This document shows, piece after piece, positions 1 to 64,000 of a stretch of DNA of 64,000 bases. The notes under the pieces are model-generated. The model searched no databases, was not told the origin of the DNA, and was given only the letters and a program-made list of their open reading frames with translations. The position numbers were made by a program, and so were the translations under genes. Origin of the DNA: Gordius albopunctatus (taxonomy: Eukaryota); assembly GCA_964276515.1 (NCBI GenBank), contig OZ193909.1:1054001-1118000 (forward strand), written 5' to 3'. Each line of letters starts with the position of its first letter. The stretch's first letter is position 1.

Positions 1-547
1 TTGTAATTAAGAAACAATATAATAATTATTTGTTTCTGAATAAAACTTTTAATTCTGAACTTAATAATGTCCGAAGAACTGAGATATATCAACATTTATT
101 GGCACTTTGTTAAAAGTATTTTCATTTTTCTCCTTATTTAACGCGCAAAAAATGAGAAAATTAGATTTTTTAATTTATTTAGCCACGCAGGAGGGGACAC
201 GACCTATAATAATAATAATTGACGTGAAAAATAAGCAAAAAAATGACTTTGATGATATTTAATGTTTCAAAGCGCGTAAAAAGTTTCCATTTAATTTATC
301 ACACTACCTACACTACACGATAGATACGCAGTACGTCACGAGGTTGCGTTTGATTGACGTTTCATTAAACGTCAAAACATATAAAACGAACTAACTCAAA
401 AACTACTGGGCCGATTTGGCTCAAACATATATTAAAACATGGCCCGGAGTGTGGGGAATAAACTGTGAAATTTTGAGCCAAATCGGTCTGTTAGTTCTCC
501 AAAATTGGTGGCGGCATACATACATAGTTTCATTTTTATATATAAGA
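1..547 (-). mobile_element. Non-autonomous Helitron, 5' part (runs off the window start)
   Basis: Reverse complement begins aTCTTATATATAAAAATGAAA...TATGTATG and is colinear with 48452-49068, a copy that ends in a Helitron-type CTAG terminus. Confidence 0.75.
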
Positions 548-553
548 TTGTTA

Positions 554-864
554 CAGTCAAAACCGTTTAATTGCAAATCCTTGGGCCTGACAAAAAATTC
601 GCGATTAACCGATATTTCGCGAATAAACGATGGAAATAAAAGTCTTATATGTACATTATATTAAATATTCATTTCTTACGCTTTGCAATAAAACGATATT
701 TTATATAATTAGGACGTAAAAATGTTTGTGAATATCCGATATTGTACTATTAAGCGATTTGTCAATAAACGATGTTTTTATTAATACTATCGTTAAAAAA
801 AACAAAATTTCGCGATTAAAAGATTTTTGCTATAATCCGATTTGCGATTAAGAAGTTTCGACTG
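554..864. mobile_element. Tc1/mariner-pogo-type MITE
   Basis: TA|CAGTCAAAAC...GTTTCGACTG|TA: short imperfect TIRs and TA TSD; second copy in inverted orientation at 2105-2415. Confidence 0.8.
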
Positions 865-2104
865 TATTATGCTTTTCTATCGTATTAGGAACACTCTAAT
901 ATTTTTGATTAAATGAATTTTAAAATTTTAAATAAACATGTTAAAATATAATTAATTAACTTGATTACTAAATTTGGCTTATATTAGCCTCTACTTCCTC
1001 TATTAGAACTTTTTTAAGGTAATAATTAAGAATTAAATTTCTTTTCATCCCAAAACACCCACTCTGGCTCGAAATTTTTATATAATTAGTTTTACAATTA
1101 GTATCTTTTTATTCAGAACTAAATTTCAAATTTTAATTTCTACACCAACAAAAGTCCTAATGTCATTGAGTTTTTACATAAAATTCCGATTTTTTTTATT
1201 TTGTCTCAATGAGGGGTCGCGAAATTTGTTATTAGAAAGATATTTTTCTCATCAAACTATTGTGAACGGGCAAACACAAAATTAACTACAGCTTTATTAT
1301 GGGGTTCGGTAGAGAGAGAAGTTAAACATAAGGAAAGGAGAATTTTATACATAGTTTAGCAAATCAAAATGTGAGAACGTGGACGGGCAGGATGATGCTG
1401 TTTTTATTAAATTTAAAATTTTAGGAAATAGGAGGAGGAAAAATATTTACAAACTATAATCACCTATTTCACGTAAAAGTTGTTTTAGGATTTAACCTTA
1501 AAAGGTCACTTATCCATGAAAAATATAAATAAATATTTTTTTGGAATTCAAACTCCAACTGGATGACAAGTTTAGGTATCGTTCATGGACGTATTTAGCC
1601 ATAACTACATTAAAATTTTACGATTTTTTGGATTTAGAAGATATAATTCCTATTTGATTTGATTTGAAGTCGTCTCTCCTCATATAGTAAATAAATATGA
1701 CGCTCGTTAATTTATCTATTTGGACACGCGTGCAAATGTTATCCTGTTTCCTGTATATAATATATATATATATATATATCTTTATTGGCGGTGATATGGG
1801 CAAAGCACATATAAATCTAGTGAGATTTATTAATTATAATCATATCATCCTATTCTACAATCCAAATATTCCTTTTAATATAGGTATAAAATGCCAAATA
1901 TAATATTTATTCATTTTACCTTTTTACCATGATTTGGGAAAGGATGGGCTATGATTTGAATGTTATTTAACTTTTTTTAATAATTATCTTCATTACATAT
2001 CTTTCAAATTTAATTAAATAGTCATTTAATCGCTATTTCATTCAGCGTAATTTATGTTATTCTCGTATTTTATCTATTATTGATTTTAGTCGACTAATCA
2101 TATA

Positions 2105-2415
2105 CAGTCGAAACTTCTTAATCGCAAATCGGATTATCGCGAAATCTTTTAATCGCGAAGTTAACCGCTATTTTGTTTTTTTCAAACGATAACATTAACA
2201 AAAACATCGTTTATTGACAAATCGCTTAATAGTACACTATCGGATATTCACAAACATTTTTACGTCCTAATTATATAAAATATCGTTTTATTGCGAAGCG
2301 TAGGAAATGAACTTTATATATTTAATATTTTCTCTTTTTCCATCGTTTAATCGCGAAATATCGGTTAATCGCGATTTTTGAGGCCCAAGGCTTTGCAATT
2401 AAACGGTTTTGACTG
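2105..2415. mobile_element. Tc1/mariner-pogo-type MITE (inverted copy of 554-864)
   Basis: TA|CAGTCGAAAC...GTTTTGACTG|TA; internal sequence is the reverse complement of 554-864. Confidence 0.8.
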
Positions 2416-2989
2416 TATATACCAAAGTCCAAAGGCGTTTTGGTCTCCATTTTTTATTCGACTCCTAAGTTTAGTCTAAATGAGAAAAACAGACCTGAGT
2501 AGGCCGTTAATATTTGAACCAAAGGCGTCGACCAATCAAAATCCAGCCGTTTTTACAAAACTATCTATTACAAATGCTAAAATTTCACGATGAGGCAGAA
2601 GTATATGTTTATTTTCCTTCCAAATTTATTCATTAAATTGCTTTTTAATCGCCTATCTAGATATTTAGGTGTCTTTTAGTATCATACTATTTTCTTATTT
2701 TATCTCAAAATTGTATTAATCTTACACCTTTTTGTATAATGAATCAAAGATTTATTTTATCCCAACAAAATGTAAGTGCAAAAATACATAACAACTGTTA
2801 TCCCTTCTAGGCCATTGTTTACTGACAAATAAAAAATCATATCGGAAAACAAAAACATATATTTGAGTTTGTTTTTACGTCACCACTCTACACCGAGAGA
2901 CTCCATGTGGATTTAAGTGATAATTTTTTTTGAATTGTTATCTAATTTATTGACTTTTACCTTAATTTGGGGTCTTTTGTTGTGCGCGG

Positions 2990-3750
2990 TTTCGATCATT
3001 CGATTAACATGATATTTCTGCCATCGTGATTTAGAGAAATGGTTCTTTTTGTTACACTTGTGGCATGTTTTATTTAATCCAGGGGGGGATCCATTTAAAA
3101 TTCTTTATCATTTTTGTCGGCTGATTTTCAAATACTTCATTCGATTCGTTTTTGCTTGAGCACCGTAACAGGTTGATATCAATCGATGGAATTAATTCTT
3201 TGTTTGCCAATTCCATGCATTCAGCCATCTTATAAATATCTTGAAATGTGATTACCTCTCCAGCTTGATTTATTGCTTCTGGCCAACGTGTTCTTACCTC
3301 AAGCTCTAAAGTAGGAATATTAACTGCATGAAGGAATTGATCTCTAAGTCTTTCATCTCATAACTGAGTAAAATTACAAGCTTGTGCTTGGGTTCTAATC
3401 GTGTGGTATAGCTTTGAATGGTTTCATTCTCTAATTTTACACATCTGAAAAAGTCAAGTCTTGCTTGGAATGTGGTGGCTTTTCTCTTGAAAATCTTTTT
3501 AATAACATCAATTACTACTTCATTATACTTGAGACATTTAATATCTTTTGGATATATGAAGTTGAGAACTTTTTCCATGTTTTGTATATACCGTAGTATG
3601 CAAAGATTAAGATCTTTCCCAGAGTATCTAACTTGTCTTTTTTCACTTTTTTGCCTTCAAAGATATTCTCAATGGTAAATATATATGAATTAATATTATC
3701 CTCCTCAATATTGTATGCAGGTAATGTAATATTACCTTCTGATTCCACAG
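2990..3750 (-). pseudogene. Degenerate Ty3/Gypsy gag relic
   Basis: Frameshifted ORFs 3515-3748 and 3306-3578 (ARLDFFRCVKLENETIQSYTTRL, gag-like) and a decayed zinc knuckle KTCHKCNKKNHFSK near 3030-3075. Confidence 0.55.
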
Positions 3751-3902
3751 ATTTCTACCACGCCATTATACTAATATTTGCAACGGCTATTTCTATTAAA
3801 ATTTTGACATTCGAATATGGAAAAAGTTTTGGAATTGAAACTCATTATTAATTGCTATGCAATTTATGGGCTCGTTTTTGGTTGTACGTCGTCCGTCCGT
3901 CC

Positions 3903-4093
3903 TAGTGATGATCAAAACCTAGGTTTTGATCAGGCAACCTGAGGGTTCAGGTTCGGGTGTTCAAAAACCTTTTACCAGGTTTTTGAACACCTGAACCTTG
4001 ACCTGAGGTTGATCCCGAAAATCAACCTGAAAAACCTTCGGGTCAATTTTATCCCCAACCTGAAACCCAGGTTGACCTCAGGTTAACCTGATA
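3903..4093. repeat. Palindrome-rich MITE/transposon end fragment
   Basis: Starts TAGTGATG; contains perfect palindrome GATCAAAACCTAGGTTTTGATC, hairpin GGTGTTCAAAAACCT...AGGTTTTTGAACACC and repeated AACCTG motifs. Confidence 0.45.
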
Positions 4094-4334
4094 AAAATCT
4101 CTTGTTTTATGCGATAAATTTAAGAATAAATTTATATTTTACTTTAACTATTTTCCTTTTTCAAGATGCGTGAAACTTTTTAAATATTTACAATTTTAAA
4201 TGAAGAAAAAATAGTTTTTGGTTATTATTATAAAAAAAAATAAGATTTTTTTATATAAAAATTTAATTAATTGTTAAACATGTATATTACTCGATAACGC
4301 CATCTATATGTTTATAAATTTTGATAAATAAAGT

Positions 4335-7300
4335 GTGATCGAAAATATTTTTTTCGTTTTTTTTGACTATTATGACTGTTCCTGTTCCTACCATTGCTAT
4401 TATGACTTTTTGGCCGTCCGCTGGCTGCTGACCAATGGAATAAAATGACCATTGGCCAAAATGTTATTCGAAAATTTTTTTTTCGTTTTTTTTGACTATT
4501 ATGACTGTTCCTGTTCCTACCATTGCTATTATGACTTTTTGGCCGTCCGCTGGCTGCTGACCAATGGAATAAAATGACCATTGGCCAAAATGTGAATCGA
4601 AAATATTTTTTCGTTTTTTTTGAATATTATGATTGTTCCTGTTCCTACCATTGCTATTATGACTTTTTGGCCGTCCGCTGGCTCCTGACCGATGGAAAAA
4701 ATGACCATTGGCCAAAATGTGAATCGAAAATATTTTTTTCGTTTTTTTTGACTATTATGACTGTTCCTGTTCCTACCATTGCTATTATGACTTTTTGGCC
4801 GTCCGCTGGCTGCTGACCAATGGAATAAAATGACCATTGGCCAAAATGTTATTCGAAAATTTTTTTTTCGTTTTTTTTGACTATTATGACTGTTCCTGTT
4901 CCTACCATTGCTATTATGACTTTTTGGCCGTCCGCTGGCTGCTGACCAATGGAATAAAATGACCATTGGCCAAAATGTGAATCGAAAATATTTTTTTCGT
5001 TTTTTTTGACTATTATGACTGTTACTGTTCCTACCATTGCTATTATGACTTTTTGGCCGTCCGCTGGCTGCTGACCAATGGAATAAAATGACCATTGGCC
5101 AAAATGTGAATCGAAAATATTTTTTTCGTTTTTTTTGACTATTATGACTGTTCCTGTTCCTACCATTGCTATTATGACTTTTTGGCCGTCCGCTGGCTGC
5201 TGACCAATGGAATAAAATGACCATTGGCCAAAATGTGAATCGAAAATATTTTTTTCGTTTTTTTTGACTATTATGACTGTTCCTGTTCCTACCATTGCTA
5301 TTATGACTTTTTGGCCGTCCGCTGGCTGCTGACCAATGGAATAAAATGACCATTGGCCAAAATGTTATTCGAAAATTTTTTTTTCGTTTTTTTTGACTAT
5401 TATGAATTTATATCCACTTTTACCGTGTCCTGGCTGCTGACCAATGGAAAAAAATGACCATTGGCCAAAATGTTATTCGAAAATATTTTTTTCGTTTTTT
5501 TTGACTATTATGACTGTTACTGTTCCTACCATTGCTATTATGACTTTTTGGCCGTCCGCTGGCTGCTGACCAATGGAATAAAATGACCATTGGCCAAAAT
5601 GTTATTCGAAAATATTTTTTTCGTTTTTTTTGACTATTATGACTGTTCCTGTTCCTACCATTGCTATTATGACTTTTTGGCCGTCCGCTGGCTGCTGACC
5701 AATGGAATAAAATGACCATTGGCCAAAATGTGAATCGAAAATATTTTTTTCGTTTTTTTTGACTATTATGACTGTTCCTGTTCCTACCATTGCTATTATG
5801 ACTTTTTGGCCGTCCGCTGGCTGCTGACCAATGGAATAAAATGACCATTGGCCAAAATGTTATTCGAAAATTTTTTTTTCGTTTTTTTTGACTATTATGA
5901 ATTTATATCCACTTTTACCGTGTCCTGGCTGCTGACCAATGGAAAAAAATGACCATTGGCCAAAATGTGAATCGAAATTATTTTTTCGTTTTTTTTGACT
6001 ATTATGACTGTTCCTGTTCCTACCATTGCTATTATGACTTTTTGGCCGTCCGCTGGCTGCTGACCAATGGAATAAAATGACCATTGGCCAAAATGTGAAT
6101 CGAAAATATTTTTTTCGTTTTTTTTGACTATTATGACTGTTCCTGTTCCTACCATTGCTATTATGACTTTTTGGCCGTCCGCTGGCTGCTGACCAATGGA
6201 ATAAAATGACCATTGGCCAAAATGTTATTCGAAAATTTTTTTTTCGTTTTTTTTGACTATTATGAATTTATATCCACTTTTACCGTGTCCTGGCTGCTGA
6301 CCAATGGAAAAAAATGACCATTGGCCAAAATGTGAATCGAAATTATTTTTTCGTTTTTTTTGACTATTATGACTGTTCCTGTTCCTACCATTGCTATTAT
6401 GACTTTTTGGCCGTCCGCTGGCTCCTGACCGATGGAAAAAATGACCATTGGCCAAAATGTGAATCGAAAATATTTTTTTCGTTTTTTTTGACTATTATGA
6501 CTGTTCCTGTTCCTACCATTGCTATTATGACTTTTTGGCCGTCCGCTGGCTGCTGACCAATGGAATAAAATGACCATTGGCCAAAATGTTATTCGAAAAT
6601 ATTTTTTTCGTTTTTTTTGACTATTATGACTGTTACTGTTCCTACCATTGCTATTATGACTTTTTGGCCGTCCGCTGGCTGCTGACCAATGGAATAAAAT
6701 GACCATTGGCCAAAATGTTATTCGAAAATTTTTTTTTCGTTTTTTTTGACTATTATGAATTTATATCCACTTTTACCGTGTCCTGGCTGCTGACCAATGG
6801 AAAAAAATGACCATTGGCCAAAATGTTATTCGAAAATATTTTTTTCGTTTTTTTTGACTATTATGACTGTTACTGTTCCTACCATTGCTATTATGACTTT
6901 TTGGCCGTCCGCTGGCTGCTGACCAATGGAATAAAATGACCATTGGCCAAAATGTTATTCGAAAATATTTTTTTCGTTTTTTTTGACTATTATGACTGTT
7001 CCTGTTCCTACCATTGCTATTATGACTTTTTGGCCGTCCGCTGGCTGCTGACCAATGGAATAAAATGACCATTGGCCAAAATGTGAATCGAAAATATTTT
7101 TTTCGTTTTTTTTGACTATTATGACTGTTCCTGTTCCTACCATTGCTATTATGACTTTTTGGCCGTCCGCTGGCTGCTGACCAATGGAATAAAATGACCA
7201 TTGGCCAAAATGTTATTCGAAAATTTTTTTTTCGTTTTTTTTGACTATTATGAATTTATATCCACTTTTACCGTGTCCTGGCTGCTGACCAATGGAAAAA

Positions 7301-8297
7301 AATGACCATTGGCCAAAATGTGAATCGAAATTATTTTTTCGTTTTTTTTGACTATTATGACTGTTCCTGTTCCTACCATTGCTATTATGACTTTTTGGCC
7401 GTCCGCTGGCTGCTGACCAATGGAATAAAATGACCATTGGCCAAAATGTGAATCGAAAATATTTTTTTCGTTTTTTTTGACTATTATGACTGTTCCTGTT
7501 CCTACCATTGCTATTATGACTTTTTGGCCGTCCGCTGGCTGCTGACCAATGGAATAAAATGACCATTGGCCAAAATGTTATTCGAAAATTTTTTTTTCGT
7601 TTTTTTTGACTATTATGAATTTATATCCACTTTTACCGTGTCCTGGCTGCTGACCAATGGAAAAAAATGACCATTGGCCAAAATGTGAATCGAAATTATT
7701 TTTTCGTTTTTTTTGACTATTATGACTGTTCCTGTTCCTACCATTGCTATTATGACTTTTTGGCCGTCCGCTGGCTCCTGACCGATGGAAAAAATGACCA
7801 TTGGCCAAAATGTGAATCGAAAATATTTTTTTCGTTTTTTTTGACTATTATGACTGTTCCTGTTCCTACCATTGCTATTATGACTTTTTGGCCGTCCGCT
7901 GGCTGCTGACCAATGGAATAAAATGACCATTGGCCAAAATGTTATTCGAAAATATTTTTTTCGTTTTTTTTGACTATTATGACTGTTACTGTTCCTACCA
8001 TTGCTATTATGACTTTTTGGCCGTCCGCTGGCTGCTGACCAATGGAATAAAATGACCATTGGCCAAAATGTTATTCGAAAATTTTTTTTTCGTTTTTTTT
8101 GACTATTATGAATTTATATCCACTTTTACCGTGTCCTGGCTGCTGACCAATGGAAAAAAATGACCATTGGCCAAAATGTGAATCGAAATTATTTTTTCCG
8201 TTTTTTTTTTGACTATTATGATTGTTCCTGTTCCTACCATTGCTATTATGACTTTTTGGCCGTCCGCTGGCTGCTGACCAATGGAATAAAATAACCA
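4335..8297. repeat. Tandem satellite array (129-bp and ~108-bp monomers; 1353-bp higher-order repeat)
   Basis: CCATTGGCCAAAATGT recurs every 129 bp. Variant monomer GAATTTATATCCACTTTTACCGTGTCC occurs at 5404, 5899, 6264, 6757, 7252, 7617, 8110 (spacings 495/365/493 repeated twice). Confidence 0.97.
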
Positions 8298-8618
8298 TAA
8301 GGCTGGCTCTACTAATGTGAGTTCGAATCCCGGAGAAGGCAATTTTTTTTAATTAAATCGAAAATTTGTATTAATAATTAACTAATTATTTTACATTTAA
8401 TACCCCCCCCCTCGCCTATAGGCATTCTCACCCCTTCCCACCTTTCTCGCCCATAAATTGCATAGCAAATATGATAAATTTATACGGAGTGTAGATGAGT
8501 TCCCCCTTCCCACGAGGGCCGAAGGCCCGAGTTTATATATATAATATATGAATTTATGTTTATATCAAATATTCTTTATTTGCATTTATTTTGTTATATC
8601 GTTTGGCGTTAGTTCTTC

Positions 8619-11600
8619 ATGAGGCAGTGTTCTCCACGTGGAAAGTTGGAAGAATCTTGTGAAATGCGAAACGGAATGAAATTACTCACCTACCCCCTTC
8701 GGGGTATTGGAAGAGGGCGTTCCCGTTCTCACCCCTCAAAATTGTTCTTACTCCCACCCCTAGGCATTTTACTATGGTACGCCGCTATAACGCTCCGAGC
8801 GTTATGGGCACAGCCCGGTAGCTTACTCTCGACCCGTATATCAACTTCATTCGCCGCTTGGCGCCCCTACCCACGCCTACTAGACGCTCCTTCTGTTTCT
8901 TACGCTTTACGTTCGCCCAATATGGGCGCCATTCCCATGTCATCCAGAGTCCTGGTCGTGGTAGAGCCATCCTATGAAGCTCTGGTAGCAGCTTACGCCA
9001 CTAAGCTCGACCTTAAGCCGGCCCCGGTCGTGCATTGCCAAAGCCAAATTACTACTATGCTTCAAGTGAGAACAGTATATATATAGTTTTTGTTTATTTT
9101 TCTTTTTTATATGACCCTTAGTAGTGTTGTAAAAGAGGCTGGGTTTTGTTTGGTTTTACTAAGACCCATCCTCAACTGTGGTCTCTTTTTCTAATCTCGA
9201 CTAATCTTAGAGGTCGACCAAGAAAAACGGACCAAAAACCTTTGGCCTGTTAATGTTTAGCCGAACTAACCCTTAGAAACTGGGGATGTTCGGGCTTATA
9301 GCCATGGGCGTAGCTAAGGGGGGGGGGCAAGGAGGAGTGGATGGCCCCCTCTAAACCTAAAAATTTGATGGAATTTTTTTAATTTATGGCTAGAATTCAA
9401 GAAATGTTCATTTTGCCCCTCCCTACTCTAATCCAATGCTAGGTGATTTTCGCTATTTAACATTGTAGGCCAACAGAATCCCGTACGATATAATTTATGG
9501 AATACCCTCTCTGCCCAAATTGCTCCAACCTTACGATCCGCCCATATGGACCACGGTCTACGACGTGATCATATTTGAAAATGCACGCCTCTACAACGAT
9601 ACCCTAGCTCGTCTCTCGCCTTTTCAACTCGTAGTGCTGGGCACCTATTGTCAAGCCCACGGTACCGCCCTCGTCGTCCTACCCACGTTTTATGTGTCCC
9701 CACCCTCAGGGCGATCTCAAAGGGAAGATGGGGTACGTAAAAATCGGACTTTTAAAATTTGATTAAAATGGTTGTTTTTGTTAGTGTTGTTATGTTAAAA
9801 AAGGCCAGCATCGACGAACTTTTCCAAAAGAAACTCTGCTGCGAGATTTTATTTTGTACAAGTGGGAGCGATGTTGAGGAATCAATCGTATGTCTCGCGA
9901 GATTTTTTCGCGATTAAATGACTTTTTTGAAATCGTTCTGAGTGGTAAAGTAAGTAGTGGGTAGAGTTGTAAAAACGGCTGCGTCCTGTTTGCCCGACCT
10001 CTGGTTTTAGTCGACTAAACATAAACAAAGTAGAAGGAAATGGAACGCGATGTCTTGGGCTAGTAGTATAGCCCAGCATCCGGTGAAACAAACAAAGGGT
10101 AAAGATGAAGTCACTTTGTTTACGCAATAATGGATTAAATATACAATATGTAATCTACTATATTATCGAAATTCCACAAACACCCACAGGTCATGGTTTC
10201 GCCTTTTTACCCCTTCACCGAGGTCGAGGCCCGACAGATGACCGATATGAGAGCTCACTCCACTCCAGATGATCCCATCTTGCGAATAACTAAATGCGAC
10301 GACGTGCCTCTAACCGATGGTCCCTTCCACCCCAACGCCACCGTCTTTGGTTTCAACGACCTTCCCATAGCCACAGGTAGTAGAGTTGCAAACTGGCGAA
10401 CAGCTCTATTTTTGTGCGAAAATTTTGCTAAGTAACTTAGTCCACCATCTTGAATAAGCCTTTATCGATGTGCGCACTCGTGCTCTGTGTAAATGGCGGA
10501 GGGAAAATGAGAACATTAACATTCATTATCTTGCCCTACGTATGTTTAAACGTTTAATTATTCAGCTGAAGGAATAGATTCCAAAACATGGCGACCTACA
10601 TCCTTGGCTAAATTATCATCTGTTCTTTAATCTATCGTATAATCATCAGTAAGGGCTAAGAAATGCTAATGTATTCCTCGTTTATTTTAGTTTTGCACGG
10701 GGTATAACAACTCTCAGCCTCATATACATGGGCATAGCTAAGGAAGGGGGCGGCGGTAAGGGCTCATATAGTCATCATGGGCCCCATAGGCGTTGCCAGC
10801 ATTGGAATTCTGCGGGGGGGGGGCAATAATGATTTAGGGATGGACAAAATGATAATTTTAATAAATTTTTGGATTTAGAGGGGGCAGCCGCCCCTCCCTG
10901 CCCCTCCTTGGCTACGCCCATGATGGGTCCCGAGTTGAGAGGTAGTGAATTAGTAGAAGGCTGTTATATAAACCTCGTTCTTATAAAGTAGCGCAAACTT
11001 GATAAAGATTCCTTTGGTTATACCCTTTTTCTCAAACCTGCTCCACTCCTTAGGCACCAACGATTGTTGGTGGTCACGTGACTCGATACCCTTGGCCACA
11101 GCACAACTGACCCCGACTCAATTATGTGACCAACCCGGTCCGACTTGCTTAGAGGGCAAAAGTAGAGTACCCCTAGCTCTGCTCAAAGATTTGAACGTCA
11201 AAACGCAACTTGAGGGCGTCAAAACGCAAACGGAAGGGGTAGGGGCCAATCAGAGTACGGATAGCGTTAGCAACAAAATTAGCGTAGCTTTCCTAGGAGG
11301 CTCCCCCGAGCTATGGCAATTCAGGTTGCTTTTGTTGGACACGGTACTGTACTACTTATTTCGCGCTAATACGGCGCGCTCTAACGAAAACGTTCCGAAC
11401 GCTGCCGCTAGAAGTGTAGCGTTTAACGCTCGAGTTGAAGAGCTTCGCCTCAACTTGTTAGACCGATGGGTGTTGGTGGACATAGATGACGGTTTCGTTG
11501 GCCAAACCGACCCCACCGTTGACGAAATTAAGGTTAGAAATTCGTAGAAGTTGCTTGTTAGGGTGGTCTTATATTTTTGTTCGAAGCTGGGTTGGTCAGC

Positions 11601-14600
11601 ATTCTCGGTCTATATGAACCAGATGTTTAACTCGCCTTAGTTTTAATGTTATAATAAGATGCAATTTTACTCGTATCCATTTCAACGGTTTGCACTTAAT
11701 TTAAGCCCTTCATCTTTATTTTATTAAACTTTGAGAAGGATTTAGGAATTGTCTTAATTGCTTTAGCGGTATAATTTTTATTGCGAATCTTTAAGGTAAC
11801 CTATAAGTTTGTGTTATTCCAACAAATAGGAAAGATTCCCCTGAAATATATACATATAAAAATGATTTAAAAATACTACCTTAGTGTTTTAATTTTGAAA
11901 CTAAAATAGATCTTACGGAACGCTTCGGTAGAAACGTTAAATAGTCGTTAATATTTCAGCAGCAATTTGAATTGCATGACTTTTTTTTTATCATAATGCA
12001 GGCTATGATGAAGTTTCAAGAAGAGGTTAGAAGCAAAGTTCCCAACTTCACCTTCAACATAGGCTATTCCGCCCTATTTTACCCGGCCTACGCCAAATTT
12101 TCCGGCTACGGGTACCGATATTTAGTAGGTAAACACGATTTTGTGGCATTTCGAAATTTGTGCGCATCGACCTTAAAGTTATCTCGCCAGCGAAGCGATT
12201 CACCTTAAGTTAGTGTTGTAAAAAAGTCGGCAAAACAAAAACAGACGAAAGGATTTATGGCCTTTTTTTGTTAAGTGACCTCCAGGATTAGTCGAAATTT
12301 GAAAAACAGACCAAAGTGAAGCGTGAATCGGAATTAAACCGAAAATCGACGAAACTAAACTCAGCCGTTTTAACAACACTACAACAAAACCTGGTTTCAA
12401 ATTAGATTCAAAAGGAAGGGTTCATGAAACGAAATTGCGGATTTTTGAATTTTGGTGAATGTTCTATGATTAACTTGGCTCACACAAAAATGCACAAAAA
12501 TAAAGCTTTTTCATCTTTATTCGATTTTATTAGAAAAAAATAGCAAAAATAATAAAACTTTAAAATCTTTTTTACGACTACTTAGAAAATCAGGATAAAT
12601 TTTGGTGGTTTCCTCATTCGTACGATCACAAGCCATCCTACGACCAATTGAATCAAGTGGCATTGAACGACGAAATTACTCTGAATCAAAAATTTGGACA
12701 AGTAATCAAATTACAAATAAACATATATTTATTTTGCACGTTTTGACATTTTGCACATTTTTATGAACATTCTTTTTTTTAGAACACAGGGTTGAAATGA
12801 AAAATATTATAATAACTCGGCTTTCATCTACAATATTTAAATAAATAATATAAATATAGAGATATGATTTATTATATGTATAAAAGTCAAGTTTAATAAT
12901 CAAGGTCTAAATTTTTTATAATGTGACAACCAATATATTTGTTAAAAATAATATTATTGCGCTTCAGAGTTGACTATTTTTTGTCAGCTACTATTGTCGT
13001 GAATCCGTATTTTAAACTCCAAATATCAGACAAATTTTTTTAAATTAAAATTTTTTAGGCAAACAAATATAAATTAATCCATGGCCTGTTGTACACACGT
13101 TGTCCATTAAGTTTCCCTGATTTTTTTGACCCGTAAGAGGACATCAAATGATTAATGCAGATTTTCTGCGGCTATTTTCATATTAAATAAGTAATTTTAT
13201 TTTCAATTTAATAATAGAGGTTTATTTCCAAATAATTTTGTATGAAACACGGTAAAAAGCAATTATTTTTACTTAAAAAATACCTATCTTGTGAAGATCA
13301 ACGAAATAATTCCCATAAATTGTTTCCTTCGGGGGTTTTATCATACGTATCTATATTTTTTTTAATTTATACTTTCAAAATCTAATATTTAAAACTTTTT
13401 TGTGAGCAAGACTTACGGTCTCACCACGTCCAAGCACTACGCAGTATCACCCCTGCATTCAGGCATATTTCCGGTCCAAGAAAGCCTGTACGCCACTTGG
13501 AGTTCCCACGGGATCAGAGTTAGCAGCACTTACTTATACCCACACCTATATCCTTGGAGTGCCCGCCGCGGTTTTACCTTCAAAAATATTTCCGTAAGTT
13601 TTAAAAAAAACTTGTAAAAACGGGTGGGTGTCGTTTGGTCGAACCTTTGGTCCATTTATGCGACTAAGAAAAACTGACCAAGAAATCTTTGGATGTTTAG
13701 TCGACTAAATCAAATGTCGACCAAACAAAACGCATCCGTTTTTACAACACTACCTAAGTAAACTTTTCTATAGAGTAGGTAAAAAATACAAATTACTTTA
13801 ATTAAACAAAATTTATTTTTTTTAAATTTCCGAGCTCTTTTGTTTCTCTCCCGCCATTGGCGTAGTCAGAGAGGGGCAAGGAGGGACATTCGCACACCTC
13901 TTCCCTCCATTCGACTTCTAATAAAAGTTTATTGTATATTTTGTTTTCTTAGGTATTGCCGAGGCAAACTTGCGGAGTTTTTACGCACACACGTACCATG
14001 GCTTTATACCCTAAAGGCAAATCAGCTTTTGATGCTATGATCTTTGGTGGTCCCATATTCGACAGTTTCATCAACAACCGAGTAAAGCATTTAATAATAA
14101 AAAAATCTTATTAAGGTGTACATGGAGGCCTGCGCGGGTCACCCGAAACCCGGTTGAAAATTTTAAAATTGGATTTATAGAGTCGGGTCAAAGGATATGA
14201 ATCTTACATTACAAAATGAACGAAACGTATTTGTTAAATTATGGCTATTATCTATAATTTTTGTAAAACAATATCGAATTTTATAACTAATTATAATCAT
14301 TCATTCATATAATCAATTTCCTTTCCTATTTTTGTTTTAATTCGTTTAATTTGGAGGCAAATTTAAATTTAAAGCTGAATCATGAAAGGTAAAATATTAA
14401 CAAATGAGTATTTATTATTGTTTATAGTGTATAGAGTAAATTATAAATTTAACTACAAAAAGATATAATTAAATATTTAATTTAAAGTTGAATCACGAAA
14501 GGTAAAATATTAACAAATGATTATTTATTATTTTTTAAAAACGCTTCCGGGTCGGGTCGGGTTGAAAATTTAAAAACGCTTTCGGGTCGCGTTCGGGTTG

Positions 14601-17600
14601 AAAAAAAGCGGCTTTGCAGGCCTCTAGGTGTACATTATTAATTGCTATGCAATTCATGGGCTCACTTTTGTCCATCCGTCCGGTCCAACTTGTAATTTTT
14701 TAGTGATTGCTGAAGAAACTTATAGGGGCTTTTATTGGTTATGGACTTATGATGCTTCTGCAAAAAATTTTTATTTTGTTTTCGCATATATACTAGCTAA
14801 TCACCGCTGGTTGGCTTTAATTTTTTAAGATCGTCTTTATTAACTCACATAATATTTTTGCAAATAATGGTTATAAAAGTTATGTAAGTTACAGAGTAAA
14901 TAGTTATTCCTACCCATGAATAAAAGTTTTTTTTGATCAGGCATCAAAAATTATCAACTTTAAATCACGATCGCATGGAGCTTGTTCAACAAAAACTATA
15001 AACACGCTGGGGTTCGGGTTGAAAAATTTAAAACGCTCGATTAAAGTGTTAAGATTTTTGTATTTTGTATCAGGTAAACGTTTTCATGACGCACATTCCC
15101 AACTACGTAGACGATCAATTAGCCATATACGCGATGCGACATTCGATCGATTTTGTCACAAAATATACGAATTTAAAGTTGAAATCAGCTGCTCCCGTTC
15201 AATTGGCTTCCATCTTTTTCAATTATTACCCACAAGATAAACAAGTTCTTTGGCAGGTAAACATTTATTGATAAATAAATTGGCTGAATTTAATATTTTA
15301 AAAATAATCTTTCATTTTCCCAAAACTTTATTATATTAGAATCCGTGTATCAACCGACATCATTTCGCTTTGTGGCAGCGCAAGTATGATTGCTACAGAA
15401 TACCCAAAATACTCATTGTCGGTCCTCAGAAAACTGGTATTACATCGATTTATAATGTTGCTATCGAAAGTTTTTATTTCTCCCAAAATTGTAAAGCAAT
15501 TCTTGTTATTGGGCCATTCCATGACAAATCAAAACGTTTTCGACCGAGCATCTCAGATAGGGCTAATTTTTTGTGAGGATTTAGACCTCATATGAAATAA
15601 CATTTTCTGAAAATTTGAGCCATTTTGGGCTAATACTTTTTGAGTTATGGACGCTCAAATGGCCAAAATCACGCTTGGGCGTGTTTTACAAATTTCACTA
15701 TTTTCGACATATCTTCAAAAGTATTGCCGCTAGCTTCGTAAATTTTGCTGTATTTTAATCCTAATAAAATTCTCTATCAGAAAAATGTAACATAAAACCG
15801 CAAACTTTTGTGGTTAGTGTTTTGTGGTCAAATTTGTGGAAAACTAAAAAAACCACCTTCTCTGTTATATATTATCACCAAATTTGCTATGGGGACTCCT
15901 TTATGCTTAGTTATCAAATTTCAAAAGTTTGGGCACGGCTATGAGTTGGTTGATAAATAGAAAATTCACAAATAAATTAAAAATATTTCTAGATGGCGGT
16001 ATAATCAAATATTAAGGAATATAAATTTTAACCATGGCACAAAGCAATTGATCGGATTGTAATTTATACCTAAATAATAAAGGTTTAAGGTATCTCTTAC
16101 TTCAAACATAGATGAATTCATTCATTAATGAATGGCAACTGCCATGCTTTTTATTGCCTATGAAATAGCATATGGCAAGTCATCCAGCTTACTATAATTT
16201 AATAATTAATTACCACATGTGCAACAGCGTTATTCATTTAAAAACAAGATCCGTTTCATAAATTTTAAACGTTTTAGCGGAAAACTATAGTTTTGTAGTG
16301 CAAGACGCGGCTCAGGCATATCATTGGACCAATGTCCAGGCCACCATACATCCCTTCGTTGCTTACTATAAAACGGACAATGAATTAAAATGTGTAACCT
16401 TCATTATGATATCCGAATGTCAGCATCATAACACGACCAGCTATAGTGCTTTTCAAAATCGTTTCATAAAATTTTTATTAAAAGAGCTCGATTTTCAACC
16501 AAAAATTTTTTACTATTTTTCCGATGGATCGGCCGCTCAATATAAAAATAGAAAGAATACAATTAATTTATGTCATCACATTGATGATTATGGGATCAAG
16601 GCAGAATGGCATTTTTTTGCAACTTCTCATGGAAAAAGTCCTTGCGATGGTGCTGCCGGTACTTTAAAACGTTTGGCTTATAAGGCTAGTTTGCAAAGAC
16701 CATTCGAAAATCAAATAACACAGCCTTTCGAATTGTTTGAATGGGCGAAAAGTAGTTTTGCTAATATAAGTTTTGGTTATATGACGAATGAGGAGTTTAA
16801 ACAAGAGGAATTGAAACTTACCTCTCGATTCAATCGAGCAAAACCTATTTCTGGGATGCAAAAGCTACATGCTTCAATACCTATTGACAGAAAGATAATT
16901 AAAACAAAGACGTATTCTAATTCAAGTGAATATTTTGAGGAAGAAATTCAAATAGCGAATGAAATTGATTTTGAAAATCTAAATGGTTACGTGGCATGTA
17001 GATACCAGAATAAATGGTGGTTAGCCTTAATTGTAGACAAGGATCTAATAAACGAATATATTGTCGCTCATCTTTTACATCCTAATGGTCCGGCAAAATC
17101 TTTTTTTCCCGTCTAAATTAAATAAAGTTAACCTCAAAAAATCAGATGTAATACTCAAAGTGTCTCCATACACAATCACCGGATGCAGTTATACGCTTAA
17201 CACGGAAGAAATGAATTTGGTTACAGCACAACACAAAATAATTTAGTGAAAATCGAAATTAATTTAATTATTGCGCATTATCATTATTTAAATAAAATCT
17301 ATATAATAAAAGAATATTTATTGATTCATTATTGCGTCATCTTATATTTAGTCAAAGGAAACTCTTTTTCATATCTCTAAACGTTAAACAATATTTGAAG
17401 AGATACTTTTAACCTTTATTATTTAAGGTATAAATTACAATCCGATCAATTGCTTTGTGCTAAGTAGGTGTTTTAAAAATTTTCCTTTAATTATATCCCA
17501 AAATGATTTATTTATCAAACAATTCTTTATATGGCCCTTTAGTAATAAAATATGGTTAAAATTTATATTCCTTAATATTTGATTATACCGCCATCTAGAA

Positions 17601-19774
17601 ATATTTTTAATTTATTTGTGAATTTTCTATTTATCAACCAACTCATAGCCGTGCCCAAACTTTTGAAATTTGATAACTAAGCATAAAGGAGTCCCCATAG
17701 CAAATTTGGTGATAATATATAACAGAGAAGGTGGTTTTTTTAGTTTTCCACTAATTTGACCACAAAACACTAACCACAAAAGTTTGCGGTTTTATGTTAC
17801 ATTTTTCTGATAGAGAATTTTATTAGGATTAAAATACAGCAAAATTTACGAAGCTAGCGGCAATACTTTTGAAGATATGTCGAAAATAGTGAAATTTGTA
17901 AAACACGCCCAAGCCTGATTTTGGCCATTTGAGCTTCCATAACTCAAAATGTATTAGCCCAAAATGGCTCAAATTTTCAGAAAATGTTATTTAATATGAG
18001 GTCTAAATCCTCACAAAAAATTAGCCCTATCTGAGATGGTCGGTCGAAAATCGTCTTTTTTTTTGACGAATCGACATGGAATGATTTTACATTAATGATG
18101 TCATCTTTTATACAGGGACGACCGCTTTACTGACCTTCCTCTTACTCCACCCTCACCTTAGAACCAATATTCCGACCCCTGCCTTCGAAGAAGTCCAATT
18201 TTTCAGCAATGATCAGATCTACCAAAAAGGCTTCGATTGGTTTACTTTTATATTTTATAAAAACTATTTAGCTATTAAAGAGATTATACCAGAATCGTTG
18301 CTTTATATTATAAACCAAATATAAAAAAAATCTACAGGACAGACCGACAGGACATTTTTCCTCGTGATTTCTTTCCTTGTTTAATTTGCGGCAATTGATA
18401 CGATTTCAAACAAACTAGTATAGTATTAAAACTAAATTATACACTTGGTAATAGTTCGACTTTTAGGTGTCCCCTAAGTGTAAAAGCACCTGACCAACTG
18501 AGCAATTTTTAATTTGACATTTGAGTAATTTACAGGTATCTGGATATCTTCAAGTTGGAGACTTCGTTTCCATACATGAATATGCGAGCCGAAGACATAT
18601 CTTTCGTGGAAAAATCGGCCACTTATTTCGATAGCACATCCTCACCCGATCGAGCCTACGCCCTCATTCCCTACGCCAAAATCATAACCATTCTTCTAGA
18701 TCCCATCGATAGAGCTTACTCTTGGTACCAAGTAATAATCATACTCCATTCTTCCAATCAACCATAAAATCATTTTTTGGAAATTTTCATATTTAAAACT
18801 AAATTTGTTGAATTATTTCATATATATATGCATATATATTAATCATTGTAGCACGTTAAAAGTCACGGACATCAATTGGCTATGGCCTACACATTTCACG
18901 AAATCATAACATTTGGGCCTAACCTTAATAAGACAGATTATTCCGCCATTATAAAGTTGCGCCAACGCATCATGAGTCCCGGCTTTTATTCTCACCATCT
19001 AAAACGATGGTCCGTCTACTACCCAGCTAATCAGGTGAAATTTTAATTTAGTAATAGAAAATGTAATATCAAAATAAATTTATTTAGCCGTTAAATCATA
19101 TATATAGCTAAATTTTAGTTAAATTGTTCTTGAAACATGAACCAATTAAATTTAATTCTTTATACAATGTTAATATAATTTATTGTTAATTAGATTTACG
19201 TGGTTGATGGGAATGAATTTAGAATCGATCCGAGACCAATCATGAGTGAATTGCAAACTTTTTTGAATCTCTCAAACCTAGTCGACTATCAAACCGCGTT
19301 GAAGTAATTAATTATTCACTACCAAACGATTTTTAAAAACTCGGCCACTATTTTTATAATTTAATTTTTTTAATGCCAAATAACTTTATGGACCTTTTTT
19401 ATAACTAAGATACGACCAAAAGAAAAAATTTTATTGTCCTCTGGTGAATCCAGGAGTTTCGAACGAACAAACTAATTGCTTGGGGCAAGGGAAAGGCAGA
19501 AATTACGAACCCATGGAAAATAGGACCTGGATACATTTAAGAAATTATTTCAGGTTTAATTGCTAAATATTAGCCATAAAATGCAATATATTAAGACAGG
19601 AGGGGCACTGCACCCAAATTTATGTTTAAATTTTAATTAATTTTTTGCAAAAAATATATTTGAAATAGACCCTACGATGCTAAGTTGTACGAATGGTTAA
19701 GGCTCAATAACAAAAAAGTTCCTCTGTGGTTACAAAATAGAATAAAAGAGTCAACCACAAATATTCCAAGCTAG
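8619..19774 (+). CDS. NDST: Bifunctional heparan sulfate N-deacetylase/N-sulfotransferase, 16 exons
   Basis: GT-AG exons in consistent phase: 8619-9065, 9469-9732, 10190-10376, 11054-11532, 12002-12128, 12586-12700, 13411-13593, 13953-14081, 15074-15256, 15340-15436, 18116-18239, 18536-18731, 18852-19034, 19194-19303, 19410-19553, 19669-19774. Motifs: N-terminal hydrophobic anchor, [49 protein letters not shown] (PAPS loop), [30 protein letters not shown]. Start ATG uncertain (8619 or a downstream Met). Confidence 0.93.
10785..10922. mobile_element. hAT-type MITE (CATGGGCGTAGCC family), intronic
   Basis: TIRs CATAGGCGTTGCC...GGCTACGCCCATG; 8-bp TSD ATGGGCCC/ATGGGTCC. Confidence 0.8.
12211..12381. 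mobile_element. MITE (TAGTGTTGTAAAA family), intronic
   Basis: TIRs TAGTGTTGTAAAA...TTTTAACAACACTA; related ends near 9123, 9782, 13752, 50948, 63313. No clear TSD. Confidence 0.6.
14123..14626. mobile_element. hAT-type MITE, intronic
   Basis: TIRs TGGAGGCCTGC...GCAGGCCTCTA, perfect 8-bp TSD GGTGTACA (14115-14122, 14627-14634), subterminal CCCG/CGGGT repeats. Confidence 0.88.
15511..18087 (+). mobile_element. Long-TIR DNA transposon, Sola(2)-like, internally deleted, in NDST intron 10
   Basis: About 590-bp near-identical inverted repeats (15511-~16105 vs ~17394-18087; right arm has a ~90-bp insert at 17461-17551), GGGCCATTCCATG terminus, internal transposase fragment. Superfamily assigned from remembered motifs. 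Confidence 0.75.
16277..17246 (+). pseudogene. Truncated DDD-type transposase
   Basis: [10 protein letters not shown]...[11 protein letters not shown]...[23 protein letters not shown]-terminus missing; frameshift in the T run at ~17101-17107 continues into ORF 17061-17246. Confidence 0.8.
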
Positions 19775-20871
19775 TATAGAAGTCCTACCACCTCAATGGT
19801 CTAGTTAGAGTACAACATACTGTGATAGTAGCAATTTGAGTTTAACGAAACCAGTGATACTTATAATAATTATGTATATATTGTCTACTTTTTTATAATA
19901 ATTATGAATATAAAAAAATCATACATTTCAATGTCATAAAAGATTGTAAATGGATTACTTTCAGACCTTTTCTTAGTTTAGATCTCTTTAATATAACTCT
20001 TAAGTTTCTAGTCTAATCATTAAAGCCTTTGATGAAACGTTTAAAAAATAGAAGAACAAACAATAAACTTCTAAGTAAAGGTATTTAGCAATAGACTTTA
20101 GACATCTAGGTCGCTCATTTACCTAATTATTTATATGAACGCATATCAAAAAATGATATAGTAGGTGACCATAAACTATGTTGATAATTTCAATAATGTT
20201 ATCAGGGTAGATTTTAATTCAAAGAATAAACCTATCACAGTCTGCCTTGTTGATTGTAGCTATTATTTTAAGCAACTCTTTCATAAAAGTAGCATGTTGC
20301 AATATGAGAATTACTGGAAAACAAGAAAAGTAATTAATGACAAAAATATATGGTTTAATAGCTGATTTAAGTCTTCCAACTTATATCTTTTAAGTGTTTT
20401 AGGGCTTTATACATTGTGGCTCAAAAACTGCTCCTTTGCATTTTTAGAAACAAAAATTAGAATTCAAATGATCTAACATTGATATAGAATTTTTTCTCTT
20501 TAGTTTTAAGGTTGATAGCATTAACTTGGATATAATATTAAAATTTGTTGATCTGTAACTCCTATATTTCAATATATGTTTAAGAAACTTTAAAATTAAT
20601 GATCTAAACTATGTTTAAAACTAATGAAGTTATGCATTGTATTTTGGTTTCTGAAAGTAAGAAATTGGTTTTCAAGATGAATAATATAAGTAAATGATCC
20701 AACTGATTGAATTTTAACAACGTTTACTTTTCTCTTGATTTCAATTAGACAATACTGTTGTAATATAATATTTCATTTTTGTAAACTAACTAGTGTTAGC
20801 TTAATAAACAGCAATTATTAAGACATTAACTAAATATAAACTATCAATCACACTTGTCAAATTTATAAATA

Positions 20872-22113
20872 TTATTGCATTATATTAATGGTATTGTTTT
20901 GTCCTTGCATTCCTAAAGGCATGAGAGTAATTTCCAAATTTTTGAGCAATTGATTAAGCCATAGGCGGATAGATGCATCTTCTTGAATGCATTTATTGAA
21001 GGTAGAATCTTTTAAAGGATCTGGAAGACATTGACGCAAGGCTTCTCTCGCTCTACACAAATATAAAAAATAAAAATTTCAAAAATTCTTTAAGATATAG
21101 ATGTTGTGAGGTATTGAAAATATTACCTTGGATTATCTGATAATCTTAAATAGCATCGAACAACGTGCTTGAGCAACCTTGTAGCTGGTTCTTTAGCCAA
21201 ACATAAAACCATTTTTCCCTAAAAATTATAATTAAAAAATTAGTCAGTTAACTAATTTTCATGCATAAAATATTGTTAAATTTATTTACCAATATCATGG
21301 CAACATGTGAAAATCGTTCATATGTTTGACATATATACGAAAGTCCAGTTTCATCTAATAAGATCTTTTCGAGAATAAATGTAGCCACCTAACAAGAAAT
21401 ATATATAACTAATAAAAATTTATAGGTTAAAAATTTTAAAAAGCAACTATTAACTGTTTTTGAAAGTTCTGTTCCATTTTCCATAATCCTTAAACACAAT
21501 GGTATGATTTCTGTGGATAGCAAAAAGCTAATAACTTCTTGATCATCAGTCTTTAATATTTATAATGTAGAAATATAAAAAAATTTACTTTAACTAAAGC
21601 ACCTATGACACCTAAACTTGTCAGTCTTAGGCATTCAAATGGTCTAGCTTGACTATTTGTATTAAGAAAACTGTAGAGATATAATGGGATGTTGGCTACA
21701 AAAAGAATATATTTTGTGAACATGACTCATGTACAAATTGTTTAAATGAAAAAACATTACCTTGTAGAAATGGAGCTCTAGTTTCGGGATGTGAAGCTAT
21801 ACATTGCATTAATGCAAGCGCATTGCAAACCCTATTTGATTGCTGTGCCTAAACCTTTATTCTTTCAATTATTACAGTAATTACTGTTAAATTTGCGGGA
21901 GCCAAGGAGGGATACAAACTAACAACTTCTTGCAAAAGGGCAGCAACAGTTCCAAAAGAATGCCACAACATTGGAGCTAAATCAGGTAATGATTCGCGAC
22001 GTTTACTAATTCATAAGGTTAATTCTTTAATAAAATTACCTAAGTTCCAATAAGGCTGTTTCTCGTATGTCAGGATTACAAAGATCATTAATCCATTGAT
22101 ATACTTTTTCCAT
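20872..22113 (-). CDS. CNOT9: CCR4-NOT subunit 9 (RCD1/CAF40), 8 exons
   Basis: Exons 22113-22040, 22005-21885, 21848-21761, 21695-21589, 21550-21455, 21388-21290, 21218-21127, 21052-20872 splice to [11 protein letters not shown]...[13 protein letters not shown]...[14 protein letters not shown]...[14 protein letters not shown]...[19 protein letters not shown]...[12 protein letters not shown]. Confidence 0.96.
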
Positions 22114-22340
22114 GATTAGTGAAATGCTCAGCTGATTAACGCATTTTGTGATAATAATGTTCATTCGATTTAGAAACATTATAAAAGCGAAGTATAAAAT
22201 TGGGAAGAAATATATAAATATAAAAGACACTACAAATAAAAATAAACAAATCATAATTCAAAAGCATCGCAAGTATCATCTGTTAGAAGCAGCCAGTTGT
22301 CAACAAGAGATTTAAAATTAAACTTTGCGAATAAAATACC

Positions 22341-22390
22341 CATGGGCGTTGCCGGCCCCCCCCCTAATCCAAAACCTGGCTACGCCCATG
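22341..22390. mobile_element. 50-bp minimal hAT-type MITE
   Basis: CATGGGCGTTGCC...GGCTACGCCCATG flanked by perfect 8-bp TSD AAAATACC. Confidence 0.85.
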
Positions 22391-22453
22391 AAAATACCTA
22401 TTATTAGCTTAAGTAAAAAGTTAGTGTAATATTTAGAAACCAGGCCACACCGG

Positions 22454-23242
22454 TTGATTTCTTTAAAAGGACAAATGACGGATAAGTATGGTGAAAAGAG
22501 GAAAGACCTACATATGGTTTTTATCGACTTGGAGAAAGCTTATGACACGGTCCCTCGCGACTTAATATGGTGGTGCCTGAAGAAACAAAATATCCCTGAC
22601 GCATATATACGGCTTATGAAAAATATTTATGAAGCTTCAAACTCTTGCGTTAGGACGACAGTTGGAGACTCTAAACCTTTTCGGGTTAATATTGGATTAC
22701 TTCAAGGCTCTGCTTTAAGTCCCTTTTTATTTAATATATTTATAGACACAATAACGAGGGACGTTCAAAAGCCTTCGCCATGGTGTATTCTATATGCCGA
22801 TGATATAGTACTATGCGAGGAAACAAGAGAGAAAGTATTCGAAGAAGTCGAAAAATGGTCAAAGCGCTTAGCTGGATATGGTTTAAAGGTCAAAGATAGA
22901 AAAACGGTATACATGGAAATGAACGGTACAGGCACCCCATCGCTGGATGACCATCTAAAGTACCCAAAAGTAGATAGGTTCACATACCTCGGCTCGATGC
23001 TACATCAAGAGGGAGGTTGCACAACAGAAGTTAATGCCCGGATCCAAAAAGGATGGCTTAAATGGCGAAGTATATCCGGTGTTTTGTGTGACAAGAAAAT
23101 GCCAATATGGTTTAAGAGCAAAGCTTACAAATCCATCGTAAGACCGGTGTTACTCTATGGAAGTGAAACATGGGCATTAAACACCACGGAATTAAAGCTA
23201 TTACAAGCCACAGAGATGAGAATGATACGGTGGCGATTATAA
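22454..23242 (+). mobile_element. RTE-clade LINE fragment (RT domain)
   Basis: FIDLEKAYD, GLLQGSALSP, LYADD, RPVLLYGSETW; a diverged relative of the 27493-30566 element, truncated at both ends. Confidence 0.9.
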
Positions 23243-23244
23243 CA

Positions 23245-23875
23245 TGACGGATTTATAAGAAGAGATGAAAGCAGCCAATGAGATTGAGGCAGCTGGGCGC
23301 ATTCCTAAGTGCATGCTTTAGTGGGTAATGAGGCTTGGAGCCTAAGGAATTGTTGTCTTTAACGTAGAGGATTGTTTCTAGAGAACTTCTCATAAAGCTA
23401 TCGTAGCTTTTTAAGATATCAGGAAGCAGAAAAGCCGATGAGTAACGAAAATAATGTTGGATTTTAGACATATTAAAATATTTGAATTGATGTAAAATGC
23501 ATGATGTTTGAGGAGGGTTTTGAGAACTTCCATCTTTCAAATTAAATTTGATAAATAATTATGAAGAAACTCTTTTTAAACGATTTGGCCGCCTAATGGA
23601 GAGCCCAGATGTGCAAAACTCTCCATTTCTACTTTTCAAAAGGGTTTAAAAATGGGATGAAAATCGGTATCCAAGCACTGGAATATCTCGCATTTAGAAA
23701 TATTTAAATTTGAAGCGGCTTCGTAATCACGGATCAAATGTATGGCCTTGGAAATTTTTTTGGGAGAGCCGCATAAGGTGGCATCATGAAGGTACCAGAC
23801 GTTTAATGTTAATGCGCATTGGGTAAAGAGCGATTCGATTAAATTTTTAATCCCTAGGCAAAACAAAGGTGGACC
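23245..23875 (-). mobile_element. CRE-like non-LTR retrotransposon relic, piece 3 (late RT)
   Basis: LGPPLFCLGI...VWYLHDATL...LNISKCE...HLGSPL...LGMRPAASISLAAF; continues from piece 2 across the hAT insertion. Confidence 0.7.
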
Positions 23876-26813
23876 TAGAGTCTTGCACGGGGCGCCCAAA
23901 ACCTGACCCGGCCCGATCTAGTTTCAAGCCGAGCTTGGGCAGAAATTAATAAAGTAATAGGGCCTCGGGGTCGGGCCTATATTCGCACAGCGTCCATAAT
24001 ATAGCTTCCAAACTTCAGGTTGTTTTCCGTCTATACTATAACTGACCTGAATTGCAAATCCTATTCTAGTATTTAAATAGATTCATGGTAGCTGTTAGAA
24101 CTTGAAATGAGATAGGTAAATATTTCTACAAAAAATTTTATCAGGCAAAAGATCACGATGAAAATCGTTAATCCAACTGATCCGAGATCGAGACGAGAAT
24201 TTTTATGTCGAGACGAGATTTTTTTGGCGAGATCTCGGCTTTTTATTGATCATTAGATCTTAGTAAATTAATGTGTATTTTAATTTTAATTATTAACATT
24301 TAAGTTATTAAATCTAAATCAATATCATAGGAATATATTTGATACACCTAAGTGTAGTAAATGTGATATATTTTTGCAAAAATTTTAAAATTTGGCATTT
24401 ACCGTTCATTTACCTAAGTATGGATAACCCTTAGGGTAAATTTAATAATATATTTTTCACATATTTGCATGCTTAGTATTATTAAATGTTAGAAAAATTT
24501 AAACTTAGAATGAGTTCTGATGGAGTAAAATATTATTAAAGCATATTTAAATTTCGCAGTTTCTCATTTTGCATGATGCTCTAATTGTAAATGGGTGGCC
24601 AATCAGTTTGAATATTACACGAGGTTAAACTAAGGTGGCTGGAGATTTTTTGAGCACCCTAGCGTTATTTGTTGTGCCTAATGATTTCAAAAGTACAATC
24701 GAGTATTCGATGAAACGGTAATTTATTAAATTATGAGTTTTTTAGATTGCTTCAACTAATAGTATACCTCTCAAATTTTTGAACTTTAAAAAGACAGTAT
24801 GTGAATAGATTATTTTGTCATATTCCTTACTTTTTATATTATAAAATGTGGATGGCAGGTGCATTCAAAATTACTATAATTTTTACAATTGTGCAATACA
24901 AAATAAATATACACGAACTTATACTGTACTAGATAAATAACTATTTTATGGCAGAGTTAGTTAGAATTGAAAGCTAATTATTTAGAATACTAATTTAATT
25001 ATAATGAATGTCATAAAATATAATAAGTGCACTTTAATTCAAAGTTTTCCTATTATAATGCTTCTTTTATTGTTGTTTTTACAACATTTTTGTGCAATTA
25101 ATTATCAATTCTGTAAATAATAACATTATCATTGGTTTATAAAGCTATGGTAAACATACAATAAACTCTATGTGTAATGGATGATGGTAAGGTCATATAA
25201 ATGGACGAAACGTTGGCCTTAAATATGTTAGGGTCAACTTTGAGTCTTTAGCCAGCATTAATAAGATCTCAATTTTTCTAAATATATAACTAAGCTAAAT
25301 ATAGGTAAACTTATAAATTTATAAGTCTATATTTGAAAGACACAGTGAATTTGATACAATGTTAGAATTTGCTAGAACAATAAAATGTAATAAGTTATTG
25401 TAATAACTATTAATATTTTTAAAGTTATAATCAATGTTAATTAGTTATTATTAAACCCAAAAGATAATGATTATTAAGGATTTAAGTCTTACCTTATAGT
25501 TTAGGATTATAATCATCCTTAGAACCCCAATTTATTATTTCATTTAATTCGGAATATTTATTTCATCTAACTCTCACAAGAAGATTATATGTGCGGTCCC
25601 AATATTTCCGCGAGAGATGAGAAAATAATTGATATTAATTCTAACAATGAAATATATATACGGATTGATATCTCTCATGTGATGTATTACTACGCGTTTT
25701 CTAATAAATACGAGCTACATAATGATGGGAATACTCGTATTAGAATCTCACTATAATATATCGCGTAGAGATCAATAGGGGGAGAGGGACTACGCGTATA
25801 CCTTAAGATGCATATACTTTAATAAATAAGAGAGAGATGATGAGGGGGGTTTTGTGTGTGTGAGTTCACAGAATCAATCCCTCGTACTAGGCGTAATAAA
25901 TCGATGAGATCAATCGTGTAGTACACAACTACAACAGTTATTTATTCTAACAATCAGTTAGTATATTTATTACAAAGAAGTTTCAGGTTTAAAACACTCA
26001 CAAGAGTACTGGGTTAAACTTATATCTAAAAAGTGTCATTAAACACCACCTTTAAGTTCTAAATTTAATGCAAAATTTTACTATGCTCCTTTCGTTCTTT
26101 ACTTCAATGTCATTTATAGTTTTTTTAATTTGCACTTTCCATATAAAATATTATCTTTAACAATTAATTCATATCTTATTATTGTCATTGAGATGTCGTG
26201 TAGTGCTAAATCTTTAAAAAGTTTGCGTTGTAATGCTTTTAAAAAATATAAAGGCTTGCCATTTGCATTTTCCTCAAACACCTACTTAATATTTTTAGTA
26301 AAACAAAAGAAATTTTTATTCCGTATACATTTTTTTAAAGTCGAGACGAGATCGAGATTTTCATAATTGCTCCTGAGACGAGACGAGATTTTGCTTTCGA
26401 GACCGAGACGAGATCGAAACACTACACGGATCGATGCCGTCCGTTTAGTTATAGCGCATTTTTATATTTTTTTAGTGGTGAATGTAATTTTTTGCATACC
26501 ATTTAATAAAGACTTCTTCAAAATTAAAAAAAACTAAAATTATAGATTATAAAGTTAGATTTTTATTTTAAATTATTAGTTGAATAAATTGTAACGAGTG
26601 AAAATTGATTTTTAAAAAACTCATCCTAATTGTAAATTGAGAAGAATAACAATCTAATGAATTTTTTATTAAGATTATGAAATAATTTTCCAAAATATAA
26701 TTTTTTAAATTTTATTTTAAAAGTCAGGTCGAGCTCGGGTCAGGCCAAAAATAAAAATGTGCTTTGGGCTCGGACCGGGCTCATGCCGAAAAATTTCATT
26801 TTTCAAGGCTCTA
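23876..26813. mobile_element. hAT-type element with further nested repeats
   Basis: TIRs TAGAGTCTTGCA / TTCAAGGCTCTA; 8-bp TSD GGTGGACC/GGCGGACC; CCCG subterminal repeats. An inner element has CGAGACGAG repeats (~24180-26423) and a possible decayed hAT dimerisation-domain segment near 24590-24700. Confidence 0.75.
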
Positions 26814-27275
26814 GGCGGACCTAGTAGGTCACCCTGTTAAATACTTTCAGCAGATTTAATTAGCAAGTCCCCAAACTTTAGTTTTGGTTTATAACCATAA
26901 CTTAAAATAATGTAATTTGAGAAGTGTGGGTACTCGTCAAGGAAGGAGTTTATTACCATTTTTCGGCGAATAGTATCGAAGGCATTGGCAAAGTACAATC
27001 TATGCAGTGATTGGAGGGAATTTGTTGTAGGCTTATTCGGACAAGCAGCCTCAGAGCCGCTTTTAACCCCAAATATTAATTGGTGGGGAATTGATTTATT
27101 GCTTAAACTAATCTTTCAAATGAGTTTTGATATAATACGTCGGGAAACACTGTCAATATCAATAGGTCTTACTGGATTATCAAGTTTTTTGATAGCAATG
27201 TAGCGCCGAACAATATAAGGATAATCGTTGAGGATGGTTGACAATTAAGTTGCATAGGGAGCAGAGGTCAGATTT
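26814..27275 (-). mobile_element. CRE-like relic, piece 2 (mid RT)
   Basis: Decayed translation DNPVRPIDI...HQLIFGVKSGSEAA...FANAFDTIRR...QGDLLGP joining piece 3 at the TSD. Confidence 0.7.
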
Positions 27276-27492
27276 GTTTGGAATTTTGTGCCCGAACCCG
27301 GCCCGATTTAATTTCTTGAACTCATTGCCCGCCCGAGAGCGCCCGAACCTTCTAAGTGTCCCCCCCCCAAGCCCGCCCGAAACATTAGAACTGCCCGAAA
27401 TATTAAATTTGCTTGTTACGCCCGAAATTTTGCGATCTCAAATTCTTTCAACCACTATTAAAAAATAAGCATTTAATTATTGGCATATTGAA

Positions 27493-30400
27493 ACACTACC
27501 AACGACGGTCCCAAGTCCGTGTGAAAAAAGTGGAGGGTTGGCGTCAGGTCGGAAGCCGGCTGTAAAAAGCAACTCCAAACACCATGGCAGCTTCAAATAC
27601 GAACTTATACCAGAATGCTAGGGCGTCCTCCCCAAACGACGCGCATTGCATCATCCGCCCGTGCAATGTGAAAAGTATACAAGGGTCACCGCCTCACTCA
27701 CAACGAAGGCGGTTAAGGAACCTAGTTGTCGAACGGACAAGAGTGGCTAGCTGGAATGTGGGCACGCTGACGGGGAAGAGCATCGAGGTTGCGCAGATGC
27801 TAAAAAGGCGAAGGATATACAAGAAACGCGGTGGCATGGAACAAAAGCTAAGGAGCTAGGAGATGGTTACAAGCTATACTACTCGGGTTCCCCATCACGG
27901 AAGAACGTGGTCGGTATAGTGCTTAGCGATTCATTTAAGGACAAGGTAGTCGAAGTCAAACGATGCTCAGATAGATTGATGTGCATAAAGCTGGCGGATC
28001 AAGGCGGCCTTGTCAATGTTATTTGTGCGTATTCGCCCCAGGTTGGATGTTCCGAAAACGAGAAGGACGAATTCTATGAGAAGCTCGAAGAAGAAATACG
28101 CTACGTGAAGCCTGACGAGAATCTCATCATCGGAGCAGACTTTAATGGGCACGTTGGGAAAGAAAGGGGCGTGTACGAACGAAATCACGGCGGGCATGGC
28201 TATGGAGTGAAAAATAAAGAGGGAGAGAAGTTACTACAGATGGCGCAAGCTTACGATATGACCATTGTGAATACCTTCTTTCAGAAGCGTACCGAACATT
28301 TAGCGACGTTCAGTAGTGGAAATCACCTTACACAGGTCGACTACATATTAGTGAAGCGCAAAATTTGTGGCAAGTTAAAGATTGCAAGGTTATACCGGGG
28401 GAAGAAATCGCCAAACAACATCGGCCAGTTGTCCTCGAAATAGCAAGAAAGATTTTTCCCGTAAGGAGAAAAGTCTACACCCAAGGACAAAGTACGAAAA
28501 GCTTAAGGATGATCGTGCAAATGAAATGTTTCACGCTCGAGCATCTCCGCTCTTGAAGGTTGCAGGCTTGGATGGCGACATTAACAAAAGGTGGGGTACC
28601 GTTGCAAATGTTCTAAAGGAAACGGCCTTTCAAATATTGGGACGAACTAAGGGCGGCAGAGCTCAAAAGCGTGAACTATGGTGGTGGAATGACTCGGTCA
28701 AAGAGGTTATAGAAGAAAATAAGGCGTTGTACCTACGATGGTACAAAACGAAGAAAGGAGAAGACTACGAGGCATATCGTGAAGCGAAACGCAAAGCTAA
28801 GATAGCGGTCGCGATAGCGAAGAACGAGGCTTACACCGAGATGGCAAACAAGCTCGATACCAAGGGCGGCGACATAGTCATGTATAAACTCGCAAAGATC
28901 AGGGAGAAAAAAAGTCGAGATGTCGGGACACTTAAAGTCATTAAAAGCGAAGAGGGACGAACGTTGTGCAAACCGAAGGAAGTCATCAAAAAATGGAAAG
29001 ATTATTTCCAAAATATGATGAACAAAACGAATGATAGAAGACCGCTAGAGAGGGTGGAACCGAACTCGAACTTGGTTTTACCATTTCAGGCTTATGAAAT
29101 AGGAGCACAACTAACGAAGATGCGGAAAGGGAAAGCGCTAGGTCCCGATGATCTACCAATCGAAGCTTGGCTTGGGTGCAAAGGAGAAGGAATCGACATA
29201 ATGACAGGCCTATTTAACGCTATGCTGTATGAGATTCGTATCCCTGACCAATGGAGGGAAAGTACGATCATACCCATATACAAAGGTAAAGGAGACGCGC
29301 AGGAATGTGGCAACTTTAGAGGTATCAAGTTGACCTGCCACTCACTAAAACTACTAGAAAGGGTGCTAGTGAAAAGGCTCAATGACGAAGTTTGTCTCTC
29401 GCCCAATCAGTTTGGATTTGTGGCCGGTAAATCAACGATGGACCCAATCTTTGCGTTGAAGCAGACGATGGAAAAATATGGCGACATAAGAAAGAAATTA
29501 CACATGGTCTTCATCGATTTAGAAAAGGCCTACGATACGGTTCCGAGAGACTTAATATGGTGGTCCCTTAGAGCCAGAAATATACCCGAAGGATATGTTC
29601 GACTTATCAAGGAAATGTATAATGGCGCGGTTGCATCTGTTAGGACTACCGTAGGAGTAACGAAACCCTTCCGAATAATGATCGGACTACATCAAGGATC
29701 AGCGTTAAGCCCATTCTTGTTTAATCTAATTATGGATACAATAACAAAGGACTTGCATAAGCCAGCCCCTTGGACTATGCTATATGCCGACGATATTGTC
29801 CTATGCGATGAAACAAGAGAAGGATTTTTTCATCAGGCGAAAAAATGGTCAGAACGTTTCTCGGAATTCGGGTTAAAGGTCAGCGAGAAGAAAACGGTTT
29901 ACATGCAAACGATGGGCGGTAGTCCGCAAATGCACAAAATTGACGGTCCAAGGTACACGGAGGTTGATAAGTTCACATATCTTGGCTCGCTATTACATCA
30001 AGAGGGAGAATGTACCGCCGAAGTCCATTCTCGGATCAAGAAAGCATGGCTCAAGTGGCGCAGCATCTCCGGTGTCATGTGTGACAAAAAGATACCAATT
30101 TGGTTGAAAAGCAAGGCGTACAAAACCATCGTGCGACCGGTCTTGCTTTACGGGAGCGAAACATGGGCTGTAACCACCGCGGAGGAGAAACTCTTGCAAG
30201 TCACGGAAATGAGAATGGTGCGATGGAGCTTAGGCTACACCAAGCTGGATCGCATGACGAAGGAATCCTTGATGACAAAGATGGGTATACAAGCGACGAA
30301 GGACTTCTTAAGAGAAAATCGACTGCGGTGGTACGGCCATGTATTACGAAGAGACGAAGACGATGTCACACGCCGAACGCTGGAGATGGACGTGCCTGGA

Positions 30401-30566
30401 AGAAGAGAAAGGGGCAGACCACGTGCCACCTGGAAACGACTGGTCGAAAAGGATATGGACGTCAAACAGATGGAAATTGGGATGGCATTCACACGACTCA
30501 GATGGAAGCGGCTGCTGAAAACGTACCCCACGTCTGTGGGATTTTCAACACGATAAAGAAGAGAAG
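27493..30566 (+). mobile_element. Full-length RTE-clade LINE
   Basis: Perfect 18-bp TSD AATTATTGGCATATTGAA (27475-27492, 30567-30584), short 5' UTR, APE endonuclease + RT, GAA-rich 3' tail. Confidence 0.95.
27584..30556 (+). pseudogene. RTE ORF (APE endonuclease + reverse transcriptase), frameshifted
   Basis: SWNVGTL, QETRW, GADFNGHVG, TQVDYIL, GPDDLP, FIDLEKAYD, QGSALSP, YADD; split over ORFs 27584-27859, 27907-28443, 28365-28556, 28382-30556. Confidence 0.9.
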
Positions 30567-31169
30567 AATTATTGGCATATTGAATGAAACAAATATAGCA
30601 ATATTTTATTATCCCTGACAAAATCTAATTTCCTATATTATATAAAAGTCGAATGATTTTTCCAAATGAAACTTTTCATCTTTAATTTTAATCCTAATAG
30701 GTCGAAAAAGCGTTGTATTTGCTACTTCCAAAATATTTGGCCAGAGTTTCTTTAAAATATTGTTATCACTGGGAAAACGCTCTAGGTCACAATATTTTAA
30801 TATATTAATTGCTAATGCTTTTAGGTACAAACAAACATGTTAGAACGTTTACAAATCATATAACCGTAAAATATTAATTAAATGCAGCCGATGTATTTAC
30901 GCAGTCATTTTTAATTAACCTTCACAAAATATGTAATTCTCTTGATAAAAATAATAAATGATTAAAAAAGTTTGAAGTATACATATTTTGTAAATAATCT
31001 TACAATAAACAAAATTATACTCCCCTTTTGGGTTAGCCCGTTTAAGTCCCTACCCTATGAATAAACTTCTTAAAGAATAAAATTAGTCAATATGTGATCT
31101 TAGAACTTACTTTTTTTAAACACAAAAACAATAATTTATCAATAGAATTTAAATTATCATATTCCATAG

Positions 31170-32510
31170 CTTTAAGGTTGGGGATTAGTTACAGCAGAGA
31201 ATTGCCTTACCGTTGTGGACGAATATGCTAGGCACCCTCTACACTGCCTAGCAAACAAATATAAATATGTTAGGCATAGGGCTGCATCGATACCAAATTT
31301 TTAACCGATACCTATACTACCGATATTTAAATAAATATACCGATACAGATATTTTACATCTTACAAAGCTTTATTTGAAATATTCCAAATTTTTTTTCCA
31401 TAAATAGTAATTTTTCGATAGTCTCAGGTAGAAGAGATCTTCTATGTGGATTAGCGATATCACCAGTTATACTAAAAATAGATTCAGAAGGGATAGATGT
31501 GGCGGGTGGCGACAGATATTTTATGCCCGTGTTGCTAATATTGGGGAATCGGAACTATTATTGCCCAATATTCTAATGGGTTTACAATCTTGCCACCTCT
31601 TAAAACTTTTTTATTGCAGTTATCAATTGTACAGGCTGAAATTTGTGCTGAGTTCTCATAAATTATAAAATAATTCCAAATTAATGACTTGCTTTTAGAT
31701 TTAGACCTAAATACATTATATTATAAATTGCAAATACGAACTAACTTACATGTGGCGGTAGAAATTTGAATGAATGAATCAATGAAAAAATAAATTAGAT
31801 TTAAGAGCAATTAAGTAAAATTTAATTTAAAAAGTACATAGATATACAGCTCTAACAAATAAAATATTTGTAAAAAAAGTTTCAAGTATCGGTATCAGTA
31901 CGATTAATAACCGATACCGATATCGTTAAAAAATCATGGTATCGGTACCGATATCTGTGCAGCCCTAGTTAGGCACACTAAAGTTAATTTATTAATTAAA
32001 GCTGCCCTAAAAAAGGCCAAAATCCCCTCAATCCTTGAGCCGTCAGATCCCTCTCTTGAAGGTAGGATGCGCCCTGACGGCTCTTCTCTAGTCCCCTGGG
32101 AAAATGGCCTATCCCTCAAATGGGATTTTACTTGTATTGACCTTTTTGCCCCTTCCCATTTTAATTACGACCCTATCGCTACAGCAGAAGGACGTAAAAC
32201 TACAAAGTATTCTGCCCTTTTGGCATCCAATATTTTTATCCCTGTCGGTGCCTCGTGCTCCGGTTTCTTTGGCAAACAGGCAATGGGGTTTTTTAAAGAA
32301 ATCGGAAAACGCACCCCGAAATCTAAAATTTCTGCGTCCTTCTTACTAAGGCAACAACTAGAGATAGTTATTGCCCGATACAACTTTAAATTCTTTGCCG
32401 ACTCATGGCCCATTTTAGAAGAGAATGATATAGATCTTTGTATTTAATCAATATGTCTTTATTTTTGTATTTCGTCCATTTATGTAACTTTGTTTCGTGA
32501 AAAAAAAAAC
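31170..32510 (+). mobile_element. CRE-like retrotransposon 3' end (Zn finger + restriction-like endonuclease)
   Basis: CLTVVDEYARHPLHC...YVRH joins across the hAT insertion to TKVN...EPSDPSLEGRMRPDG...WDFTC...AEGRKTTKY...FIPVG; A-run near 32500. Confidence 0.75.
31277..31967 (-). mobile_element. Internally deleted hAT transposon
   Basis: TIR TAGGGCTGCA, perfect 8-bp TSD GTTAGGCA, CCGATA subterminal repeats. Minus strand ~31385-31520 reads YLSPPATSIPSESIFSITGDIANPHRRSLLPETIEKLLFMEKNL (hAT C-terminal dimerisation domain). Confidence 0.92.
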
Positions 32511-33074
32511 TTTTTAATTTATGGAAATTTTTTTGAATTTAAAGAAAAAAAAAGAAAGGCATAGAAATTTATTATTGTAAAAATAAGTAATAGTTTAGCG
32601 ATAGCAACGAGTGATAAGGGAATAATAAAGGCGAATTGGGGGAGCTTTGTTAAACCAAATATGATTTGTTAAAAAAATTAAAAGATATTAGAATGAAATT
32701 TAACACTTGCGTGCATTGTGTCAATTTAGGCATGACGCTTTTGTATCATGTATAGAGGGCACATGTGAATTACGAACATTGAAAGGGCTACATAAATATA
32801 GCTATTTCAATCCTTTCCATGAACGTAGCTAGGGATAGGGACTTGATGGAAATAGAGTGATTCGGGCAAAAATTATAGAAATAAATAGGGGACGGATGGC
32901 GAAATGGAGTTTCTTGACTCTTTTAGCATTTTCATATACAATCAAATAAAAAAATAACAAAACAATACATTATCTAAAAAATTTTATTTACCCGAATTGC
33001 CCGAATCCTATCATCGTGCCCGCCCAAAAATAAAACTTTAGGAAAGTTTCCCTGCAGCCCGGTTGGCAATCCTG

Positions 33075-33390
33075 TATCTGATTCGGAGGTTATGAGTAAA
33101 GTAAGATTGTAGCGTTCACGTTTCTAAGGTTAATCAAGTCATGTAAATAAACTGGGCGGAAACCGAGGCCTGCTGCAGAGTCGATGGGAAAAGAATTGAT
33201 GACTTCCCGGATGTCGGTAGTGACGAGTTAGGAGACGGTAGAAACTTTAGAATTATTAACATCTCGGTATTTAGGTAGAAGATATTGGGTTAAAATTGTT
33301 ATTTCCCGTGGGACTAAAGAAGCTCCGTCGGGACGCATTCTACCTTCTAGAGAAGGATCAGATGGTTCAAGGATCGAGGAAATGCCCACT
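33075..33390 (-). mobile_element. CRE-like relic, piece 1 (early RT, preceded by an endonuclease fragment)
   Basis: DIREVINSFPIDSAAGLGFRPVYLHDLIN; upstream GISSILEPSDPSLEGRMRPDGASLVP matches 32020-32100. Confidence 0.65.
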
Positions 33391-34310
33391 CAATTAAAGA
33401 CAATGGATTTAAAGGGTTTATCATTTGATGGTGAATAAACCGATATTGTGGGTGATGAGCCCACGTATCTATTTCCTTATTGCAATTTTTGCAGGGATTC
33501 TTCAGTAACTTTTTGCATACGAAACTTTTGGATTTGAAAGTAAAAGTTCTGAGTATTTACTTGGGGTTCATTTAGAGATCTGCAAAATCCATTTTTCTAA
33601 GATCCAGCCCGGGTCAGGTCAGCATGGAATAATAAATCTAAAAGTTTTAAAAACAATATTAATAAAACTCATTTTCGGTAAAGTCTTTTATAAACATTCA
33701 TGAATGTTTTAAAAAGTTATAGACGGCTATACCTATCGGTTCAAAACACAAATGAGAGTGTCTTAGTTTATTTACCAAGTTAATCCGCATATAATTCGTT
33801 TTGAATCCATTTGGCTATAAGAAGTAGATTTCTTTTTTGATCCATTTAATACAAAATTGGTGGTGGATGAAAAATAGAGCAAAAAGAATGAATGAATGTT
33901 TATCAAAATTATTTACTTTTATTTAATAAATTTTATAATGTGGTATATTGTTTTAACAGACTAAAAAATTACTTGCTTTTCACCTATGCCGGGTAAGGCC
34001 CGGCCCTGCTTCGGATATTCTCGGGCCGGACCCGGGCTTTGTTGCGCCCTTGCAAATGCATAGTATCACAACTTAAAAGTGGGTAAGCGATGGAGCGTGA
34101 TACAATCCTGGCATCTCACGTTGTGTGTCCGACTCTGGCAAGCAGGTATTGTAGTTAACAGGGTCTGCTATTTAATAAAATCTTGGGCTCGGGTCGGGCC
34201 TGATGGGTAGCCCGACCTCGAATTTACCATACCAACAAGCTAACCAGTTATAAAATGTGACTTGAATGAACGCACCTCGAGATGAAACATAAAACTTTAT
34301 ATGGCATACA

Positions 34311-34800
34311 TGATATAACTTTCAAACTCCACTTTCTCCCCTCTTCATAATGATTTCATCAAAGAAGTAATTAATTTTATCTATTATTATATCTTGACTT
34401 TATTTGGTATTAACGCGAATAAACAATGTCGATATCATATGATAATGTAATTATATATATGTTAATTGGGACAAGGGTATGTATATAATACGAACCGAAG
34501 TTTTCAAACAACATTAAAATACGATATTCAAATATATAACATATCTCCTCCCTTTCTTTTTGGCTTTTAATTATATTTCCTCGATAAGTATTGAAAGTGG
34601 GTTAGGCTTAACTGACGCTGGTACACTTGCACCAGCTCTTGTGTATCTAAGAACATCTTCTTTAGTTGGTCGATATGCTTCCGCAATAGCCTTCCATCCG
34701 CTTCCACTGAGTAGGACAACGGTTCCGTTCTTGTTGCAATGAAACCCTCATGCCAACCTTGACTCGATTTCTTTCTCACTCCTCCAGGTTGCTCCGGAAG
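34311..34800 (-). mobile_element. Gypsy 3' remnant: integrase C-terminus, PPT and 3' LTR
   Basis: WHEGFIATRTEPLSYSV...RKHIDQLK; purine tract AAAGAAAGGGAGGAG followed by TGTTATAT...GTTATATCA (34541-34311). Confidence 0.65.
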
Positions 34801-35498
34801 TCTATTGAATTATTTTTTTGCGTTTTTAAAATCCTTGACGCTATTTATAGGTTAAAGTAGCAAAATAGTTTGAACCCCTAAATAAACAAAGGCGAAGGTC
34901 GTCGGTTTCGTTATCAAGGGTTGAACTGTTTAACCTAAATCTATTTAATATATTTATATAAAAAGTATTTTCAAACCATTGGCATTACTAAAAAAACCTT
35001 AGTTTAGCTGATAGTCCCAATGAAGATCTCTCGGCTGGTCCGGCGACATTGTTAATAATGCAATATAAATGGCTTAGCCAGAATATAGATTAAAGGGAAG
35101 AGGGAAATTGGATGTTTTTAGACAACAAGTTAAGAGGGATTTTCTTAAATTTAGCGTCTTTTGCAAGAGGGGTGGGGGGTACGTGAATGCCCAGCTGACT
35201 TAAGTCTTAAAACAAATCAATTATTAAAATTTGTGGAACTTTTTTGGCAAATAAAAGAGCTAAACTGCTATTAAATATCAAGAGGTTTATTAATCGCATT
35301 TTATATTTCAATATTTAATAACTCAACATTATATTATTCCATAAAATTAACAATTTCTTTCATTCTCCATTTGATTGTTGTTCAATTTAAGTATTAATAA
35401 GCTAATAATTTAGTCAATTAATGAAAACGCCTAAAAAATTAAACGTCTCAACCTTGGTATTATTAATCCAGCAGAATTTTAAAATTATATAACATTAG

Positions 35499-36175
35499 AA
35501 TGATCCTGAAAACCCGCTGTTTGCCCAAAGAAAAACTTTTTACATAGAAAGGGGCAAAAGCCTATTCATTAAATGTCCCAGGTATTTATTTTAAAAATCA
35601 TACCAAAATTCACTCTTTTTGAAATACTTTGTTTTTCCCAGAAAACATGGCGGAACCGATTTTCGATGGCAAAATGGAACGGAAGTTATAAATCCTTCGA
35701 TTTTAAAAAAAGTTACGGAAGGAAGAATGTTTATCGATAAAAACAACACAATACATTTTCGAAAACTCCGACTAACGGATTCTAACATATGGAGGTTAGA
35801 AGAATTGAATTCTTTTAATATCTCAATTTGAGTTTTGTGTGTTTTTATATAAATTATCGGGGAACATTAGCTTAAAGCTAGAATTTTGACGACCATATTA
35901 TTAGATTTTTAACCATTTATAAACACTTGGGGAGCTTTGCATTTCTTTTTATAAACTCACTTTATATTCACGTAATACAAAAATTTTATGATAGTTGTTG
36001 GAAAGGCAAAAAATTATTGTCGACAGCGCGACTGGTAATAACACCGAGCACCAATGACGACAAAAGCAGCCTGATATTTGCCCTCCTCATCCCATCCCTA
36101 CTAATATTCTTTCTATTGTTATTTACGTGCAAGATAATAATCAAAACCAAAACGGGACCTGGAACCAAAAAATAA
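35499..36175 (+). CDS. 3' exons of a single-pass Ig-domain membrane protein (possibly FAM187-like)
   Basis: Exons 35499-35581, 35642-35794, 35995-36175 splice in phase: GKSLFIKCPRKHGGTDFRWQNG...LRLTDSNIWSCW...ARLVI, a TM segment LIFALLIPSLLIFFLLLF, then a basic tail. 5' exons not found. Confidence 0.7.
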
Positions 36176-36622
36176 ATACAAGCACTTTTCCTATATTTAT
36201 AATTTAAAGGTAGGATAAAGGTTTTTATCCAAGGACGTAAAGAAATTGCAATTGGATATTTTAATTGTTATTGGTCGTAAATAACTAACAATAACGTAAA
36301 ACATTATAAATTTGTACTTTCGAATGATTCATATATCAAACGCAAAAAGAATCGAATGTCATAACACCTTTGAATAGCGTAGATTGGACCAGAGATTGTT
36401 GTATTAGGATAGAAGAAAAACAAACGCTTTAATGTAAAAGATAAACTTAGATTAAAACAAGGTTGAAGACAAAGGATTAAAGTGCAGTGAATGTTAGTCG
36501 TTGTATAGATTATTTCAATCAAAATAATAAATATGTGTAAATGTTAGTTTGTCAGACAAACATTTAGACATAATTTATGATTTCGACGTGAATATCATAA
36601 CGACGGAGAACGTTATAAATTT

Positions 36623-37753
36623 TCAAGCCCGTTCCTTATGATTATTTTTCCCTCCCTTTCCACTTCCGTTTTCATGATCAATAGCAGCTTTTTGAGCAAT
36701 TTTTTCAGCATCAGCTGCCTCCTTAGCAGCTACAGCTTGTTGTTCGTAATAATTTGGGGAATGATGAGCGATTTGTGGTTCACGCTGGTTTTTTGCGCTA
36801 TTCATTATGTTAGTAACGACCTTGCGTACATTTCCGCTAGGGTCAGTTCTATGATTTTCGTGAATCTCACCTTTAGTTCTTCCCTTTCCACCTATAATAA
36901 TGTGGTAATACATTATTAAAATTTCAAGGTAAGACATTTTGGCATCGAGAAATTTTGGATTTCGAAAAATGGTAACTTAAAAAATCTGTCATATTATGAA
37001 TTAGACTTTAGAATAAACTTATTTCAGAATAGGAAAAAATAAAATTAACAATCTTAAATGGTATAATTATTTGTATTAATTATATGGGAATCGAAATGCC
37101 TGCATAAAATTCTTTTAAAAATCCAATTAATATATATGCTGCTTAATACATATTTATAAGATAACTTAAAATCAACAATCTAAATCCCTTAAATAATTTA
37201 AATTGTATAATGCTTTTATTCATAACATAAAATAGTATGTGCATTGGGATGAGTTGATAAAGATTGTACAAAATTAGACGGTAATATAAAATTTAAACAT
37301 TTTTTGACTCAAAAAAATTAAAAGTGAATTATATGAAATTTACCCTGTGCATTTCCCCTTATCATTAAAAAAATTAATTGATTGCCCATTTTACTTTAAG
37401 ATAAAAATATACAAATAGGTTAACCTATAAATACAACATCTATTTTTTTTGCTCAAAAGTATTACTAATGCACATTTCAATTTTATATGTTAAATACTAA
37501 TTTTTAATGTAGTATAAAACTAATTAGTAATAACCTAAGTTATACCTTTATGATTTAAAAATTTGTCTTGCTCAAAGTCAAGTTCATCGTATTGATCCTC
37601 ATACAAAGCAGTTTCTTCTGAATTCATTGTTAAACCATCTGGAAACTCTTGCCTAACTGCAACATTCAAAGGTAGAGCATCTTTTTCAGCCAATAGCTTA
37701 GGTTCATCACCACTCACTTCTTGAGGCCCATTTTGATTAGGTTGATCATCCAT
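36623..37753 (-). CDS. NUPR1: Nuclear protein 1 (p8)-like, 2 exons, 158 aa
   Basis: Exons 37753-37546 and 36891-36623: DQYDELDFEQDKFLNHKGGKGRTKGEIHENHRTDPSGNVRKVVTNIMNS matches the p8 core as remembered (GKGRTK...PSGH.RK..T). Confidence 0.75.
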
Positions 37754-38553
37754 TAAAAAAAGATCTTTATATTCAATATTATAAAGATTAGATGAGTAAT
37801 TAGTTATATATAAATTGAATAAAAATGATCTAAGTATATTTTAGCATTTCTTAAACATAAGATTTCAAATATAATGCAAAAATTTAATTCATTCAGATAT
37901 CAAGTATGTATAAACCCTTCTTATAACATTTTAAAATGGTTCAAAAATACAAGAAAATATGCTTTTCTTTATATATATGCATCTACTTGATTTAGGGAGT
38001 AAATTGCAAATTTGGCAGATGTTTAGCGCGATTCTAAGTAACACGAATTATAAGTACCAAGGAAAATAAAAATAAGCACTAACCAATGATGTGCCTTATC
38101 TCCTCAAACCTCCTCAATCATATATTAAATGTAATGCTTGAAATACTGTTAATCCAAGGTAGAGTTTTATTCTCATATTTTTATTTTTTTTTATATAAAA
38201 AGGGACTTTTTAGGGCTCATATAGATAAAGTTTAAATTGCGATTAATTACATATAGCTGCATCCCTCTATTTGTATTTTATCAGCAAAGTTTAAAGATTT
38301 TTTAGGCCTTGAGGATATTTTAAGCACAAATAATTTTATAAAATTAGAAATAATCAATCCATTATATAAACATAGAGGGGGGTTATTAATGGTCTCGTTG
38401 GATTGATAAAAAAAAGGTGGGAAGAATGGAGCTCCTATATTTCGGTCCGCTACTAACCATTATCAAGTAAAAGTTAACATATAGTTGTATTTATGATATA
38501 AAATGCGAAATATAGACTTTATAGATATATTATATTAATAATGTAACCGGAAT

Positions 38554-38584
<31 letters not shown>

Positions 38585-39405
38585 TAAAAATGTGGAAAAC
38601 GATCGCTGATCACTTGGTGGCTTTATAAAAAATTAAGCTAACTATTTAAATGTTTAAGATATAAGAAAGTAAATTTACTGTAAGGCTATTATGCATATTA
38701 AAACAAAAGAGCATACAATTTGTCATATCTATTAAACAGCAGGGGATTAACTTTCTACCGAAGATGAAGCCAAGAATTTCCAAAAATAATTGACATCTGC
38801 AAGTTAAAATACTCCTAACTGCTTAGCAAACCAAATATTTATCGCACTTTTTAAAATTTGTGATAAAATATATAATGATCTACCCAGAAAGTAAACAATA
38901 TAGATTAGGATTGGTTTCAAAAGGCAGATATCTTTTTTTGATTAATTTAATAAATGCTTTCTTTTTGTGATCCTAGTAATAACACATTATTTATTATTTA
39001 ATTTCAAGGTGTCACCATTTTTTATATTTCCAAAAATTGATAACTAAAGGCTTTATAGATTTCGAGTCCAAGTTGAAGAATATTTTCGAGCTTCACATTT
39101 ATTTATTTATTTAAAATTTATGGATCCGCGAAATAAGTTTATTAAGTTCTCTTTTCTGAGGGGTTACATTTTCGGGGAATATATATATTTTCTGTAAGCG
39201 AAAAGCGAAAATAATAAAAATGTGTAGTAATCAAAATCACTAAATCATGGTAATTAAAATCGACAAGGCCGGGTAATTAAAATATCTATTTTTATCATCG
39301 CGATACTACAAATATGAATCATCATAAACGAAACGCGTACAAGTATGCGTGAGGGGGGGGGAATAAAAGGGGTAATAAAAAAACGTTAAGTACACTACAA
39401 ACACC

Positions 39406-39608
39406 TAGAGTTGTTAAATTGCTAACTTTCTTCAAACTCTAGACGCGAGCACGCACACTGAGTTGCTTAATATGCACGTTAGCAGAATATGCGCTCTCTG
39501 TTCGGTGAACTAGGTAGAACATTAGCATATAAAAATGCTCGAGGACCGAGCAGAAACTCGAGCAGATGGTAGCTGGAGTTGAAGAAAGTTAGCAATTTAA
39601 CAACTCTA
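39406..39608. mobile_element. hAT-type MITE
   Basis: 30-bp TIR TAGAGTTGTTAAATTGCTAACTTTCTTCAA; perfect 8-bp TSD CAAACACC. Confidence 0.9.
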
Positions 39609-39815
39609 CAAACACCACACCATTTAAATTCAATTATTTTTTGCAGCCTTTTATATTAATTTAAACCCTAATCTGTTAATAATTCCCACGTTTTTTCGCT
39701 CTTTTATTTCCATTAAAAGTATATATATTGAACAATTTGGGAGTAAGGTATGCATAACTATCACATTATATTTACAAGAATAAATTATTTACAATTTTTA
39801 ATATTGTCGTTTTTG

Positions 39816-40276
39816 CTATTGGTATACGTTGTTTGATCTAGAACAGCTGATTAAAGGGCAACATTCAGGGTATGATTCTTTTAGATTCGTCACCAAGTCA
39901 CAGTCCCCTGCATACACGGCTCCGCAACTATAAATGAAAGAAAGCAAAGATTAATTAATGGACCTAAAAATAGTTACCCTTGGCATTCAAGCAAGTATGT
40001 GGTTATATTTTGGCCCTCTCTCTGTCTATAACAAGTGCATGATTCACAAATAGAACGACTTGGTCGAAATGTGATAGACTCATTCATAGGTTTGACCGTA
40101 ATACCATGTACGACGCAACCTTAAAAATAATTTATTTATCAAAAAAAGTCTTTAAAAAATATATCATTAAATATTTTACCTGTATTAGAGAATCGGTCAT
40201 GATAGATATAACTGTATGTAGAGGCAAACAAAGCGATAATTGGCAATAAAGATACTATAGTAGCTTTTACTTTCAT
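39816..40276 (-). CDS. Small secreted Cys-rich protein, VWC/SVWC-like (paralog 1)
   Basis: Exons 40276-40180, 40119-39978, 39927-39816: signal peptide MKVKATIVSLLPIIALFAS, then GC...ICESCTC...LLECQGCG...GDC...YPECCPLISC (10 Cys). Confidence 0.8.
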
Positions 40277-40754
40277 TTCAAATTTCGACGAAAAAAACTG
40301 TAATACTTAAATGAATTATGGAATTATTTTGCAAAGGAGACGTATGAAAAATTTTGTGGCATGGTATAGGTGGCTGTAAAATAGTGAGAAGCTAGTTAAT
40401 TTAGCATATTAATTGCTTTTATTTTAATTAACATGAAACAATTGTGAGAGTCCAAAGTTAATGAATATTGTTAATCATTTAATCTTATTACAAATTTTAA
40501 TTACTTGTACTTTAAATGAATATAATTCTTAAAATTTTAAGCCATTCAGCAACACTATGAAAGTAAATAGTGGTGCATATATAATTGAATTTTGCGTATT
40601 TTTTCAATTAATTTCATCGTATTCTTTTGCCATTTGTTAGCTGCGTGAGTTAATAGTAGTCTATTAATCTGTAATTTTGCGTGAATTACCTGCCAAGATC
40701 TATCCCAATCTCATGATATCACAAACAAAACATCCTAATCAAGCACCAACAAGT

Positions 40755-41050
40755 CTTTGGTCCCACATACGAGGGGTTTATTTTGATGAGTTTCTTCCAT
40801 CTTGATCGGGGAAGGGGGGGGGAGCCATGTCTTGATTAATTTTCTTAGTATTCATAACTTTTTCCACGTGTCCTTTCCACGTGACACGGGGTGATCACTT
40901 CCTCTATTCTCCAGTACCTCAATGTCCAGTACTTTTCGAGACTTATATCATTAGTCTCCCTTCCCTTACCATTTTAGCTAATTTTCGTTGATCATGGCCG
41001 CCTTACGTCAACTACCCATTTTTACTATGACAAAGTCATTCGTCATATGG
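40755..41050 (-). mobile_element. Degenerate RTE LINE 3' end
   Basis: Decayed RKVLDIEV...RVTWKGHVEK...RSRWKKLIK resembles the C-terminus of ORF 28382-30556. Confidence 0.55.
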
Positions 41051-41721
41051 TTCAAAATATGAACATTAAATTTGAATTTACATGAATTAAGTTGGATTAA
41101 ATATTTTAGCTTTGATTCTTAAAGCCTTAATTTACTTATGCATAACAATATTATAAAGAGCTGAACTATCAAACTAAGTATAGTAATTTTTTTGCTAGAA
41201 ACTTTATAATTTTTTCCAAGATTTTTTAATTGCAACATATACTTTTATTTTAAAATTATTTTCGGAAAAGTTGAAAAGTTTAGCGACTAAATTCTTCTTA
41301 ATGGGTATCTTGTTCGGAACAGACTTCCTACGTTATGGACGCTCAGAATCCCCTTATTCATTTTTTTGTTAATAAATAGTGAAATTTAATATGAAGGTCA
41401 CTTATATCAATTAATTGATTTACTTATTGAAAACTAAAATTATTATAAATTCGCCCGATTTTCATAAGGGAAAAAAATTGTTGATCAATATTAAGTTAAT
41501 CCTAATCAGGACTAAATATTATTTTAATTTTTGCATTCAAATATAATCTTTACTTCATGAAAGCAAATTTTAATTTAAAGTTTGTAAATGTAATATATAT
41601 ATATACACTTTGGGGAAACTTTTCTCTTAATTTCCATTTTATTACGTATAAATTATACAATTTTTAATAATTTCGCAGTGTAAAAAATATGTTTTTTTTT
41701 TAAATTAATAATCAAATCAAA

Positions 41722-43209
<1,488 letters not shown>

Positions 43210-44779
43210 TCTTTGGTTAGAGATAAAATCTAAAAACAATAATTTTGCAAACGAGATTGAAAGTAAAAAATTTGATATATTAATTTATATAAAAATAATA
43301 TTTTTTCCATCTTACTTTATATAATAATTTAAGGAATGATTTAAAGTTAAAAATAAATTAGATATACTATGGGTAGTATGGAACTCTTGTTGATATGGTT
43401 GAAAAAAACTTTAACAAAAACAAATAAGACCTGCTTGGGTATAATGCCAAATTATTTAACTTACTACAAAAATTTAAGAAATTTGATACTATTTAAATTG
43501 TTATTGTAGATTTTATTTTATTTTTTGATAAATTATACACTTTTGAACTTAATAATTTTCCTACTTTTGTTTATTTTTTCTAAAAAACTAGTCATCTAAT
43601 TTTAAAACTCTGAGAAAAGTTCACTTTTTCACAAATTATACAATGAGAGTCGTTTTTTAATTTAAAAGATTCCTAATTTTTAAAAACTTGAAACAAAACA
43701 AAAAATGTAGACCTTAAAAATCTAAAAAATACAAAATTTATTATTTTTTAACAAAGATTTTCGAGTTTAAAAGTCATTCTAACCCTCCCATAAAAAAACA
43801 ACTTTAACAAATACTAGTAGTAGATAAATTTAAGTTTTAATCATTATTTAGTTAAAAAAGCACACATATTTAAAAAAAACAGAAATAAATTAATAAATTG
43901 GAATAAATATGAATTAAAAAATGTTTTATAGAAATACATAATATAACTTACTTGATATATTAATGGAATTTCTAGTAAAATTAATGTATATGTTCGATGA
44001 AAAACGTAAGAAATTATTATAACAACTGTTTATAAAAAATCTGCAAGCCGAAAATGAAAAATTTACTAAGAAAAAGCATTTATATATGTGTTGCTGTTGG
44101 CTAACAAAAATTTTTAGATAATTCCGAGAAAAAAACTCGACAAATGCTACAAACGGAGAATGATTTGACGAAAATTTCCTCAAATTTATGTAAAAATGTT
44201 TATAAATCAAAATTAGTTTGGCGGGAGATATATTTTTTTCCCCCAAAAAAACAAAATTAAAAATTATATTTTGGCCCGAAGTTATAATGTGACGTATATT
44301 ATACGCATGACACACACCCGCATAAATTAAAGGGTTTTTCGTGGAAATTTTTGCTTAAAAAAGTTTTTTTTTGATGACACAACAGCTATTTGATCTCCAT
44401 CTTGAATAGCAAACTAAAATTTTGGTTAAAATTAACTAAAAATATCAGATGCTAAATTCCCAATCCCACTTTATGATTCAATTATTTTGCATGGCTGAGC
44501 CGATAAAAATGGTCATCTTAGTTGTTTTTTTAAAGTTTAAACTGTTTTTTTTGATAAATTGTGCATTTAATATTATTATTATAGCATTAGTTGGTATAAT
44601 AATAAAAATTTAAATAAAAAAAAAATTAAATCGGATATTTTTATAAAAATTTGTTAAGGAGATATGCACCCACCCGTTTTAAAAGGCTCATCCGCTTTTA
44701 TTGGTGTTGAAAAACTCTTCACTTTAATTAAACAAAAACTAATTACTAAATTTAAGTTTTATTCCGGCTAAAAAGACAA

Positions 44780-44905
44780 GAAAGGTTAGAAGTTCCTAGT
44801 AAATTTTGCCAGGATTTGTTGAATCTTTAACATCAAGGTCATGCAGGGATGGGTCAATATGAAGAGATTAGCTAAACGATGGGTTTCGTGGCCAAAAATC
44901 TAGCA
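44780..44905 (+). pseudogene. Gypsy integrase zinc-binding relic
   Basis: RLEVPSKF...L*HQGHAGM / MKRLAKRWVSWPKI with a stop and a frameshift. Confidence 0.55.
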
Positions 44906-47900
44906 TTAATATTTGGGAATAAATTATACCATTAATTTATGAACAATCTGATTTTTATAATAATGGTTCCTTTCATTAAAGGATCGAGCTTAGCCAGGAT
45001 AGGAATGGGAGATTTTTTGAAATTTTGGCCATAATTATATTATGGATTAGAGGGTGGCAGCCGCCCCTTTCTGACCCCCCCCCCCCTGGCTAAACCCACG
45101 GGTTTATGGATTATGGATAGAACTCTAGAAAAGACTTCAAATTTATTGATTTCTAAAAAATTGTATTTTTATTTTATATATTAGATAAGCATAGACCTGG
45201 TGAATAGCATTGGAATTAGAGGGGGGGCAAAATAATAATTTTTAAAATTTTAGCTAAATTTTAAATAAATTTCACCATTTTTTCACGTTTACAGGGCTCC
45301 CCCCCACTTGGCTACCCCCATGAAAATAATATAAACAATGTATATTTTTATAAGCTAAGTTTTATTTTTAAATTAGAAATTTAAAAAAGGGAAAAACTGC
45401 AATGACATTTTCGTATTAAGTTTTTAAAATTAAGTTGGCAGATGTTGAACAATTTTACTGCCTTGGTGCGGAAATTGTTTTATTGCCAAAACATCTAAAA
45501 ATACTGCAAATGGCTATAAAAAAATTAAATCACGTTTAAAAAAACGAGTAGAATTATTTATAATTTTTTATTGGAATACATTTTTATAGTCTATTTCTAC
45601 TAGAAGAATAAAAATTAAGGAATAAGTGCCTATAGTTTTTCCATAAATTGAGTTTAAAAAAATCAAAAATCCTAAAAATTTTAAAAGTGCCTGGGGCTAG
45701 TTATAGCCCTTTTCAGGGGAAAGATTAACCTTGGCGTTTTCACTTCTTAATAATATATCCTAACTCAAATCGATAAGATTATTACATTATTAAATCATAG
45801 AAAATGCAATTGTAATATGATTGTGTTTTAAATTAAAATGTACAAATAAAAAAGGGTTATGATGACAATCTGACTTAAGTGCACTCAAAAGACTGATTTT
45901 GCAGTAAAAAATTTTTTTTCTGTTTTTTTTAAAGTATAATCATAGTCTATTTCTATTCTAAATTACACTAAGTTGGATTATAAAAAAATTTTTTGTATTT
46001 TAAATCTTGTCATATGTAAGGCCCAATGAAAAATGGCTAGGACTAGCCCCTCTCCGACTAACCCCGTTATATACAATTAATTATTTAACAACTTATATTG
46101 CGAATAAAAATTTAATCATTAGACGATTTTATAAAAAATATCCCTTTATAAGATAAAACTTAAATTAGTCCAAAATATAGAGCCAAAAAAATTTATGTGC
46201 AAAATAAAAAATTTTGTCAATCGTTTTTCTTCTGTAAAAATTTTAATCTTTATTTTTTCTAAACAAATATACACATATGGTTTAAAATTTAATTATTTAT
46301 CAATATTATTTTAAAATAATTACAAATATAATAGTGACCCCTGGCTATGACTAGCCCCGGTCTCTCCTAATATTTTTGTGGATATATCTTATGAAGAATT
46401 GATTAAAATATATCCTTAAATGTGGAATTCAGTTGGTCATCCATAGAATGAATTTTATAAAAATCTCAATATAAAGAATTTTACAAATTTGATCATTTTT
46501 ATGCTACACGACATAACTACAAATTTGGCTACTCTCTAAATTAATTTTTCCCACCAGTACTATAAAATGTCCCACTAAGATTATAAGCCCTAGTTCGCCC
46601 AGCTGATTTTTTGGAATGCACAGGCACAGCAAATCTTATATATTCAGCGGATTTTGGAAACATTTTTTGTAAGTACCAAAACAAGTATTTATATGTTAAA
46701 ATTTGTTAAATACATCAGCCTCAAACAGGCTTTTGTTTCTTTCAACAAATTAAATTTTCATTAGTAGCACTTGAAGCTGCATAAAATCATTTATGATAAT
46801 TGAAACTCTATGCTAGGATAATTTTATACGAAATATATACATTGTTTTGTTAATGTTTCACGATTCCCTTTTTAAAAACAAAAATTAATAAGGATTTGTT
46901 TGTATTGTAAATAAAAATCATAAAAACACCATTTTTATCTATTAAAGCAAAAAGGTGTTGCCCCTACTAATAGCTAGAACGATCCCGAGTCCCTTTTATT
47001 ACCATAATGCTCGTACAAGTTAGGCCCGCAATTTTTAACAAAAACCCATGCCCGGCTTTTGGGGTTCCAGCTGTATTTGCTATAATAAAGTTAGCTATAT
47101 TATGATGATTAAAAAGAAAACTTAAAAAAATGAATTTACTAAACCATAAGAGAAAAATATTAATTTTTTGTTGAATTAATACGCACAATTTGACCCTAGA
47201 ATCAGCACGCACAATTTCTAAAGAAATAAAATTTCAAAGTATGTTTTGAAATGAAGCATTAATGAAGGAAATGTGCAAAACGCTTTGTAAAATTATCATC
47301 ATTTACATTAATATTAATTATTATTTTTATTTCATTTTTATACTCGTCTCTAGTTGTATATCCAAAATTTCTATAAACAAGGAACTAATGTTAGTTTGAA
47401 TAACCATATCAAATACTTTTAAAAATAAAATAATTAATTACCTTTATAACTAAAATTTGGTTTGTATCAGTATTTTCCTCGTTTATTTTAGAGGTTGAGA
47501 TACTTTTTTAGAGAAATAATAATTAGGAATTATATTTCTTCTTATTACAAAACACGCACTCGGGACAGAATGTTTTTGTACAAATAGTGTTAGAATTAGT
47601 ATATTTCATCTAAAATTAAATTTAAAATGAATTAAGATAACTTATCATTTCTATAAGCGCAAACAAGACTCCCATTAATATCATTGAAAATTTCCGCATA
47701 ATTTGGGAAAAAAGTCAAAATTTTTTGCCCAAGGGGGGGGGGGGTCTTCCCTACGCTAAATCTTCTTAGTACGTATTTGACTAAAATAAAGATTGCACGA
47801 AAAATCAAGGAATCAAAGTAACGCTTGAAAACCTGATGATTAACAAAAACTACAACACAATTTAGACAAAACATATGAACCAGCATGCCAGGGTTGGAAT

Positions 47901-48451
47901 TATAGGCAGGGCAATAATGATTTAGGGCAAGGCAAAATGATGATTCTTCAAAATTTTAGCTATATAATTATAATAATTATTCAAGTATTTTCAAATTTAG
48001 AGGGGACAGCCGCCCTTCCCGGCCCACCCCATGGCTACGCCCTCGTGGAACAGTCTGTGTTTTTAAAGGGAGAAATATTTTAATGCTGGGGATATAAATA
48101 TGCAATAAATATGTATTTATTTACATGTCTTAAAGGCCGGCCACTCGTATGTTTTTAACGAGCTAAAAATTATGGAAATTTGAATTATTGTAAATCACCC
48201 ATGATCGAAAGTATTCAAATTAAATTATTCACATTTAACATGCTAAATATGATAAAAATGCATAAATAAATTACTATATTATGATTAATGATCAAATAAA
48301 AAAATTTAAAGCTGAGGTTTCCTCGATGGAATCTCATATCGTTCCGTCTCGAGGTCAAAATTCTCGTCTCGATCCAATTTTTCAAAGTTGTAATGGTATG
48401 CATTTGTTATGATGATGTAGGTTCTTTTATATTATATTTTAAGTTTGTTAT

Positions 48452-49320
48452 TCTTATATATAAAAATGAAAGTGTGTGTGTGTGTGTATGTCGCCACCAA
48501 TTTTGGAAAACTACCAGACCGATTTGGCTACCAAAATTTTACAGTTTATTCCCCACAAGATTGGTTCGAGCCAAATCGGTCCAGTAGTTTTCGTGTTTGT
48601 TTTATACGTTTTGACGTTTAATAAAATGTCAATCAAACGCAACCTCATGACGTAATGCGTATCTATTGTGTTCTTTGAAAATGTGAATATACATTTCTTT
48701 AGTAAAAGTGTATCATCACTTAGAGTATTTTCTAGACCGTCATGCGTGTAGGTAGTGTAGTGTGATAAATGTAGACATGTGCTGCGGAAAATGGAAACTT
48801 TTTACGATTTGAAACATTAAATCAAAGTCATTTTTTTGCTTATTTTTCACGTCAATTATTGTTATAGGACAGTGGTGTCCCCTAATAAATTAAAAAATCT
48901 CATTTTATCATTTTTTGCGCGTTAAATAAGGAGAAAAATGAAAACGCTTTTAACAAAGTGCCAATAAATGTTGATATATCTCAGTTCTTTGGACATTATT
49001 AAGTTCAGAATTAAAAGTTTTAATCAGAAATAAATAATTATAATTATGATATTGTTTCTTAATTACAAAAAATATTTAAAAAAAATTGCTTGAAGGGGCA
49101 GGGGGCCAAAGATTTTTCCCTTGGGGGGGGCATGGGACCAGGTTTTCTCTCTTAGATGGGCCTGGGCCTTGGACAATCTTTAACTATTTGTTTAAAAATT
49201 ATCAAACTTCATTTTTACTTCAATAACCCCCCTTTGTCATCATATATGCCCTAAAATTCCAACATAATTCAATACACCCCCCGGGTAAATGGTAAAACAA
49301 CGTTTGCCGGGTTTATCTAG
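48452..49320 (+). mobile_element. Complete non-autonomous Helitron
   Basis: 5' TCTTATATATAAAAATGAAA(GT)n; 3' ...CAACGTTTGCCGGGTTTATCTAG|T; no TSD; second copy at 1-547. Confidence 0.8.
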
Positions 49321-50346
49321 TTAATTTATAAATAACTCAGAATAGCGTTGTCATACTAAAGGATTCTGTAAAGATGGTCGACGCTCGCTTAGAGGCCTGA
49401 TAGACGTGTTGGAAATTTATTATTTTATAATACTTTTCAAAGTGCGAGTTTAACCAGGAACTCTCGTCACAGAGGCAGCCTATCCTAACTACACCACGGT
49501 CCCCTTAGTATTACTCAAATGATAGGCATCTATTGTATTATTTGCTGATGAGCGTAATAGATAATAGAAGATTCCAAAATATTAAACATTTATCCATAGG
49601 CTTTTAAGGTTTTCTTTAATTTTATGGCAGCTTATTTTAATAATCGAAAACTTTACACGTATCAAAAATTTTCACGAGATTACTGAGCTAAAAAAATTTA
49701 TTGCGCAAATTATGAAATGCGATGGTCATTTAGAAATTTGCTTCAAAATTATATTTATAAAAGAACAGGACATTTATCTAAAAACACAGTAAACACGGGG
49801 TATCAATCGTTTAATTAGATTCCGAGGTTCATCGACACAGCAATATAATTTACATCGATCTTTACACAACATTCACTTTGACAAGTTTAATTTAATGGCC
49901 AACAACAATTACTCTACAAATCCAACCATCTTTCATTCTCCGGTGTCAATGTGGTCCTTTTTATCAAAGGATTGAATTAAAAAAGTCCAATTGGCATAAA
50001 AAATAAGGAATTCCATTTTTCAATTATAACACAAGATTCGATATTTCTTATTTATAAAATATTGTTTTAGCTAACCACTTCAATTACGAAAGTTGAGTTG
50101 AAAATAAGTAATGAAAATATTTTATAACCAACTTAATTATACATTTTACTCATCCCTAATATTAATTAAATTTTTTGATGACCATTCTAATCGCCACGTA
50201 AACAATTTTCCATAAAAATGCGCAAACACCAAAGCGTACAAAAAATAATTTGTTGAAATGAGTGCAAAAGGAACATTATGCCGTGGGAATAATAAGAAGA
50301 GGGGGGATATTATTCGAATCGCATTAAAAAAAGAGATAAAAACGCG

Positions 50347-50764
50347 TCACCGAATGTCCAACAATATGGATGCAGGTTGTTGAATGACATATTTAATTTT
50401 TCGCCCAAAAAGTGACCGCCTCTCTCCCATCTATCAATCTATGATGGTCATACGTTAAGGCAACGTACATCATGGGCCTCATTTCGACCTGCGATATACA
50501 ATATTCACACAAAATTCAAAGTAAAAGTATGAAAAATAAAATTTTTAAGGGAATCAAAGGAAAAACCTTGCAGAGATGATAATTTGAAGGAATATACCTT
50601 ATTATTGATGGCTACGGGTCTATCTATCTACGATCGCGTGCATACCCAAAATAGCAGATTGGGGCAGATTTATAATGGGAGTTCCGTAGAGGGAACCAAA
50701 CACGCCCCCGTTTGGTAAAAGTTCCTCCGTCCATATCTTAGATAGCAAGGCTGCCCTTCCTAGC
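50347..50764 (-). pseudogene. DLST: Dihydrolipoamide succinyltransferase (OGDH E2) pseudogene fragment, last two exons with intron
   Basis: Exons 50764-50598 and 50488-50347 (GT-AG intron 50597-50489): [84 protein letters not shown]...LLDIR*, with a stop and several indels. Confidence 0.9.
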
Positions 50765-52437
50765 CTCTAATTTTAACAAAAAAAGAACAAACCGATCAAG
50801 TATCTGGATCAAAACAGCGAATGCGTTTTAAATATAGACGCGTCTTAATACGAGCATCACGTCATTTTTGATTAAGTATTTATTTTATGTCTAGTAGACT
50901 AAAACCAAAGGCCGATCAAACAAGACCCAGCCATTTTTTACAACACTACTTTAAAGGTTTTATCAAGATTATGCTTAGGCAATAAATTTATTTTTTGATT
51001 GCATAAAACATAAATCTTATTTTAACATATGACCACCATAAAGTAACGAGTGTAATGAATAATTATGTACTTATTATTTAACTCATCTGCTTCTATATTT
51101 TTACTTGAAAATAAATTAAGATATTTTTAAGCAATTTTTCCAATTTAAGTCTTGAATCCCTAATCTTGTTGCTTAAATTCTAACCTTTTTTCCAAAAATT
51201 TGCCCGCGTTTTTATATACATCCACATATACTTTATTAAGCAAAGTTTTTAAAGATAAACCCTATAAAATTAGTAACAAAAACAATTAAATCACAAAATC
51301 TGCTTCTCGAAGAGCCAAATTTTATGTATCTCAATGAAAATTTTTTTGAAATAAAACAAGAGTAGAAGCGATCGGATATTAATAAAAATTTTGATACAGG
51401 TATGGTTTCAAAATGGGAGAGCGCGACAAAAGAAATATGTGAAAGCATTCGATCCATCCCCGTTTCATAGGCTACAATTAGAGTGGTGAAAGGGTTAGGG
51501 ATGTTATTCATTTACAATTCCTTACCTAGATTCAGACAAGTCCACCACCCCTAAATGATAGTGAAAATGAGAGAGGGGTAAAGTGATTTTAAAGAAGAGG
51601 AGAGTGATGCATCTTAGCAAATATTAATTTAAAATTATTATACAAAGTTTTAAAAATATAAAAATTAATTAGACTCCGTAAATTATAAACCTGACCCGGC
51701 CTCCCGTTATATTATTATGACTAGGGCGGCAAAGCACATTCTGTTTTAAAGCTGAGTCCTGATGTGGAATACGCTTACATTCCCCGACACAAATGCATTT
51801 AACTCATCGTGCAATAATATTATGTGTAATAAATAATTTTATAAGTCTAAATACAATATGGGAGGCATTTTTATTCTTGCTTCATAGGCAATCTTTATTT
51901 ATACATATATATATAACGATTATTTTAAATGTTCTAAATATTATTTCAAGGTACGCAGATAAATATTACTAAAAATTCCATATTTGTACCAAAAATATTA
52001 ATGTGAGCGAAAATTGTTCATCTAAAACACAATTATTATAACTTATCAAAAAGTCTAACAAATGGGTATTACTTAAGTAGTGTTGAATTTAATTGAAAAT
52101 TATATGTCTTTACAAAGATTTTAATGTATACACCTTTTATAAATGTCTTGAAAGGCTGAATTATGAGAAATTATTAATTAAAAGTTTAACTTTTTAAATC
52201 CATTTAATCTCTAGCTAGTTAATTAATTGATTATGAATGCTTAAAGAATTCATTAAATGGGAAAAATTTTATAAGCTAACAATGAGCAAGACACGTGGTG
52301 TTACTATTACTACAAAATTATCTAAAACCATGAATGGAATGCATTTGGTATTTGGGAGGAGGCAGACACGTCTTTTCATTATCAGAATAACAATACAAAA
52401 ATTAAGAATTTAGGAATTTAGGAATAATGTAGCATTG

Positions 52438-52571
52438 CATGGGCATAGTGAGGATTGGATCAAAATAATACTTTTTACTAATTTTAGTCAAAATTGTTTT
52501 AAATTTTAAAGAATTTTTGGATTTAGAGGGGGTTATCCGCCTCTCCCTGCCATCCCTTGGCTACACCCATA
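52438..52571. mobile_element. hAT-type MITE (CATGGGCGTAGCC family)
   Basis: Degenerate TIRs; TSD TAGCATTG/TAGCGTTG. Confidence 0.7.
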
Positions 52572-52774
52572 TAGCGTTGGTTATAAGTAGCGTTGCGCGT
52601 TATTCTTTTAGTCGGGTAAGAACCGAACCATAGATAAAACGGCATTGCCTCAATTTTATCCCTCAATTCCATTACATTGTATACGGTAGGTATTTAATTT
52701 AACCTATATAATTGATTGACTCCCCTTTTTAAGCACAGTTAATACACATATTTAATTAAAATGTAAGATAGAAC

Positions 52775-52917
52775 CATGGGCGTAGCCGGGGGAGGGGGGG
52801 GGGCAGAGAGGGGCTGCTGCCCCCTTCTAAATCCAAAAATTTGTTGACATTTACTAAAGTTATGGCTAAAAATGATCATTTTGCCCCTCTCTAATTCCAA
52901 TACTGGCTACGCCCATG
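52775..52917. mobile_element. hAT-type MITE (CATGGGCGTAGCC family)
   Basis: Perfect 13-bp TIR; TSD GATAGAAC/CATAGAAC. Confidence 0.85.
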
Positions 52918-53722
52918 CATAGAACCATAGTATGACTTATGGAAAAATAAATTGTAATTTAAACCAGTATTTAATATTTATATGTACTTGTTGTAATATT
53001 TTAATTTGCAATATTACATAACAATCAATGTCGCATTTTATACCTATTTCTTATAAAACACGTAATGATTTGGTGATTGTTGGTATTGAAACTTCGTCAC
53101 ATTCTTTGTATTCTTCTTTTTCGCGTTACTTTCTTAATGACACCCTTTTCCCCGCATTCGCACCGACTCATCCACGGCTTACTATTGGATTTCGCGATCT
53201 TACACCTTTATATATAGCCTCTATCATTCACCTCATAATTACTTATATCACAAAATTTTAATTATTCGAGGAATCATGGTAAGATCCACGCGAGCAAACG
53301 CTTCTCATCCAAACCTCAGCTTAGCGGTCGATGCGCAGGGGGGTCAGGAATCAGAATTAGAGCATTCTGAGGAGGAAAATCAGCCAGGGATCAGTGACCT
53401 GTTAAATGTCATTGCGGAGGAAAACAGGGTCGCCCAGAACCAGTTTAATCAATCCCAACACACAATCAGCCAATTAATACAACAGTTAAGCGTCCAAAGA
53501 GCCGCTCCTCCCCCAGCCATTAACATTATCCAACCAGAACAAACGATCCTATCCCCAGCGGAAAGGATCCTGGACGTAATGGATAAAGTGAAAAAACTGA
53601 AGGAGCTAATGTCCACGTTTCCCACCAAAGTGTCACAAAGGGACAGGAAAGAGGCACAGTATATGTTCCTGGTAACAGAGACACTGAGTGAAGATTCGTC
53701 AGAAATCCTTATAAAGGAAACG

Positions 53723-56700
53723 TGTAGGGGTTTTGACCTACTTTGTTCTAACTAAAGGAACTTTATTAATATCAAACCAAAAGATACAATATAATGGTTC
53801 GATCGCTACGCATTAGTTTATACCATCTGTCGAAGTTAATATACATAACTCGTAAGGTAGTTGGGGGCTATTCAAATTATAATCATTATGAATAGAATAA
53901 GGAGGAGTATGAATAGTGTGTATTCATCGAGTAAGAAGGAATGTGAACAACGTGATATCTAAAAATAAAGGTACCACTATTCTAATTAGGTAATACCATA
54001 TTACCTCCCTCCTTGGTGATAATCGCCTTTTCTATGTTTTTGACAAAATATCAGGTTTACGTTATCTGATTGACACGGGAGCCCAAATTAGTGTAATTCC
54101 ACCGACAACAAAAACTAAAGTAACATTAAATAAATTATGTTTAAAAGCAGCTAATTCGAGCAATATAAATACTTACGGACAAACATCGTTAAAATTAGAT
54201 ATAGGTTTAAAAAGAGAATTTAACTGGACTTTTTTGATCGCAGACGTTCATTCACCGATATTAGGTTCAGATTTTATATCACACTTTGGTTTAATAATTG
54301 ATGTTAAAAATAAACGCATAATTAATCCACAAAATTATTCTCTAAAATTATCGAATATAACCAATTCCTCAATGTCATCTATAAACAGTTCAATTCCACA
54401 GGATAATGATTTTTACTCTATATTAAAACAATTTCCTGATATTACAAAGCCACCAGATTTTAATGACAAAGTGAAACATAATACCCAACACCATATAATA
54501 ACGAAAGGACCCGCGATACATTGTTCTCCACGACGTTTAAATCCCGAAAAATTTAAAATAGCAAAAAAAGAATTTGAAGAGATGAGTAGATTAGGCATAA
54601 TAAAACCCTCACATAGTAAATGGTCATCCCCCTTACATATGGTACCAAAAGAGACCCCAGGGACATGGCGTCCATGTGGAGATTTTAGAATGCTTAATTA
54701 CGCAACAAAACCTGATAGATACCCCATTCCACATCTACATGATTTCGCTTTAAATCTAACAGGTAAATGCATTTTTTCAAAGTTGGATTTAGTAAAAGCT
54801 TACCATCAAATTCCGATGGCACCAGAGGACATCCCTAAGACCGCAATCACAACACCTTTTGGACTGTTTGAATTTGTAAGAATGCCGTTCGGAGTGCGGA
54901 ACGCAGCACAAACATTTCAGCGCCTCATAGATGAAATTTTTAATGGTTTGGATTTTGTGTATGCTTACATCGATGATATACTTATCGCCAGTTCCACAGA
55001 ACATGAACACAAATTACACCTCTCGACAGTTTTTAAACGATTACAAACATACGGTATTCGCATAAATATATCAAAATGTTCTTTGGGAGTAAAATCATTA
55101 AACTTTCTCGGTCATAATGTCGATCAAAATGGCATACGCCCCTTGTCAAACAAAATTGATGCAATTAGGGATTTTCCAATTCCTCAAACCATGAAGAGTT
55201 TGAAACGTTTTTTAGGTATGGTGAATTTTTATAGACGTTTTATACCAAATTGTGCTTCAATTTCGAAACCACTTACCGACTTATTAAACAATGATGAGAA
55301 AGATATTAAAATAATGGAGGTAGAAATGAATTCATTTAATCTCTTAAAAGAAAGTATAATTAAAGCAACCAATTTAGGATTTTTGAAATCAAATAGTTGG
55401 TTAACATTAACCACAGATGCCTCGAACATAGCAGTTGGGGGAGTTTTGCATCAGGTAAGCAATCACAAACAAGAACCATTAGCCTTTTTTTTCTCAAAAA
55501 TTATCAGCAGCTCAAGCACGCTATAGTACATTTAGTCGAGAATTACTAGCTATTTTTTTGGCGATTAAACATTTCAAACACATACTAGAGGGACGCAATT
55601 TTACTATATTTACGGATCATAAACCTTTAATTTATTCTTTCCAGGCAAAAATTGATCGTTATTCACCCAGAGAAATCCGACATTTAGATTATGTCTCTCA
55701 ATTCAGCACTGACATTCGCTTTATAAAAGGTAATAGTAATATTACAGCGGACTATCTCGATCAGACATAAATTCTTTAACTTTACCTATTTGTCCGAATG
55801 AGATTCAAATAGTCTTGAACCAAATGAATGATACTGAGTTATTGCTCAACACTAAATCTTTACGTCTCGTAAAATTAAAAGGACCTGGTTGTCAAGAAGA
55901 CATTCTTTGCGACATATCGACAGGTTCACCTCGACCACTTATACCAACAAAACTAAGAAAGGATTTCTTCGATCACTTTCACTCTCTTTCACATCCCGGG
56001 ATTCGAGCAACTCAAAGACTAATTACTCGCAGTTTTGTGTGGCCCTCGATGAATAAAGATATTCGGAATTGGACAAAAGAATGCATAAAATGTCAAAAGT
56101 CTAAAGTGAACAAACACACTATTACTTCCCCTGGCACTTTTGACGACACCGACGAAAGGTTCAGTCACGTACATATGGATGTGGTAGGCCCTTTGCCACC
56201 TTCATCTCACTACACCCATATTCTTACAGCCATCGATCGCTTTACGAGATGGCCAATCGCAATACCAATCAACGATATATCAGCCGAAAATTTAGCAAGA
56301 ATATTTATTCAACATTGGATTGCCAACTTTGGTGTCCCAAAGATTATAACTACTGATAGAGGTGCTCAATTTACATCCTGTTTATTTCGAGAATTATCAT
56401 CCACATTAGGATTTGACCATATCAAAACTACAGCCTATCACCCGTGTTCTAATGGTTTAGTTGAACGCTTTCATAGGCAATTAAAAGCTTCCATCATGTC
56501 ACAAGAAGATACGACAAAATGGAGTGAAACACTACCATTAATTCTTCTCAGCATTAGGTCGACAATTAAAGAAGATATCGGATGCACCCCTTCGGAAATG
56601 GTTTATGGAACGACGTTAAGGCTACCAGGGGAATATTTTCAAAAATCGTTCATAGACTCATCAAAACCAGGTTATGTAATTAGACTTAAAGAAATAATGC

Positions 56701-57270
56701 AAAATCTAAAATTTTGCCCTACCAGAAGACATGATAAGAAGGAATATATCCCTAACAATCTAAAAACATCAGATTATGTTTTTGTGCGCAATGACACGGT
56801 CAGAAAATCTTTACAACCCCCATATGATGGACCCTTTAAAGTACTAAAAAGGAGAAAGAAATTTTTCATAGTGGAAAAGGGTAATAAAGAGGAAACCATA
56901 TCACTTGATAGGCTTAAACCAGCATGGATCGAAAGAAAAGAAGATTATAGTAACACTTTACCTGTTCAACAACGATTTTCTAGATATGGAAGAACTATAA
57001 CTATTCCACAAAATTTTTCTTATAAATTATAATGTGTATATATATATATTTTTTTTAAGAGGGGGAGTATCTGTAGGGAAACAAATTACACTTACCTTGG
57101 AAAGATTTGGTTGTAATACGTACAAGGTGAAAATAGAAAGAATACACACACAGAATCAATTTTCATTTGAATGTTATCCTTATCTATCGCTATATAAACT
57201 CACTCTTTTATAAGTTTTGGATCATTGTTCTTTTATCGTGTAATAAATTATATTTCTACGCTCTCACTAA
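53723..57270 (+). mobile_element. Ty3/Gypsy LTR retrotransposon (CsRn1-like), gag-less, with dissimilar LTRs
   Basis: TSD (A)AACG; left LTR-like TGTAGGGG 53723-~54012; TGGTGA PBS-like motif at 54014; PR-RT-RH-IN; PPT AGAGGGGGAG; right LTR TGTAGGGA 57072-57270. Confidence 0.88.
54021..57032 (+). pseudogene. Gypsy pol (protease, RT, RNase H, integrase), frameshifted
   Basis: [71 protein letters not shown]; frameshifts near 55490 and 55760-55815. Confidence 0.93.
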
Positions 57271-57336
57271 AAACGCGGGCGCGCCTGACTACCCTCGCTA
57301 CAGCGATTAACTACAACTGGGCTACAGCAGCCAAGA

Positions 57337-59088
57337 ATGACAAATCATTCGCCGAGGACTGAAACATTCCACACCTCGAAGTGGTCCACGCCCGCCGACA
57401 GTTATTTCCTAGCGCTGGCAGAGGCAGAGGCCTCCCAAAGAGCCGCAACGTCAAAAAGACGCCGGCCTCTGCCAGGAATAAGGCGCAAAATTAAAACCTT
57501 GGTTGGATCATGGGAAGTCGGGCCTTCGGGCTTACCGCTTCTCGATGGAGGAAATACGTCCAGGTCTCCCCACTGGCTCGCACGATTAATATTCCAAATT
57601 AGGGAGACGCGCCGCTGGATCTTTTCTCCATCTGAACTCCCGTCTGGGGCGACGGGGGCGATCCATTTACCAAACGATTCTTCATATTCGAAAATATTCT
57701 TTCCCGCCCCCGACTTCGAGCAGCGCATGAAACAAGTGGAGGCCGCCTTTGGCCGGGATGAGGGCTCAGAAATGTTACCCTTATTCAACCTCCACAAATC
57801 CATATTCCAATGGAACAAGGAGCCCATCACAAGACCACCGACGGGCCCCCTCGACATACAGACCACACGGTTAAGGCCCCACCCGCTCCAATTCCCATTC
57901 ACCAAGCGGGTGGCCAGGAAGAGATTCATGCCCAAACTGGACATGCCAAAAATTCGACAACATGGAGGAATATTCCTCACATCACGCCGCAAGGCCATAT
58001 CCCGGGGAAAACCCGAATACCTTCAAACTATGTTGAACGCGGGCATAGTAGAAGAAACCCAGAATGAAATTATTAAATCAGCCACATTCTTTATTCCAAA
58101 GTCAAACGGCGATGCCCGGGTCATCACGGATTTATCCCAAATTTCCAAAATTTTTATCCATTATCCTATCAAACTCGCCTCCATCCCCCTCACCTCCAGA
58201 CAGCTGAGCAGAGCTCTCTTTGCGGCCAAGGTGGACCTGAAGGCGGCATTCTTTAGCATCCCCTTAAACACTTCAGCCCGAAAATATACGGCCTACACAT
58301 TCCGGACCAAAAAGTATAGATACAAGGTCCTCCCGATGGGGGCATCATTCTCCCCATACGTTCTCCAAATGATAGTGGCCGACCTCACGGCTAAGGCGGT
58401 TATTAAATGTAAGTACAATGTTTATTTGGATGACATTCTGATTTATGGGGACTCGTACACAGACGTACAAGAGGATCTGGAGAGGATTTATACCCTGGCG
58501 GCCGAATGGGGCCTGACGGTAAATGCTCAGAAGTCATCCCTCTTACCAGAGAAAAATCTCTTTCGAGGACCACTCCATCAGGTGTACGCCCAAAACGGTC
58601 ACCCGCTTACAATACGCCTCCGACATATTATTCTTCGCGTGCTCCACAAACACGGCTCCACCCACGCATATCCTCTTAAGGCCCTAGGTGTTCTGAACTA
58701 CTTTCTCTACAACCTCACGGGCATGTCTAAACTTCTAGCACCATTCTACGCCTTCCTAACGGACCGTTCCCACCTTTTCAACATGAACACGGCATGCTTC
58801 AAATTATTCGCTATAATCGAATCACTGAAACACCGCATTCCGCTCTAAATTATTCCGGACATGACAATCTACACAGACGCGTCGAACGAACACATAGGTA
58901 TATTCTGCCCCGACAAACAATTCTCCATCACGTTCTCCAACGCAGCAGCAGCCATGAATTACATCCTACCAGAGGACCCCCACATCACGCTGACCGAGAC
59001 GATTGGGGCCCTATACGGATACTTGGTGGGGAGGTACGACGGTCACCCTTTTCCCCGCATTCGCACCGACTCATCCATCGCATTCTAA
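57337..59088 (+). pseudogene. Polymerase (long N-terminal extension, RT, RNase H) of the permuted retroelement
   Basis: FFIPKSNGDARVITDLSQISK, VDLKAAFFSIPL, YRYKVLPMGASFSPYVLQ, YLDD, GLTVNAQKS; in-frame TAA at 58846-58848, then IYTDAS...TETIGAL...IRTDSS. Confidence 0.88.
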
Positions 59089-59299
59089 AATGACTTAATT
59101 CCTATTAAAGCCCCAAAACCCATCCATAAATTTTCAAGCAAACATTGATGTGAAACGATCTAAAAGTTAGAGCAAGATTAAGCAATGGAAAGTCCAGAAA
59201 ACTTGGCTCTTACAGATTCCAAGGGGAAGCGCTAGAGAGATCCTTAATCGAGGCTCTGCCACAGAGGGTTGCGGTTAGAATTATCAACAAATCCAAAGT

Positions 59300-60830
<1,531 letters not shown>

Positions 60831-60834
<4 letters not shown>

Positions 60835-61015
60835 TGTTCTTCATAGATATGTTTTCGGGAATTGTCGAGGGTGTTAAAAAATTATTGTAGTAAATATAAT
60901 ATTTCGTCCTCATAGAGGACATCGTCAGATAAGTAAAATAGAAATATTATATTTACTACAATAATTTTTTAACACCCTCGACAATTCCCGAAAACATATC
61001 TATGAAGAACATTAA
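60831..61015. repeat. Perfect 75-bp inverted repeat with 35-nt spacer
   Basis: 60831-60905 is the exact reverse complement of 60941-61015. Confidence 0.95.
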
Positions 61016-62222
61016 TTATGAGGGTAAAAATCTTCTTAAATAAATTTTAATGTTTTTTAATTCAAGAGTGGTACTGGTTTTATATAATAAATTATGCGTG
61101 GTTGTATCAATTAGTAAATGCTTGCTTTAATAAAATAAAGTTGCTGTTAGTTCTTATGCGATAAGGGATCAAGTCTACCACAAAAGTTTTAACCATATCA
61201 ATATTAGAGAGAGAAAACTTCGACAGGTGTCTTACAAGTTAAGGCAATATAATATATGTCAAGGCCCATGATGGGCTGTAATTTAAAAGATAATTGATTG
61301 TTGCAAATGGGCATTCTACGATATGTATGCAAAGTAACATACTTTTCATTTTTATTAAGTAATAAATAGCGTCCTATAAAAAGTCAAATATTTTCAATAG
61401 AACAAGAATTAAGCTTGTTAAAAATAGCTATACAACCATTGAGGGTCATCAGGAGGATGGCCGGACCAAAAGCTATGAAAGGTTAAGCCCATTCAGAGAG
61501 CATTAAAATGTGACCACTTGTGATATTTGCTCATAGCTTTTTATAAGTATTATTTATAATAAAAAATTAAATTTTTCTTTCGATTCAAGTAAAATTGCAA
61601 CTTAATCAGGCTAATGAAGTACTAATCAATTACCTGATGGTAACTACACCAGCTGATGTTGAATAAAGTAAGCGATCTAATTTATTATCAAATATATTAG
61701 GAATAGTTGATTATAATATAAGCATTAGATCTTTAATTGTTCTTGCATTTTATTATAATTTAAATTTTAATAAAGATGCCTTAGATGTTCTTTAAGAGAC
61801 ATCTGCACCAGTTTAAAATCCACAAAGTATATTCTATAGTTTTGATTTTCTAACCTTAAAAAATTAATTATAACATTTTCGCCATCGGGAAAAGGAAAAA
61901 CAATTTCAATGCTCAATAATTATCTCTATGTAGATGACAAACTTCTATTAATTCCTCAAGCCTACCCGGAGATCTCCTCGGTACACTCAGTTTCTTTTTT
62001 GCAAACACTGTAAATAAATAATTATTTCCCATATATTCGTACTATAGAAATAAGATCTTAAATTTGTCAGCTTCACCTTCAGTAGTATTATTAAAAGCTT
62101 AAGTTTATATTAGATATAGGTGCTTAAAAATTTATTAATAGTAGTAAAACCTTAAAAAACATTGGCCCGGTAAATGTTATACAATGGTCAATATAATCGC
62201 TAAACAAGGTGACAAAACTTGA

Positions 62223-62834
62223 TTAGTTATAATATTTAGGGTACGAGATAGTATTATCGCTTAAGAATTTCTTTTTAGAAACACTTATGCGAAATCCCGT
62301 TTTCCTAGCGCCCACATTTTTGCTTTGGGTGGGTAAAGGCTTAAGTGCTCTTCCTATAATTATGGGTTTCATTTCAAGCTCTCCTACAACACCTTTCGCA
62401 TTCTGTTTGTGAGTCGTTTGAAGCATTTTAACCATGGGGGTAGGACTATTACTTGCGCTACACTGAGAATTATAGGATTCACCAGGCCCAATTCGAGTGG
62501 AATGCCTGAAACGGAGCAAGCTAGATTTTGTCTGAGTTACTGTGACGATGCTCTCTTGGGCCTTGTGCAATTTGGGCGCAGCAACAATGATATTATCCTC
62601 GAATTTAACGTTTTGATGCAGGCGCGTTTTTAAAGCGCCCCGGGTGAGTGTAGTGAAGATTTTCCTTGGGCCGGGATCTGGTGTAGAACGCAACAACGTT
62701 TTGCTTCTATCATTTTTACGCGATGTTTTACCCTTCTTAACCGTGGAACTTACCAAAGGGCAATTTACTTCTCGACTTTCTGGCAATTCATTAGCCATTA
62801 TCGTATCGTTAGCTGATAAATAAATGCAGGACAA
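62223..62834 (-). CDS. Probable exon of an unidentified basic, low-complexity protein
   Basis: 203-codon open frame in an AT-rich background with a plausible acceptor (TTTATCAG) at 62813; no recognisable domain. Confidence 0.35.
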   Translation of the reverse strand: MSCIYLSANDTIMANELPESREVNCPLVSSTVKKGKTSRKNDRSKTLLRSTPDPGPRKIFTTLTRGALKTRLHQNVKFEDNIIVAAPKLHKAQESIVTVTQTKSSLLRFRHSTRIGPGESYNSQCSASNSPTPMVKMLQTTHKQNAKGVVGELEMKPIIIGRALKPLPTQSKNVGARKTGFRISVSKKKFLSDNTISYPKYYN

Positions 62835-64000
62835 AAATGTTAAGGTATAATACTATACATCTATCTTATTTTTTTGCCACACTTAGACTTGTTATCTAGC
62901 GCGGCGTACTAAACCTTGGTTGTTGAAAAGAGTCTATCCTAAGAAGCGCGTTACAAATGTAAGGTCCCTATTTTATCATCCCCTCCGCTAAGGTCCTCCT
63001 AATTCCCAAACAAAATTACTGTGTGCCGACACTTGTTTATTATAGCACCGCCAAATGTGCCCCATTTCATAGCTACACACTTGTGAAGCTTGGATTGGAT
63101 TATTTATACATGACTGCACAGCACATGCGTGTTGTTATTGACAATAAAAATTAGCTAACAAAAACGGCTCACCTTTAAATATGAACAGACCAAAATTTTA
63201 ACGAGAAAAACCTTGGATCTGTGTTTGCGACTGGGTGTAATAGATCAAAAAACAAACCTTTGGTCTTTAACGTTCAGACGATTAAAAGCAAAGGCCGCCG
63301 TTTTTACAACACTACTTAATGGCACATCCGAGTCTCTATGACAAAATAACCACATTGAAAGTCCTCAATTAAATCAAGACCAGCATTATTTTATACACAC
63401 TTTCACACCTCCAGTTACAACACTAGCTACGCGTCATATTAAATCTACTTTTGGAGAAAGCATATATTGAATTTCACTTATTAGCCTCAAGTGTTTTTAA
63501 TAGACAAATTAGTGGGAATCAAGTTTCAAATAGAGAGAAGTTGAAATAATGTTCTATAGACGTTCTCGGGTTAAAATGAAATAGATGAAAAATTCGTAAT
63601 TTAACGGTGGGCTTACTTTATCCTTCCTTATTCAGGGTATTGACTTGAACGGTCTGCTGGCTCGGGGAATTGCGCATGGTGGATGAGAAGGCATGACCCC
63701 CCTGCCCGTTTATGAATAAGGGAAAGGGAGAAGGTGCCCAACTAAGGTCTGCATTTTTTATCGGAGTCTCCAGTTTTCCTTCAATCGATAAATCCAAAAA
63801 TTATTATCATTTCAAATGTATTTTCATTAAATTCTCAAAAATTCAAATGTAGTAACTAAAAATAAGCGAAATTTCGTTTGGATAGAATTTTATAAACAAG
63901 AATTTCAAATTAAAATTAAACAACGCTAATGTTTAATTCTAAAATTAAAGCAAAAGTTCAAAGATTAACAATTAAAGTCGTAAAAATATATGGCAAAAAT

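Follow-up and report, generated by a model that had tools for sequence, protein, structure and literature searches.

HEART retroelements were reportedly described by Gong and Han in 2018. They are RT elements of invertebrate genomes that lie near the hepadnavirus branch, and their mobilisation is stated to be unresolved (PMC12440569); they are proposed in PMC12691608 as the source of hepadnavirus-like viruses. The model for DIRS elements includes a circular intermediate (PMC7192593). The locus described here carries a small RT-RNase H element that was compared with these systems and with the Blubervirales. It lies in a window of 64,000 bp, the whole stretch of DNA analysed, from Gordius albopunctatus (assembly GCA_964276515.1, contig OZ193909.1, forward-strand positions 1,054,001 to 1,118,000). 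The features, in window coordinates, are:

53141-53174, + strand: left copy of the 34-bp repeat, coding for RNase H (third catalytic motif), identical to 59044-59077
53175-53191, + strand: short RNase H continuation found at the left end only, where homology stops (profile columns 67-83 match 53141-53191)
53192-53275, + strand: AT-rich leader (GC 0.27; TATATA at 53209)
53276-53722, + strand: 5' part of ORF1, an open frame, gag-like by position only
53723-57270, + strand: Gypsy-type element with protease-RT-RNase H-integrase (Pfam)
57271-57275, no strand: 5-bp target-site duplication of the Gypsy-type element, partner at 53718-53722 (from the sequence)
57276-57494, + strand: 3' part of ORF1 with a basic tail; in-frame stop at 57360-57362
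57289-58848, + strand: pol frame with RT (YLDD; RVT_1 E 4e-24)
58849-59077, + strand: N-terminal half of RNase H, truncated by the right junction (profile E 2.4e-8); 59044-59077 is the right repeat
59078-59087, + strand: junction decamer, 6/10 like the left continuation

The data support a permuted insertion with short terminal redundancy. The 34-mers at 53141-53174 and 59044-59077 are the same letter for letter, which confirms the exact match given in the first-pass annotation; no other exact repeat of at least 25 nt occurs in 48001-64000 (blastn E 5e-12 for the pair). Their position within RNase H, also annotated then, is borne out by a Gordionus RNase H profile that matches 58858-59085 (E 2.4e-8). 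Sequence that lies upstream in RNase H is joined to the right copy and sequence that lies downstream is joined to the left copy, and both breakpoints lie in a single 50-nt stretch of a unit longer than 2.3 kb. Arithmetic gives 2,350 bp for the element without the Gypsy insert, as reported before, and the previously noted lack of integrase, protease, recombinase and endonuclease agrees with Pfam, which finds none of them in the frames of the element.

The half of RNase H at 58849-59077 keeps three of the four conserved acidic residues (conserved columns). At the left end the profile homology covers 53141-53191 only, with a score of 2.4 that alone is not significant; when the other 54 profile columns were sought in 53174-53330 with frameshifts allowed, the scores did not exceed those of shuffled sequence (p 0.39-0.57). 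No trace of the C-terminal half of RNase H was found anywhere. The pol C-terminus had been placed upstream of ORF1: a fragment of RNase H is indeed found there, but the C-terminus itself is absent. Lacking half of RNase H, the 2,350-bp unit falls short of a whole genome, and the proposal that it represents a complete small circular genome cannot be upheld. The left frame was also considered as a divergent end of RNase H that continues into ORF1; this reading was discarded, since profile signal is lacking and shuffling leaves the leader open in 18% of trials. Contrary to what had been stated, no stop follows the right copy immediately: of the 10 nt after it, 6 agree with the left continuation, a level that 1.4% of host 10-mers reach. 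This decamer is likely an imperfect microhomology with host DNA. The alignment of most family contigs ends at ~59078. A target-site duplication in the element flanks was considered and rejected, 24% of random pairs scoring as well.

The segment 53196-53276 has a GC content of 27%, compared to 47-56% in the coding parts. This AT-rich leader is likely a promoter/5' UTR. At the least, its part from 53230 onwards is family sequence, one diverged contig covering 53230-53482 gap-free. ORF1, examined as the two pieces split by the Gypsy insert, has no Pfam match in either, and its best Atlas score (0.85) lies under 0.9. Its 5' part is predicted to be helical with a long helix, in a single-sequence model with a pLDDT of only 47.5. 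ORF1 overlaps the RT-RNase H frame, which has 41% identity to Gordionus P0005. The copy is decayed: stops are found in frame at 58846-58848 (pol) and 57360-57362, and the pol frame has a frameshifted stretch near 58540-58680. No Rfam match was obtained for the element, epsilon included, and the folding of segment 57490-57790 does not exceed that of shuffled sequence (z -1.6). Of 110 sliding windows tested for folding, a few reached z values from -3 to -4.8, within coding parts. Neither inverted terminal repeats nor split direct repeats were found in this copy, and DR1/DR2 candidates were short repeats at chance level only.

The Gypsy-type element splits ORF1; Pfam detects no gag in it, and its two ends show no likeness by blastn. 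Contigs free of Gypsy link 53717 to 57271 in both public runs (three contigs each), with 5 letters at the joint that fit both sides. The Gypsy-type element was likely inserted later than the capture of the element.

The element is a member of a dispersed multi-copy family, which is found in multiple copies in two genomes. The other copies come from contigs of two public runs, which belong to a single study and may derive from the same material as the assembly. Contigs of diverged copies (similarity about 78-90%) jointly span 53230-59077 and reveal no large additional gene; two of the overlaps between them are shorter than 31 letters. Third codon positions account for 13 of the 18 pol substitutions listed (p 0.0009), a count that leaves aside one row from the frameshifted stretch. 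Extra contig depth at 57400-57800 was considered as a candidate sign of terminal repeats; contig depth is no measure of copy number, and part of the excess may reflect a short match to a 129-bp satellite. No tyrosine recombinase was found in this copy, its flanks or the tiled family body; the 3' part and the termini of the family lie outside the tiled body, which leaves room for a recombinase there. Other copies differ from the 34-mer at up to three third positions (rows 59049-59055). The identity of the two 34-mers in the face of this variation points to one donor molecule. The RNase H-to-ORF1 junction in other copies, which the first-pass annotation had named as a possible sign of a circular form, was not encountered: the joint of 59077 to 53175 is absent among the joints listed (15 of 69 and 15 of 381). 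One contig continues for 378 letters beyond 59077, with no second piece listed. Other copies thus probably lack the junction, and only a single locus speaks for the circle.

Close relatives were found solely in the hairworm Gordionus: 10 proteins (e.g., XP_065317776.1, XP_065315139.1 and CAK9296137.1), annotated as uncharacterised only. They have 41-43% identity over RT and a colinear RT-RNase H organisation, and the family lies in many copies on chromosome-scale Gordionus contigs. The Gordionus pols retain a full RNase H and a tail of ~70 aa; five of the six proteins end 64-90 aa after RNase H. In a simple motif scan the methylase motif after RNase H was seen in 12 of 13 DIRS-like rows and in none of these six proteins. 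The same truncation is shared by two Gordionus proteins whose accessions are consecutive, which shows local duplication in the family. A metagenome scan returned 12 loci of 25-40% identity, of which the one examined (L001) is Gypsy-like. Among the papers listed by literature searches, none describes this lineage from hairworms; Gordionus, Gordius and nematomorphs are unmentioned in supplement file 10 of PMC12691608.

The element and the Gordionus proteins form one long-stemmed clade in the RT and RT+RNase H trees (100/99-100/100). The Ortervirales rows separate from it (91/98 on RT, 100/100 on RT+RNase H), so that the focal clade falls outside Ortervirales in both trees. On RT only it stands on the DIRS side (86/94), outside a 25-row core (91/90), and its grouping with HEART-like rows survives the AU test (p 0.45). 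With RT+RNase H the clade joins the HEART-like rows (93/87), at a point where long branches meet, and nesting with the methylase-bearing DIRS-like rows is rejected (AU p 0.003); this DIRS-like group was partly chosen after the tree was seen, and the set has no identified Ngaro sequence. The HEART-like rows are unnamed metagenomic proteins, and the trees hold no named HEART or hepadnavirus sequence; a database search with the HEART-like alignment also returned no named HEART or hepadnavirus protein. A model of the Gordionus RT-RNase H (pLDDT 88.5) superposes best on models of hepadnaviral P (TM 0.60-0.61), compared to at most 0.56 for the named caulimoviral and retroviral rows among the 50 listed. 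DIRS proteins are absent from the fold library and the fold match therefore cannot separate DIRS from hepadna affinity. One of six Gordionus RNase H proteins reaches E 0.028 with PF00336, below the cut-off. RNase H leans weakly to the hepadna-like type. Taken at the level of sequence, the trees support an undescribed RT-RNase H lineage that appears related to the DIRS/HEART/hepadna group, in line with the first-pass annotation.

The account that we favour, while placing it a little short of an even chance, is that the locus is a decayed copy of an undescribed ORF1 plus RT-RNase H retroelement, captured as a deleted cDNA circle by host end-joining. A piece of the tail stands at the front of the element, which makes capture from a DNA circle likely rather than insertion by an integrase. 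Transcription would start from the AT-rich leader and be followed by reverse transcription. The cDNA would have circularised and, between RNase H and the leader, lost at least ~48 codons, probably over 0.3 kb; a staggered break inside RNase H would then have opened the circle and left 34 bp at both ends, and joining into the chromosome would have been guided by microhomology, probably through host end-joining. The family would have no integrase of its own, and the Gypsy insertion would have come afterwards. The circle is supported by breakpoints within the same 50 nt, identical 34-mers, absence of a flank duplication and microhomology at the junction. The tiled family body, the third-position bias in pol, the short methylase-free tails of the Gordionus pols and the RT+RNase H tree also speak for this account; the RT-only tree, the long branches and the lack of the junction in other copies among the joints listed speak against it. 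An extension of this account, which we regard as unlikely, is an old, active, multi-copy hairworm family of small elements without integrase or recombinase, kept as circular cDNA and entering chromosomes only via host repair, that is an intermediate between retrotransposon and hepadnavirus-like forms.

Genes such as a recombinase usually lie in the segment missing here. This favours an account in which the element is a tyrosine-recombinase retrotransposon (Ngaro/PAT-like, without methylase; general features in PMC7192593) that had its recombinase and split repeats in the deleted 3' part, and whose defective circular intermediate was integrated accidentally. The position of the clade on the DIRS side in the RT-only tree and the circle that belongs to the DIRS model (PMC7192593) agree with it. 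Moreover, the recombinase is typically found in an ORF separate from the pol-linked domain (bioRxiv 2026.05.21.726589) and so would not appear in the Gordionus pol models. Against it stand the rejected DIRS-like nesting on RT+RNase H (with the group partly post hoc and no identified Ngaro), the lack of a methylase tail and, as a weak point, an automated survey that detected DIRS in no nematomorph genome of its set (bioRxiv 2024.06.11.598342). We consider it somewhat unlikely. A capture without any circle appears improbable: a linear 3'-truncated cDNA or a head-to-tail remnant would have been caught at a break, the 51-nt left piece being end-joining filler. Templated filler is established at end-joined insertions, the displaced piece measures only ~51 nt before the abrupt shift to the AT-rich leader, the junction microhomology is imperfect, no second copy has this junction among the joints listed, and the Gordionus pair shows that local duplication happens in the family. 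However, 17 nt of the filler would need a template past the final right end, with trimming afterwards, and a tandem remnant needs two independent breaks no more than 50 nt apart.

Endogenisation of a complete 2.35-kb hepadna/pararetro-like virus, the identity first suggested for this locus, is very improbable, and is already contradicted as far as a complete genome is concerned by the incomplete RNase H. The best superposition on hepadnaviral P and the sub-threshold PF00336 hit speak for it. The terminal protein PF00242 has no match in the window or in the Gordionus pols, whose models have a few dozen residues ahead of the RT-proximal helix, and no core family was matched either; the RT motifs common to hepadna-, nackedna- and proto-nackednaviruses are absent from alignment A2, as compared by eye with parts 3-5 of 5 of Data Set S6 of PMC12691608. 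For these reasons a hepadna/pararetrovirus identity is unsupported. The family is also dispersed and multi-copy in two genomes, with no relative in viral_contigs for queries A2, P0006, P0030, P0118 and P0106. That the 34-bp repeat is an assembly artefact is hardly credible: the region is rich in repeats and no contig bridges either outer junction among those listed, but the left piece has RNase H-like sequence that the right copy lacks, and a repeat of 34 bp is not long enough to cause a collapse.

A permuted insertion is the kind of trace that a passage of such elements through circles would leave, and a deep RT-RNase H lineage in many copies on Gordionus contigs makes HEART mobilisation testable via termini and junctions. 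If the integrase-free circle is true, it offers a handle on how HEART-type elements move; if a recombinase is present, the lineage would add to the DIRS order a new branch that is deep and lacks methylase, in nematomorphs, for which the automated survey reported no DIRS (bioRxiv 2024.06.11.598342).

Features of Caulimoviridae/Ortervirales are not seen, the RT being outside Ortervirales and Pfam giving no aspartic protease match. With the Blubervirales (PMC12691608, PMC11551314) the element shares its small size and an RT-RNase H without integrase; the predicted Gordionus fold fits HBV P models best and one relative may carry a weak PF00336 signal. It differs in having no recognised terminal protein, core, epsilon or DR1/DR2 and in being a dispersed multi-copy genomic family, not a known episomal virus. 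Like the DIRS order (PMC7192593, PMC6681497), it has an ORF1 that overlaps the frame for RT-RNase H, and it lacks both protease and DDE integrase; its RT lies on the DIRS side relative to Ortervirales, and a circular intermediate is proposed for both. Unlike that order, the element as seen has no recombinase, methylase, or inverted or split terminal repeats, and it does not nest with DIRS-like rows on RT+RNase H. As for HEART, the RT-only tree separates the focal clade from the HEART-like rows (unnamed proteins), and the tick HEART RTs in PMC12691608 have [YH][IL]DN after a W-A-W motif while the focal clade has YLDD. Nevertheless, the focal clade groups with proteins that resemble these tick RTs by eye, and its Gordionus relatives share with the HEART-like proteins a short tail after RNase H and the same type of terminal RNase H motif.

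A 34-bp sequence is found letter for letter at positions 53141-53174 and 59044-59077 and is, by sequence comparison, the sole exact repeat of at least 25 nt within 48001-64000. Both this identity and the location of the repeat within RNase H, reported in the first-pass annotation, are confirmed, the latter by an RNase H domain profile of the hairworm Gordionus that matches 58858-59085 (E 2.4e-8). The element is organized as follows:

Between the 34-bp copies, 5′ of ORF1: AT-rich leader (GC 0.27; TATATA at 53209)
From 53276: ORF1, interrupted by a Gypsy-type insert, its remainder ending at 57494
From 57289: pol frame with the reverse transcriptase (RT), overlapping ORF1

Subtraction of the Gypsy insert (53723-57270) leaves 2350 bp, the unit length previously given. 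This copy is dead: it has two stop codons (57360-57362, 58846-58848) and a frameshifted segment around 58540-58680. One open frame runs from the RNase H fragment through the leader into ORF1 (53141-53722), which is probably due to chance since the leader stays open in 18% of shuffling trials.

The RNase H of the Gordionus relatives extends for 54 profile columns past the repeat, up to the last conserved motif, and five of six proteins have a further 64-90 residues after it. At the left copy the profile match reaches only 53191, and frameshift-tolerant alignment found nothing of the remaining RNase H beyond (p 0.39-0.57); the segment linking RNase H to the leader is therefore missing. At least about 48 codons are absent there, and the gap probably exceeds 0.3 kb. 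The front of the element carries a displaced RNase H fragment of about 51 nt; the polymerase C-terminus proposed to lie upstream of ORF1 is not there.

The element was found in two public runs of one study, as contigs that in both cases possibly stem from the material used for the assembly. Outside the Gypsy insert, 53230-59077 is tiled by diverged contigs (similarity about 78-90%); they represent different copies and two of their overlaps are shorter than 31 letters. Substitutions in the pol core fall at third positions in 13 of 18 cases among the matches listed (p 0.0009; 19 rows listed beside 613 and 393 others, one row located in the frameshifted stretch being set aside). The element belongs to a family and is no isolated case. 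The RNase H-to-ORF1 junction sought as a sign of circles (59077 to 53175) is absent among the joints listed (15 of 381; 15 of 69). Most contig alignments end near 59078, and one contig record has 378 letters past that end with no second piece listed; among the matches listed, this is compatible with other copies that extend into the 3′ part lost here. Contig depth at 57390-57800 is several times that elsewhere in the element; short family derivatives or terminal repeats may account for this or, in part, a short match to a 129-bp satellite (4339-8298; about 30 copies, higher-order periods 258 and 365).

The Gypsy-type insert is flanked by a clean 5-bp target duplication and is skipped by contigs of both runs (joint 53717-57271, three contigs per run). 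No likeness between its two ends and no gag were seen within 53723-57270. Contigs over the insert terminate around 53835, 53930 and 54000, as if its 5′ end were composite. The window also holds a MITE-like element (59299-59806; inverted arms of 162 nt, 97% complementary), copies of a short host repeat that has inverted ends and is present in very high copy number (52480-52917, 60079-60270), a LINE that we read as RTE-like and whose long open frames encode endonuclease and RT (27751-30556), and sequence for the C terminus of a host protein kinase (60499-60834; Pkinase E 0.003).

We tentatively favour an origin from a cDNA circle carrying an internal deletion, which would have been opened in staggered fashion within RNase H and then inserted into the chromosome by host repair. 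The two breakpoints fall within the same 50 nt, the 34-bp overlap is identical in the element while other family copies differ there, a target-site duplication was looked for in the flanks and not found, and 6 of 10 letters match at the junction. A family bearing a recombinase, whose gene would lie in the lost part, is a possible, rather doubtful explanation: the missing 3′ part leaves room for such a gene, and the contig tiling of 53230-59077 has no large extra gene. Capture of a truncated linear cDNA together with templated filler, or the survival of part of a tandem, is unlikely. A complete endogenous pararetrovirus is highly improbable, the codons missing after the RNase H fragment disagreeing with the complete circular viral genome first proposed, and an artefactual repeat is the least probable reading. 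The element is a real, unusual insertion, and it does not amount to a complete circular viral genome.

Four proteins among 1.84 billion representatives reach E 1e-30, three from Gordionus (41-43% identity) and a repetitive frog protein. Gordionus contributes 10 proteins to the group, on contigs of five different sizes; RVT_1 alone exceeds the Pfam cut-off in them, and one of the six bearing RNase H weakly matches the hepadnaviral PF00336 (E 0.028). Two of the family proteins, P0018 and P0166, have consecutive accessions on one contig and an identical C-terminal truncation, as expected of a local duplication. No description of the lineage was found in the literature searched, which covered sources other than subscription papers and Repbase, and its earlier, tentative designation as undescribed apparently stands.

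Trees were built from 55 (RT) and 37 (RT+RNase H) rows hand-picked from about 220 collected proteins, with group labels that we assigned from domains and motifs; "HEART-like" denotes by-eye likeness to the tick HEART rows in PMC12691608 Data Set S6, together with the PF00336 match of P0118. The element and the Gordionus proteins form a long-stemmed clade (100/99 for RT, 100/100 for RT+RNase H). With RT only, it lies on the DIRS side (86/94), outside the DIRS core (91/90), and its grouping with HEART-like rows is not rejected (AU test, p 0.45). With RT+RNase H it joins, on long branches, HEART-like rows and three unnamed short-tailed proteins (93/87), and nesting with DIRS-like rows is rejected (p 0.003). 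Ten unnamed, mostly metagenomic RTs (P0118, P0207, P0063, P0070, P0073, P0078, P0088, P0104, P0132, P0093) form one RT clade (89/85), resemble tick HEART RTs by eye and possibly represent wider HEART diversity; P0118 matches PF00336 at E 7e-6. Three RT-RNase H proteins that lack the methylase motif and come from contigs 1.5-3.6 kb long, P0030, P0006 and P0106, are candidate small hepadna-adjacent elements, P0030 matching PF00336 (E 8e-4).

The hepadna-like identity initially suggested is not upheld: terminal protein and core have no Pfam match in the element or its Gordionus relatives, and the Blubervirales RT motifs in the compared part of Data Set S6 are missing from the clade. In fold libraries without DIRS proteins, the closest superpositions of a Gordionus model predicted with confidence (pLDDT 88.5) are with HBV P models and with an unnamed 634-aa entry (TM 0.60-0.61), and CaMV RT is the top solved structure (TM 0.52). 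Because of the trees, these fold matches and the negative domain and motif comparisons, the element is placed as a deeply splitting lineage near DIRS, HEART and Blubervirales and is a demonstrated member of none of these groups.
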